This document shows, piece by piece, positions 1 to 55,251 of a stretch of 55,251 bases of DNA (position 1 is its first letter; each line of letters starts with the position of its first letter). The DNA lies in contig JBDRDF010000022.1 in assembly GCA_043821025.1 (NCBI GenBank), positions 1 through 55,251 on the forward strand, read 5' to 3'. The DNA is from Candidatus Omnitrophota bacterium. GTDB lineage: Bacteria > Omnitrophota > Gorgyraeia > Pluralincolimonadales > CAZUZR01. The notes under the pieces were generated by a model. It was not told the origin of the DNA. It saw nothing but the letters and a program-made list of their open reading frames with translations, and did not search any database. A program made the position numbers and the translations under genes.

Positions 1-488
1 ACTTCGGTATACAAAGAAAAGCCTTAAAATTTATAAAGAAATTGAAGATTTAAACGGAATGGCTCAGTGTTATACAAACATTGGAGAAGTATATCGTTAC
101 AAAGGATTATTAGACGAAGCGATTAAGTATTATAAATTGGGATTAGAACTCGATGAAAGTGTTGGTGCCTATTATGAAGCAGGTGTTGATTACAATGTTT
201 TGGGAGAGATATATTTGGAAAAAAAAGATTTCGATCAAGCATTACTTTATTTTGAAAAAGCCCTCGTTATCCGTAGAAAAGGTGGAGGAATTTCTCTTTC
301 TGAGACTTTAGCAGATTTAGGGGAATTATGTTACAAAAAAAGGTGATTTTGATAAAGCAGTAAAATATCTAAAAGAGGCTTTGGAGATAGGTAATGAAAT
401 TGGAAAAGATAGATGTATGTTTGACTATAAAGAAACGGAGGAATTATTAAAAGAAGTAGAGTTTAAAACTGGTAGCACGTTGAAGTAG
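1..488 (+). pseudogene. TPR-repeat protein, 5'-truncated by the window edge and frameshifted at an A7 run (335-341)
   Basis: The frame of ORF 59..346 is open back to position 2 and has TPR repeats (AQCYTNIGEVYRYKGLLDEAIKYY; DYNVLGEIYLEKKDFDQALLYFEKAL). Removing one A from 335-341 continues the TPR pattern (YKKGDFDKAVKYLKEALEIG...) to TAG at 486-488. Confidence 0.8.
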
Positions 489-521
489 CAAATCGTAACC
501 TATAGTATTATAAAGAGTTAC

Positions 522-554
522 AAAAAAGAGGCGTTTAAGAAATGCCTCTTTTTT
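522..554 (+). terminator. Intrinsic terminator after the TPR gene (possibly bidirectional)
   Basis: AAAAAAGAGGCGTT-TAAGA-AATGCCTCTTTTTT hairpin with A and T tails. Confidence 0.8.
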
Positions 555-673
555 GTTAAATTAGACAGCTTTGCAACTCTATTATTATACAGGATGAAAA
601 ATAGAGCGCCAAAAATTATTTGTTAGATTTTTAACAGTTCTGACTCTATTCTTTAATGAAAGGAGGGTTAAAG

Positions 674-814
674 ATGAAAAAGATAATTATAGCAATTCTG
701 GCGATGTTCGCTTTAGTAACCGTGGATAAAGCCTTTGCTTATTGGAAACCGCCTGTTGAGATCATTTGTCAGGATCCGAGTCAAGTGCCCTTTGAAAACA
801 TGGACATAAAATGA
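674..814 (+). CDS. 46-aa secreted micropeptide MKKIIIAILAMFALVTVDKAFA|YWKPPVEIICQDPSQVPFENMDIK (not in ORF track)
   Basis: AGGAGG RBS at 661-666, ATG 674, TGA 812-814. Classic Sec signal peptide ending A-F-A. Confidence 0.75.
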   Translation: MKKIIIAILAMFALVTVDKAFAYWKPPVEIICQDPSQVPFENMDIK

Positions 815-832
815 GAGGAAAGGAGGTGTAAA

Positions 833-991
833 ATGAAGAAATTAATAATAATTATTATGATGTTGATTAGTTTAGGCGTTATGACCAGCGAATGTTTTGC
901 TCATAGCGGTGGTTTAGATGGTTGGGGTGGACATTACGTTAGAACTCCAGGACCTGGTAGGATAGTCGGAACGTATCATTTTCACAGATAA
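833..991 (+). CDS. 52-aa secreted His-rich YHYH-type micropeptide MKKLIIIIMMLISLGVMTSECFA|HSGGLDGWGGHYVRTPGPGRIVGTYHFHR (not in ORF track)
   Basis: AGGAGGT RBS at 821-827 and a signal peptide. The mature part matches the HSG-xD-xGGH...YHxH pattern of small YHYH-domain proteins. Confidence 0.8.
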   Translation: MKKLIIIIMMLISLGVMTSECFAHSGGLDGWGGHYVRTPGPGRIVGTYHFHR

Positions 992-999
992 ACTTAAAT

Positions 1000-1041
1000 A
1001 GGCCCTACCGGGAGATACTTTTCCTGTAGGGCCTCTTTTTT
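1000..1041 (+). terminator. Intrinsic terminator after the peptide genes
   Basis: AGGCCCTAC (1000-1008) pairs with GTAGGGCCT (1026-1034), followed by CTTTTTT. Confidence 0.8.
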
Positions 1042-1062
1042 GAGGTATACAAGGAGGAAAAT

Positions 1063-1560
1063 ATGGCTCGAAAAGTTTTCTATAGCTTTCACTACAAACC
1101 AGATAATTGGAGAGCATCTCAGGTGAGAAATATGGGGGTTATTGAGGGAAATGCGCCAGTATCAGATAACGATTGGGAACAAATAACGCGCGGCGGAGAC
1201 GAGGCAATAAAAAGATGGATTAATGAACAGTTAGACGGAAAGTCTTGCTCAGTTATTCTTATTGGAACAAACACAGCCGGAAGGAAATGGATTACCTATG
1301 AAATTAAAAAGACTTGGAACGACGATAAGGGTGTACTGGGAATTTATATTCACAATCTTGAGGATAGAGAAGGCAAGCAATCCGCAAAAGGCAACAATCC
1401 ATTTGACTATTTAACAATGAATCAGGATGGTAAAAAACTTTCCAGTATCGTTAAAGCTTACGATCCACCTTTTTCAACAGGTACGTATGTTTATGGCTAT
1501 ATCAAAGACCACTTAACAGATTGGGTTGAGGAAGCGATAAAAATTAGAGAAAACTATTAG
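1063..1560 (+). CDS. TIR-domain protein, Thoeris ThsB / MTH538 (DUF1863)-like
   Basis: RKVFYSFHY start, D-W-R-QVRN, IKRWINEQL, and ILIG-T-RKWITYEI with the catalytic Glu. AGGAGG RBS. Confidence 0.85.
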   Translation: MARKVFYSFHYKPDNWRASQVRNMGVIEGNAPVSDNDWEQITRGGDEAIKRWINEQLDGKSCSVILIGTNTAGRKWITYEIKKTWNDDKGVLGIYIHNLEDREGKQSAKGNNPFDYLTMNQDGKKLSSIVKAYDPPFSTGTYVYGYIKDHLTDWVEEAIKIRENY

Positions 1561-1570
1561 ATAGAGTAAG

Positions 1571-2038
1571 ATGACAAATTCCTCTGAAAAAGATTCACAA
1601 GCTATCCAAATACATTTGGAAATTACACAATCTGTTATCCAAAGAATGGCTTCAAATAGTGCTTCATGTAAAGCGTGGTGTATAACGTTGGTTTCAGCTA
1701 TTTTAGTTATTGTAGCAGACAAAGGTAAACCTCAATATGCTTTGATTGCAGTAATGCCTACTATTCTTTTTTTAATTCTTGATGCATACTATCTTGCCCT
1801 CGAAAGAATGTTCCGTAGTTCTTATAATAAATTTATAGAAAAATTGCATAACGGTAAAGTAGTTGCTTCCGATTTATATGCTGTATCACCATCTGGAAGC
1901 AAAATTAAAACATCCCTAGCTTCGTTACTTTCATTTTCAATTTGGCCGTTTTATCTAACTTTATTTGCTATGATTTTTTGTATTAAAAAAATTGTATTAA
2001 ATCCCAATCCACCTTATTGGGTTTGGTTATCTAAATAA
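1571..2038 (+). CDS. Small multi-TM membrane protein, putative effector partnered with the TIR gene
   Basis: About three hydrophobic segments. HLE-Q-VI-RMASNS-K-W and LDAYYL-ER-FR-Y motifs. Starts 10 nt after the TIR stop. Confidence 0.7.
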   Translation: MTNSSEKDSQAIQIHLEITQSVIQRMASNSASCKAWCITLVSAILVIVADKGKPQYALIAVMPTILFLILDAYYLALERMFRSSYNKFIEKLHNGKVVASDLYAVSPSGSKIKTSLASLLSFSIWPFYLTLFAMIFCIKKIVLNPNPPYWVWLSK

Positions 2039-2370
2039 TATACTTTTCGGCGAAGAGTTCGTTATACATAAATAATTGCAAAACTCGTTCAATATGCGCC
2101 CCGCCCACCTTAAAAGTATATGTCCAACTTAGCCCAAAAATGCCCAAAATCAGGGCGTTAGCGGGGGAGAGGCCTATAAAAATAGCCCCTTGAAAAATCC
2201 ATCCATTTACCTTACCGGAAGAATAAACAAGCAAATTAGCCTTAAAAACAGTTAAAATGAGGTGCTAGCGGGCTCACAATGACAGAAAGCAATACAAGCC
2301 AGAAGCACTTTAGGTCTAGGAACGCCAGGCAGAACAGGCCTTATACACAGCTTATTCTCTGTGCTCCACT

Positions 2371-2398
2371 ACTTAACATAAGATATATTATAGGCGCA
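2371..2398 (-). other. dif: dif-like XerC/XerD recombination site
   Basis: The minus strand reads TGCGCCTATAA-TATATC-TTATGTTAAGT (11-6-11). The XerD arm differs by one base from E. coli TTATGTTAAAT. Gene orientation switches here. Confidence 0.8.
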
Positions 2399-2441
2399 TT
2401 GCGTGAAGGAAAAAAGCAAAGGTTGAACACGTCGCCAAAAG

Positions 2442-2603
2442 TTATATTTTCTTTAGGTAATCCTCAATAGCTTCACGTATAATTTGACTGATGGGTTTAT
2501 TTATTTTTTTTGATGCAGAATTAAGTTTTTCAAGTAAAGCGCTCGGGAGACGTAAAACATACTGTTTATCGAAATGTTTTTGTCTTAGGATACTTTCCAC
2601 CAT
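2442..2603 (-). CDS. 53-aa ribbon-helix-helix (CopG/Arc-like) DNA-binding protein (not in ORF track)
   Basis: MVESILRQKHFDKQYVLRLPSALLEKLNSASKKINKPISQIIREAIEDYLKKI. GGAGG RBS. RHH pattern xLRLP...L......S..IREAI..YL. Confidence 0.75.
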   Translation of the reverse strand: MVESILRQKHFDKQYVLRLPSALLEKLNSASKKINKPISQIIREAIEDYLKKI

Positions 2604-2615
2604 TTTCCCCTCCGT

Positions 2616-3443
2616 TCATTTTTTAATGCTTTTGGAGTAATTCGTAATCTCCCCCGTCACAATGCCCCAAGGAGACTGCATTTTAAACAAAAGCGGGACT
2701 CTTCCCTCATCGGCACTAAAATAAGCCCAAACTCTGCCCCTTTTGACGAAAAAACCCCTAAATTTGGGATATGGCTCAACAATAAAGGCGTTTATAACCC
2801 CGATTTTGCGCAATTCTATTGGCTTTGCATCCAGCACCTTGGCCTCAAGTTGCCAGTTTTTTTCATCGCAGTTTACATTCAAAAAATAGGATTTGCCGAC
2901 CTCAACGTCTAAAAGCCTAAAATAATAAAAACATGAAGCAGCATCTTGGACCTTCTCTGGAATTTCAAACTCTTTTATAGACTTGTTCAAAAGCGATTTG
3001 TAGGTTGCCCGGTGGTTATTTTGGTCAAATTCTATTATTTCTTCGGACCTGTAGCCACCTTCATACTGATATTTTTCAAAACGTACCGAATATAATTCCT
3101 CCTTATCAATATAGGTGTGAACAACGTCCTTTACTCTATAAAACTTAGACAAAAACTCGTTTGATTCGGCTTCTGCAATAATATGATATGTTTCTCTGCC
3201 GTTTAATTTAACAATTTCCTTTACATGAAGGCTGGTATATCCTATAGGAATACCCATCCATCTGACAAGGTATGTATACCTCTCCCCTATCCTTAAGGAT
3301 TTATTTGCAGGTAAAATTTGGACTTCTAAAGACACTTGGGGCTTAGATTCTATATTTATATTATATGCATAAGCCCCTAAGCCAAAAATTAAAGCGCCTA
3401 CCAAGGAAAATATGCTCAGCAGACGCTTATTCGATCTTTTCAT
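2616..3443 (-). CDS. DUF3108-family exported protein
   Basis: Signal peptide; GERYTY-V-W-GI-G, FYRVKD and D-R-P motifs. Confidence 0.7.
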   Translation of the reverse strand: MKRSNKRLLSIFSLVGALIFGLGAYAYNINIESKPQVSLEVQILPANKSLRIGERYTYLVRWMGIPIGYTSLHVKEIVKLNGRETYHIIAEAESNEFLSKFYRVKDVVHTYIDKEELYSVRFEKYQYEGGYRSEEIIEFDQNNHRATYKSLLNKSIKEFEIPEKVQDAASCFYYFRLLDVEVGKSYFLNVNCDEKNWQLEAKVLDAKPIELRKIGVINAFIVEPYPKFRGFFVKRGRVWAYFSADEGRVPLLFKMQSPWGIVTGEITNYSKSIKK

Positions 3444-3446
3444 AAA

Positions 3447-3824
3447 TTATAATTCTGTTGGGCGCATTCCGATTGCCAAGATGCTGCAGGCTTGGATAAC
3501 ATTTATACCGAGATTTTTTGCCTTCATAACCAATTCCTCGCTTTCGGCACCGGGATTTAGATATATCTCTTTAATGCCTTTTTTTACAATTTCTTCGATG
3601 ACTTTTAATCCAACTGATGGTGGAACATAAAAACTTGCGATATCAATGTCTTCCGGTACATCTAAAACGCTCTTATAGGCCTTAATGCCCTCTACGGTTT
3701 CAAGCAACGGATGTATTGGGTAGACCTTATATCCTTTTTTTAGGTAGGCCCTTACCGCTTTATTGCCAAATTTATTTCGGTTATTCGATGCGCCGATTAT
3801 AGCAATTGATTTTGCTTGTAGCAC
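3447..3824 (-). CDS. CoA-binding protein (YccU-like)
   Basis: IAIIGASNNRNKFG, YPIHP and NPGAES motifs. Confidence 0.85.
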   Translation of the reverse strand: MLQAKSIAIIGASNNRNKFGNKAVRAYLKKGYKVYPIHPLLETVEGIKAYKSVLDVPEDIDIASFYVPPSVGLKVIEEIVKKGIKEIYLNPGAESEELVMKAKNLGINVIQACSILAIGMRPTEL

Positions 3825-4201
3825 CTGAATTGTTCCCAGAGGCGTTTAAACCGAGATTCGTATATCATTTCGTAGAGATCCATCTTGTCTGGAAATAAAT
3901 CCTGACATCTTTTTTTGACTTTTTCTTTTTCTATCTCTATATCAACCTCAGGATAATCGGTGCTAACGATGAGGAAGCACACCCTATTTGCTAATCTCTG
4001 CAATTCCCCTACCTTTAAATCCTCTTCGTTGATTTGAAGTTTTTGATAAACTTTACGGATCAGCTCTGATTCTTCTCCCCTTCTTTCTATTTTATAATGG
4101 CTTAAAAACACGGTTTCCCCACAATCGCAATTTATAGAATTTCCGAACTGGAATAAGACAACGTCATATTGCTTGCCACATTTTTTGCATTGTATTGCCA
4201 T
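3797..4201 (-). CDS. Hypothetical protein with N-terminal Zn-ribbon
   Basis: CKKC...CDC motifs; embedded in the operon. Confidence 0.65.
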   Translation of the reverse strand: MAIQCKKCGKQYDVVLFQFGNSINCDCGETVFLSHYKIERRGEESELIRKVYQKLQINEEDLKVGELQRLANRVCFLIVSTDYPEVDIEIEKEKVKKRCQDLFPDKMDLYEMIYESRFKRLWEQFRCYKQNQLL

Positions 4202-4206
4202 CGTTT

Positions 4207-4992
4207 TTATCCCTTAATTTCACGCATCAAAATTTGAGACATCTTTTTATGAATTCTTCCGTTCGATGCCAATATCTCTTTTAGGTAATAATTGTAATTT
4301 CCGCCGCTAAAAGTAGTGACTTTTCCGCCTGCTTCTTCTACGATTAACCATCCGGCAGCTGTATCCCAAGGGTTTAGCTCTAATTCCCAAAACCCATCAA
4401 ATCGTCCACAGGCAACATAGCAAAGGTCAAGGCTTGCCGAGCCTGCCCTACGGACAGCTTGGGCAGTAAATAAAAAATCTTTGAAGTGGGAGATATTGTT
4501 ATCTTTAAGTTCGCGTATCTTATAGGAAAAACCCGTGGCAAGCAAACTTTTGCTAAGTTGCGAAGTCCTTGAGACCCTTATCGTTTTGTCGTTTAAATAA
4601 GCACCACAATTTAACTCAGCTGAAAATAATTCATTACGTTCAGGGTCATAAACCAATCCGAATATGGGTCTGCCCTTCTCTTCTAACGCTATTGAAATCG
4701 CATAAAAAGGAAAGGCGTGTACGTAATTCGTAGTTCCATCAAGCGGGTCGAGGACCCATCTGAAGTTAGATTCCCCCTTAATTTCACCTATTTCCTCTGA
4801 CAGAAAGCCGTCAGCGGGAAAATACCTTTGTAAGGCTTTTATTATCATCTCTTCTGCCCTACGATCTATGTCCGTTACAAGATCAATAGCGCCTTTTAAT
4901 CTTGTTTTCCTAACCTTCCCTAAATTGTTTTTTAAATATTTGCCGGCCGTTAGGACTATTTCAATGGGGATATCCTTGATTCTGCTCTTCAT
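4207..4992 (-). CDS. suhB: Inositol monophosphatase family protein
   Basis: WVLDPLDGTTNY, RR-GSA-LD and PWD-AAG motifs. Confidence 0.9.
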   Translation of the reverse strand: MKSRIKDIPIEIVLTAGKYLKNNLGKVRKTRLKGAIDLVTDIDRRAEEMIIKALQRYFPADGFLSEEIGEIKGESNFRWVLDPLDGTTNYVHAFPFYAISIALEEKGRPIFGLVYDPERNELFSAELNCGAYLNDKTIRVSRTSQLSKSLLATGFSYKIRELKDNNISHFKDFLFTAQAVRRAGSASLDLCYVACGRFDGFWELELNPWDTAAGWLIVEEAGGKVTTFSGGNYNYYLKEILASNGRIHKKMSQILMREIKG

Positions 4993-4998
4993 AAATGG

Positions 4999-5361
4999 CT
5001 AAGTTTTAATTCCCTCTTCGCTAAATTTGGCAATTGCCTCATCTTCGGTAGGATAAATTTCAAAAACTTTGTCTAGATCTGTGATTTCAAACACCTCCTT
5101 TACTTTACCCTTTAATTCGCAAAATTTTAATTTTCCATTTTTTTCTTTTACTTTTTTAAGTACGAAAACCAAAGCTGCCATAACCAAGGAAGACATAAAC
5201 GCCAATTTTTTGAAGTCCACGACCAAATTCTTCGATTCCTTTTCAATAACTTCTGAAAATTCGTTTTTTACTTTATCGATTTCGTACATAGTTATCTCTT
5301 CTTTTAAGATCGTCATAACGGCTATTTCCCCACTCTTTTTCACTGAAAAGAATTCACCCAT
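4999..5361 (-). CDS. STAS-domain anti-sigma factor antagonist
   Basis: LVVDF-L-FMSS and VFEIT-LDKVFEIY motifs. Confidence 0.8.
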   Translation of the reverse strand: MGEFFSVKKSGEIAVMTILKEEITMYEIDKVKNEFSEVIEKESKNLVVDFKKLAFMSSLVMAALVFVLKKVKEKNGKLKFCELKGKVKEVFEITDLDKVFEIYPTEDEAIAKFSEEGIKT

Positions 5362-5405
5362 TTCGTATCTCCTTTGTTTAGAATTTTATTGTTTTGTTCT
5401 AAACG

Positions 5406-5483
5406 TTACTTTTTACCTCGATGAGCCTTACCTGAAAAGCGCTTTCTCCTTCTTCTTGACCTAAGTTTTCTTGGCAATCCCAT
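5406..5483 (-). CDS. 25-aa very basic peptide MGLPRKLRSRRRRKRFSGKAHRGKK (not in ORF track)
   Basis: ATG directly follows the upstream TAA; GGGGGA RBS; fills the intergenic gap. Confidence 0.55.
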   Translation of the reverse strand: MGLPRKLRSRRRRKRFSGKAHRGKK

Positions 5484-5753
5484 TTATTCGTCCCCCTTTT
5501 TGCGCTCAAGCGGTTTAAGCCCGATTTTATGCGCTATATCATAGACCTCTTTTGTTGAGATTTCGTTTAGGGTTTTACCTCGTTTCTTTAATTGTTCATT
5601 GAATTTTATCGCCTTCTCTTTCATAATTTCATGGGTTGCCTTTGAACCTCCGTATAATCGGAAGTTCTCCCCTACGGTAATCCTTCTATGTCCATCGTCA
5701 CAATCGAAGCCCAAACCTAAGAGTATCTTTCTAATTATATCTTTCTTTTTCAT
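5484..5753 (-). CDS. Conserved hypothetical protein (PVC-type LLGLG-D-DGH-RIT-G-NF-L-GGS-TH family)
   Basis: Recognisable conserved motif; in operon. Confidence 0.7.
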   Translation of the reverse strand: MKKKDIIRKILLGLGFDCDDGHRRITVGENFRLYGGSKATHEIMKEKAIKFNEQLKKRGKTLNEISTKEVYDIAHKIGLKPLERKKGDE

Positions 5754-5755
5754 CT

Positions 5756-6268
5756 TTATATCTCAATTATTGCTGAATCTTTGCGAACCCTTTTGGGCGG
5801 ATTAGGCGACTTTAGCGGGTACCCTACCGGAATTAAGGATACGGGTCGTAGATTTGATGGAAGGTTTAAAATTTTAGTTACTTCACCTTCGTTAAAAGCC
5901 CCTATCCAAACACTACCTAATCCACGCTCGTAGCAAAGCAACATTAAATTTTGTATGGAGGCAGCGATGTCTTGGAGGGCGTATAGTTCGCTACCGCGCT
6001 TTCCATAATATTTCTCTATCGTCAAATCCGCACATGCAACGATAACCAGCGGAGCTTCAGAAATAAAAGCTTGCTCTAAAGCAGCGTTTACTAATCTATT
6101 TTTTATATCCTGGTCGGAAATAAAATAAAATTTTCTTGCCTGTACATTTCCTGCGCTTGGTGCCCAAATAAGCGATTCCTTTAATTCTTCGATTATATTT
6201 TTAGGGATGCTTTTATTACTGTAGGCGCGAATCGATCTTCTGCCTTTGATTATTTCTAAAATGTCCAA
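5756..6268 (-). CDS. Nitroreductase family protein
   Basis: RRSIRAY, APSAGN-Q and GLGSVWIG motifs. Confidence 0.9.
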   Translation of the reverse strand: MDILEIIKGRRSIRAYSNKSIPKNIIEELKESLIWAPSAGNVQARKFYFISDQDIKNRLVNAALEQAFISEAPLVIVACADLTIEKYYGKRGSELYALQDIAASIQNLMLLCYERGLGSVWIGAFNEGEVTKILNLPSNLRPVSLIPVGYPLKSPNPPKRVRKDSAIIEI

Positions 6269-6286
6269 TTTAATTTACTCCTAGAA

Positions 6287-7735
6287 TTAGTTAGCGACCT
6301 TCGATTTAGCCCTGGATGACGCTTCCCTGTTTAATATCCTTAGAAAAACATCTACTATTTTGGGATCGAATTGCGTGCCGCTGCATCTTTTTAATTCTTC
6401 AACGGCTTGCTCTTTTGGAATAGGCGACCTATAAGAACGGCCGCTAACCATTGCGTCATATGCATCGGCTATCGCTATTATCCGTGCACCGATGCAAATT
6501 TCATCTCCCCTTAAACCATCGGGATAGCCATTGCCATCGTATCTTTCATGATCCTGCCTTAACATAGGAAGTATATTCTTTAAAAATGCCATTGGCCTTA
6601 TAAGTTCGGCGCCAAACACTGGATGCTTCCTTATCATTTTCCACTCTTCTTCTGTAAGTTTACCCGGCTTTGTTATAATGGAATGTGGAACACCTATCTT
6701 TCCCAAGTCGTGAAGTTGACAGGCCTTTCTTATATCTTCTACCTCGTTTGCGGGTAAGCCCATCTCCTTAGCCATCTCAACAGCATAAAATGCCACATTT
6801 TTAGAGTGGTCTTTCGTATACGGATCCTTAGCATCAACCGAGGAAATAAAGGAAGAGATAGCTTCCACATATGCTCTTTGAAAGTCCAAAAGATTTTGGT
6901 AGTACTCATCGCACTTTCTTTCGAGAAATTCGTTAACTTCCCCTAATTCATTTACCGTTGTCTCCAATAATTGCGGCTTTTGACATAGGTTAAAGTAAAT
7001 TTTTTGTAACAGGTTTTTGCGGTGAGACCAAGATAAATGATATATACATGCGGAAGCCCCATAGGTAGTTTCGCCAACTCTGAATGTCCCGTTTGGATTT
7101 AACCTACCAATAATTTCTCCTTTCTCTTCTTTTATATCCTCTTCATCATATTGCCAGACATAATTTGTGCTATCCACTTTATAGAACTTATCTTTGATTA
7201 CTCCGGCACTGCTTATAGGGACACAGCATTCCTTTTCAACGATTTTAACTTCTTTAAGTCGTTGTATCTGCGGTATGGCAGCTAGCACACCGGCTGCAAA
7301 ATAACAAAGGTCCTTACTTATGGTATGGTCTGGGAGGGGAGCGATTTTAACTACAACACTCGTTGGGACACTTTCTAACACTGACAACGTCGATATCCTA
7401 TCAAAATATATATTGTATTTTGGGGCTTTCTTTATTATATATTGTGGATCGCCTATGAGACGGACAACATAATCTAAGACGCCCGCGCTTCTTAATTTTT
7501 CGATTGCAAGGCCGATTTTAAATAAGATCTCGCTATCTTTGAATAGCTCCTTTACGCGAGCGCATATGATGTCGAATGTCTCGTGAGAAATCCAGTTGTT
7601 TGGATTGGTCAAGTATTCTTCGGTATACTCCAAATCCTTAAGGATGTCCCCCAAATTGCCTTTTTCCTTTTTGGCGTAGTTAATGATTGTATTAGTTATG
7701 CGACAGCTGATCTCTTTTTCGTCTTTAAGGTTCAT
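6287..7735 (-). CDS. HD-GYP cyclic-dinucleotide phosphodiesterase with N-terminal sensor region
   Basis: DAKDPYT-HS, LHDLGKIG, HERYDGNGYP and RCSGTQFDP motifs. Confidence 0.9.
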   Translation of the reverse strand: MNLKDEKEISCRITNTIINYAKKEKGNLGDILKDLEYTEEYLTNPNNWISHETFDIICARVKELFKDSEILFKIGLAIEKLRSAGVLDYVVRLIGDPQYIIKKAPKYNIYFDRISTLSVLESVPTSVVVKIAPLPDHTISKDLCYFAAGVLAAIPQIQRLKEVKIVEKECCVPISSAGVIKDKFYKVDSTNYVWQYDEEDIKEEKGEIIGRLNPNGTFRVGETTYGASACIYHLSWSHRKNLLQKIYFNLCQKPQLLETTVNELGEVNEFLERKCDEYYQNLLDFQRAYVEAISSFISSVDAKDPYTKDHSKNVAFYAVEMAKEMGLPANEVEDIRKACQLHDLGKIGVPHSIITKPGKLTEEEWKMIRKHPVFGAELIRPMAFLKNILPMLRQDHERYDGNGYPDGLRGDEICIGARIIAIADAYDAMVSGRSYRSPIPKEQAVEELKRCSGTQFDPKIVDVFLRILNREASSRAKSKVAN

Positions 7736-8156
7736 GCTTCATTAGCTCTTTCATATTAAATTTCTTAATTAAACGAAAGGTAAGGGAATATCCTAATGGT
7801 TTTATCAGGTTTGTGGTCACATCAAAAATTAAATGTTGAGATGCGCCTATCGCTATCCCCCACCAAATTAGATTTGCTGGATGTGCGATTGCAATTATCC
7901 ATAAAATTGACAATAGTTCAAAAGAATGGAGAAAGACATAAAGTTTGGTAAGTTCATAATTCATACAAACGTTATAAAAATCGACTATTTTAAATTTAGT
8001 CGAAAAACCCTTGCTGAGGTAGTAATCGAGAAAGTGGTCTATATCTATAAATACGCCCGTGAGAAAATTTGAGACCGCTAATGCTTTTGAACCGGTCATC
8101 CAAAAGCAAGCAACGCTTATCGCTCCGGATGCTATAACATGATGGACAGGTTTAAT
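7725..8156 (-). CDS. Membrane protein, metal-dependent hydrolase (YdjM-like); N-terminus probably extends past the ATG at 8099
   Basis: GVFIDIDH, LHS-E and HLIFD motifs. In-frame upstream extension IKPVHHVIASGAISVACFW begins with ATT at 8156. Confidence 0.6.
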   Translation of the reverse strand: MKPVHHVIASGAISVACFWMTGSKALAVSNFLTGVFIDIDHFLDYYLSKGFSTKFKIVDFYNVCMNYELTKLYVFLHSFELLSILWIIAIAHPANLIWWGIAIGASQHLIFDVTTNLIKPLGYSLTFRLIKKFNMKELMKHEP

Positions 8157-8159
8157 TTG

Positions 8160-8648
8160 TTATTGCCCTTCCTTCGATGTTAGATGAGAAGTTATGTAAT
8201 TGACGAGGTTAGTTTTATCTTTACCGTCTATCTCAACAAATCTTATGCCTGTTAAAAATGACCTTTTCCCGTTTGCGTCCAGTTGGCCTGTGTCTTCGCA
8301 CCAAACAACTTTTCCTTGTGCGTGAACAGGTTCTTTTACGCTAGGGATAGCTATTTCTAACTCTACCATTGAGTCCCTCGGCAATATCTCATATGCTAAG
8401 ATGCATATTCCATCTTCGCTTATGTCCCTACTGCTCGTGGTTAATTTTAATTTGGGCGATTTCAAAAACTTATATTCGACATCTAGCATCGCCTCAAGAC
8501 GTTCGACCCTTCTCCTTTCCTTTCCCGACCAATATTCCTCAAGCTTTCCTTTAGGCTCGCGTTTCCCTTTAATTTTTCTTTCTTCCTTTGAGGAAAGGAT
8601 GTAAATCACAAATAAAACTACCGCTATAAAAATGAAAAATATTTTCAT
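8160..8648 (-). CDS. Membrane-anchored PilZ-domain protein (c-di-GMP receptor)
   Basis: ERRRVER (RxxxR) and DISEDG (DxSxxG) motifs, GKVVW, GIRF. Confidence 0.85.
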   Translation of the reverse strand: MKIFFIFIAVVLFVIYILSSKEERKIKGKREPKGKLEEYWSGKERRRVERLEAMLDVEYKFLKSPKLKLTTSSRDISEDGICILAYEILPRDSMVELEIAIPSVKEPVHAQGKVVWCEDTGQLDANGKRSFLTGIRFVEIDGKDKTNLVNYITSHLTSKEGQ

Positions 8649-8657
8649 TTCATTTTA

Positions 8658-8686
8658 AGTATATACCCTATTTAACATACTGTCAA
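8658..8686 (-). promoter_or_regulatory. Sigma70 promoter for the PilZ operon (near-leaderless transcript)
   Basis: TTGACA-17 nt-TATACT, ending 10 nt before ATG 8648; no obvious SD. Confidence 0.7.
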
Positions 8687-8707
8687 GAATTGCGATAGAA
8701 AAACCTC

Positions 8708-10897
8708 TTATGCTGTCCAAAGTTGAGATTCATAATCAGCGCGCGGTAAGATGATTTGTAAAGGCCCAAATTCTGGACACCTTTCGATAATTAAACCGGC
8801 TCGCTCAATTGTGGATAAAAATTTTAGCTTTTCACCCCCTTCGCTTTTAATATCTTTAAATTTAACCGCTAACTCCAGAATTTTATTGAAACTAGCGCTT
8901 TCTTCTTTCTTACTTTCGATCCAACTGCCATCCCGCTTTTGTTCAAAAATTGTATATTCGATTACGTCGCCTTTTTGTGAAAGAGGCAAAACTATTTTTA
9001 TCCCCTTTTCTATTATTAGTAAGTTTAGAGTTAGATCCTGCTTATCCTCTGCTTCGGCTGGCAGAGAAAAGTCAAATCTAAAATATAACGCTTCCAGGTC
9101 GAAGCCAAAATACATTTGCCTAATAATCGTCTCAGTTTGATGCATGGTTCCACCGAATTTGCTCGCATCGATTAAACCAGCATTAATCCATTCAAAATAA
9201 TTTGTATCAATCCCATCGATTACAGGTTTTAACAATGCCAAAGGTTCTCTTAATATTTTTGTCTTTTTAACCTTTATCGGAATTGAGAGATATTCGGGTA
9301 GTTTTAGCCCAAGTAATTTGTAAACGTTTGAAATATGGGTTCTAAAGAGCCTGTCAAATTCTTCGTCGTTTGCTGAAGAATGGTCATCCCCATACCACCA
9401 GTTCCAATCGCTGCCTTCTGCGATGTAAATCTCTTTCCGCGCCCTTTTTAATTTTTCAGAAGATGACTCATCAGGGTGTTGCTTTTCGTAGCCCTCAAGG
9501 GCTTTCCTGGCTTCCGCTAAATATTCCCAGGAGAGATTTTTTTCATCTTGTCCAATCCAAATAGCAAAATTCGCATTTATCCAGGAGCCGGGATACAATT
9601 TTTCTAATTTGCTTACTGGCGGATAGTTTTGCAAAAACTCCGAGACCGTTACCAATTTTAACTTTGGGTCATTGCCCAAAGTTTTATATAAAGTGGTTAA
9701 AAAATCCCTTCCGTCATTTGGATAGTATTCCCAGGGGTTTTCGCCGTCCAAAATTATTGAAACCAAACTTGTCGTTTTAACTTTTGAAAGTGTTTCGCGG
9801 ATAGCATGAAGGCGGTACATTAAATCTGAGACGGCGTTTTCGGTTGGCCAGCTTTGATATATAAATCCGATCGAATCCGATAACGTCTTATCTCTAAATA
9901 TCAATGTAATTTCGCCGTATTTTCGTTGTATTGTATAGGGCTTATATAATCCTTCATCGGTTTTATTTTTGCCTAAGGACTTAAATAGTATTTCTTCATC
10001 CGATCCAACCCAGCTTAAATCCGCCTCAATCGCAAGGTCGATTACCTCTTCGCTTACAGAACCTTCGGATGGCCACATACCACGCGGGGGCCTGCCGAAC
10101 TTTTCGATATAATATTTAATCGCCGCATTTATCTGAGATTTTGCATCCTTAGGGTAGCGAAAATGAACCTTAGGTAATCTAATATCGGGACATGAAATCC
10201 TTGCGATATCCGTATCGCACAGCAAGGGCAAAATCGGATGGTAAAAAGGAGTGGTCGAAATTTCGATTATTCCATCGTCCTGCATTTTTTTATAGGCCGG
10301 GATAATCTGGCGTATAATCTCTAGTTGTTTATCTAAAATTAATCTTTTATCTTCCTCGGAATAGTATTTGCCTTTTTTAACCAGTTCCTTAATCTGCGTA
10401 TCTTTTCCTCTATACGATGGGTCAAACCATGCGAGGTTAAACAGCGCCTGCAGGTCTAAATAATCTTGATGGTTAAATCGCTTTAAAATAGTCGGTATCC
10501 TTTCGGTCGAGAAATATCTTCCCCTCTTTGCCAGAAGATCGCAATATCTAGGGATAGGCCTTATCATCGTCTCCCAATTGGCCATAAAGAAGTTCTGTAA
10601 CAAAAATATCTTTTCGTCTTCGGTTAAACCCTGGGGACTTTTCAAAGTTAGTTCAAAAAATTTATCTTTTTGAGAATTCGGCTCTAATAATCCGTCAAGC
10701 TGTTCAAGCAGCGATGGGGTGAGGTTAAAAGTTTGATGTAAATTCGGGAAGTCTTGTAAGAGTTGGACCATATCAAGGTAGTCCTTAATAGCGTGAAGCC
10801 TTACCCATGGAAGCGTTGTCTTGCCGCTTATTAAGTCTTTGTATAGCGGTTGATGCATATGCCAAACAAATGCTACGTAAAGAGGGTTATCCGACAT
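8708..10897 (-). CDS. Glycoside hydrolase family 57 (amylopullulanase-like)
   Basis: WHMHQP, PFYHPILPLL, GMWPSEG, LDGENPWE and AEGSDWNWW motifs. Confidence 0.92.
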   Translation of the reverse strand: MSDNPLYVAFVWHMHQPLYKDLISGKTTLPWVRLHAIKDYLDMVQLLQDFPNLHQTFNLTPSLLEQLDGLLEPNSQKDKFFELTLKSPQGLTEDEKIFLLQNFFMANWETMIRPIPRYCDLLAKRGRYFSTERIPTILKRFNHQDYLDLQALFNLAWFDPSYRGKDTQIKELVKKGKYYSEEDKRLILDKQLEIIRQIIPAYKKMQDDGIIEISTTPFYHPILPLLCDTDIARISCPDIRLPKVHFRYPKDAKSQINAAIKYYIEKFGRPPRGMWPSEGSVSEEVIDLAIEADLSWVGSDEEILFKSLGKNKTDEGLYKPYTIQRKYGEITLIFRDKTLSDSIGFIYQSWPTENAVSDLMYRLHAIRETLSKVKTTSLVSIILDGENPWEYYPNDGRDFLTTLYKTLGNDPKLKLVTVSEFLQNYPPVSKLEKLYPGSWINANFAIWIGQDEKNLSWEYLAEARKALEGYEKQHPDESSSEKLKRARKEIYIAEGSDWNWWYGDDHSSANDEEFDRLFRTHISNVYKLLGLKLPEYLSIPIKVKKTKILREPLALLKPVIDGIDTNYFEWINAGLIDASKFGGTMHQTETIIRQMYFGFDLEALYFRFDFSLPAEAEDKQDLTLNLLIIEKGIKIVLPLSQKGDVIEYTIFEQKRDGSWIESKKEESASFNKILELAVKFKDIKSEGGEKLKFLSTIERAGLIIERCPEFGPLQIILPRADYESQLWTA

Positions 10898-12307
10898 TTA
10901 TTTAACCTTGTTTGATATTATTGCGAAAGTCTTCTTTCGCCCAAATCGGGCACTATCCAATAAATGGGCGTCTACTTTATAAGAACGCTTAAATTCTTCA
11001 TACTTATTATTTTCTATAATACAAAAGACCCTTTCCTTAGATTTTAAATACTCATTCAATTTATTATAGTCGTCTATTTCTTCTATTTGTCTTCGGTTGC
11101 AATAAAATAGCCAATGAACGGGACTTGTTTGAAACGTCGTTAATTGCTGGTTTGGTTTTGGGTATTTGGTAATACTTTGTGAAAAATATTTCGTAGATTT
11201 ATATTTATCGAAATACGGCAGGATAAGATAAGTTAAAATTGTATTGAGGATTACCATAAAAGCAATTATATAGATAAAAAAAGGCCGCCATTTTTTGCTC
11301 AACCCGTTTTCCCAGCAATATGCAATTGCCATAGAAGCAGCGGGATATGCCGGCAAGATATAGAGATCATTTTTTGACGCAGAAAACGTAAAAAATAAGA
11401 AAATTGTAGCGAACCATATGAAGATGAATTTAACGTTGGCTTCTTTTATCTTATTTTTGAGAAGGAATGCTGTCGCCGAAGGCAGGAAAACCGTCCAAGG
11501 CAGGAACTCTGCCGGGAATCTTACGAAGTAGAAATAGAGCGGTTCCTTATGGCTAAAGGCCTTAAAATATCTGCCAAATATCTGCTTTAAAAGCAATTCC
11601 TTTGCGTAGGCCTCTCCCCCTTTAAGGCAAGCCGGAATTAACCAAGATAATATTATTAAAAGGAATAAAAGAAATCCTAATAAGCACTCCTTTGTAAAGA
11701 AAGAGCGTAATTTTTTTTCAAAAGATGCATATATTATTGTTACGAGGAGAGGTAAAATAAATCCAACAGGTCCTTTTGTCAGAGTCCCCAACGCCATTAA
11801 AGCGAATGCAAAAACATAGGCTATTAATCTTTTGTTTTGTTGTGTTAAACCGACGTAAAAAAGATAAATTGCCGATACCGCAAAGAATGTCAATAGTGGG
11901 TCTAAAATCACCCACCTCGATGCGCCGAGGTAAGCAAGTGAAGTGATAAGGATCAAGCTAGATAAGAGTGCAACTTTATTGTCAAACAATTTTTTGGCGA
12001 AAAGATAAGTTACTAAGGCGCACCCAAGCCCTGCAATTGCCGATGGAAAACGGCTTGAAAACTCGGAAAATTTGCCAAATAGTATGCTAAAGACGGATAT
12101 GAGCCAAAAAAAGACAGGTGGTTTTTCACGATAGATTACGCCGTTTAAGCGAAGCGTAATCCAATCACCGCTATTTACCATCTCTTTTGCGACAGCGACG
12201 TATCGCGTCTCATCCGGCACCCATAAACCTCTGTTACCTAACCCTAAAAAAAATAGAATGCAGCAGATCAAAAATATCGTTATTATCGGAGGAAGTACTT
12301 TATGCAA
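10898..12307 (-). CDS. arnT: ArnT/GT83-type (PMT family) glycosyltransferase
   Basis: DETRY-A-EM-SGDW, EKPP-FW and TKGP motifs; many TM helices. Confidence 0.8.
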   Translation of the reverse strand: MHKVLPPIITIFLICCILFFLGLGNRGLWVPDETRYVAVAKEMVNSGDWITLRLNGVIYREKPPVFFWLISVFSILFGKFSEFSSRFPSAIAGLGCALVTYLFAKKLFDNKVALLSSLILITSLAYLGASRWVILDPLLTFFAVSAIYLFYVGLTQQNKRLIAYVFAFALMALGTLTKGPVGFILPLLVTIIYASFEKKLRSFFTKECLLGFLLFLLIILSWLIPACLKGGEAYAKELLLKQIFGRYFKAFSHKEPLYFYFVRFPAEFLPWTVFLPSATAFLLKNKIKEANVKFIFIWFATIFLFFTFSASKNDLYILPAYPAASMAIAYCWENGLSKKWRPFFIYIIAFMVILNTILTYLILPYFDKYKSTKYFSQSITKYPKPNQQLTTFQTSPVHWLFYCNRRQIEEIDDYNKLNEYLKSKERVFCIIENNKYEEFKRSYKVDAHLLDSARFGRKKTFAIISNKVK

Positions 12308-12572
12308 TAGTGCCCCGTTTTTTCTTGTATACTAACATAATATTTCTTATATAGACCACGGATGCAACAGATTGCCCTAACATAAAGACCGGATCAAGCC
12401 TATGTATAGCGTAAGCAAGAATTATAACGCTGCCTAAAATGCTGAAGTACCAGAAGGCAATCGGTATAACGCTCTCCCCTCTTTTTTCAGAGACGAGCCA
12501 TTGAACCAAGAATCTCATAAAAAACATAAATTGACCAAGAAATCCGAATATAAGCCAGAAATCTAATTTCAT
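12300..12572 (-). CDS. Lipid-A-disaccharide synthase N-terminal (LAB_N) domain membrane protein
   Basis: GF-GQ-F-RF-VQW-SE, P-FWY-S-G, DPVF-GQ and Y-RN motifs. GGAGG RBS favours ATG 12572. Confidence 0.85.
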   Translation of the reverse strand: MKLDFWLIFGFLGQFMFFMRFLVQWLVSEKRGESVIPIAFWYFSILGSVIILAYAIHRLDPVFMLGQSVASVVYIRNIMLVYKKKRGTIA

Positions 12573-13270
12573 ATCTCCTCCCATTTATATCTTAATTGCC
12601 TTTTCTTCATCCACCTGACAGCCAATAGGTCCAGAAATGGCCAAATAAGTCTTTTTCTAATGTTGTATTTTGATCTTCCGTATTTTCTTGGGCGGTGCGA
12701 TACTTCTATTTCCTTTACCTCGAAGCCCTCTAATTTGACCAGCGTAGGCAAAAATCTATGCATTCCATTATATAATTTTAAGTTATTAAGACATTTTCTC
12801 TTATAGGCCTTAAGGGAACAACCGACGTCTTTTATATCTTCGCCGGTCAGTTTATTTCTTATGTAATTTGCGACTTTAGAAGCAGCTAATTTTAGGAATG
12901 GGTCCCGTCTTTTTCTTCTCCACCCGTATACCATATCGCAATCTTTTAATACTTCAATTAGTTTCGGTATATCATTGGGGTCATTTTGCAGGTCAGCATC
13001 CATCGTAATTATTATATCGCCCTTGGCAGCTTTAAAACCGCAGTCGAAGGCAGCAGTTTGCCCATGGTTGCGGTCAAATTTAATAATTCGGATTTGGGGG
13101 TGGGTTTTTTGCAGATTTTGAAGGGTGGCTAGACCTTTATCTGTTGAGCCATCGTCTATAAAAATAACCTCAAAATTTTGTCCTAAGTTATTTAGGGTTT
13201 CAAAAAGGCCTTCTGCTAATAAGGCCAAATTTTCTTCTTCGTTATATACTGGAATTATGATGGATATCAT
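12569..13270 (-). CDS. GT2 polyprenyl-phosphate glycosyltransferase (ArnC/DPM-like)
   Basis: IIIPVYNEEEN, DDGSTD, DADLQNDP and HRFLP motifs. Confidence 0.88.
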   Translation of the reverse strand: MISIIIPVYNEEENLALLAEGLFETLNNLGQNFEVIFIDDGSTDKGLATLQNLQKTHPQIRIIKFDRNHGQTAAFDCGFKAAKGDIIITMDADLQNDPNDIPKLIEVLKDCDMVYGWRRKRRDPFLKLAASKVANYIRNKLTGEDIKDVGCSLKAYKRKCLNNLKLYNGMHRFLPTLVKLEGFEVKEIEVSHRPRKYGRSKYNIRKRLIWPFLDLLAVRWMKKRQLRYKWEEI

Positions 13271-13324
13271 ATCTGCATATAATTAACAATAAAATTAGGG
13301 TGTCCCCTTGGGGAACGTCCCAAT

Positions 13325-13359
13325 AAAAAACCCCCTGGGGATTTAAAACCCCAGGGGGT
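13325..13359 (-). terminator. Intrinsic terminator of the porin gene
   Basis: ACCCCCTGGGG / CCCCAGGGGGT perfect stem with a minus-strand U tail. Confidence 0.85.
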
Positions 13360-13381
13360 AAAAACATGTAGCTTAAACTAG

Positions 13382-15010
13382 TTAGAAGGCAACGCGAACT
13401 GAACCGGTAACAGATGTTGCGAGATTATTGCTTCTGAAGTCGCCGGTGACGCCGTTGTATTCGGTTGCTTGGTCATAGTATTTGCCGGGAATAAACCAGG
13501 CACCGGTTAACTCCATTTGGACATCTTCAGTATAATCATATACTAAAGATGCATCCACTTCGTCGCCGATGTTTTTGTTCCTTCCGGCAACTGGCGTTTC
13601 ATGGAACCAGAAGTGAAGGTATCTTGCCCTCAAGGTCAAGTCCTCAAGCGGCTTTAACCCGCCATCCACAAAAAGGATATGGCTATTCGTAGCGCCAGCG
13701 GTATCATTTTGATCTACGGTAGAATATAACTGGCTACCAAATGCACCAGTACCATCGATTGTCGAATCGGCCTGGTCACCCGCATGAAAGTCACGAATTG
13801 CGGAGAAGAACTTGCCTTTGAACATCGGATCCCATGCCTCAAAGTCGCCGGCATTTCCGCTTTCTTCACCTGACAAGAACACATATCCCAAACCTAAGTT
13901 AGGTTTATAAGCAACCTCTGTCCATGCGTAGTTACCTTCTAAGTTAAGAGCCCATGCTTGTCTATCTCTTTCCAGTGGACCTTGGCTCGTGGTGGCATTA
14001 TATGGGCCTGTATCATCTTGAAGTTCACCAAACTGGTAGGCGCCTTCACCACTCAAAACCAAGCTCTCAAGCGGCGTTATGTCGCCTCTCAAGCCAACCA
14101 CATGAACTTCTTGCTGTTCATATGATCTGGACCCTACGCCAAGAACTGTGGCATCATTTCTTGCCGCAAGGTTTTGCCCAAGCCTTGTAATAGTGGATTG
14201 CCTGACATACCCTAAAGTTGAGTTGAAGGTCTCGTCCTTATTAAAGAAGTAATAACCTTCTAATCCCGCATTGTAAACATCGAACTTATATCCGACGTTT
14301 ACGCCGGTTAAATATTCATCTTGATTGGCGCCAGCTATACCTACGTTCGTCTCGTTGATTGTAGCGTATACGCCATCAATCGTCCACGGGTCAAGGTCTA
14401 ATGTTGCACGAATAGCGTCATAATTGGTGCTAATGGAATATTGTGCACCCATTGGACCAGAGACAGGAACGAGAGGTGAGGCCACCCCTATACCAAATGG
14501 TGTCGGATCTAATAACGTATCGGTTGGCTGTGGGAATGCACCTGCTGGATCCCTAAATATACCAGGCCCGACAATTAAGCCCTGCCCGTATATTAAGGGC
14601 TGACGTCCTATCTTTAAGGTCAACGGCGAATAGAAGAACTCTTTCAAGGTAACATATGCTGTATTTAAGTCGATGTCTCCAAATGCAGCGCCCTGTCCCC
14701 ATCTTGTCTGGTTCGCTAAGATAAGCGATGCCGCGACATTATCCGTAAGGTCAGCATCAATACCAACCTTTACTGTTGAAAGGATAAAGCTGTCATCGTC
14801 GTCAGCTATTTCAAGGCCTGAGCCAGCAACGCCAGGAGGGGTTGTAACGCTGGTGCTTTCCAACGACTCGTCCTTCAAGTCATAGTTTGAAAGGAAGAGC
14901 GAACGGGCACCGACCTCGCCACTTACTTTTATGTTCTGAACTGCAGCAAAAGCTGGCGTTGCAACAGCAATCGCCAATACTGCGATGCAGAACGCGGTTA
15001 ATAACTTCAT
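13382..15010 (-). CDS. Alginate-export-family outer-membrane beta-barrel (porin)
   Basis: Signal peptide, LKIGRQ-L-YG, IGDEVD, alternating beta-strand pattern, C-terminal Phe. Confidence 0.75.
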   Translation of the reverse strand: MKLLTAFCIAVLAIAVATPAFAAVQNIKVSGEVGARSLFLSNYDLKDESLESTSVTTPPGVAGSGLEIADDDDSFILSTVKVGIDADLTDNVAASLILANQTRWGQGAAFGDIDLNTAYVTLKEFFYSPLTLKIGRQPLIYGQGLIVGPGIFRDPAGAFPQPTDTLLDPTPFGIGVASPLVPVSGPMGAQYSISTNYDAIRATLDLDPWTIDGVYATINETNVGIAGANQDEYLTGVNVGYKFDVYNAGLEGYYFFNKDETFNSTLGYVRQSTITRLGQNLAARNDATVLGVGSRSYEQQEVHVVGLRGDITPLESLVLSGEGAYQFGELQDDTGPYNATTSQGPLERDRQAWALNLEGNYAWTEVAYKPNLGLGYVFLSGEESGNAGDFEAWDPMFKGKFFSAIRDFHAGDQADSTIDGTGAFGSQLYSTVDQNDTAGATNSHILFVDGGLKPLEDLTLRARYLHFWFHETPVAGRNKNIGDEVDASLVYDYTEDVQMELTGAWFIPGKYYDQATEYNGVTGDFRSNNLATSVTGSVRVAF

Positions 15011-15210
15011 ATTCTTATTTCCTCCTTTTTAAATTTTTCTTTATATTTCTAACAGGTTTTTAGAGTTTGAATTCTAGAAACCCAAATTGTTTCTATCTAT
15101 ATATGCTCATCATCATAAGTCTGATAACCTCCGGCTATTTAAGTACCTCCCTCCCTTCCCGCCATTATTGAAGTTATCTATGATGTTAAAGCCGTTTTCT
15201 TTAGTTCCTT

Positions 15211-15239
15211 AAATTAACACATAACTTCAATTTTGTCAA
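15211..15239 (-). promoter_or_regulatory. Sigma70 promoter of the porin gene, giving a ~195-nt leader
   Basis: TTGACA-17 nt-TAATTT with an extended -10 TG. Confidence 0.6.
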
Positions 15240-15255
15240 GTATTTTTTGCAGTTT

Positions 15256-16179
15256 TTATTTTCTTATTAAGTCAATATTTCGCTGTATAGTAAACTTAAC
15301 ACTTGTCGATTCAGCCCCGCTAATAAGGCCACTTGCCTGATCAAACGATATGCCTTGGGTCGGCTTACCATCAATAGCGATTATCCTATCCTTTGCTTTC
15401 AAACCCGCTAAGTCGGCAGGCCCACCAGTTATTACACTATTTATTATTAACCCATCTTCAGCGGCATCTAAAAATATCCCCACGCCAACGACTGAACGTT
15501 TTTGATGCTCAATGCGTTTGCGAACCAAATCAACATCCCGTTGGATTGTAAATTGATACGATGTCGCTTCTGGTTTTAAAAGATAATCTAAAATTTCTTC
15601 AAGTTGTTTATCTTTTGTTAGTTGCCCATCTATTTGGACAATTATATCCCACGCTTTAATGCCAGCTATTTCTGCTGGTGAATCCAATTTTGTTTCCAGC
15701 ACGCTAAACTTTCCGCCAGCAATCTCTAAACTAAAGCCAAATCCGCTTGTTACCTTTTCTTTCTTTTCTAAGAGCTCCTGCTCCTTTTTTTCCAGTTCTG
15801 CACGCTTTTTTTCCTCCTCTTCCCTTTTTAACTTTTCAGCTTTTTTAATGGCATCTTTGGCTGGTTGGAAATCTGGATTGGTTGCCAGCGCCTTTTTATA
15901 TTGCTCTAATGCGGCGTCGTAGTTTTGCGTGAGTAGATATTGATTGCCAAAATTTAGATAATTTTCTTCCGGAGGGAGCCGTTTAATTTCACTTACGTTT
16001 TCCTTTTTGACTTTTATTGAGCCTATCGGGATTTTCACTAGGTAAGAGTTCTTTTGTTCCTCAACGATAAAACCCTCTATCTTTCTCCCGTCTTTTAAGA
16101 TTATTGTGTCGGAATGGGCAAAAGGATTGCAGTTTATCAGGATGACAATCGTTATCGCTAATATAAGTAACTTTTGCAT
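15256..16179 (-). CDS. Exported TPR + tandem PDZ domain protein
   Basis: Signal peptide, DTIILKDGR N-domain, one TPR, two PDZ repeats (SPA-AGI/GPA-AGL...IDG). Confidence 0.8.
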   Translation of the reverse strand: MQKLLILAITIVILINCNPFAHSDTIILKDGRKIEGFIVEEQKNSYLVKIPIGSIKVKKENVSEIKRLPPEENYLNFGNQYLLTQNYDAALEQYKKALATNPDFQPAKDAIKKAEKLKREEEEKKRAELEKKEQELLEKKEKVTSGFGFSLEIAGGKFSVLETKLDSPAEIAGIKAWDIIVQIDGQLTKDKQLEEILDYLLKPEATSYQFTIQRDVDLVRKRIEHQKRSVVGVGIFLDAAEDGLIINSVITGGPADLAGLKAKDRIIAIDGKPTQGISFDQASGLISGAESTSVKFTIQRNIDLIRK

Positions 16180-16219
16180 TTTCAGCCTCAGCAGAAACTC
16201 TTCCTTGAGGAGGAAGTAT

Positions 16220-16666
16220 CTATTTTACTATTTTCGTTCTTTCCGACTTAGGGCCGACAGAGATTGTCAATACCGATTTCGATCTAGCCCCTTCAATCGT
16301 GATGATGCAACTTTGCCCTGTTTTTTCGTAATTTAGTTGTTTTTTGCCGTATTCGATAAGATTGATTAATTGCCAGTTATAGAGCGACATCTGCTCTTTA
16401 TAAAATTGCATTACAACATCCGGGCTTGACTTGCCGGAATATTTTAAGACCCCGGCGCGAAGGGATTCTGATTGAAATATGAATGATTCGTTGGAAATTT
16501 GTAAAAAACCTGAAGGAACAGGGATATCGTCAAATCTTAAAGTGGAAGCAACCGCCAAGCTCTTTTCGATTTCGGCAGAAGTTTCCCTATAACCAGTGGT
16601 GGCGCACCCCATCATTGTGACGCTCATTAAAATAAAGACGCCCCACCTTGAAATTTTATTTTTCAT
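16220..16666 (-). CDS. Putative lipoprotein
   Basis: Lipobox MMGC; F-DIPVP-GF motif. Confidence 0.7.
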   Translation of the reverse strand: MKNKISRWGVFILMSVTMMGCATTGYRETSAEIEKSLAVASTLRFDDIPVPSGFLQISNESFIFQSESLRAGVLKYSGKSSPDVVMQFYKEQMSLYNWQLINLIEYGKKQLNYEKTGQSCIITIEGARSKSVLTISVGPKSERTKIVK

Positions 16667-16682
16667 AGCTGCCCCACATATT

Positions 16683-16716
16683 AAGAGAGGGACAGAATTT
16701 TCTCCATCCCTCTTTT
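16683..16716. terminator. Terminator-like hairpin
   Basis: AGAGGGA...TCCCTCT stem with flanking A/T runs. Confidence 0.45.
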
Positions 16717-16752
16717 TATAATAAAATAAAATTTCAGAGTTTGCTTGCTTTT

Positions 16753-17082
16753 TTATTCGCTCACTATGAATTCAGGGCTTACCCAAGTTTTATCGTACGG
16801 AGGAATCGGGAATGTTACTGCATCAAATACTCCACAAGCTGTTCTAACTATTCCCTTTACTGTCCCCTTAACTGCGCCAACAAACACGCCGAAAACTGGG
16901 TTGCTCTCTTTTATTGACTTATCCATGGATACTGGAATTTCAACCCAACCCGTTGCAAAATTCGCTAAGCCCCTTCGTAATTTTGTTCCGCAATTTGCGG
17001 CATAGCTGGGCATTGCCATGCTGATCATCAAGGTTATCACAAAGAAAACGAATACCATCTTCCATAGGTTGTGCTTTGACAT
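16753..17082 (-). CDS. TIGR04073-like (putative exosortase-associated) small exported protein
   Basis: KL-RG-AN-TGW-EIP...G-R-G-D-TFP-P pattern. GGAGGTG RBS supports ATG 17082. TTGACA-17-TATAGT promoter at 17139-17167. Confidence 0.75.
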   Translation of the reverse strand: MSKHNLWKMVFVFFVITLMISMAMPSYAANCGTKLRRGLANFATGWVEIPVSMDKSIKESNPVFGVFVGAVKGTVKGIVRTACGVFDAVTFPIPPYDKTWVSPEFIVSE

Positions 17083-17173
17083 AACTATTATTTCACCTCC
17101 TCTCGAATATAAACATCTTTTCCGTATCTTTGACGCAACTATAACATAGCAAATAAAATTTGTCAAGGAAAAT

Positions 17174-17815
17174 TTAAAATTTTTTAAGCAATTGTAAAGA
17201 ATTTTTAAATACTATTTTAGCTTGTGATTCTGAAAGCCCGCTTCCTAAAACGATTGATTTCGCAAAATTATATGAGATTAAATCTTCGGGATTATGCGCA
17301 TCTGTATTAAAAATTAATTGCGCCTTTGCCTGAAGCGTTATTCGCGCAACATGTCCATTGGTTAGCGAATGCCCTTTTTTGCTGGTGAGTTCCAAATAGA
17401 TTCTGCGTTTTGCCGCAACCTTTGCGTCCTTTAAGGCGATCAAGCCGGGGTGAGCCAAGATATCTATATCGCATCTAAGCGCACAGGCATTTGTTCCTGG
17501 TATCACAGGTTCAACAATCGTCTCGCCATGAACGATGACGAGTTTAATGCCGTTTGACCTTGCATATTTTATTAGATCGGGAAAGTCTTTTGGGGGAACG
17601 TGCGTAAGCTCAACTCCGGGTATGACCTTTATCCTTGAGGAGTTTAACAATTTCGCCGCCTTTACTATTCTGGGGACGACGAAATCGATATTCGATGAAT
17701 CTACGTGGTCTGTAATACCAATCGCCTTATAGCCGGTCGTATATGCCCTTCTAACTAATTCAGAAGGCAAAAGTGCTCCGTCGCTTAATAATGAATGGGT
17801 ATGTAAATCTATCAT
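17174..17815 (-). CDS. PHP-domain phosphoesterase (histidinol-phosphatase-like)
   Basis: DLHTHS-SDG, ITDH, HGET, ILAHPG and TDAH motifs. Confidence 0.88.
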   Translation of the reverse strand: MIDLHTHSLLSDGALLPSELVRRAYTTGYKAIGITDHVDSSNIDFVVPRIVKAAKLLNSSRIKVIPGVELTHVPPKDFPDLIKYARSNGIKLVIVHGETIVEPVIPGTNACALRCDIDILAHPGLIALKDAKVAAKRRIYLELTSKKGHSLTNGHVARITLQAKAQLIFNTDAHNPEDLISYNFAKSIVLGSGLSESQAKIVFKNSLQLLKKF

Positions 17816-17829
17816 AATAATTCCTTTTT

Positions 17830-18106
17830 TGGTGGACCTCAAGAGGACATCGAACCGTCGCTGAGGCCAAATCGACCGCTTCGCTAACGTAGGGGACTTG
17901 TCTCCCCTACAACCCCTTAGGTTCTCGTCCTAATTTAATGTCAATATTCCAAATGGTGGGCCTGAGAGGACTCGGCGCCCTTAAGCCGACTATCGTCGTC
18001 TTCGGGTCGGCCATCCGCTCGCTTCCGCTTCGCACCACTATCGTGGCGCTTGCTTTTCCTCTCATAGGGTCGGCGCTCGCTCCCTTCGAGTCCTTAGCTA
18101 CCACCA
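17830..18106 (-). repeat. Two tRNA-3'-end-linked structured repeats downstream of tRNA-Arg
   Basis: TGGTGGGCCTGAGAGGACTCG at 17954-17974 is identical to the tRNA 3' end (18137-18157). A degenerate copy lies at 17830-17856. Each heads a hairpin-rich unit. Confidence 0.75.
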
Positions 18107-18136
18107 AAATTTAACCCAATTAATCCTCAGAAATTT

Positions 18137-18213
18137 TGGTGGGCCTGAGAGGACTCGAACCTCCCGCACGCGGTTTAGGAAACCGCTGCTCTATCCTGAT
18201 GAGCTACAGGCCC
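18137..18213 (-). tRNA. tRNA-Arg (anticodon CCT)
   Basis: GGGCCTGTAGCTCATCAGGATAGAGCA-GCGGT-TTCCTAA-ACCGC-GTGCGGGAGGTTCGAGTCCTCTCAGGCCCACCA; cloverleaf with encoded CCA. Confidence 0.95.
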
Positions 18214-18318
18214 GATTAAATACAATTACTTAATTTTCAAAGAGTTACGAGAATCTGTATTTTTTTCCTTGGTCTCACTCTTTATCTCTAGTGTCCAAAT
18301 ATTGTCCATTTTTGGTTT

Positions 18319-18347
18319 ATTATAAGCTAAAGTAGTCAACATATCAA
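18319..18347 (-). promoter_or_regulatory. Sigma70 promoter for tRNA-Arg
   Basis: TTGATA-17 nt-TATAAT. Confidence 0.7.
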
Positions 18348-18445
18348 GGAAAATCCTAGAAGGGAATCTCAGTAGATTTTTATACTGACCCCTATCAACA
18401 AAAGGCGCGTTTTTTAGGTAGGTATCAAAATTATTTCATTTTTTC

Positions 18446-19069
18446 TTATTCGTAATTTTTCCTCAGACAAGGTGCAAGAAAATCTTTATCTAAAGGAATA
18501 AATTTATCACAGGCTCGGCGGATATGAAAACCTTTTGCGTCTTTGAAATGAGCGTTCTCGACATGCTTGCCCATATCCTTAACGCCCTCCACTGCTGCAA
18601 CGAAGTCAGCATCGCCAGTTACTAAGATGGCTGTATCATAGGCATTATTATAGGCGAGCCTCAACATATCGGCTGCTAAATTTATATCAATGCCTTTTTC
18701 GACAAAGGTGACAATAGTTTCTCCCATTTTCTCAATTATTATCTTCGCAATTTTTTCACCAAAGGTCTTAATGAGCTCCGTTTGATTTAATTTTACTACT
18801 CTCTTCTCAAGTCTCCCTAATTTTAATACAAAATATGGAAGGGTCTTTAAACTATCAAAAAATTTTTGTTGATCTTGGTAAATTTCGGGAAAAAATTTTT
18901 GATTAACAGGGACATTGTAATAATATGTCCTTATTAACTCTCTGTCGCCACAGAGAAGTTGAGCAAATTTTACGAAATCTATCTTTGTATTACCAATATA
19001 GTCTTTAAGGCCATGATAAAAGTTACTGCCATCAATAAAAATAGCTATTCTTTCTTTTTTGATTTCCAT
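18446..19069 (-). CDS. NYN-domain (LabA/DUF88, PIN fold) ribonuclease
   Basis: IFIDGSNFY, EKGID-L-D, LVTGDADF and G-V motifs. Confidence 0.9.
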   Translation of the reverse strand: MEIKKERIAIFIDGSNFYHGLKDYIGNTKIDFVKFAQLLCGDRELIRTYYYNVPVNQKFFPEIYQDQQKFFDSLKTLPYFVLKLGRLEKRVVKLNQTELIKTFGEKIAKIIIEKMGETIVTFVEKGIDINLAADMLRLAYNNAYDTAILVTGDADFVAAVEGVKDMGKHVENAHFKDAKGFHIRRACDKFIPLDKDFLAPCLRKNYE

Positions 19070-19081
19070 TGCCCCCTATGA

Positions 19082-19161
19082 AATAAAAACAGGGGGTTGA
19101 ACATGCAACCCCCTGGAGTTAATAACCCACCCTTGTAAAACAAGGATGGGGAGTTAATTCT
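19082..19161 (-). ncRNA. Candidate ~80-nt leader/antitoxin RNA: two (AUUAACUC + hairpin) units ending in a U-tract
   Basis: GGAGTTAAT repeats at 19115-19123 and 19150-19158. Hairpins at 19126-19150 and 19090-19115. The upstream promoter places the TSS at about 19161. Confidence 0.55.
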
Positions 19162-19167
19162 ATTATT

Positions 19168-19196
19168 AAAATAGCCAAAATTTTCGAAAATGTCAA
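19168..19196 (-). promoter_or_regulatory. Sigma70 promoter for the leader RNA + NYN gene
   Basis: TTGACA-17 nt-TATTTT. Confidence 0.65.
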
Positions 19197-19266
19197 GAAC
19201 TTTTTTCAATATAATTATACCACATTATTTTTCCAAATACAATTAATTTCGGTGTGAAAATCCACC

Positions 19267-19800
19267 TTAAAACTTTATTAAAGAAAAGACCTCGTGACCT
19301 TTTAGACGGCTGCGGCCGTTCAAAAGGGTCAGTTCAATTAAAAATGCGATTTCAACTACTTTGCCCTTTAATTGTTCGACAAGGCTGCAGACCGCGTTCA
19401 TAGTACCGCCAGTGGCTAATAGGTCATCTATTAATAAAACCCTGTCGTTGGGCTTAATCGCGTCTTTATGAATCTCTAAGGAGTCCTTTCCATATTCTAA
19501 TTCGTATTCTACCGCATGCGTTTCATAGGGGAGCTTCCCCTTCTTGCGCACCGGAACTATTCCTGCCCCTAATTTATAAGCGACAACCCCTCCTAAAATA
19601 AATCCCCTCGCTTCAATTGCCACAACCTTGTCTATTTTTTTGTCCTTATATCGCTCAACGATAAAGTCGACAGCGTTCTTAAATTTTCTTCCATCCTTTA
19701 AAAGCGTGGTAATATCCCTAAAGATAATACCCTTCTTCGGAAAGTCCGGAATGTCACGAATTGAATTTTTCAGTTCCTCTATCATTCTTTCATTTTTCAT
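19267..19800 (-). CDS. apt: Adenine phosphoribosyltransferase
   Basis: IPDFPK-GI-F-DIT, EARGF, LEYG and DDLLATGGT motifs. Confidence 0.95.
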
Positions 19801-20609
19801 TCTCGAATGCCTTCTGCCCCTATATCTATTCTGAGTTTCTTAAGCGTTGCCTCTTCAATCTGCCTTACCCTTTCCCTCGTAATCTTAAAGCGTTTGGCAA
19901 CTTCCCGTAAAGTATGTATTACCTCATCCTTTAATCCGAATCTCATATTCAATATTTCCCGCTCTCTTTTATTCATCTTCTCTAATAATTTAGCGACCCT
20001 TTCCTCGCGAAGATAATTTGATAATTGTTCTGTTGGTGAAGGTGCGTTTACATCCTCTATTAAATCCATTACCATTCCGGTGTCACCTTTGCCGATCGGT
20101 GCTTCAAGAGATGTCGGTTGCGCCATTATTCTATCTATCTCCTCCACCTTCTTTATTGATATTCGCATCGCTTTGGCGATCTCTGCAGTCGTCGGTTTTC
20201 TATCAAATTTCTGCGACAACCTCTCGTGGGCCTTCCTCCATTTAGTGACCATTTCCATCATATACACGGGAATTCGAACTGTCTTTCCTTGATTAGCAAC
20301 TGCGCGCAGAATATATTGCTTAATCCACCATGCGGCGTAGGTTGAAAACCTGAATCCCCTTTTTGGATTATATTTTAACACGGCCTTCATAAGCCCCAGG
20401 TTCCCCTCTTCTATCAGATCGAGAAGCGGAACGCCAAAATGGCTATACTTTTTTGCTATGCTCACAACCAGGCGAAGGTTTGCTTGAACCATCTTTTTCT
20501 CCGCCTTAGCATCACCCTGCCTTACCTTTTTGGCTAATTCAACTTCTTCCTTAGCAGTTAATAGCGGTATCTTTTCTATATCCTTAAGATATGCTCTAAC
20601 AGGATCCAT
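19797..20609 (-). CDS. RpoD/RpoS-like sigma70 factor lacking region 1.1
   Basis: [28 protein letters not shown] and TRERVRQIE motifs. Confidence 0.9.
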
Positions 20610-20613
20610 ATTC

Positions 20614-23373
20614 TTATGACTGTTTCTTATTATACTTTAATACTGCTTGGGCAGCGGCTAATCTTGCAATCGGTACTCTAAAAGGCGAGCAACTTACATA
20701 ATCCATGCCGACGCGATGACAGAATTCCACCGATCGCGGGTCACCGCCATGTTCTCCGCAAATGCCCACCTCGAGATCCTTACGAGTTTTTCTTCCGCGC
20801 TCAATGCCTATTTTAATAATCTCACCTATGCCTTCCTGGTCAATCGTCTGAAAAGGATCTTCAGGAAGTATTCCCTTTTTGATGTAATCGGGCAAGAATC
20901 CGCCGATGTCATCGCGTGAAAAACCGAATCCCATCTGGGTCATATCGTTGGTTCCGAATGAGAAAAATTCCGCTACCTCTGCCAGTTTGTCAGCCACGAT
21001 TGAAGCGCGAGGAATCTCAATCATTGTGCCGTACATGTATTTAATGCTTTTGAGATTATATTTAGCTAAAACTTCCTGATATATCTTATTAGAAATTTCC
21101 AGTTGATCTTTCAATTCTTTTACATCACAAACGACAGGCACCATTATCTCGGGATAAGGTTTTTTACCTTCTTTAATCAGCTCCGCAGCCGCTTCAAATA
21201 TCGCCCGTATCTGCATTGTGCTGACTTCGGGATAGGTAATTCCTAAACGGACTCCACGATGTCCCATCATCGGATTGGACTCATGAAGAGCATATGCTCG
21301 CTTCGCCAATTCCTCCAAAGTTATATTTAATTCTGCGGCGAGTTGTTTTAATTTAGCCTCCTCCTTGGGAACGAATTCGTGCAATGGGGGATCAATTAAG
21401 CGAATCACAACAGGAAAACCGTCCATTGCTTCGAGTGTTCCCTTGACGTCCTTTTTCACATATATAAATAATTCATCAAGCGCACTTTGTCTTTCTTCAA
21501 GCGTTTTAGACATAATCATCTTGCGCAATAGGAACAACGGTTCTTCCGAACCTTTGCCGTAGAACATATGTTCTGTCCTAAATAATCCGATGCCCTCAGC
21601 GCCGAATTGTCTTGCTTTTCTTGCATCTTCAGGGGTATCCGCATTGGTGCGGACACCGAGTTTTTTGATCGAATCGCAGATTTTCAAGAAATCCAAAAGA
21701 AGCTTATTTTCTTCTGAGGCATCTATCATGGAGAGTTTTCCTTCATAGACATTGCCTTTCGTGCCGTTTAGAGTAATCCAAGCACCTTCCTTGTATGTTT
21801 TGCCGTCCGCGATAAGTTCTTTTTTAGCATAATCGATATGTAAGGCTCCGCAGCCGACGATACAACATTTACCCCAGCCACGGGCAACCAGCGCTGCATG
21901 AGAGGTCATACCGCCTCGAGCGGTAAGGATTGCCTCAGCGGCGCGCATACCCTCGACGTCTTCCGGATTTGTCTCCTCGCGAACTAATATAACCTTCTTT
22001 CCTTGTTTTTTCCATTCGACAGCATCATTTGCAGAAAAGACAATCTGGCCGCATGCACCCCCGGGGCCCGCAGGTAAACCTTTCGCTAGAGGTTTGGTTG
22101 CCAATTCAACCTCTGGGTCGATTATGGGATGTAGCAATTCATCCAATTGACCGGGACCGACACGCATTACCGCTTCTTCTTTGCTTATCAGTTTCTCTTT
22201 CAACATATCCATTGCCATGCGCACCGCAGCAGGACCGTTACGTTTGCCCACACGACACTGGAGCATGAAAAGCCTGCCTTTTTCAATGGTGAACTCAATA
22301 TCCTGCATATCGCGATAATGTTTTTCCAGCCGAGCGCGGTAGTCAAGCAGTTCCTTATATATTTTTGACATCAGCTGCTCTAACGTAGAGAGGTTTTTAT
22401 TATGCTCTGATTTTGAATATTCATTAATTGGGGCGGGAGTACGAATGCCTGCAACGACATCTTCCCCTTGTGCATTGACCAAAAATTCGCCGTAAAATCC
22501 ATTTTCGCCATTTCCTGGATTACGGGTGAATCCCACGCCAGTTGCAGAATCATCTCCCATATTTCCGAAAACCATCGTCTGAACTGTAACCGCTGTTCCC
22601 CACTCGTCAGGGATGTGCTCTATCCGACGATAGCTAACAGAGCGTTTTCCCTGCCACGAAGCAAATACCGCGCCAATGCCTCCCCACAACTGTTGCATTG
22701 GGTCATCCGGAAATTCTTTCTTTAAGACCTCTTTTATTTTGGCTTTGAACAACGAACATAGCTCTTTTAGGTCATCAGCGGTTAAATCCGTATCGCTGGA
22801 ATAACCCCTCTGTTTCTTGGTGTTAGCCATAATTCTTTCGAGTTGTTTACGTATGCCTTCATTGTCCGGAGGTTCGATGCCTGCTGCTTTCTCCATTACG
22901 ACGTCGGAATACATCATAATAAGACGGCGATAAGCATCGTAAACGAAACGCGTATTTCCGCCACTTTGTCTGATTAATCCGGGTATCGTTTTTTCGGTCA
23001 AGCCAATATTTAAAACTGTTTCCATCATGCCGGGCATCGACCTTCTGGCGCCTGAACGCACAGAGACTAAAAGTGGCTTCTCGGGATCTCCGAATTTTCT
23101 ACCCATAAGTTTTTCTACCCGCTCCAGGGCTTTCTCTACATGTTCCTTAAGGCCCGGCGGATAGGTTCGTTTGTTTTTGTAATAGTGTGTGCAAACTTCA
23201 GTCGTAATCGTAAATCCAGGCGGAACGGGTAGCCTTAAATCCTTATGGCCTGCCATCTCGGCTAAGTTGGCGCCTTTCCCGCCTAAAAGGTTCTTCATAC
23301 CTTTGTTTCCATCGGCCTTCCCGCCGCCGAAGAAATATACGTACTTCTTAGATTTCTTTATCGTTGTTTTCAA
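20614..23373 (-). CDS. ppdK: Pyruvate, phosphate dikinase
   Basis: [26 protein letters not shown] and GICGEHGG motifs. Confidence 0.97.
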
Positions 23374-25496
23374 TTGAATTTTATTTTAGATAGATCCGCC
23401 ACCTTATCAACGTAAATGGCATGTATTGCCCTCATAAGCGCAAGCCTATTTCTTCGTAGTCCGTCGTCCGACACGTTAACCTTGACCTTTTCAAAAAAGA
23501 CGTCGAGCGGTTTATAGAATGCCTCCGCATAAATTTTAGTTGCTTCTATATAATCGCCCTTGGTAATGGGCTCTTCTATTTTGTCTTTGTGTTTTTCGTA
23601 AATCTCCCAAAGCTCTTTTTCCAGCGGTTCCTTCAGATGGTCAACCTTTACTTTCCCGATGCTTTCTTTCGGGGCCTTTTCAATCTTTAATATATTAGCG
23701 GTCCTTTCAACGACCTTCGCTGCTTCCAAAAAATGTCTGGATTTTACTATGGACGACAAATCGTTTAGTTTTTTGTAAAGGCGATCAAACCTGTCGAACT
23801 CAGACTCCAAAATAGCATCTATAATATCACCTCTAAATTTTTTGTCTAGTAAAATATTCTTTAGCCTTTCCTTTTGAAAGGCGATAATTTGAAACTTGAC
23901 CGAACTTTTGTCGCACGCGATAGTATTGCCGTAACGACTAAATGTCCAATCTATCAGGTCATTAAATGAAATCGGATATTTTTTCTCTAATAGTATTTTC
24001 AATAGCCCCAGCGAAGCCCTGCGAATTCCATACGGGTCTTCGCTACCGGTTGGGATGAGCCCTATCGCAAAAAACCCTACAATAGCATCTATCTTATCCG
24101 CCATCGCTAAGAAGCTTCCGATATCCGTCGTCGGAAGGGTGCCTGTGGTTCCTTTTGGTAAATAATGTTCATATATAGCGTTGGCTATTTCCTTGTCTTC
24201 CCCCGCCTTTTTGGCATATTCCCTTCCAATAATTCCCTGAAGATCAGGATATTCCTTTACCATATAAGTTACGAGGTCGGCCTTTGATAGAAGTGCGGCT
24301 CTGCCTATTTTTTCTGTTGCTGTTCCTCGACCAGGGAAATCAAATGAATTCGCTATGTCGAGCGATAGTTTTTCAAGCCTCATAACGCGGTCATAAACCG
24401 TTCCTAATTTAGCCTGAAATACAAGCCCTTTCAGCGATTCAACTCTATCCTGAAGTGGAAGTTTTAGGTCTTCCTCCAAAAAGAAGATGCTATCTTTTAA
24501 CTTCGCATCCAAAATCGCTTCATATGTAGAACGGATCCCATCGATGTTCTTATGACTTGCGTTTATTATGGCTATGAAATACGCAAGCGCCTTTCCTTTT
24601 TTGTCTTTGACCAAAAATACCCTTTGATTCTTCGCCATAGAACTTTCAAGTATTTCAACCGGAAGTCTTAGATATTCCTTTTTGAACTTCCCGATAAAAC
24701 CGATCGGTGACTCAAGTAGATAAGTTACCGTGTTTATCAAATCTTCGTTGAAGTCATTTCCGGCACCTAATCTGCTTGTCGCATCTTTGAGTATCGTTGC
24801 AATTGCCTTTCGTCTTACATCCTGATTCAATACGGCTTTATATTTTTTGAATTTATTGAAATAATCTTTAATGGAATTTACCTTGACAGTCCGCATCGAA
24901 GGATTTAAATACCGCGGCAGGCGTGTCAAATTAGAAGATGTCAATTTACCCAGCTTAAAGTACATGACTTCCGAGTCATATAGTGACAATAGCCAGCGGA
25001 TTGGACGAGCAAAACGACTATCGCCCTTGCTCCATCTCATCGTTTTTGGAAACCTAACGGAAGCGATTATTCCTGGCAACAAAAGTGCAAGAACTGTTTT
25101 AGTTGCCTTGGATTCCTTTGGCCTTTCAATGAATAGGTACTTACCTTTTGGTGTAGTCTCAACTAAAATATCTTTTAGTTTTGCCCCTTTAGATTTTAAG
25201 AAACCTAAACATGCTTCAGTGGGTTTACCCTCTTTATCAAAGGCTATATCTTTCGATGGCCCCATTATTTTTTCGCGCTCAAATCCTTGCCTTGGGGCGA
25301 GGCCTTTAATGTAAATTATAAATCTATTTGGCGTAGCAAATACATTCGCTTGGTCGAACTTCAGGCGCGAATTCTTTAAAGACTCTTCTACCGAAGAGCG
25401 CAATTGAAGCAAAGCTTGTTCAATATAGTTCGAGGGTAATTCTTCAGCCCCTACCTCTAACAAGAAATCTTTAGTTTTTTTATCGTTGTATTTCAT
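23370..25496 (-). CDS. glyS: Glycine-tRNA ligase beta subunit
   Basis: LLE-G-EELP, F-RP-RW, KADL-T-MV-E-LQG and GS-DPY-RR motifs. Confidence 0.95.
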
Positions 25497-26359
25497 TTTT
25501 CTTTATGCAAATTTTCCAAATAAAAAAGAGCGCACGATTTCGCTAATGCCCTAACTCGCGCTATGTAAGAAGGTCGCTCAGTTGTGCTTATAGCGCCCCT
25601 TGCATCCAACATATTGAAGGCATGCGATGTCTTCAATATGGCCTCGTAAGCAGGGATTAGCAACCTTTGGTCTAAAAGCCGCTTAGCTTCTTTTTCGTAG
25701 ACGGAAAAGAGCTCCATATACATCTTTGGATCGCTTACTTCGAAATTATATTTCGAGCATTCTTTTTCATCGGTTTTGTGAATGTCACCGTATGTGAGGT
25801 CTTCGGTCCATTTCAAATTATATAAATCGTACTCTCCTTGGATAAACATCGTTATCCTTTCGATGCCATACGTTATCTCGCAAGGAATTAAATCTAATTC
25901 TATTCCGCCGACCTGTTGAAAGTAGGTAAATTGCGTCACCTCTAAACTATCAAGCCATACCTCCCAACCAAGCCCTGAGGCCCCCAGCGTCGGCGATTCC
26001 CAGTCATCTTCAACAAACCTTAGGTCGTGTTTTTTTAAGTCGATGCCCAAGCTCTCGAGGCTTTTCAAATATACAGCTTGTACGTCATCCGCAGTCGGCT
26101 TTATTATGACTTGATATTGATAGTAATGCCCTGCCCTTAACGGATTTTCACCGTACCTGCCATCGGTCGGCCTTCGCGATGGCTGAACGTATGCCACCCG
26201 CCAAGGCTTTTTATCCAAGCATCTGAAAAACGTCAGAGGATGAAAAGTCCCTGCACCGACTTCCATATCGTAGGGCTGCGCGATAAGACAACCTTGCTTT
26301 ATCCAATATTTTTCCAAACCCATAATAACATCTTGAAAAGTCATCTTCCTTGTTTTCAT
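25493..26359 (-). CDS. glyQ: Glycine-tRNA ligase alpha subunit
   Basis: [22 protein letters not shown] and TQFTYFQQ motifs. Confidence 0.97.
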
Positions 26360-27114
26360 TTTGTCAGCTTTTGAATATCCTTTATGAATTTTTTAGTTCT
26401 GAGCGGTTTTTCCAAGTGCGACTCCATTAGTTCATCTACAAGAACGTTTAACTCGCTTTCTATGGATTTCGATATTTTGAATTTCGGAAGAGAATTTAAG
26501 TTAGAGCTTTCGATATATTTAAGCGTTTCGACCGTTCCCCTGCTTATTGCCCGCGCATTAGAATCTTCCCTTAAGCAACGCTCACACAGCATTCCGCCGC
26601 GACGCAAACTGAACCTGGCCTCTTTAGAGATCCCCAAGCCGCAATTAATGCAGCTATTTAATGTCGGCGCAAATCCTAAAGAAGAAAGAAACCTCAATTC
26701 GAATATTCGGACTATCTTGTTCGGCTCTTCGCCGGCCGACAATAACTTAAACGACCTATAGAGCAACTCATATACTTGTAAATTTTTTTCGTTCGGCTCC
26801 GTCAGCGTATCGACTAATTCTGCCAAATAGCTTGCAAACGCAATTGCCTTTAAGCTCTTTCTGATTCCAAAGAACCCCTCTATCAAATCGCATTGAGTTA
26901 TGTTATTAAATTCGCCTTTCGATTTCTCGTAGAAGACGATCTTATTTAGACCGAATAACTCAGCGGAACTGCCATATCTGGTCTTTTCTGCTCTAATGCC
27001 TTTTAATATTCCCTTTACCTTGCCAAAATCTCTCGAATAAAAAGTCGCTAATATGCTCGTCTCTCTAAAATCCCTTCGATTTAAGACGATGGCCTCGGTA
27101 CTTTGAATTGCCAT
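26356..27114 (-). CDS. recO: DNA repair protein RecO
   Basis: N-terminal OB fold, C-C...GG-C-C Zn finger, position upstream of glyQ. Confidence 0.9.
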
Positions 27115-27133
27115 TTTATTGCCGCATGGCAGG

Positions 27134-27778
27134 TCAAACAGGCTCTTGTTTCTTTATGCTGATACTTTCAGGTAACGAGACGATGCCCCCTGAAATCACC
27201 AACTTCATGCCATCCGCAATACTCATATCTAAATTGATCAATTCCTTTTCCGGAACCAAAAGAAGATATCCCGAAGTCGGATTTGGCGTTGTAGGAATAA
27301 AGACATTAATAACTTTCTCTTCCGTCTTGTCTTGGATCTCGCCCTTTCCTTCCGAAGTAACAAACCCTATTGAATAAATTCCTTTACGCGGAAATTCAAC
27401 AAGCACAACCCTTGTGAATATCCCTTTCGATTGCCCCAGGAACGCACGACTCATATCTTTTGTAACGCTATATATCTTGCCAGCCATTGGTACTCGATAA
27501 AATAATTTCTCCCAATGCGAGAAAAATTTTCTGAGCACCAAAACCCTTGTTCCGAAACCTATAAGGGCTATAATAAGAATAAGGACTATAAAAAGAATTA
27601 TTCTAGCAAGGTATTCAAAAGCCGTATCTCCCAAAAACGGCCTTAGGGTTTTCATTAAAGGCTCGAGCACGACCAAATTTGTTTTTATAATAATGAGCCT
27701 TACAAACCAGACGGTGATGACCAGTGGGAAAAGGACTGCCAAACCTGTAATGAAATTTTTTCTTATTCCTGCAAACAT
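27134..27778 (-). CDS. DUF502 membrane protein
   Basis: F-TGL-P-T, VEFPR-G and FIPTTPNPTSG motifs. Confidence 0.88.
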   Translation of the reverse strand: MFAGIRKNFITGLAVLFPLVITVWFVRLIIIKTNLVVLEPLMKTLRPFLGDTAFEYLARIILFIVLILIIALIGFGTRVLVLRKFFSHWEKLFYRVPMAGKIYSVTKDMSRAFLGQSKGIFTRVVLVEFPRKGIYSIGFVTSEGKGEIQDKTEEKVINVFIPTTPNPTSGYLLLVPEKELINLDMSIADGMKLVISGGIVSLPESISIKKQEPV

Positions 27779-27797
27779 AGTCCCAATCTAATTGACG

Positions 27798-28496
27798 TTA
27801 TAAAAGTTGAAATACCAGCGTAGTTATCAAAACCCCAATGACAGAACCGACGACAACCTCCCAAGCGCGATGAAGACCTTTTCTAATCCTTGACCTCGCA
27901 AGGAGCGCCGCCATTATGAAAACCAAAATGCCTATTATGATATTGTTGGTTAAAAAAATCGTCGTCGTCCAGATCGAAAAACCCAATGCCGCATGACCGC
28001 TGGGCATGCCGCCTCGTAGCGGTGTCCCTTTGTGAAAGATAACCTTTAACGTTATTACTAAGGCGAAGATTAAAATTAGCGTTATAAAAGTAATGTGCCA
28101 AGGAGATTGCCGTATTTTTAAAAGGCCATCGGATAATTTAAGCATTTCGGTAGATTTAAAGAATACAAGATATCCGACGATAACCGCATATATAACCGAT
28201 ACAAAAACACACGCTGCCGCTATATCCTTTGCCATCTTCGCCATATGGTGGAATTCCTTGGTAAAAATATCTACCGCCAACTCAATGGAGGTGTTGAACA
28301 TTTCCGCAACGAACACAAAAGTTATCGCGCTCAAAAGCAACATGAGGTCGACCCTATCGAGATTTAAATATATTCCGAGGATAATCACCCCTATGCCCAC
28401 TACGAAATGAATTCGCATATTCCTTTGGGTTTTAAGGGTATGTATTAACCCCTCGATAGCATAGTTAAAAGACTCAACCAGGCCACGTTTTTTCAC
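27798..28496 (-). CDS. dgkA: Diacylglycerol/undecaprenol kinase fused to a PAP2 phosphatase domain
   Basis: SF-YA-G, QRNMRIH, E-FNT-IE and AKD-AA motifs; C-terminal MPSGHAA and SR-H. Confidence 0.85.
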   Translation of the reverse strand: MKKRGLVESFNYAIEGLIHTLKTQRNMRIHFVVGIGVIILGIYLNLDRVDLMLLLSAITFVFVAEMFNTSIELAVDIFTKEFHHMAKMAKDIAAACVFVSVIYAVIVGYLVFFKSTEMLKLSDGLLKIRQSPWHITFITLILIFALVITLKVIFHKGTPLRGGMPSGHAALGFSIWTTTIFLTNNIIIGILVFIMAALLARSRIRKGLHRAWEVVVGSVIGVLITTLVFQLL

Positions 28497-28972
28497 AGGC
28501 GCCTTAAGATATCCTCCTCCATTCTTAGCATCTTTTTTCTCTCTAAGGCAGTCGTGTCCTTAAAGCCTAAAAGATGAAGTATTCCATGTATAATATATAA
28601 AGACATTTCTTTTTTTACGTTAGCGCTATACAATTTTGCATTCCTTTTAGCCATATCTACAGAAATTACTACGTCTCCCAAGAGTTCTGGATTAAGCTGT
28701 CCATCGACGCCCTCGCGCATCGGAAACGCCAAACAATCTGTGGCTCGATCGATTTTTCTATATTTCCAATTTAATCTTCGCATCACCCCATCGTTTACAA
28801 AAACTAAACCGACCCTCGAATTGCTCTCTTTGAATAGAGATAATGTTTTCCTAACCAACTTTTTTATCTCATTTTTAGACAGCGGCAACATTACACCCTC
28901 GCTAATTATTGATACCCGCTCGCCTTTAGCCTTCCGTTTTTTCCTTTTCGGATGGGTACTCGATCCTCGCAT
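28493..28972 (-). CDS. ybeY: rRNA maturation RNase YbeY (start uncertain)
   Basis: LN-YR-D-TD-L-F, LGDVVIS and HGILHLLG-D motifs. Confidence 0.9.
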   Translation of the reverse strand: MRGSSTHPKRKKRKAKGERVSIISEGVMLPLSKNEIKKLVRKTLSLFKESNSRVGLVFVNDGVMRRLNWKYRKIDRATDCLAFPMREGVDGQLNPELLGDVVISVDMAKRNAKLYSANVKKEMSLYIIHGILHLLGFKDTTALERKKMLRMEEDILRRL

Positions 28973-31121
28973 GATAAACCCCGGTTAAAACTTTAGTAAA
29001 AATTGTTGCAATTATATTCAAGTCCTTCAATGTCAGTTCGCACTCATCAAGTTGTCCGTCTATAAATTTATTATTTATTATTCTGCGGACCAATTCTTCA
29101 AGATTGGTGGGAGTGGGATTTTTGAGCGTTCGCGATGCAGCCTCAACAGAATCTGCCAAATGGACGGTAGCGGTCTCCTTCGTCTGCGGCTTTGGGCCAG
29201 GATAGCGAAAGCCCTGTTCCTCCAATTTCTCCAAATCCTCGACGGATTCAAGAGCGCGTTGATAAAAATAATATATAAGGCCTGTTCCATGATGTTGTTC
29301 GATAAAATCGATTAACACCCTATTGAGCCTCGCCCTCTTTGCTTTTTCGAGCCCTTCCTTAACGTGGTTTATAATTATGAGGCTCGACATCGAAGGGGCA
29401 AGTTTATCGTGTTGGCTCTCCATAACAGGTTGATTTTCAACAAAATATTCTGCCTTTTCAACTTTTCCGATATCGTGATAATATGCGCCGACCCTCGCCA
29501 AGAGGCCGTTAGCGCCTATTGCTTCACACGCCGTTTCCGCGAGATTACCAACGATGAGGCTATGGTGGTATGTGCCGGGCGCCTTTAGGATCAATTCCTT
29601 CAATAACGGGTTATTGGGATCCGCCAATTCAAGGAGCGTAATATTTGTTGTTATCTGAAACAGCGGTTCAAAGAGATGAAGCGTGCCCGTAAGAAGGATT
29701 CCGACGATGACGCCGTTTAATAAGACCAGCCATGAATCGTTCAAGATGATTTGTAATTCCAGGCCATTTAATATCCCTAACCCTATAACGCAAAACGAGT
29801 GGGCGATTCCTGTTAAAACCCCTGCTGTAAATAGTTGTGACCTTTTTCTAGTTCCCTTGATTGCATAAATTCCGACGATGCTGCCCACGAGAAATATCAG
29901 CGCCAAATCAAATTTCTCGCCTACAAGCAGACCGGTTAAGAAACTCAACGCAATGGCAATGACTATCGCAGGACGCGCGCCTAAAAGCAAGGCGATTAGC
30001 ATAGGACCACTTGCAATGGGTATTAAATAATTTGGTATTTTTGATAATGATATAGCCTTACCGGTTGCAATTAGAGCAATAAGGATAAATGAGATTAAAA
30101 GGAGATGTCTATTATTGACATAGATCTTGGGCTCATAGTGTACAAAATAAAAAGATGTTGTAATTATCAATGCAAATACAACCAGACCGATTCCTAAAAT
30201 GGAAAGCAAAAACCTTTGGCCCTCTAAGGACGTAGTGCGCAAAACTTCCAATTTCGCCACGTGGATAGGAGTAAATCTCTCGCCTTTTTGGGTTATAAGC
30301 TCGTCCCTTTTTACATCTACCATTTTCTTTTGAATCGGTACAGCAGCTGCAGTTTTTTCGCGACGACTTGAAGTTTCTGTTTCATTAAATTTTAAATTTG
30401 GCATCAACGATTTCGTGGCTATCTCTGTAACGGCAGCCCTTAATTTTTTATCGCTGGAAAAGGTTTCGTCAAAAGCACCTGCAAATTGCTGCTTAAAATC
30501 GTCCGGCGTCTTTAAATTCTTAACCTCAACTTCCAACTCAATCTGAGTGCCTAAATTTCTTATGATTATGGCGCTCTTGTCCTGTTTTGTTAAATTTTCT
30601 TTTCCTTCTTGCGAGATCATTCCTTGACCGAAGAGCCCGCTTAATCTGCTCAATATATTAGGTTCTGCCCTATTAAGTTCTTCGGACTGCAATAACGACC
30701 TCAAGGTACTATCTGTTAAGCTAAACTTATCAGCAGCTTTCAAGCGTTCGACTTTATCATCTAGGTTGACATCTTTTAGGTTTTTTAAGTTTTTTGCTGT
30801 CGCAAATAATGATCTTATGTTTTCTGCTACGTTATCATATACATTAATATCCGCATCATAGACATCTTTTACGCCTTGGGTAACAGCTCTCTTTAATTCT
30901 TCGGTCTTCTCTATATCTGTGCCAGCGGAGTATGAAAAATTAAAGGGTGCGTATATAGTCCTATTCGCTATATCTCCTACCTGAAGTGGGCGGCCATACG
31001 GAACTTCCCCTATATATATTATCGACATGAGCACTAGGCAAGTAACTATACCGATAGTGACTTTTATAACTGTCTGCCTTGGGATGGGTTTGGGGTTTTT
31101 GAAAAGTTCCTTATTTAACAT
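28926..31121 (-). CDS. pgpH: 7TM-HD family phosphodiesterase (PgpH-like, c-di-AMP)
   Basis: 7TMR-HDED extracellular region, TM block, APGTYHHS, YYHDIGK, F-ENQ, HHGT and ADSVEAA motifs. Confidence 0.85.
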   Translation of the reverse strand: MLNKELFKNPKPIPRQTVIKVTIGIVTCLVLMSIIYIGEVPYGRPLQVGDIANRTIYAPFNFSYSAGTDIEKTEELKRAVTQGVKDVYDADINVYDNVAENIRSLFATAKNLKNLKDVNLDDKVERLKAADKFSLTDSTLRSLLQSEELNRAEPNILSRLSGLFGQGMISQEGKENLTKQDKSAIIIRNLGTQIELEVEVKNLKTPDDFKQQFAGAFDETFSSDKKLRAAVTEIATKSLMPNLKFNETETSSRREKTAAAVPIQKKMVDVKRDELITQKGERFTPIHVAKLEVLRTTSLEGQRFLLSILGIGLVVFALIITTSFYFVHYEPKIYVNNRHLLLISFILIALIATGKAISLSKIPNYLIPIASGPMLIALLLGARPAIVIAIALSFLTGLLVGEKFDLALIFLVGSIVGIYAIKGTRKRSQLFTAGVLTGIAHSFCVIGLGILNGLELQIILNDSWLVLLNGVIVGILLTGTLHLFEPLFQITTNITLLELADPNNPLLKELILKAPGTYHHSLIVGNLAETACEAIGANGLLARVGAYYHDIGKVEKAEYFVENQPVMESQHDKLAPSMSSLIIINHVKEGLEKAKRARLNRVLIDFIEQHHGTGLIYYFYQRALESVEDLEKLEEQGFRYPGPKPQTKETATVHLADSVEAASRTLKNPTPTNLEELVRRIINNKFIDGQLDECELTLKDLNIIATIFTKVLTGVYHARIEYPSEKEKTEG

Positions 31122-31123
31122 TT

Positions 31124-32074
31124 TTATTTCTCGTTCAATTTCTCATACGCTTTTATTATATCTTGTACTAATTCATGACGGACGATATCCTCGCCAGAAA
31201 AATAGATAAATTTAATTCCCTCGGTATCTTTTAAAATCTCCTGCACCTGCAATAAACCGGCGGCCTTTCCCCCGGGCAGATCGCTCTGCGTAATATCGCC
31301 GGTTATAACGGTCTTTGAATCGAATCCCAATCTGGTCAAAAACATCTTCATCTGTTCAGCAGTTGCGTTTTGGGCTTCATCTAATATTATAAATGCATCG
31401 TTCAAGGTTCTGCCTCGCATATAAGCTAAGGGCGCAACTTCAATAACACCTCTATCGAGAAAACGCTGAACCCTATCGATATCCATCATCTCGTAAAGCG
31501 CATCATAAAGCGGACGCAGATATGGAGAGATCTTCTCATAAATATCGCCTGGTAAATAACCTAAGCTTTCACCCGCTTCAATAGCCGGCCTGGTCAGGAT
31601 GATTCGGCTTACATGGCCCTCCTTTAAGGAATTTATCGCCATGGCCATCGCAAGATAGGTCTTTCCCGTTCCTGCAGGACCGATGCCAAAAACTATGTCA
31701 TATCGTCTTATAGCATCTACATAAATCTTTTGGCCGCTCGTCTTGGGAGTTACGTATTGCTTTTTTGACATGACATCGATCTTATCGAGATAGATGGAAT
31801 GTAAATCCAATTCCGCCTGTTGATGAATTGCCCTAATCGCATATAGTATTTCATGTTGTCTTACTGGGCGGCCGATCCTAATTATATCGAGAAGCTGGTC
31901 AAATAATCTCGAAGCATCTTGGACGTTCTTTTCCGTTCCGCTTACGTTCAGAACCTCACCTCGAGCGATGATTTTTACATCGAATTCCCGCTCAATTAAT
32001 TTCAAATTTTCATCATGGCGGCCAAAGAGTATTCGCGCCTCTTCGTCGCCCAATAACTTAAAAGTCCTTTCCAT
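31124..32074 (-). CDS. phoH: PhoH-family ATPase
   Basis: GPAGTGKT, RPA-EAGE-LG-LPG and RGRTL-DEAQN motifs. Confidence 0.93.
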   Translation of the reverse strand: MERTFKLLGDEEARILFGRHDENLKLIEREFDVKIIARGEVLNVSGTEKNVQDASRLFDQLLDIIRIGRPVRQHEILYAIRAIHQQAELDLHSIYLDKIDVMSKKQYVTPKTSGQKIYVDAIRRYDIVFGIGPAGTGKTYLAMAMAINSLKEGHVSRIILTRPAIEAGESLGYLPGDIYEKISPYLRPLYDALYEMMDIDRVQRFLDRGVIEVAPLAYMRGRTLNDAFIILDEAQNATAEQMKMFLTRLGFDSKTVITGDITQSDLPGGKAAGLLQVQEILKDTEGIKFIYFSGEDIVRHELVQDIIKAYEKLNEK

Positions 32075-32087
32075 TGTCTAACCGATA

Positions 32088-32618
32088 TTACTTTATATAC
32101 TCACTTTCCTTAACCGGTGTAACTCCTTCCTGCGGAACCCTAAGCACTTGTCCGGGATAGACCTTATCCGCGGCTTTTAATTTGTCTTGATTTGCCGAAA
32201 ATATCTTCCGCCATTTTTTTGTCGTGCCATAGAACTTCATTGAGATTTTCTGAAGGGTATCACCCTTTTGCACCTTATAGTTTACATATTCTTCTTTGGC
32301 TACTTCCCCAGTCTCTTTTTCTGCTACTTGAGGAGCAACATAAATCGGTGTGCCCCTGACCACTTCTGCTTCCTTCCTCTTTGGAATTCTACTTTCCTTT
32401 TCAATTACAGGGGGAACCTCGACTTGAACTTCATAATATTCTCGGGTAGCTTTTCTTTTCGCCGCTGGTGGTGGCGTCCCGAATAAATAGCCCTGATTTC
32501 CAGCCGCAGTAATCTGCTGGTCAACCCTTTCTCTTTCAACGAGTTTGGTATTTACCGAACAACCCGCCAAAGAGACAATAAGAACTCCAATCATCGTCAC
32601 TAAAACTAAATACCTCAT
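32088..32618 (-). CDS. LysM-domain lipoprotein
   Basis: Lipobox LAGC; YKVQKGDTL-IS-FYG-W-I-AN...PGQVL. Confidence 0.88.
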   Translation of the reverse strand: MRYLVLVTMIGVLIVSLAGCSVNTKLVERERVDQQITAAGNQGYLFGTPPPAAKRKATREYYEVQVEVPPVIEKESRIPKRKEAEVVRGTPIYVAPQVAEKETGEVAKEEYVNYKVQKGDTLQKISMKFYGTTKKWRKIFSANQDKLKAADKVYPGQVLRVPQEGVTPVKESEYIK

Positions 32619-32640
32619 TCTCGCTATTCCTCCTTTCTTT

Positions 32641-34416
32641 TTATTTTAATTCATCACTTTCTAAAATTTGAAACCCTAGTTCTTTCAACTGCTGTTCTGA
32701 TACATCCGATGGTGCCCCGGTTAAAAAACAGACCGCCTTTTGTGTCTTCGGAAATGCAATCACCTCTCTTATACTTGTCGCATTGGTCATCATCGCGATA
32801 AGTCTATCTAAACCGGGGGCAATGCCGCCATGCGGCGGAGTACCGTAGGAGAACGCTTCCAATAAGAATCCGAACCTATTCTTTGCTTCCTCGTCGCTTA
32901 AGCCGATTGCTTTAAAAATCCGTGATTGCGTTGACTTATCGTGAATCCTGATCGATCCCGAACCAACTTCAACTCCATTTAAAACTAAATCATAAGCCCT
33001 CGCCCTGACCTTCTTTGGTTCCTTTTCGATAAAGGGCAAATCTTCCTCAAAGGGTGCGGTAAATGGATGGTGTTCGGACTCCCAACGCCTTTCTTCTTCG
33101 TTGTATTTAAATAAGGGGAATTCGGTAACCCAGAGAAAATCGAATCTATATTTTTTGATTAGATTAAATTTTTGCGCAATGGCTAAACGAAGTTGTGAAA
33201 GCGCGTCGTTCGCAGTCCCCTTTTTATCCGCGATCAAAAGGACTAAATCTCCCTTTTTTGCCGCCATCTTTTTTATCGCCATTTTTAACCGCTTGTCCTT
33301 AAAAAATTTTGCGATCGGAGATTCGATTCCGCTATCGGAAACTTTCAAATATGTCAGCCCCTTGGCGCCGGATTGAACGGCAAGTTGTATCAAGGAATCG
33401 ATGTCGCTCCTCGAGAGATTCGCTTTCCCTTTTAAATTTAATCCCTTGATTATTCCTTCGGTTTGGCTTACGACTTTCTCGAACGCCTGAAATTCGCTCC
33501 CTTTTAAAATATCGGTTAAGTCCACAAGCTCCATTTCAAATCTGGTATCGGGCTTATCGGTCCCGAACCTTTCCATTGCCTCATGATATTTTAGACGGGG
33601 AAAAGGTATCTTCAAATCAACGCCTATCGTTTTTTTAAAGATATCTTTCATCAGCCTCTCGGTTATATCGAATATGTCTTCTTCATTAACAAATGACATC
33701 TCCATATCAAGTTGCGTGAATTCAGGTTGCCTATCCGCCCTCAAATCTTCGTCCCTAAAACATTTGGCTATCTGAAAATATTTATCGAAACCCGCCGCCA
33801 TTAATATTTGCTTGAACAGTTGCGGCGATTGCGGAAGGGCATAAAATTTTCCTGGATTTAATCTGCTCGGGACAAGATAATCTCGCGCCCCCTCAGGTGT
33901 CGACTTAGTCAAAATTGGCGTCTCAACCTCAATGAAACCCTCTTTATCTAAAAAATTACGGATCGCCTGATAAATTTTGTGTCTAATAAAAATTCTATCG
34001 CGGGAGGGTTTTCGTCTTAAATCTAAAAATCTATAAGTAAAACGTAGCTCCTCCGAGATTTGACCTTCGTCTTCTATCTCAAACGGCGGGGTCAGCGACG
34101 GATTTAAAACTATGAGCTTGTTAATCGCTACCTCTACTTCTCCCGTCTTTAATCTAGGATTTTCTGTCCCCTTAGGCCTCTTTTCTACTTCGCCTTCGAT
34201 CGCGATAACGTATTCGCTCCTTAAAGCACCTGCTGCTTCGTGAAGGTCTTTGGATTTTTTTGGGTTGAAGACGATTTGGGTTATACCCTCCCTGTCTCTT
34301 AAATCGATAAAAATCAGCCCTCCGTGATCGCGTCTCTTATGGACCCAACCGCACAGCAGGACTTTTTTACCGATATCTTTCTTCGTTAACTCTCCGCAGG
34401 TATGAGTTCGTCTCAT
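32641..34416 (-). CDS. aspS: Aspartate-tRNA ligase
   Basis: RDHGGLIFIDLRD, STPEGARDY, LPQSPQ, FRDEDLRADRQPEF and PPHGG motifs. Confidence 0.97.
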   Translation of the reverse strand: MRRTHTCGELTKKDIGKKVLLCGWVHKRRDHGGLIFIDLRDREGITQIVFNPKKSKDLHEAAGALRSEYVIAIEGEVEKRPKGTENPRLKTGEVEVAINKLIVLNPSLTPPFEIEDEGQISEELRFTYRFLDLRRKPSRDRIFIRHKIYQAIRNFLDKEGFIEVETPILTKSTPEGARDYLVPSRLNPGKFYALPQSPQLFKQILMAAGFDKYFQIAKCFRDEDLRADRQPEFTQLDMEMSFVNEEDIFDITERLMKDIFKKTIGVDLKIPFPRLKYHEAMERFGTDKPDTRFEMELVDLTDILKGSEFQAFEKVVSQTEGIIKGLNLKGKANLSRSDIDSLIQLAVQSGAKGLTYLKVSDSGIESPIAKFFKDKRLKMAIKKMAAKKGDLVLLIADKKGTANDALSQLRLAIAQKFNLIKKYRFDFLWVTEFPLFKYNEEERRWESEHHPFTAPFEEDLPFIEKEPKKVRARAYDLVLNGVEVGSGSIRIHDKSTQSRIFKAIGLSDEEAKNRFGFLLEAFSYGTPPHGGIAPGLDRLIAMMTNATSIREVIAFPKTQKAVCFLTGAPSDVSEQQLKELGFQILESDELK

Positions 34417-35691
34417 CTATTTTGATAACGCCTTTCTAATTTCAGAAATAAGAACGCTTTGAGATATTGCCCTTTGTTCTTTTGTTTTCATATCGCGCAG
34501 GGTAACGGTGTTACCTTTTATTTCATCGTCTCCGATTAAGCCTACGAATCTCGCGCCTAATTTGTCGGCCGCTCGCATCTGCGCCTTCAGAGATTTATCT
34601 TCATAATCCATCTCGGCCGCAATGCCGCTGTTTCGCAATTCCATAGCCAATTTAAATCCTAACCTATACGCTGCCTCGCCAATTGTCGCAAGATATATAT
34701 CAATCCCTGAATTAATTAAAGGCACCTCCTTTGATGCCGTTATAGTCCTTTCTATCCCCATAGCGAAACCACAAGCGCCTTTTTCTGGTCCGCCAAAATC
34801 TGAAACTAAATTATCGTATCTGCCGCCGGCAGCAATCGCATCCTGTGCGCCCAATTTTTGATGGGTAACTTCGAAAGTCGTCTTCGTATAATAATCTAAT
34901 CCCCTAACAAGGTATGGCTCTAATTTGTAATCCACCTTTAATATGGCTAACGCGTCCTTAACCGAGTCGAAATGCGAGCGACATTTTGGGCAAAGATAGT
35001 CATTCGTCCCCTTAAAAATTGCCCTTATATATTTTTGACATTTCTCATTTTTGCAATCCAAGATCCTCAAGGCATTCTTTTTGTAACGAGCTTTACAATC
35101 ATCGCAGAAATTTGTAATTTGACTCTCGATCGACTTACGTAACCCGATCGATAGTTCTTTTTTATCGTTATCACAACCCAGCGAATTTAATTTTATACTA
35201 TAATCCTTAACGCTAAATGAATCCAAAATTTTACTTAATAGGTCGATTATTTCCGCATCTAAATACGGGCTGTACGAACCAATTGCCTCGACGCCTATCT
35301 GATGAAATTGTCTTGCCCTACCTGCCTGTGGACGCTCAGCGCGAAACATAGGACCGATATAGAACAGTTTTACCAAACCACCCAACTTATCCATTCCATG
35401 CTCTAAATAAGCCCTAACTGCTGAGGCCGTCGCTTCCGGCCTTAAAGCAACAGGACGTCCGCCCCTATCTAGAAAAGTGTACATCTGCTTCTCAACTATA
35501 TCTGTCCCCTCGCCAATTGAGCGAACGAATAACGGCGTCTCCTCCATTATTGGAGTTCTTATCTCCTCGTAACCAAAGAGGTTAAAGATCCTTTTGGCTT
35601 CGTTCTCTAAAATCGTCCAAAGTTTTGCTTCTTTTGGCAGGAGGTCTCTAGTCCCCCGTAATGCCTTCACTTTAGTTTTTGTTTTTTTCAT
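34417..35691 (-). CDS. hisS: Histidine-tRNA ligase
   Basis: RGTRD, LRPE-TA, FR-ERPQ-GR-RQF-Q, LVRGLDYY and GGRYD motifs. Confidence 0.97.
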   Translation of the reverse strand: MKKTKTKVKALRGTRDLLPKEAKLWTILENEAKRIFNLFGYEEIRTPIMEETPLFVRSIGEGTDIVEKQMYTFLDRGGRPVALRPEATASAVRAYLEHGMDKLGGLVKLFYIGPMFRAERPQAGRARQFHQIGVEAIGSYSPYLDAEIIDLLSKILDSFSVKDYSIKLNSLGCDNDKKELSIGLRKSIESQITNFCDDCKARYKKNALRILDCKNEKCQKYIRAIFKGTNDYLCPKCRSHFDSVKDALAILKVDYKLEPYLVRGLDYYTKTTFEVTHQKLGAQDAIAAGGRYDNLVSDFGGPEKGACGFAMGIERTITASKEVPLINSGIDIYLATIGEAAYRLGFKLAMELRNSGIAAEMDYEDKSLKAQMRAADKLGARFVGLIGDDEIKGNTVTLRDMKTKEQRAISQSVLISEIRKALSK

Positions 35692-35708
35692 AGGGGAAAG
35701 AAGGTAGG

Positions 35709-35981
35709 TTATTTAACCCTTTGTTTCATAATTAATCCGGGCTTAAAAACCGCTACCTTTTTGGGTGGGACAGGAACAGTTACCCCTGTACGCGGATTTC
35801 TCCCCGTCCTTCCTCGCCGAGATTTTACCTTAAAGATGCCGAAATTTCTAAGTTCGACTGTTTCACCATTTGCCAACGCCTCAATTATTATATCGAGAAC
35901 TCGTTGCACTACTTTTTTTACATCGACTTGTTTCAGGTCGGCCTCGTTGGCAATCTTGAGTACTATCTCCTTCTTCGTCAT
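35709..35981 (-). CDS. Integration host factor / HU family DNA-binding protein
   Basis: MTKKEIV, VELRNFG-F, GRNPRTG and FKPG motifs. TTGACA-17-TAATTT promoter at 36037-36065. Confidence 0.93.
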   Translation of the reverse strand: MTKKEIVLKIANEADLKQVDVKKVVQRVLDIIIEALANGETVELRNFGIFKVKSRRGRTGRNPRTGVTVPVPPKKVAVFKPGLIMKQRVK

Positions 35982-36083
35982 CGGAACCCTCCTTCAAATG
36001 TTTAGTTCGTAACCTCTTATATTTATTATAGTTAGTAAATTATCACCAATAAGGAAGTTTGTCAAGCAAAAATAGAAGGGTTG

Positions 36084-39000
36084 TCACGCTTTGAATGAAA
36101 CCGTTCCTTCCCCCAATAACCTTTCTATTTCAACAGCCAATTCATCAGAAGGATCGACCTTAAGTCTCTCCTCAACCGATACCTCAACCTTCTTTCCATC
36201 GGCCATCTTAAAATTTAGATAAACTGGAGTTGTACCGGGGTGGGACTCTAAAATTGACTTTAAGATTGTGAGGGATTTCTCATCTATGCCTGTAGCGGTA
36301 AGGTTGATGATGATTGCCTGCGTATATTTTTTCTGTAACTCTTCGACTGGAATGATATTGTTGGCAACTAATTTTGGCCTTTCTTCCCTTAAATTCACCT
36401 TTCCCTTGATACACACTATGGCATCTTTCATAATAAATTTCTCTGTGGTTTTATAAGCGTTCGGAAAAACTAAAACCTCGGTTTGACCGCTTAGGTCTTC
36501 CAAGTTTATTATAGCCATCTTTTCGCCCTTTGCTTTCGTCGTCGTAAATTTCGCCTTTGTAATTATGCCGCCCAAAATCACTTCTTCTTCTGCCCTTTTT
36601 TTGTCGAGGTCTTTAATCAAAGCGGTGACATAATTTTTCAGTAACTTCTCGTATTTTGCCAGGGGGTGCCCTGTTATGTAAAAGCCCAGCATCTCTTTTT
36701 CATATGCTAAGGTTTGAGTTTCCGCCCATTCAGCAATTTTTGGAATCTCGCGTTTTCTTAATGGAATTTTTACATGAGCGCCGAATTCTGGGAAGAAAGA
36801 TAGTTGTCCGTTCTGCCTCTCCCTGTGCAGGACTGAAGCAGTTTCAAGACAATCGTCGAGAATTGTAATCAATTGCGACCTATGCAGTCCAAATCCATCC
36901 ATGGCCCCACATTTAATCAAACTTTCCAATACTTTTCTATTGACTAATCTCGTGTCTACATGCTCACATAACTCATAAAGCGATTTGAATTTTCCAACTC
37001 TATTTCTCGCGGTTACAATCGAATCGATCGCACCTTGACCAACATTTTTTACAGCGCTTAAACCAAACCTGATCGCGTCGCCTATCACTGTGAATTTTGC
37101 AAAGCTCTCGTTCACATCGGGCGGCAAAATCTTAATCCCCCTCCTTTGCGCTTCTTCAATATAAAAGGCTACCTTTTCGATATTATCGCGCTCTGATGTT
37201 AAAAGAGCAGTCATAAATTCAACTGGATAATTCGCCTTTAAATATGCGGTTCGATATGAAATTAAGGCGTATGCGGTGCTATGAGATTTATTAAAGCCGT
37301 ATCCGGCAAAATACTCCATGAGATTAAAAACCTTTTCAGCAGTCCTTTTCTCTATCCCTTTCTTTATTGCCCCTTCGATAAAAGTGGCTCGGGCTTGTTC
37401 CATAACCTCAGGGGTTTTCTTGGACATTGCCCGCCGCAATGAATCTGCTTGGGACATCGTAAATCCTGCCAAATCCGACGCGATTCTCATAACCTGTTCC
37501 TGATAGACTATAATGCCGTATGTCTCTTTTAGGATCGACTCAAGCAGTTCATGGTCGTATTTTATCGGAATTAACCCGTGTTTCCTTTTTATGAAATCGT
37601 CGACCATACCACTTCCTATCGGACCCGGACGATAAAGTGCTAAAATAGCGACGATATCTTCGAATTTATTGGGCTTAAGTTTCCGCAGGAGCTCTCGCAT
37701 CCCCGCACTTTCTAATTGGAAAACTCCGAGTGACTCCGCGCGCGATAAGAACGCAAATGTCTTGGGATCCTCCGTTGGAATATTTTCTATATCTATTTCT
37801 ATTGCCTTAGTGCGCTTTATTATCTTTATAGTCTCGTCTATGACGGTCAAGGTGCGCAGGCCAAGAAAATCCATCTTAAGAAGACCTATCTTCTCCAGCG
37901 AAGACATAGCATATCCTGTTGAAATCTGATCTTCGCCCGCCTTAAATAGCGGTATATAATTCGTTAAGGGTTCGTCGGAGATAACTACGCCAGCGGCATG
38001 GGTTGATGCGTGACGAGTTAAACCCTCAAGCGCTAAAGATGTCTCGATAAGTTGGGTTATTTTCGGATCGCTCTTATATAAATTCCGCAATTCTGGCTCA
38101 ACATTAATCGCTTCCTCTAATGCGATATTCGGATCCGGTGGAACGAGTTTCGCTATCCTATCTACTTCGCCATAGCTTAGCCCCATTACCCTTCCTACAT
38201 CCCTAATTACGGCGCGGGGTTGCATTGTTCCAAATGTAATTATTTGAGCTACATTATCCTTAGAATATTTCTCAATCACATAATTTATCACTTCGCCTCT
38301 TCGTTCATAACAAAAATCTATATCGATATCCGGAAGGCTTACCCTGTCCGGATTTAAAAACCTCTCAAAGATTAAATCATACTTTAAAGGGTCTAAGTCG
38401 GTAATTTCAAGGGCATAACTTACAACGCTGCCAGCCGCTGAGCCCCTTCCGGGTCCGACGGGGATTTTTTTGGATTTAGCGTAATGAATAAAATCCCACG
38501 CGATTAAAAAATAACTGGTAAAGCCGGTATCCTTGATGATCTTCAATTCGTGCTCGACCCTATTGTGCACTGTCTCGTCTATAATCCGGTAACGTTTCTT
38601 TACCCCCGTCTCCACCAATTCCCTTAGGTATTCGTCGCGAGTCTTTCCTTCGGGGGGATTAAAACGCGGCAAGTGAGTCTTGTCGAACTCTAATTCAAGA
38701 TTACATTTCTCGGCGATCTCTAAAGTTGAACTTATCGCCTGAGGTAATTCGGCGAAAAGTTGTTTCATCTCGTCGGGAGATTTAAAGTAAAATTCATCTG
38801 TCTGAAATCTCATATGGTTAGGATCGTCTAACGTCGTCTGCGTTTGTATGCAAAGCAAGGCCTCATGCGCTCGTGCATGGCGTTTTGAAATATAATGGAT
38901 GTCGGCTGTCGCGACGATCGGAATATCAAGTTCCTTAGCAAGTCTTAATACCCCTGCGTTTGCTTTATCTTGTTCCGGAATTAAGTTCTCCTGCAATTCC

Positions 39001-39527
39001 AGATAAAAATTCCCCGCCCCGAATATATCTCTATAATTCAAAGCAACTTCTTTCGCCTCCTCATATTTGTCCCTAACGAGGAGGTGCGGGATTTCTCCTT
39101 GCAGGCAACTTGTCAAAGCGATGAGGCCCTTTGAATATTGCGAAAGCAGCTCTTTATCTACGCGGGGCCTGTAGTAAAACCCTTCGAGGTAACCTAATGA
39201 AACCAATTTCAGAATATTCTTGTATCCGATTTCATCCTTCGCCAGGAGTATCAAATGAAAAGATGCTTCTTGAATGCCGCGCGATGACTTTTCAAATCGG
39301 GAACCGGGCGCAACATATGCTTCACAACCTATTATCGGTTTTACTCCTTTAGCCATAGCTTTAGTATAAAATTCAATCGCGCCGAACATGTTTCCGTGAT
39401 CGGTCAAAGCAAGCGCGGGCATCTTATGCTCTAGAGATAAATTGATAAGGTCGGAGACTAAACAAGCTCCGTCTAAGAGGCTATACTGAGAGTGGACATG
39501 AAGATGGACAAAATCGGAATGAAGCAT
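36084..39527 (-). CDS. dnaE: DNA polymerase III alpha subunit
   Basis: FVHLHVHS-YSLLDG, GRGSAAGS, PDIDIDF, HAAGVVI and YGFNKSH motifs. Confidence 0.97.
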   Translation of the reverse strand: MLHSDFVHLHVHSQYSLLDGACLVSDLINLSLEHKMPALALTDHGNMFGAIEFYTKAMAKGVKPIIGCEAYVAPGSRFEKSSRGIQEASFHLILLAKDEIGYKNILKLVSLGYLEGFYYRPRVDKELLSQYSKGLIALTSCLQGEIPHLLVRDKYEEAKEVALNYRDIFGAGNFYLELQENLIPEQDKANAGVLRLAKELDIPIVATADIHYISKRHARAHEALLCIQTQTTLDDPNHMRFQTDEFYFKSPDEMKQLFAELPQAISSTLEIAEKCNLELEFDKTHLPRFNPPEGKTRDEYLRELVETGVKKRYRIIDETVHNRVEHELKIIKDTGFTSYFLIAWDFIHYAKSKKIPVGPGRGSAAGSVVSYALEITDLDPLKYDLIFERFLNPDRVSLPDIDIDFCYERRGEVINYVIEKYSKDNVAQIITFGTMQPRAVIRDVGRVMGLSYGEVDRIAKLVPPDPNIALEEAINVEPELRNLYKSDPKITQLIETSLALEGLTRHASTHAAGVVISDEPLTNYIPLFKAGEDQISTGYAMSSLEKIGLLKMDFLGLRTLTVIDETIKIIKRTKAIEIDIENIPTEDPKTFAFLSRAESLGVFQLESAGMRELLRKLKPNKFEDIVAILALYRPGPIGSGMVDDFIKRKHGLIPIKYDHELLESILKETYGIIVYQEQVMRIASDLAGFTMSQADSLRRAMSKKTPEVMEQARATFIEGAIKKGIEKRTAEKVFNLMEYFAGYGFNKSHSTAYALISYRTAYLKANYPVEFMTALLTSERDNIEKVAFYIEEAQRRGIKILPPDVNESFAKFTVIGDAIRFGLSAVKNVGQGAIDSIVTARNRVGKFKSLYELCEHVDTRLVNRKVLESLIKCGAMDGFGLHRSQLITILDDCLETASVLHRERQNGQLSFFPEFGAHVKIPLRKREIPKIAEWAETQTLAYEKEMLGFYITGHPLAKYEKLLKNYVTALIKDLDKKRAEEEVILGGIITKAKFTTTKAKGEKMAIINLEDLSGQTEVLVFPNAYKTTEKFIMKDAIVCIKGKVNLREERPKLVANNIIPVEELQKKYTQAIIINLTATGIDEKSLTILKSILESHPGTTPVYLNFKMADGKKVEVSVEERLKVDPSDELAVEIERLLGEGTVSFKA

Positions 39528-39538
39528 TTTAAATTCGT

Positions 39539-40699
39539 TTATTTTCCCATTCCAACTTTTTGAACTCGTTGGAATATTTTCCCCTCAGTTTGAATGGAAG
39601 GGGCTATTATTATTTCTGTCTTCTGAAATTCCTTTATGCTTTTCGCTCCAACAGAACCCATTGAGGTCTGAAGTGCGCCCATAAGATTTTGCGAACCATC
39701 ATCTAATCGCGCAGGCCCGAATAAAATCTCCTCCAAAGTACCAGTCGTTCCTACATGAATGCGTGTGCCTCTTGGCAGATTAGCGTGCGAGGTAGCCATG
39801 CCCCAATGATAACCTTTCCCCGGTGCTTCTTTTGCACGGGCGAAAGCAGAACCAACCATCACAGCATCCGCACCACAAGCAAAAACCTTGCAAATCTCTC
39901 CCCCAATTCGCATTCCGCCGTCGGTGATTATCGGCACATATTTTCCAGTCTTCTTATAAAAGAAATTTCGCGCAGCCGCACAATCGATTGTAGCCGTGAC
40001 CTGGGGCACGCCTATCCCCAAGACCCCTCTTGTCGTACATGCAGCACCAGGCCCAATTCCAACCAAAATCGCAGCAGGTCCTGTATCCATAAGTTCTAAC
40101 GCAACGTCGTATGTCACACAATTACCGATAATAACAGGGATCTTCATCATCCTGCAAAATTTATAAAAGTCGAGCGCTTTATATTCCTTCGAGATATGTT
40201 TAACGGTGCTGACAGTCGATTGGACGACGAAGATATCAGCGCCTGCGCTTTGGCCGATTTTTCCAAACCTCTCCGCGTGCTGCGGAATTGCGCTTACGAC
40301 AGCTGGCGCCCCAGCTTCTTTTATTTGTCGAATCCTCTTTTCTATTAACTTCTCTTTTATCGGCTTTAAATAAATGGATTGTATAATTTCCGTGGCTTTT
40401 TGAGGTGCAGCTTTGATTAACCTCTGTATTACTTCACCGGGATTGTCGTATCTGGTTTGAACGCCCTCTAAATTTAAGACAGCGATTCCACCGAGCTTTC
40501 CCATTGCCATTGTGAATTTAACATCTACTACGCCATCCATTGCTGCCGCTAGAATCGGGACCCTATATCTTTTCTTATCTATTTGCCAACTCGTATCAAC
40601 TTCAGCAGGATTAATCGTGACTTTACCCGGCACTAAGGCAATCTCATCAAAGCCGTAACAACGTCGTGCCTTTCTGTTAATGCCTATATACTCACCCAT
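39539..40699 (-). CDS. guaB3: GuaB3-family IMP dehydrogenase-related protein
   Basis: YGFDEIALVP, MDGV, GIGPGAACTTR-VLG-GVPQ and HWGMAT-LPRG-R motifs. TTGACA-17-TATCAT promoter at 40733-40761. Confidence 0.85.
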   Translation of the reverse strand: MGEYIGINRKARRCYGFDEIALVPGKVTINPAEVDTSWQIDKKRYRVPILAAAMDGVVDVKFTMAMGKLGGIAVLNLEGVQTRYDNPGEVIQRLIKAAPQKATEIIQSIYLKPIKEKLIEKRIRQIKEAGAPAVVSAIPQHAERFGKIGQSAGADIFVVQSTVSTVKHISKEYKALDFYKFCRMMKIPVIIGNCVTYDVALELMDTGPAAILVGIGPGAACTTRGVLGIGVPQVTATIDCAAARNFFYKKTGKYVPIITDGGMRIGGEICKVFACGADAVMVGSAFARAKEAPGKGYHWGMATSHANLPRGTRIHVGTTGTLEEILFGPARLDDGSQNLMGALQTSMGSVGAKSIKEFQKTEIIIAPSIQTEGKIFQRVQKVGMGK

Positions 40700-40776
40700 A
40701 AAGAAAGTATCCCCCTGTAAAATTTTAACTTAATGATACAAAAACGGCAATAAAATGTCAAGGAAAAGTATGATTT

Positions 40777-42229
40777 TGATGTTACAATGCTTAAATGTTA
40801 GTAATTATTACTAAGCTTAAATGTTAGTTTTTTGTAGTAGCCTCTCTGGTAAAATAAAGGCTTTAGAAGGAGGCTACTACTATGAAAGAACCAAAGGTTT
40901 TAGTAACCATGAAAGATATTCAAAGATATAGAATTATCCAAGATGTCCTAGAGAAAAAGCTTAAAGCTACCTCTGCCAGTCAAATCTTAGGTTTAAGCTA
41001 TATTCATCTTTTAAGGTTAAAGAAAAAAACCAAAGAACACGGTTTTCAGGGTATCCTAAGAAAGGGCCGAGAGGCACCTAATAAGATACCGGATAAATTA
41101 GCCAACAAAGTCGTTGATTTACGCAGAAGGTATTACCATGACTTCAATATTATGCATTTTAAGGACAAACTAAAAGAAATTCACAAACTCCATCTATCTT
41201 ATGAGACTCTCAGACAAATCTTGATTAAACATGGCCTACATATCCCTAAGAAAAGAAGAATTATTCATCGCATGCGCCGCAGGATGCCAAAAGCAGGGTT
41301 TTTAGTCCAGATGGATTCAAGTCAACACAGGTGGCTTGAACATATCAAAGAGCCGTGGTGGCTAATAGCTACAGTCGATGATGCTACAAATGAGGTAGCG
41401 TATGGTAGGTTCTTCCCTAAGGACACCCTCTTTGCCAATATGCATGTCTTAAGGCGCCTTATTGAGAGAAAGGGCATATTCTATTCGCTCTACGTCGATA
41501 AGGCGAGCCATTTTAAGACCACTCGTCATGGTGGACTTCATTATAATGTCGCCCAAGACCAAGAAGAGACCCAGATAGAACGCGCTTTAGAAGAATTGGG
41601 CATAAACATCATACCGGCCAACTCCCCTCAGGCCAAAGGCAGGATCGAGGTCACCTTTAGGCTATTCCAGGACCGCCTTATCAAGGAGATGAGACTCGCT
41701 GGCACCAAGAACTATGAGGAGGCAAATAGATTCCTCTTAGATAAATTCCTGCCTTGGTATAATTCAAGGTTCATACACGAGGCTGAATCGGCCTATATGC
41801 CTGTCCCTTGCGATAAGAAGCTGGATCTTATATTCTGTATTAAGAAAGAGCGAATTGTCAATAACGACAATACTGTCCAAATCTATGGGCAGATTATACA
41901 AATAATGCCTTCAAAGCTAAAAAGGACATTCGCGAAATCAAAGGTTGATGTATGCCTTCTAGAAGATAAGCGTATCTTCGTGCTGTATAAAGGCTCGGTT
42001 ATCACTGAAGCCAAGCTATCAAAGAATAATAAAGTAATCCAGAAAGAAAAGAAAATAGAAAAATTGCTTAATAACCGTGAATATGTCTTTGTTGTAACCA
42101 AGCCAAGATCTTATAAACCCCAGCCGGCGAATCATCCTTGGCATTCATTCAGATTAAAGGGCACCAAGTACTTTAAAAGATTAACATTTGAAAATAGTAA
42201 AAAATTAACATATTGACTTAGTAATAACA
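40777..42229 (+). mobile_element. Insertion sequence, IS1202/ISNCY-type (left end 40777 or 40780)
   Basis: Ends TG(A/T)...ACA. Left GCTTAAATGTTAGT repeats at 40789 and 40815; right TTAACAT repeats at 42181 and 42205. TTATTACTAAG (40805) is inverted as CTTAGTAATAA (42217). No identical target duplication. Confidence 0.8.
40882..42216 (+). CDS. DDE transposase (ISNCY/IS1202-like, rve core)
   Basis: N-terminal HTH, GFLVQMDSS-H-W, VDDAT, LYVDK, SPQAKGRIE-F-FQDRL, C-terminal P-HPW. Confidence 0.9.
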   Translation: MKEPKVLVTMKDIQRYRIIQDVLEKKLKATSASQILGLSYIHLLRLKKKTKEHGFQGILRKGREAPNKIPDKLANKVVDLRRRYYHDFNIMHFKDKLKEIHKLHLSYETLRQILIKHGLHIPKKRRIIHRMRRRMPKAGFLVQMDSSQHRWLEHIKEPWWLIATVDDATNEVAYGRFFPKDTLFANMHVLRRLIERKGIFYSLYVDKASHFKTTRHGGLHYNVAQDQEETQIERALEELGINIIPANSPQAKGRIEVTFRLFQDRLIKEMRLAGTKNYEEANRFLLDKFLPWYNSRFIHEAESAYMPVPCDKKLDLIFCIKKERIVNNDNTVQIYGQIIQIMPSKLKRTFAKSKVDVCLLEDKRIFVLYKGSVITEAKLSKNNKVIQKEKKIEKLLNNREYVFVVTKPRSYKPQPANHPWHSFRLKGTKYFKRLTFENSKKLTY

Positions 42230-42273
42230 GTCAATTATATTTTCCGCTTTGAAATTAAATATTTAATCACTTC

Positions 42274-42537
42274 GGCTTGTGTTTTCGCGGGAACGTTCGA
42301 TTTCCCCAGCGAGAAAATCTCACTCGGCTTCATCCTCGCTCGTCCCTTAAGTCAAATCTTGTAGGGACACCGTACTCGCTTAGGATGAAGTACGTCCCGC
42401 TAAAAAACACAAGCCTACGCTATTATATATCTACTCTGAAATTTAATGTCTTGCGCAGAGCCGGTTTATGACGCAGCCATATATTTATACCTTAAGCGAG
42501 TAATAAAGGAAGGACACAAGCTAAGACTTAAATTTCA
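42274..42537 (-). ncRNA. Candidate structured non-coding RNA or palindromic repeat element
   Basis: Nested inverted repeats 42274-42415 and 42437-42537, downstream of TTGACA-18-TAAATT (42544-42573). No credible ORF. Confidence 0.4.
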
Positions 42538-42592
42538 AGTTTAAATTTACCATAACTTAAGGAGGGTTGTCAATCGAGGAAAAGGCAAACCC

Positions 42593-43048
42593 TTAGCCTT
42601 TTGTGGCACTAAACAAGGAGGGATCTAACTCATAGAGGAGTTCTAATTCGTTGAGGATGCCATTTCCGTTTTCAACTTTTTCGATAGCGCTGCTTCCTTC
42701 GGCAAAAAACCCCTCAATTATCACCAATTCATTGACTAACTCCTCATCGGATAAGCCGGCAATGGAGGGCTGTTGAATGGTCTGATAATTTGTGAAAAAT
42801 AGAGTCACACCTATAATCAAGACAATCAGAAAAACCGAAACCACGGCAGGCCTAAGGGTGGGCTGGAAAAGTGCTCCAAAGATATCTTTTATCCTCTCGA
42901 CAAAAATAGAGCGCCTCTGGGATTTCCGTACATCGATAGCATCTAGTCTTAACCTTAATCCTTTATCGAACTCCTGCCAAAATTCCCTTGAAGGCCTTGG
43001 TATCCTATACCTCAAAACCAACTCAATAACTTTTTTATAAGTTAACAT
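42593..43048 (-). CDS. Putative membrane-anchored anti-sigma factor
   Basis: Follows the ECF sigma gene; P-P-FW-F...L motif; single TM. GGAGG RBS before ATG 43048. Confidence 0.65.
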   Translation of the reverse strand: MLTYKKVIELVLRYRIPRPSREFWQEFDKGLRLRLDAIDVRKSQRRSIFVERIKDIFGALFQPTLRPAVVSVFLIVLIIGVTLFFTNYQTIQQPSIAGLSDEELVNELVIIEGFFAEGSSAIEKVENGNGILNELELLYELDPSLFSATKG

Positions 43049-43050
43049 CT

Positions 43051-43650
43051 TTAATTCCCTCCCGCAGTCAATAAATAGGGTGATAACGACTTTTGTAAAT
43101 TTCGCATCGCACGAAAAAGATGTACCTTTACAGTAGACTCCCTGCAATTAAGTATCGCAGCGACTTCGCTTAACTTCAGACCTTGGATATGTTTTAGGAT
43201 AAAGGCCATCCTCTGTTTTTCGGACAACAAATTCATGGCTTCGTCGATCATTTGCTTTACCTCTTCGTTCAAAGTAGTTTCAAGGGGATTTGGCCTCTCA
43301 TCGGCGACCTCGATGTTTCTCTCTCCTTCGCCCTCCGCCATTTGCGGGCTTACAAAAACTCGCTTTACCGTTGTTCTCCTCCTTAAAAAATCTCTGCACA
43401 GGTTTACCAATATCCTATAAAACCAAGTGTAGAAATTTGAGCTACCCCTAAAATCTTTGATATTTACATAGGCCCTGACAAACGCATCCTGTAAAACATC
43501 CTTAGCATCCTCATAGTTGCCTACCATATTAAACGCGAGGGCGAACGCCTTCTCTTTATATTTATCAACAAGAGAATCAAATGCAGACCGCTCGCCCTTT
43601 TTTACTTTCTCTATCAGTTGAAGCTCTAACTCTACTTCATGACCCTGCAT
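43051..43650 (-). CDS. ECF RNA polymerase sigma factor (RpoE/SigW-like)
   Basis: AF-LV-KY, DA-D-QD-FV-AY, FRG-S-FYTW-YRI-N and TVK-L-RA motifs. Confidence 0.92.
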   Translation of the reverse strand: MQGHEVELELQLIEKVKKGERSAFDSLVDKYKEKAFALAFNMVGNYEDAKDVLQDAFVRAYVNIKDFRGSSNFYTWFYRILVNLCRDFLRRRTTVKRVFVSPQMAEGEGERNIEVADERPNPLETTLNEEVKQMIDEAMNLLSEKQRMAFILKHIQGLKLSEVAAILNCRESTVKVHLFRAMRNLQKSLSPYLLTAGGN

Positions 43651-43652
43651 TG

Positions 43653-44039
43653 TTATTGTGTAGTTTTCGGCAGTTCCTGTTTTAATCGCTCGAGTCCGGC
43701 CCCTAATCTATTTATCTGTTTCTGAATAATCTCTCTATATTTTTCTGGGTCTTCTTCCTTAAGTCGTGCCAACCTTTGTCGTATCATCTTTCCTCTCTGC
43801 TGAAGTACCCTCTTAAACTCTTCGGGGTTTTCGCGGTATAATTTCTTAAACCTCTCTATCTTCTCCGCCCTAGAAAGTTCTGGCGGGAAATCGGCGCGCA
43901 TCATTCCAGCTATTTGCCTTCTGCCTGGTTCCCATGTCTTTGAGCTTCCCTTGCCTACCGCATAGCCGATAAAGCCGGAAATTACCGCAACCGCAAGAAT
44001 CAAAACCCCAACCACAACCAACTGCTTATATCCTTTCAT
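43653..44039 (-). CDS. Small exported helical protein (Spy/CpxP-like accessory of ECF operon)
   Basis: N-terminal TM/signal, charged helical repeats (ENPEEF / EDPEKY), first gene of the ECF operon. Confidence 0.55.
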   Translation of the reverse strand: MKGYKQLVVVGVLILAVAVISGFIGYAVGKGSSKTWEPGRRQIAGMMRADFPPELSRAEKIERFKKLYRENPEEFKRVLQQRGKMIRQRLARLKEEDPEKYREIIQKQINRLGAGLERLKQELPKTTQ

Positions 44040-44064
44040 TTTATTTTCCCTCCTTCCACTACAT

Positions 44065-44093
44065 TAGACGAAACAGGACTTAAAAAGGTTTAC
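44065..44093 (-). promoter_or_regulatory. ECF-type autoregulatory promoter
   Basis: GTAAAC-17 nt-CGTCTA just upstream of the ECF operon; matches the AAC/CGT ECF consensus. Confidence 0.7.
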
Positions 44094-44141
44094 ACGATAT
44101 TTAAATAATTATACCCCATATCGGCAACAAAAGGAAAGGCC

Positions 44142-44170
44142 TTGAAAAAAACGACTTCATCGGTTATAAT
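44142..44170 (+). promoter_or_regulatory. Sigma70 promoter for the PpiD-like gene
   Basis: TTGAAA-17 nt-TATAAT. Confidence 0.75.
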
Positions 44171-44194
44171 ATGATAACTTTTTAGAGGTGGGAA

Positions 44195-45628
44195 ATGCTT
44201 AAGGCAATGCGGAAAAATACCAAGATATTTATGTGGCTTTTGATAATCGCCTTTGTCGTTTGGCTCGCTGCCGACGTAATCCTCACAAAACAGGGAACTA
44301 CATATGCAGGGATAATATTTGGGAAGAGAGTTTCCTTAAGCGAATATAAAAAAGCTTGGGAGGCAGTTAAAACCAAAGCCATCTTCACCTACGGCGACAA
44401 GGTCCAAGAAGTCGCAAAAAATTTAAACTTAGATGAAGAAGCGTGGGATAGACTAATCCTATTATATGAGGCGAGACGACAAAAAATCCAAACCAGCGAC
44501 AGTGAAGTAATAAGCTCTGTAAAAGATATTGCCATATTTAAGGATAAAAATGGCGAGTTCAACCAAGGCACATACGAACGTATTTTAAAATACTCCTTCG
44601 GGCTTACTCCACGAGATTTCGAGGAACAAGGCCGTGACGAACTTACGATAAAAAAGATGATAAATAAACAGAACGAAAAGGCCTCCTTAACCGATGAGGA
44701 AGTCTTAAAGGAATATAAATTGGCGAATGAGAAGGCAAATGCCTCTTACATCTTATTCGAAACCGAGAAATATTATTCACGAGTGAGCTGCACAGAAGAT
44801 GAATTAAAAGGATATTTTGAAAAGAACGCTCAAAAATTCACTATCTTAGAACAGGTAAACGTCGAATTTTTCGGCAAGAATTTTACGGACGAAACCGAAG
44901 AGACAAAAGAAAAGACCAAAAACCAGATACAAGGGATATCTGACGAAGTTTCAGAGAAAAAAGATTTCGAAGGGATCGCTAAAAAATATTCGATGCAGAT
45001 TAAAGAAACTGGCTTCTTTGGTAGCGAAGATAAAATTCCTGGCATCGGATGGGCATTTAACTTCGCAAACGTTGCGCTTTCTCTAAAGCCAGGAGAGATA
45101 AGCTATCCGATAGTAACGAAAGGTGGAGTATACATATTAAAGGTTAAAGCAAAAAAGCAAGCACGACCAGCCAAATTTGAAGAAGTTAAAGAAAGAGTGG
45201 AAAAAACTTTGAGGACTGAAAAAGCAGAAAATGAGGCATTGCTGAAAGCTAAAGAAGTTCTTTCGATTATAAAAACTAGGGTCGAAAAGAAAGATAAATT
45301 CGAAGATATAATAAAGGAGTTGTCTCTGACCGCTAAGGAAACCGATGCCTTTACGCGTAATACTTACATTGAGGGATTAGGTGTAGTGAAGGAATTTACA
45401 GATGCGGCTTTTTTACTGAAAGAGGGCGAGATTTACAACGAACCCGTCAAAGTCCACAATGGATGCGCCATCTTAAAACTAAGTGCCTTCATACCTATAG
45501 ATGAAAATAAATATAAAGAAGAAAAAGATAAATTCAAGGAACAACTTTTAACGCAAAAAAGATATCTCAACCTTCTAACATGGTTTTATGACTTAAGAGA
45601 ACGCGCTAAACTGAAAGTTATAAAATAG
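44195..45628 (+). CDS. SurA/PpiD-like periplasmic chaperone (parvulin domain)
   Basis: ML-MRK N-terminus with TM, SurA-N-like region, F-IAKKYS, L-PGEIS-P-T-G-I motifs. Confidence 0.8.
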   Translation: MLKAMRKNTKIFMWLLIIAFVVWLAADVILTKQGTTYAGIIFGKRVSLSEYKKAWEAVKTKAIFTYGDKVQEVAKNLNLDEEAWDRLILLYEARRQKIQTSDSEVISSVKDIAIFKDKNGEFNQGTYERILKYSFGLTPRDFEEQGRDELTIKKMINKQNEKASLTDEEVLKEYKLANEKANASYILFETEKYYSRVSCTEDELKGYFEKNAQKFTILEQVNVEFFGKNFTDETEETKEKTKNQIQGISDEVSEKKDFEGIAKKYSMQIKETGFFGSEDKIPGIGWAFNFANVALSLKPGEISYPIVTKGGVYILKVKAKKQARPAKFEEVKERVEKTLRTEKAENEALLKAKEVLSIIKTRVEKKDKFEDIIKELSLTAKETDAFTRNTYIEGLGVVKEFTDAAFLLKEGEIYNEPVKVHNGCAILKLSAFIPIDENKYKEEKDKFKEQLLTQKRYLNLLTWFYDLRERAKLKVIK

Positions 45629-45675
45629 GGACGGTTCTAATTATTTGCGCTTAAAATTAGAACCGTCCCTATTTT
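45622..45675. terminator. Bidirectional terminator formed by a 21-bp perfect inverted repeat (CGTC-type REP-like)
   Basis: AAAATAGGGACGGTTCTAATT / AATTAGAACCGTCCCTATTTT between convergent genes. Confidence 0.8.
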
Positions 45676-45682
45676 TTTCTAT

Positions 45683-48600
45683 TTAATAGACTGTTATCGT
45701 CGTCTCAGGACCGATAGGGTAGCCGCTTGTATTGTAATTGAACGTATCGTCCAATCCATAACGCTCATTATATGGATTAGTTGCGGTGCTTGGATAAATG
45801 TACGCAGACCAAAGATAATTCGAGCCCGAAGGTGTGGTGGAAGGTACTGTTATACCAAACCTTCCGCTGCCTGTCGACCTGCTTAATCTATACGTCGCTT
45901 GAGCACATATGGCTCCTGTATAAGCGTTCTGTAAAATAAGCTTCATCTTTGCTGGAACCTGAGGTAAATTCTCCCACTCGATTGGAACAGAGACAACTTT
46001 CCCCTTTTTTATGTTCTTGGGGAATGTCGATAATTCTACCTTTAGTCGCGGCGCAAAATAGAGTTTTACTTCAATGTCGTTTGTACCGGCTACACCCGTA
46101 AACCACGTGCTCCACTGATATTTACCGCCTTTGGTTGAAGACTTATAATCATTATAAGCAGGATTGTAATCCGGCACCCATCCAAAGTATTGAATTGCCT
46201 CTTTTAAGCCGGTTACCGACTGTGTCATCGACCAATAAGTCTCTTCAGATGTGCCGTCTCCGTTGTCGCCTTTTTCTTTAAAGACGAGGTTAAGCGTGTA
46301 AGTTGCGCCACTTGTATTATACGCTTCCCAAACATCCCAACTCCTTCCTGCGTGGACGTAACTTGATGTTCCAATAATCTGGACACCCGGTCCTGAGACC
46401 GCTATATTGTCATATCCGGGGTCGTTCAAGCTCGTATAGAACCCCTTCTGGTTTGTCCACGGATCAAACGCCTCCCACGGATAGACATAACCTAACCAGT
46501 AAAGATTGTCTGCGGTGAGACACTGCGACTGCAGATTCACAGTCAAGGTTGCGCTATCAGTTCCTTTTATCGTCCAGTGTTCTGTTTCGTTGACAACTAA
46601 ATCTCCGTCGTTGGGATCAGTAGTTGGATATTTAAGTTGCCACTTTATCTTATAAATTTCCCTGTTAGACCATTCATCCGTGTGTTGTGAGATAGCTTTG
46701 AAATTGTCGGTTAATTGATTAAACCTATCAATTCCGAAATTGAAAACAAATGCCTTGCTACCGTTTGGGCCATATTTGTTGCTGATCAAAGCGGGTGCAG
46801 TGCGAGAGCCATTTTTAATAGTCGCGATTGCCTTACCAGTGGTTAAGGAAGTCCAAGCTCGAGCATAAGTTGAGGAATTAATTGAGATAGTTTCCTCATT
46901 AGAATAGTCCTTAGTAATATAATGAGAGTTGTCGGTTATAGTAAGATATTTTAGGGCTGAGATATATCTATTGCCAGTTCCCGCTCCAAATATCTTCTCG
47001 ATCCTTCCTCTTCCGTTTGTGCCATCGGGTTTTCTAAAGCCGACGCTTCCATCAGTAGAGATAACCGTAAACAAGCCACTCTCCAAATATTTAATTAAGT
47101 TTGTGCATTCGTTGTCATTCATAACATAAACGGATGGCAAGATAACCGTCGAATAGAATTCCTTCAAATAACCCCAGTTCAAATCCAACGGCCTTCCGTC
47201 AGTGCCCTTATCAGTGTCGGTCAAAATGTAATAACCTTTTGCAGGCTCCCAAATCCCAAGCTCTGCTTTCTGATAACCAAGGTTTTCAAGCCACGCGCAT
47301 ACTTCATTAAACCTTGTATAATGAGTCGAATCGTAAGCCTGTGTCTTGCTTGATTTATATACCAAAACCCTACCCGGAAATGCCTCTTCTCTAAATAGAG
47401 GCGTTACCTCCCAAGAGAGATACTCGGGTAAGTTCTCCCAATTAATATTGATATCGGAAGTTGAACCTTGGGCTAAAGAAGTTGGAAGCGTAGTCGGCTT
47501 TATGCCCCACAAAAGTTGCGTCTCATGCGTATTTTGCACAACCTTTGTGCCCGAGGAATCGAGGTATGCCTCGAAATAATATTTGCCACCCTCAGGAGTC
47601 GATTTATATCCTGAATCGGCGAAATTTGCATCTGGGATAAAGACCCAAAGTTCTCGTTCGCCAGCGCCTGTAACGGAAATAGCGTCAGCAGAAGCGTAAA
47701 CTTTAGTTGAATCTCTGAAATCCACATCCAAATTATAAGTTGCGCCTTGTGTATCATACCAAACCTTGACAGGATAACTATTATTCCCTAAAGGATGAAT
47801 TGTTGAGCGAATATCCAAAATCCTAACTCTCTTTACAGGCGCTCCAGCGTAAGCATAAAGTAGTTGATGGTCGTCGGCTGCCAAAGTGATTGAAATAATT
47901 CCGTCGCTATTTGTTTCAATTATGCCGCCTTTAGTCAAATTCTCGACGGTCTTTCCGTTTATCAAGCTGGTTGTCAACGTTACCGTCTGGCTTGCATCGT
48001 TTCTGTAATTTTTAAATGAAATTAATATCGAACCATCTTTAGTTGTACGATAATCTGCCAAAACGTATTGTGAACCTGTAAGATTTAGAGTCGGTTGTAT
48101 TCCGAACCCGGTCAAGAATATGGCTTTTAACCAATCGTAATGTTTCGCCCAGGGGATTATATCCGGACTTCCATTTCCATCTCCATCCGGACTTATATCT
48201 CCTAAGCTAAATGTTGTTATCGCGGCTTTCGATGTGCCATTATTTTTTATCACTAACGCCGGTTTCCCGTTAGAGTGCGTGGCATAAACCGTGCCTGTAG
48301 TAGGAACGGTTTGGTTGCTGTATTTCCAAACACGGAAAGTATCTACTCTGCCGCTCGTCAGCGGAGAAAGATTTTGTGTTACATTTACATTGATTGGAAC
48401 AAAATTAATTCCGTATTGTTCGTTCCTAACTGGGTCGTCGTAACCAGAGGCATTGGTGGCATCTATGCCAAAGATTTCTTTTACTTCACTTACAAAATCG
48501 TTTAACGGTTTTACGTGATAGTCCTGCATTCCAGGTAAATCCGCGTCGGCATAAACGTGAACTCCGGCAGGAATAACGTTGGTGCGAATAAAATTTAAAT

Positions 48601-51073
48601 CTCCTGGATGCATCCGCATATTGCGCGGAAGGATTATCGCTTTATATTTTGTGTATTCGCCAGCTAACAGCTGTTCGCGATTCATAAATGTTGGCTCTAA
48701 CCCTAACCTTTCTAACGGCCCATAAATCTGCTGCATATTGCATTCGTAGCGGTTATACATCTGGTCAACGGCTTCCGTCCAATAGAAAGCGACATCAGCA
48801 GTTGGGTCTTTTGAGCCAGCGAAAAGGTGGGTTGCATCGAGTTGGTCCATTAAGTTATAGGTATCTCTCACAACCCAAAAAGCAGGTTTTACTCTTCTGT
48901 CGGGATATACGATTCCAAAACCTTTTTCTCTATCAGAGATATATTTTCTGTCGTTCCAATGAAAGACGTGCACACCGATTGCGCCCGTCTCCAATTCTTC
49001 CCATAAGGAGTTGCGGATTAAAATACCTTGATTATTTTCGTTTAATCCGGGATACATCGTCTCGGAACTTGTAAAGCCGGTCTCGGTACATAAAACCGGG
49101 AGGCCTGTCTTCCATTTTGCATAGAGAACACCCCATTGTCCCGTCTGAGATTCATGGCCTAATAAGTCCCAAGGATAATTATTTATTGACCAGAAATCTA
49201 AAGGCGTACCGATATCGCGGCAGGCCTTTGCGATTTTGGCTGAATCTTCTGCGTGATAGCGCCAGTCCTCTTCACCCCACTGCATGCCAACGGTAGCGTA
49301 AGAGATTAAGTGATTGGGGTTAGCGGTCTTAACTGCTTTTGCTCCAATCGCAATAAAATTGGCGACACTATCTTCTCGCCATTGGACTAAATCCCACCAG
49401 GCAGGATTGTCGCGGTGATAAGTTTCAGGCATACCGACCTGACTAAAGGACGTGTAACTAGTCCCCCAGACAGAATTTAATTTACTTATATCACCGCCAT
49501 AATAATTTGATAGCCAATTTCTAAATGCGTTTTCGCAATCCGGGTCATATCCGTCTTGCCTGTTGCTCCATAACCCGAGATAACCGTATTCATTTCCGAC
49601 GATCCAACCAGCTATTGTTGGGTCGTTCTTATAACGACTTACAACCGCCGATAAAAATTCGGTGTATTGCGCTCGCGCTTGAGGGTCTTCGTAACTGATT
49701 ATGTCTGATGTATACCTTCTCGAATGAAATGTATTATCTCCCTCGGGCCCCCATCCAGGAGGATGCATCGTGTACCAACCAGGGTCTGCCTCTTCTTGCC
49801 CAGGATTTCCCGGAAACCAGTCGGGCGGCCATTGATACCCTATTAAAGCGAACACTTTGATGTTGTGGGCGTTAGCCTTTTCGAGCAACATATCATAATT
49901 CGTCCAATCGAATTGATTGTCGCCTTTCTCTTCGATATGCTTCCATACGAAATCGACGCGGATAGAATTTACATGCGCCTTTTCCATCTCGGCTAAATCG
50001 TATTCTATCTGCTCTGGGGTCTGCCATACCCCTAATGGCCTGTTCCACGTTTGATACGCTATGCCGTGGGGAAGCCAATAATCGCTCTTTGTAGGATCCC
50101 AAAAGTAACCATCCTTAAGTGAAATATAGGGTCCAGCGGGAGGCGGAGACGTTATAGTTAAATTGCCTGTAACTTCTGTTGACCAAACACCATCGTCATC
50201 CTGGACTTTAAAGTATATCGTATGCGTGCCAAGCGACAGAGATGAACTTGTAAAACTCGCTTGCGTAGATAATTGACTGTCTATCGAAGAGCGCCAGTTG
50301 TAGGCGACGATTGACCCGTCAGTATCTGTGCCGTGTCCAGTAAATGAAATGGCCTGCCCCTGGTTGGCAGGATTTGGAGTGATTGAATCTATCGTTGCCG
50401 TCGGCGGCTGATTTGGTTGAGGCATCGGCGTATTATAGAAATATATCTCGTCAACATAGAATGTCGCCCCATTCGGATTTAAGGTATTACTTGTATCGAA
50501 TTCAAAACCGCCGACAACTCTGCTTCCATCTTTTCCGCTTAAATTTATGAAATATTGAGTCCAAGTATTTGTTAAAGTAACTGGTATTTTTACCGTTGGC
50601 TGAATCGTATCGCCACAAGTCCCAGTTACCCCGCCAACGCCAAAGTTTATCTTCTCGCCACCATTTTGTCCCTTCGCCCAAAAACTTAAGTATGTAACGC
50701 CAGATAAATTCCAACCACCGTCAGGATCTGTGCCCCAGTTTTTATCTGGATAGAGCCAATAAATTCCTGCCCAGTTTTGCCCATTGGTTGCAACGCCTGA
50801 ATACGTAACCTTTGTGCATACCCATGGATCTGCGCCATCGGCAGGACAAGGATCAGGAGATCCTTCATCAATGGTAAGCGCTCCTGTATCGCCCATCCAG
50901 CCGCCCGGCCAGAAGTGCTGCCCCTTGGGAACATATCCATTGGGGTCGTTTATACGGTCTCCATATACACCCCATGGCCAACCACTTATAGATTTTCCTG
51001 CAGCTTCGGCTGGTTGGTAAAAATTAAATAACAAAGTAGCTACAAAAATTAGAAAAATAAATTTCTTTAGCAT
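45683..51073 (-). CDS. 1796-aa secreted multidomain glycoside hydrolase (CBM-like + PKD + GH42/clan-A TIM barrel + trimerisation-like + beta-sandwich tail)
   Basis: Signal peptide; NQPPTA...DTDGSIVAY-W PKD domain; WKHIE-F-W-YD; WIVGNEY acid/base; F-WL-YY-I-LN-WGT; TETGF nucleophile region. Confidence 0.75.
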   Translation of the reverse strand: MLKKFIFLIFVATLLFNFYQPAEAAGKSISGWPWGVYGDRINDPNGYVPKGQHFWPGGWMGDTGALTIDEGSPDPCPADGADPWVCTKVTYSGVATNGQNWAGIYWLYPDKNWGTDPDGGWNLSGVTYLSFWAKGQNGGEKINFGVGGVTGTCGDTIQPTVKIPVTLTNTWTQYFINLSGKDGSRVVGGFEFDTSNTLNPNGATFYVDEIYFYNTPMPQPNQPPTATIDSITPNPANQGQAISFTGHGTDTDGSIVAYNWRSSIDSQLSTQASFTSSSLSLGTHTIYFKVQDDDGVWSTEVTGNLTITSPPPAGPYISLKDGYFWDPTKSDYWLPHGIAYQTWNRPLGVWQTPEQIEYDLAEMEKAHVNSIRVDFVWKHIEEKGDNQFDWTNYDMLLEKANAHNIKVFALIGYQWPPDWFPGNPGQEEADPGWYTMHPPGWGPEGDNTFHSRRYTSDIISYEDPQARAQYTEFLSAVVSRYKNDPTIAGWIVGNEYGYLGLWSNRQDGYDPDCENAFRNWLSNYYGGDISKLNSVWGTSYTSFSQVGMPETYHRDNPAWWDLVQWREDSVANFIAIGAKAVKTANPNHLISYATVGMQWGEEDWRYHAEDSAKIAKACRDIGTPLDFWSINNYPWDLLGHESQTGQWGVLYAKWKTGLPVLCTETGFTSSETMYPGLNENNQGILIRNSLWEELETGAIGVHVFHWNDRKYISDREKGFGIVYPDRRVKPAFWVVRDTYNLMDQLDATHLFAGSKDPTADVAFYWTEAVDQMYNRYECNMQQIYGPLERLGLEPTFMNREQLLAGEYTKYKAIILPRNMRMHPGDLNFIRTNVIPAGVHVYADADLPGMQDYHVKPLNDFVSEVKEIFGIDATNASGYDDPVRNEQYGINFVPINVNVTQNLSPLTSGRVDTFRVWKYSNQTVPTTGTVYATHSNGKPALVIKNNGTSKAAITTFSLGDISPDGDGNGSPDIIPWAKHYDWLKAIFLTGFGIQPTLNLTGSQYVLADYRTTKDGSILISFKNYRNDASQTVTLTTSLINGKTVENLTKGGIIETNSDGIISITLAADDHQLLYAYAGAPVKRVRILDIRSTIHPLGNNSYPVKVWYDTQGATYNLDVDFRDSTKVYASADAISVTGAGERELWVFIPDANFADSGYKSTPEGGKYYFEAYLDSSGTKVVQNTHETQLLWGIKPTTLPTSLAQGSTSDININWENLPEYLSWEVTPLFREEAFPGRVLVYKSSKTQAYDSTHYTRFNEVCAWLENLGYQKAELGIWEPAKGYYILTDTDKGTDGRPLDLNWGYLKEFYSTVILPSVYVMNDNECTNLIKYLESGLFTVISTDGSVGFRKPDGTNGRGRIEKIFGAGTGNRYISALKYLTITDNSHYITKDYSNEETISINSSTYARAWTSLTTGKAIATIKNGSRTAPALISNKYGPNGSKAFVFNFGIDRFNQLTDNFKAISQHTDEWSNREIYKIKWQLKYPTTDPNDGDLVVNETEHWTIKGTDSATLTVNLQSQCLTADNLYWLGYVYPWEAFDPWTNQKGFYTSLNDPGYDNIAVSGPGVQIIGTSSYVHAGRSWDVWEAYNTSGATYTLNLVFKEKGDNGDGTSEETYWSMTQSVTGLKEAIQYFGWVPDYNPAYNDYKSSTKGGKYQWSTWFTGVAGTNDIEVKLYFAPRLKVELSTFPKNIKKGKVVSVPIEWENLPQVPAKMKLILQNAYTGAICAQATYRLSRSTGSGRFGITVPSTTPSGSNYLWSAYIYPSTATNPYNERYGLDDTFNYNTSGYPIGPETTITVY

Positions 51074-51117
51074 TGTTAAATCCCCCTTAAAATTCGAAAC
51101 GTGTTTAAATTACTATA

Positions 51118-51146
51118 AATATACCATCTAAAGAGTAGTTTGTCAA
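51118..51146 (-). promoter_or_regulatory. Sigma70 promoter of the large GH gene
   Basis: TTGACA-17 nt-TATATT. Confidence 0.65.
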
Positions 51147-51200
51147 TGGTAAAAAATTGGCTTTTTTCTGGAAAAATTAGTTAGCACTTCGAAGGGGAAA

Positions 51201-52859
51201 TTATTTAAATGTAAAGCAATCTATATTAAATTCACCTTTTATCACATACAATCTAACCTCATGACGGCCTTTTAAAATTTTAATTCCTTTTTTGGAAATA
51301 ATCTTCCACTCCTGCCAGCCTCCCGTATTTTCAACTGAAATGGGACCCGTTACATCTTTATTGTCAATTTCTAATCTAAATTGGCCACCATCAACAGCAC
51401 TGGCAACCTTAAATTCTATATTAAATTTTTTGTCGCTGGGATTATATATGTCATACTCCATCCATTCACCTGCTTCTGTCCAACCCACGTTATAAGCACT
51501 GATTTCAATATCTACTCCTTCTGAGCGTCTATAACTTTTGCCCTCATTCGTTTTGCTAGAATCATGGTAAGAAACTCCTTCTCCTAAAAACCCAAAATCT
51601 TCTGCTTCAATCGTATTGGGTATCGTCTTTAACAAACTTCGTACGACTTTGTAATTATAGAGGTTATTCTCAAGCTTGAGATTACTTATAAACTTATCTA
51701 AAGTTCCCTGGGCTTGCTTGGGGGAGGGTTTTGGTCCACCTTTGGTATACCGGATGATAGTATCGTAACCAGCTGGTTTTTTAATGGAGTAGACCCCACT
51801 ATCAGATTCAACTTTTTTCCAGGGCCAAAAACACCAACCGATATTATAATCTTCTAATAGTTGCGTAATGGCGAAATGCCATTGATTATTATTTTCGCCT
51901 GTTTCTCCACACCACAGAGGTACGTTATGCTTTTTCGCTAAAGATAGATAGGGCTGGACGCCGTGTTTATCCACCTTACCCCCATATCTATGAAAACTGT
52001 AGACAATATTAGAATCAAACGGCTCTGGAAATTTCTTAAAATTAGTTGCCCAATTAGACCCTTCCAAAAATATAATATGGTTATTATCTACCTCGCGAAT
52101 GGCAGAAACTATCGCTTTATACAAAGGCACGAGGTCCTTTTCATTGTTGTATTCTGAGAACTTAGTTGCTATTGGCTCGTTAAGCAAATCATAACCGATT
52201 AAGGTAGTGTTATCTTTATAGCGTTTAGCGACCTCTCTCCAAACTTCGATGGTTTTCTGCTGGTTTAAAACGTCTGACCAAAGTTTTGGATGATCATCTA
52301 TGCTGTCATCGATGTTAGCGCCTGTTTGACCACCGGGCGCGCAATGCATATCCAAGATAACGTAGAGCCCATATTTCCCGCACCAATCGATTAAATCGTC
52401 GAGTATTTTAAAACCGCCTTCCTTCCATACACCTGGATTATCCTCGGATATAAACAAATTATAATGAAAAGGCACTCTAACGTGGTTAAATCCAAGGTCA
52501 ACAATCTCTTCGATATCTTTTTCTGTTATGTAGTTTTTTCTATAGGCAAACCAAAATTCTTTGGCCTTTTCCTCTCCGATTAAATCAACTATCAATTCAT
52601 TAATAGTCCTTGGGCGGTCGTATTTGCCTTCAAATTTCAGTATATATCCTTCCGGAACCAACCAACCCCCTAAGTTCACGCCTCTTAAAATTACAACGTT
52701 CCCTTTTTCGTCAACGATATTTTCCCCTGACGTTTTTAAAAAACCTTGGGAAGGAGGTTCTGACGTAGTTTCTTTTTTGATGTCTCGCGCATAGGAAACT
52801 GTTAATGCGCCTATTAAAAAAACAAAGGCAATGAATTTTAATCTACGTTTTGTACACAT
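51201..52859 (-). CDS. Secreted GH5 endoglucanase-like enzyme with C-terminal CBM6
   Basis: LRGVNLGGWL, LD-H-APG-Q, YDLLNEP and W-GE-GE motifs; CBM6 IEAE-F, VGWTEAGEW-Y, TGGWQ-W. Confidence 0.9.
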   Translation of the reverse strand: MCTKRRLKFIAFVFLIGALTVSYARDIKKETTSEPPSQGFLKTSGENIVDEKGNVVILRGVNLGGWLVPEGYILKFEGKYDRPRTINELIVDLIGEEKAKEFWFAYRKNYITEKDIEEIVDLGFNHVRVPFHYNLFISEDNPGVWKEGGFKILDDLIDWCGKYGLYVILDMHCAPGGQTGANIDDSIDDHPKLWSDVLNQQKTIEVWREVAKRYKDNTTLIGYDLLNEPIATKFSEYNNEKDLVPLYKAIVSAIREVDNNHIIFLEGSNWATNFKKFPEPFDSNIVYSFHRYGGKVDKHGVQPYLSLAKKHNVPLWCGETGENNNQWHFAITQLLEDYNIGWCFWPWKKVESDSGVYSIKKPAGYDTIIRYTKGGPKPSPKQAQGTLDKFISNLKLENNLYNYKVVRSLLKTIPNTIEAEDFGFLGEGVSYHDSSKTNEGKSYRRSEGVDIEISAYNVGWTEAGEWMEYDIYNPSDKKFNIEFKVASAVDGGQFRLEIDNKDVTGPISVENTGGWQEWKIISKKGIKILKGRHEVRLYVIKGEFNIDCFTFK

Positions 52860-52897
52860 AAAATAAAAAATTTCGAAATGTCAGGATGGTTTTTAAC

Positions 52898-53482
52898 TTA
52901 TTCTAATAACTCTAAATCATCGAAGTAATAAGTTCCTTCCTTAGGTACATATATCTCTATGGCGCTAATACGAGTCAAATCTAAATCTTCGACTTTGGGA
53001 TAGCTCTTTAGCTTCCACTTGATTTCCGTCCAGGTGTCCTTTTTGGTTTTCTTTGTAGACCAAAGATTATTTTCATCGTTTCCGCTGCCGCCGTTGCCTT
53101 CGATGTCTTTCAAGCGTATTTGAATAGTGTTGTTGCCTTCAGTAGTATCGTAAACCCAAATCGAAATTTTCTCCGCTTTTGACAGATCAACATATCCATC
53201 TTTTGAAGCAATATTTATTCCGACTGTTCCACCCGCTTCGTTATTTGCTTCTATTTCTAATGACCTGCTGCCAGAATGCACGATATCGGTGGCAAAATCT
53301 GGTTCGGTTTCCCATATATTTAAAAAATACTCATCTTCCGTGTCGTTTTCAGGTTCAAAATTTTGTAAAGGTACTGCTGTAGGCGATGGAATTTCTTCGG
53401 ATTGCTCTGCTATGGAATTTAAAACGATTAAAGACAAAAATATCAAACCAACAACAAAGTGTTTTACTAAATTTGCCCTCAT
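52898..53482 (-). CDS. Secreted stand-alone carbohydrate-binding module (CBM11-like beta-sandwich)
   Basis: Signal peptide; G-SL, DLS-ISIW, W-I-L, LDL-I, G-YYFDDL. Confidence 0.6.
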   Translation of the reverse strand: MRANLVKHFVVGLIFLSLIVLNSIAEQSEEIPSPTAVPLQNFEPENDTEDEYFLNIWETEPDFATDIVHSGSRSLEIEANNEAGGTVGINIASKDGYVDLSKAEKISIWVYDTTEGNNTIQIRLKDIEGNGGSGNDENNLWSTKKTKKDTWTEIKWKLKSYPKVEDLDLTRISAIEIYVPKEGTYYFDDLELLE

Positions 53483-53516
53483 CTTTTATCCCCCTTTCTT
53501 TTCTGGAAAAATTATT

Positions 53517-54470
53517 TTAGCGCTCTGCGAGGCGTATCGACGAAAAAGTTACAGTCAAATAAGACCTCTTTATTGTAGCAAATGCATCTTTATCTCCCGC
53601 CGGCGCAAGCGACTTATAACTTGATAATTCCGCCTCCTGTGTCTCTCGATCGGGACTTGCTAAGTCATAAAAGTCCGGATCAATATCATCTTCCGCGCCT
53701 CTATCTTCTCCGCCTCCTCCATGCCATTCGTTCGATTCTCTCCATACTTCCCTTAAATATCCGTCCTCCTCCAATCCTGTTGCGACGATAAATCTCCAGG
53801 TCTTGCCTGAGGGATTTCCGATTATCCTTTGGGGTACCGCAACCTCAACAGCAGACCAATTCGAGTCCTTAATTAAAAAACCTTCTGTGTCGGTTCTTTT
53901 GCCGTCGGCTCTAGCAACCAATCTCCCATTCGCATCCCAAATCCTTCCTCTAAAAGTGCTTGATATACCAATTACATACTCGGCTGCTAACTCAGGTGAA
54001 ACTTTTAATTCTCCGAAGGTACCACTATCGGCCCCTAGTAAATTTATGTCGCCCTGGGCTAAAACTTGTGCACCTCTTTTGCCCCCCTTTGCGCCATCTT
54101 GGTCGATTGCGATTAAACGATGCGGAACCCACCAATCGCCTGGGCGAGAGATCTTGATTAAAAAATATACGTTTTGGCTATCCCAGGTTATGCGAAATTC
54201 CTGCAAATCGGCAGCCCTTTTAAAAGCGATATTTGTAGGGTAGGTGTAACGGCCATTGCCTGTGTCATCGCCTTCGGCATCCTTCCAAATATACTCGCCT
54301 TTGCTTATTGTAGAGGTATTTGGCTTACTTGGTGCGACGCCAATCCAGTCGCTTATTGAACCATCGACGGAAATCATATGGCCGGAGAAAGCGCCGCCTA
54401 CCTCAGCCAAAGCGTAATTTGAAAAGCATACGGAGCACATCAAGAGGAAAATATAAATTCTCCTTTTCAT
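53517..54470 (-). CDS. Secreted glucodextranase-C / DOMON-like sugar-binding domain protein
   Basis: VDG-ISDW, D-GDD-G-G-YTYPT-F, DL-EF-I, IAID motifs. Confidence 0.7.
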   Translation of the reverse strand: MKRRIYIFLLMCSVCFSNYALAEVGGAFSGHMISVDGSISDWIGVAPSKPNTSTISKGEYIWKDAEGDDTGNGRYTYPTNIAFKRAADLQEFRITWDSQNVYFLIKISRPGDWWVPHRLIAIDQDGAKGGKRGAQVLAQGDINLLGADSGTFGELKVSPELAAEYVIGISSTFRGRIWDANGRLVARADGKRTDTEGFLIKDSNWSAVEVAVPQRIIGNPSGKTWRFIVATGLEEDGYLREVWRESNEWHGGGGEDRGAEDDIDPDFYDLASPDRETQEAELSSYKSLAPAGDKDAFATIKRSYLTVTFSSIRLAER

Positions 54471-54506
54471 TTGTTTAACCCTCGAAGAAACTTTTTTTAG
54501 AATAAC

Positions 54507-55250
54507 TTACATCGGTTTTTTGCCACCAAAATTTACAATCAAATATGATTTCTCAATAGTCGCGAATGCGTCAGTATTACCTGGATCCGCGCCTTCTTTA
54601 TAGCTTCCCAACTCTTTCTCTTGCGTTTCCTTATCTGGACTTGCTAAATCGTAATAGTCGGGGTCGACTCCATCATCTCCAGATTCCTCACCGCCCCCAC
54701 CATGCCATTCGGAACTTTCAACTTCCATTTCACGTGCAACATCGTAGTCCTGTTGTCCTGTCGCCACAATAAACCTCCAGGTCTGGCCTTGGGGACTACC
54801 GCCGATTAAGCTTAAAGGGATGGCGACCTCAACAGCATTCCAGTTAGCATCGTCTACCTTAAATCCCGGAGTATCATCTGCCTCACTATTTCTAAACGCA
54901 ACTAATTTCCCATTGGCGTCCCAAATTCTTCCTTTATAAGTCTGGGAAATTGCAATCACATATTCACACGCAAGTTCAGGTGATACCTTTAATTCCCCAA
55001 ACGAACCTGAGTCGGAGGATAGTTCATCTATATCTCCCTGTGCTAATACTTGGGTTCCGCCTTTGCCACCTTTTGCGCCATCCTGGTCTATGCCTATTAA
55101 CCTATAGGGTACCCACCAGTCGCCCGGGCGGTCAGTTTTTATCAGAAGATATAGGTTATCTTTATCGTAAGTGACCCTGAATTCCCTTAGGTCTGCGCCT
55201 TTCTTTAACGCCTTGTTTGTAGGATAGGTGTAATCACCGTCTCCTGTGTC
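54507..55250 (-). CDS. Paralogous DOMON-like protein, 5' part outside the window
   Basis: Frame open to the window edge (DTGDGDYTYPTNKALKKGADLREFRVTYD...RPGDWWVP); collinear with 53517..54470. Confidence 0.75.
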   Translation of the reverse strand, partial: DTGDGDYTYPTNKALKKGADLREFRVTYDKDNLYLLIKTDRPGDWWVPYRLIGIDQDGAKGGKGGTQVLAQGDIDELSSDSGSFGELKVSPELACEYVIAISQTYKGRIWDANGKLVAFRNSEADDTPGFKVDDANWNAVEVAIPLSLIGGSPQGQTWRFIVATGQQDYDVAREMEVESSEWHGGGGEESGDDGVDPDYYDLASPDKETQEKELGSYKEGADPGNTDAFATIEKSYLIVNFGGKKPM

Positions 55251-55251
55251 A

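Follow-up and report, generated by a model that had tools for sequence, protein, structure and literature searches.

A conserved hairpin RNA beside stand-alone NYN ribonuclease genes in uncultured microbes: a candidate pair resembling type III toxin-antitoxin systems

The stretch of DNA analysed here (55,251 nt, hereafter the window) comes from a Candidatus Omnitrophota bacterium with a 1.1 Mb genome and carries, between the apt gene and the gene for tRNA-Arg(CCT), a small cassette on the minus strand (Table 1). The interval contains a promoter, a structured RNA, a gene for an NYN-domain nuclease and a tRNA-proximal promoter region, and the NYN gene is placed outside any defence system. A preliminary description of this DNA had proposed a promoter, two units that each join the same 8-nt motif to a hairpin, with a U-run after the second, and a ribosome-binding site ahead of a stand-alone NYN gene; all of these were located at the positions given for them. 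The description had also held that the single G-U pair of hairpin A works on one strand only, and it does indeed become an A-C mismatch on the opposite strand. From the position of the promoter, transcription would be expected to start near position 19161. The window and the genome to which it belongs hold a single copy of the RNA and a single NYN gene, with no second match to the covariance model described below.

Table 1. Features of the RNA-NYN cassette and its surroundings in the window
Feature	Position	Strand	Remarks
Sigma-70-type promoter	-35 TTGACA 19196-19191; -10 TATTTT 19173-19168	-	17-nt spacer; score 10/12
Single-stranded motif copy 1, AUUAACUC	19151..19158	-	8 nt; varies in step with copy 2
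Hairpin A, CCCAUCCUUGU-UUU-ACAAGGGUGGG	19126..19150	-	11 bp including one U-G pair; 3-nt loop
Single-stranded motif copy 2, AUUAACUC	19116..19123	-	same 8 nt as copy 1
Hairpin B, CAGGGGGUUG-CAUGUU-CAACCCCCUG	19115-19090	-	10 bp, 7 of them G-C; 6-nt loop
Hairpin B with U-run TTTTTATTT	19081..19115	-	second RNA unit and predicted intrinsic terminator
Ribosome-binding site AGGGGG of the NYN gene	19072..19077	-	direct sequence reading
NYN-domain nuclease gene	18446..19069 (ORF 19069-18446)	-	207 aa; Pfam PF01936 match
Interval from apt stop codon to tRNA-Arg(CCT), with cassette	18214..19266	-	about 1.05 kb (1,053 nt)

A search of the whole window found AUUAACUC on the minus strand only twice, at 19158-19151 and 19123-19116, and hairpin B is the sole terminator-like site between positions 17800 and 20000. 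The 116-nt stretch folds as two hairpins (-39.5 kcal/mol, z = -3.5), a stability reached by none of 200 shuffled sequences. Counted within the window alone, the promoter, 8-mer and terminator features do not go beyond chance: the 8-mer is present in 3 copies (2.7 expected), promoter-like sites number 13 (5.4 expected) and terminator-like sites 1 (1.9 expected). Such counts, which lie within or near the shuffle range, would suit a locus with nothing special about it, where the hairpins terminate apt and the promoter and the repeated 8-mer arose by chance. We give this reading almost no chance, and several observations refute it. In relatives that lack a cassette at this site, apt directly precedes the tRNA-Arg(CCT) gene with a gap of about 15-35 nt (G001 of the same family, G003 and G006 of the same order) and no such hairpins between, so the window hairpins are not the apt terminator, a possibility that the preliminary description had itself raised. 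Furthermore, matches to covariance model R1 lie beside NYN genes in dozens of unrelated contexts, with covariation. It is this conservation with covariation across related loci, rather than the window counts, that takes the observation beyond chance.

Among the NYN homologues found in the genome collection, the nearest (L016, also Candidatus Omnitrophota) encodes a protein 88-89% identical to that of the window; a homologue belonging to a different genus within the same family (L002) encodes one that is 48-49% identical. Both leaders keep the promoter, with TTGACA at the equivalent place, as well as both hairpins and the U-run, and both show compensatory changes in the two stems. From 467 confirmed relatives in a scan of metagenome contigs with the protein alignment, the best 80 loci were retained; upstream structure like that of the window is present in most of these 80. 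Homologue leaders, which the preliminary description had singled out as the place where the structure might prove to be missing, thus carry the hairpins, and the layout of promoter, repeated structured RNA, terminator and ribonuclease gene holds in the window and generalises to other loci.

The structure was assessed on 29 non-identical RNAs aligned with MAFFT, which is blind to structure. RNAalifold predicted both hairpins from this alignment, with compensatory changes at 14 of 20 pairs. With the structure specified, 94.7% of cells pair, compared to 34-48% (maximum 48.3%) when the partners are slid by 1-3 columns, and changes on both sides are found at 15 of the 21 base pairs, with a covariation score reached by none of 500 shuffles. 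Both stems contribute, hairpin A with compensatory changes at 6 of 9 inner pairs and hairpin B at 9 of 11 pairs. The RNA is a conserved family absent from Rfam 15: the RNA strand of the window gave no match up to E = 10, and on the RNA the Rfam gathering score was not reached in any of 17 loci. The sole overlapping Rfam match in the window lies on the opposite strand and is to a eukaryotic scaRNA, at chance level.

Conservation within the RNA is concentrated in particular parts. Near the loop of both stems, U-A, U-A and then G-C (or A-U) pairs are almost invariant, while the loops vary freely in length and sequence, a pattern that fits a protein reading the stem and not the loop. The 9 nt ahead of hairpins A and B differ on average by 2.28 within an RNA and by 3.51 between RNAs; none of 10,000 permutations gave so low a within-RNA difference (29 RNAs, with kinship inflating the statistic). 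The two motif copies hence vary together, and the direction of this effect points to one partner that reads the motif twice. In the protein clade L071-L088, for example, both copies are of the AUAGCAGCC type instead of AUUAACUCC in 5 of 6 rows. Some motif variants read AUCACCUCC, and we considered an anti-Shine-Dalgarno role, or mimicry of the 3' end of 16S rRNA; the idea was dropped because one clade has AUAGCAGCC-type motifs in both copies.

The number of units varies among loci. Folds give two hairpins in most loci, one in L039 and L092, and three in L077, L073, L030 and L022. Tandem Repeats Finder reports a 39-nt unit in 2.1 copies (90% identity) at L077 and a 36-nt unit in 2.3 copies at L073, and no repeat in the window, where the two units have diverged and share nothing but the 8-nt motif and the UUG/CAA top of the stem. 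A-type and B-type units are distinct in the window and in most loci. Related loci thus have arrays of one to three units; the units of the window do not form a true tandem repeat. Of 55 loci, 37 have a promoter-like site scoring at least 9/12 within 70 nt upstream of the RNA, and 46 have a U-run (at least 5 U in 8 positions) after it. Several loci have TTTATATA-type boxes instead, which by eye read as archaeal promoters.

The RNA is linked to NYN genes. Covariance model R1 was run on 96 sources amounting to 380,720 bases, and on the window it scored 89.4 bits for the sense strand and 26.7 bits for the antisense strand. Matches adjoin NYN in the window, L002 and L016, and R1 is found beside NYN at E <= 1e-3 in 57 of the 80 metagenomic loci (the best 80 of 467, two of which have no upstream sequence), with weaker matches in L075 and L085. 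Away from NYN-adjacent sites, the 380,720 bases yielded one match only, a weak one in L098 (E 0.12). The RNA-NYN pair is likewise present in two of eight loci on viral contigs (L102 and L103). The association has limits within the wider protein family: R1 detected the RNA at none of 11 distant NYN paralogues in relatives (L003-L013), searches of the phage and plasmid collections found distant NYN proteins only, at most 31% identical, and on three plasmid loci R1 gave no match below E = 0.01.

In 57 of the 63 RNA-bearing loci the RNA lies upstream of NYN on the same strand, tens of bases from the start codon, and this position, together with the frequent U-run terminator, is what one would expect of a cis-acting autoregulatory leader or attenuator. 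NYN would then bind or cut its own leader, the terminator would throttle its synthesis, and no toxin-antitoxin relationship would be involved. Autoregulation of E. coli rne, rnc and pnp via their own leaders is established and offers a precedent, since there too a structured 5' leader stands before a ribonuclease gene. We nevertheless consider this explanation unlikely, as other loci depart from it in several ways. In six or seven loci, which represent at least four separate origins on a quick IQ-TREE tree of 74 NYN relatives, the RNA is not a leader: L029, L034, L054 and L102 have it downstream of NYN in convergent orientation, L046 has it downstream with both genes on one strand, and L085 has a divergent copy upstream. 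The seventh is L075, tallied as upstream on the same strand with near-equal R1 scores on the two strands (26.3 and 24.9 bits); read by eye, its motifs run along the minus strand, so that its RNA would be divergent like that of its sister L085.

Two of the convergent RNAs were read in detail. That of L054 has its own promoter-like site (TTGACA-16-TAAAAT) and a U-run, and at L029 inspection by eye shows a TTGACA and a TTTAAT in front of the RNA, with a U-run behind it, while the promoter scan gave only 7/12. NYN itself directly follows the preceding ORF in L029 and L034, and no leader is visible in the 170 nt upstream. At L029 the NYN start lies about 20 nt past the stop codon of an ORF that by eye resembles the 3' end of leuB, which suggests steady co-transcription with a housekeeping gene. 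Alternative pairings of the antiterminator or ribosome-binding-site-sequestering kind, compared by eye among the window, L016 and L002, were not conserved.

The RNA also occurs independently of the NYN mRNA. When 151 genomes of the phylum were searched for the RNA first, three proved to carry it, the window's own genome among them; in the other two (G112 and G160, with completeness of 86% and 95%) NYN was detected neither beside the RNA nor elsewhere. An IS transposase gene and a Fic gene come after the RNA in G112, and in G160 the neighbours of the RNA are DUF7309, DUF6036 nucleotidyltransferase-like and PRiA4_ORF3-like genes. An own terminator, repeat arrays, strand-moved copies and NYN-less copies all set this RNA apart from the rne, rnc and pnp leaders. 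The link to NYN survives a change of strand or side, which speaks for a partner that acts in trans, as in toxin-antitoxin (TA) systems of type III, and we consider it very probable that NYN has this RNA as a specific partner.

The cassette is accessory and mobile. A close NYN homologue (E <= 1e-40) is present in no more than 2 of the 61 relatives sampled, the window's own genome counted, and G001, in which apt abuts the tRNA gene, has its own RNA-NYN cassette on another contig. Neighbours were surveyed by a Pfam scan of 130 adjacent ORFs at 25 loci. Genes of restriction-modification and related types adjoin the cassette at L036 (HsdM and a SIR2_2-like gene), L047 (an Eco57I/TaqI-type methylase), L053 (a methylase and RE_MjaI), L067 (HsdM and an AAA_14 ATPase), and L052 and L103 (other methylases); further neighbours are HicB and HNH genes at L042, a Mu transposase at L063, and Bro/ANT, Peptidase_M78 and HTH genes at L102. 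Housekeeping-type neighbours are found in about half of the surveyed loci, with ordinary metabolic genes at L027, L055, L092, L024 and L073. Considering the evidence for action in trans, the motif that seems to be read twice and this mobility, an RNA-protein pair of the type III kind fits better than a cis regulator.

The protein is a clear member of the NYN family, matching Pfam NYN (PF01936) with E 1.9e-25 and 90.5 bits against a cut-off of 24.2. Its AlphaFold2 model, built with 57 homologues, has a pLDDT of 95.9, and in a Foldseek search the closest structures were 2qip (E 1.3e-10, probability 1.00) and the MARF1 NYN domain (6fdl/5yaa, E 1.5e-5 to 8.4e-4); the family profile matches 2qip with E 2.2e-15. 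Across the 57 sequences, F11, D13, G14, N16, F70, K125, D128, D145, D153 and D155 do not vary, which indicates an intact acidic pocket and bears out the original reading that the acidic residues are preserved. As modelled, the protein shares its fold and acidic active site with the LabA-like NYN proteins (PF01936, to which 2qip, VPA0982 of Vibrio parahaemolyticus, belongs) and with the MARF1 NYN domain. At 207 aa it exceeds 2qip (162-165 aa) by about 40 residues. No chain titled ToxN, CptN, TenpN or AbiQ was among the structural matches listed by Foldseek.

To our knowledge, direct inhibition of a protein by an RNA is confined to type III among the TA classes. Classical type III arrays consist of near-identical repeats, and the three toxin families share one fold. 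The characteristic layout, as set out in parts of PMC5086642, comprises one promoter, a small RNA built of repeats, a Rho-independent terminator and an endoribonuclease gene, and the window locus and its relatives share this promoter-RNA-terminator-endoribonuclease order at the level of sequence prediction. The likeness extends to a unit of 35-39 nt in arrays of one to three, and to the setting, which may be a chromosome, a neighbourhood of defence and mobile genes, or a viral contig. The differences are equally plain. Sections of PMC13682666 recognise only ToxIN, CptIN and TenpIN as of October 2026, with families defined by toxin sequence homology, whereas the protein here is NYN/PIN-like and no relative of ToxN, CptN or TenpN. 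The solved ToxI RNA is pseudoknotted, according to passages of a review, while the units here are simple hairpins. In contrast to classical type III loci, A and B unit types persist here and the last unit is itself the terminator; moreover, the RNA gene can occupy the other strand or the other side of the nuclease gene. Since the fold is not that of ToxN, CptN or TenpN, the resemblance is one of layout and not of membership, so that the type III likeness first proposed for the locus holds for its organisation.

Our leading interpretation, which we put at about an even chance judging from sequence comparison, is that the locus encodes a type III TA-like pair with an NYN-fold nuclease and an antitoxin-like RNA. 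The module would be self-contained and mobile and consist of two genes, one for an RNA about 80 nt long that has a promoter and a terminator of its own, the other for a stand-alone ribonuclease of the NYN (PIN-like) fold. The RNA would comprise one to three units, in each of which a single-stranded motif of 8 nt precedes a hairpin of 10-11 bp, and would most likely restrain the nuclease in the manner of the RNA antitoxins of type III TA and abortive-infection systems. Most transcripts would stop at hairpin B, which would leave the RNA in excess, and read-through past it would provide a little NYN mRNA. NYN would bind by recognising both the single-stranded motif and the UUG/CAA pairs conserved at the top of each hairpin, and it may process the RNA by cutting at the motif. 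If the RNA is short-lived, its loss would free a nuclease that is presumably toxic, possibly with an anti-phage role.

Some of what was seen at related loci counts against the TA interpretation. No RNA was detected for 19 of the 74 NYN relatives on the tree, 13 of which form three well-supported clades, and those of the 19 that are in the 57-sequence alignment keep the invariant acidic residues; a toxin without its antidote is not expected, unless another antidote exists. The persistence of A and B units as distinct types, the simple hairpins in place of a pseudoknot as in ToxI, the apparent co-transcription of the L029 NYN gene with a leuB-like ORF and the ordinary surroundings of about half of the surveyed loci also speak against it.

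The association with NYN and the concerted change of the motif copies would suit any specific RNA-protein pair, including one in which the RNA is a product or cofactor: NYN might mature the RNA, the two might form an active ribonucleoprotein with another target, or the RNA might serve as a sponge for a housekeeping RNase. The RNAs without NYN could likewise point to a separate function of the RNA, and a CRISPR-associated NYN enzyme, reported in portions of bioRxiv 10.1101/2024.04.08.588522 to trim crRNA intermediates, provides a precedent. Against this, the single-stranded motif, being conserved and not variable, is no guide; the window's own genome has one RNA copy and no other R1 match; and the patchy, mobile distribution is unlike that of a housekeeping factor. 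We accordingly regard a product or cofactor role as quite improbable.

Another known system close to the one described here is HEC-09, an NYN candidate in PADLOC-DB that is embedded in Hachiman systems, as presented in parts of bioRxiv 10.1101/2024.01.29.577857. The PADLOC HEC-09 model matches the window protein with E 2.5e-19, in two stretches. As with HEC-09, the window protein is a stand-alone NYN that resembles the MARF1 NYN domain, and several of its homologues lie in or beside restriction-modification genes. HEC-09 gave no protection from the phages tested in E. coli, as stated in that preprint (bioRxiv 10.1101/2024.01.29.577857), and a negative result in defence assays counts against the TA reading of our locus. 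The terms 'non-coding RNA' and 'ncRNA' have no occurrence in the main text of the preprint (bioRxiv 10.1101/2024.01.29.577857), and the RNA described here may be the missing component behind that negative score. In the literature searched, we found no RNA partner for 2qip or LabA-like NYN proteins, and a search outside subscription journals returned no paper that connects NYN proteins to an antitoxin RNA or to an RNA motif upstream of their genes.

The RNA-NYN pair occurs in many uncultured bacteria, apparently also in archaea, and on viral contigs, and it looks like a new RNA-protein TA or defence pair. More tentatively, with somewhat less than even confidence, we propose that it represents a fourth type III TA or abortive-infection family and the first with an NYN (PIN-like) toxin, in which the antitoxin would be a hairpin RNA of one to three units recognised through the 8-nt motif and the stem top, spread over uncultured bacteria, loci with promoters that look archaeal by eye, and viral contigs. 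Passages of PMC13682666 indicate that type III TA systems still number three toxin families after fifteen years, and an NYN-based pair with the same layout, if confirmed, would mean that this design evolved more than once. It would also give a function to a large group of genes annotated as "NYN domain-containing". The uncatalogued RNA family, with its strong covariation, would be an addition to RNA catalogues and a concrete reason to retest NYN defence candidates in combination with the RNA that flanks them. At about 80 nt plus about 0.6 kb, the pair is small and therefore simple to test.

Finally, four independent NYN genes each contain a single in-frame TAG codon. Genome-wide recoding of TAG as the source of these codons was rejected because L028, L035 and L070, three of the five contigs, have adjacent ORFs that end in TAG, and read-through adds 14-37 residues only. 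The in-frame TAG codons could be conditional switches rather than signs of decay.

A single in-frame stop codon interrupts an otherwise intact reading frame in each of five NYN genes, which represent four independent lineages, as L028 and L035 are identical in sequence (coordinates of these and other features are listed in the table). The stop codon is TAG in all five. Recoding of TAG in these genomes was considered as the cause and ruled out: neighbouring ORFs on L028, L035 and L070 themselves terminate at TAG, and the genomes are therefore not recoded. The in-frame codons may mean that a harmful gene was recently inactivated, or they may serve as conditional amber switches; the shared use of TAG, with n = 4 events, is only suggestive.

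In the region preceding the RNA, inspection by eye revealed a second -10-like element, of the extended type, which precedes the -35 of the RNA promoter by approximately 20 nt. The element occurs as GGTATAnT or GTTATACT at the same position in L016, L019, L021, L025, L041 and L002, and is kept throughout the window's NYN clade (both by eye); it possibly acts as a tandem promoter or as an operator. Upstream of the RNA in L024, L027, L028, L035, L036 and L047, TTTATATA-type boxes replace the TTGACA promoters (by eye). Because these boxes stand in place of TTGACA, they suggest archaeal hosts for part of the family; the search for NYN homologues in the genome collection also gave hits from an uncultured archaeon record and from Methanothrix.

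Two further short sequences were noted around the cassette. The 12-mer GGGGTCAGTATA, preceded by TTTGTT a few bases ahead, is found in the window and in L002, and is absent from all other fetched loci. One possibility is that it marks either an edge of the cassette or a site of recombination. A 22-nt element (ATGGACAnTnTTTGGACACyA), which contains a TGGACA direct repeat, is present in three copies in the window's genome (G000) and in a further copy in L016, the locus of the nearest NYN homologue. Two of the genomic copies precede a tRNA gene by ~75-95 nt (tRNA-Arg for the window copy, tRNA-Ala for the one on contig C52), and the element may be where a regulator of tRNA promoters acts.

Positions of sequence features in the window and at related loci
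Feature	Locus	Coordinates	Strand	Remark
NYN gene with in-frame TAG	L028	753-1290
NYN gene with in-frame TAG	L035	2989-3530
NYN gene with in-frame TAG	L034	568-1100
NYN gene with in-frame TAG	L049	516-1070
NYN gene with in-frame TAG	L070	1603-2179
Extended -10-like element, TGTGGTATAAT	window	19214-19224	-	by eye
12-mer GGGGTCAGTATA	window	18381-18392	-	just downstream of NYN
12-mer GGGGTCAGTATA	L002	2456-2467	-	~350 nt upstream of RNA-NYN cassette in relative G001
22-nt element	window	18288-18309	-	upstream of tRNA-Arg
22-nt element	G000 C52	34601-34622		upstream of tRNA-Ala
22-nt element	G000 C38	44-65
22-nt element	L016	2287-2308
Distant NYN gene behind a leader with hairpins	L112	150-413		E. 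coli 3,461-bp plasmid NZ_CP091696.1; by eye
Distant NYN gene behind a leader with hairpins	L113	2280-2495		Carboxydocella plasmid CP028515.1; by eye

The NYN clade L094-L098 does not carry the RNA. Its members share a conserved upstream sequence distinct from the RNA, TATTTTACCCGCCAATTATAACAT (by eye), located about 100-170 nt upstream of NYN, and this sequence could be an alternative partner element. Distant NYN genes (26-31% identity) reside on plasmids of cultured bacteria, L112 and L113, where R1, the covariance model of the RNA, returned no match below E = 0.01. By eye, both genes follow leaders with several hairpins, in which short motifs recur; these resemble CAACCUC in L112 and AUUAA in L113. 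The L112 plasmid, on which RNAI was found, is small and of the ColE1 type, and could provide an experimental handle.
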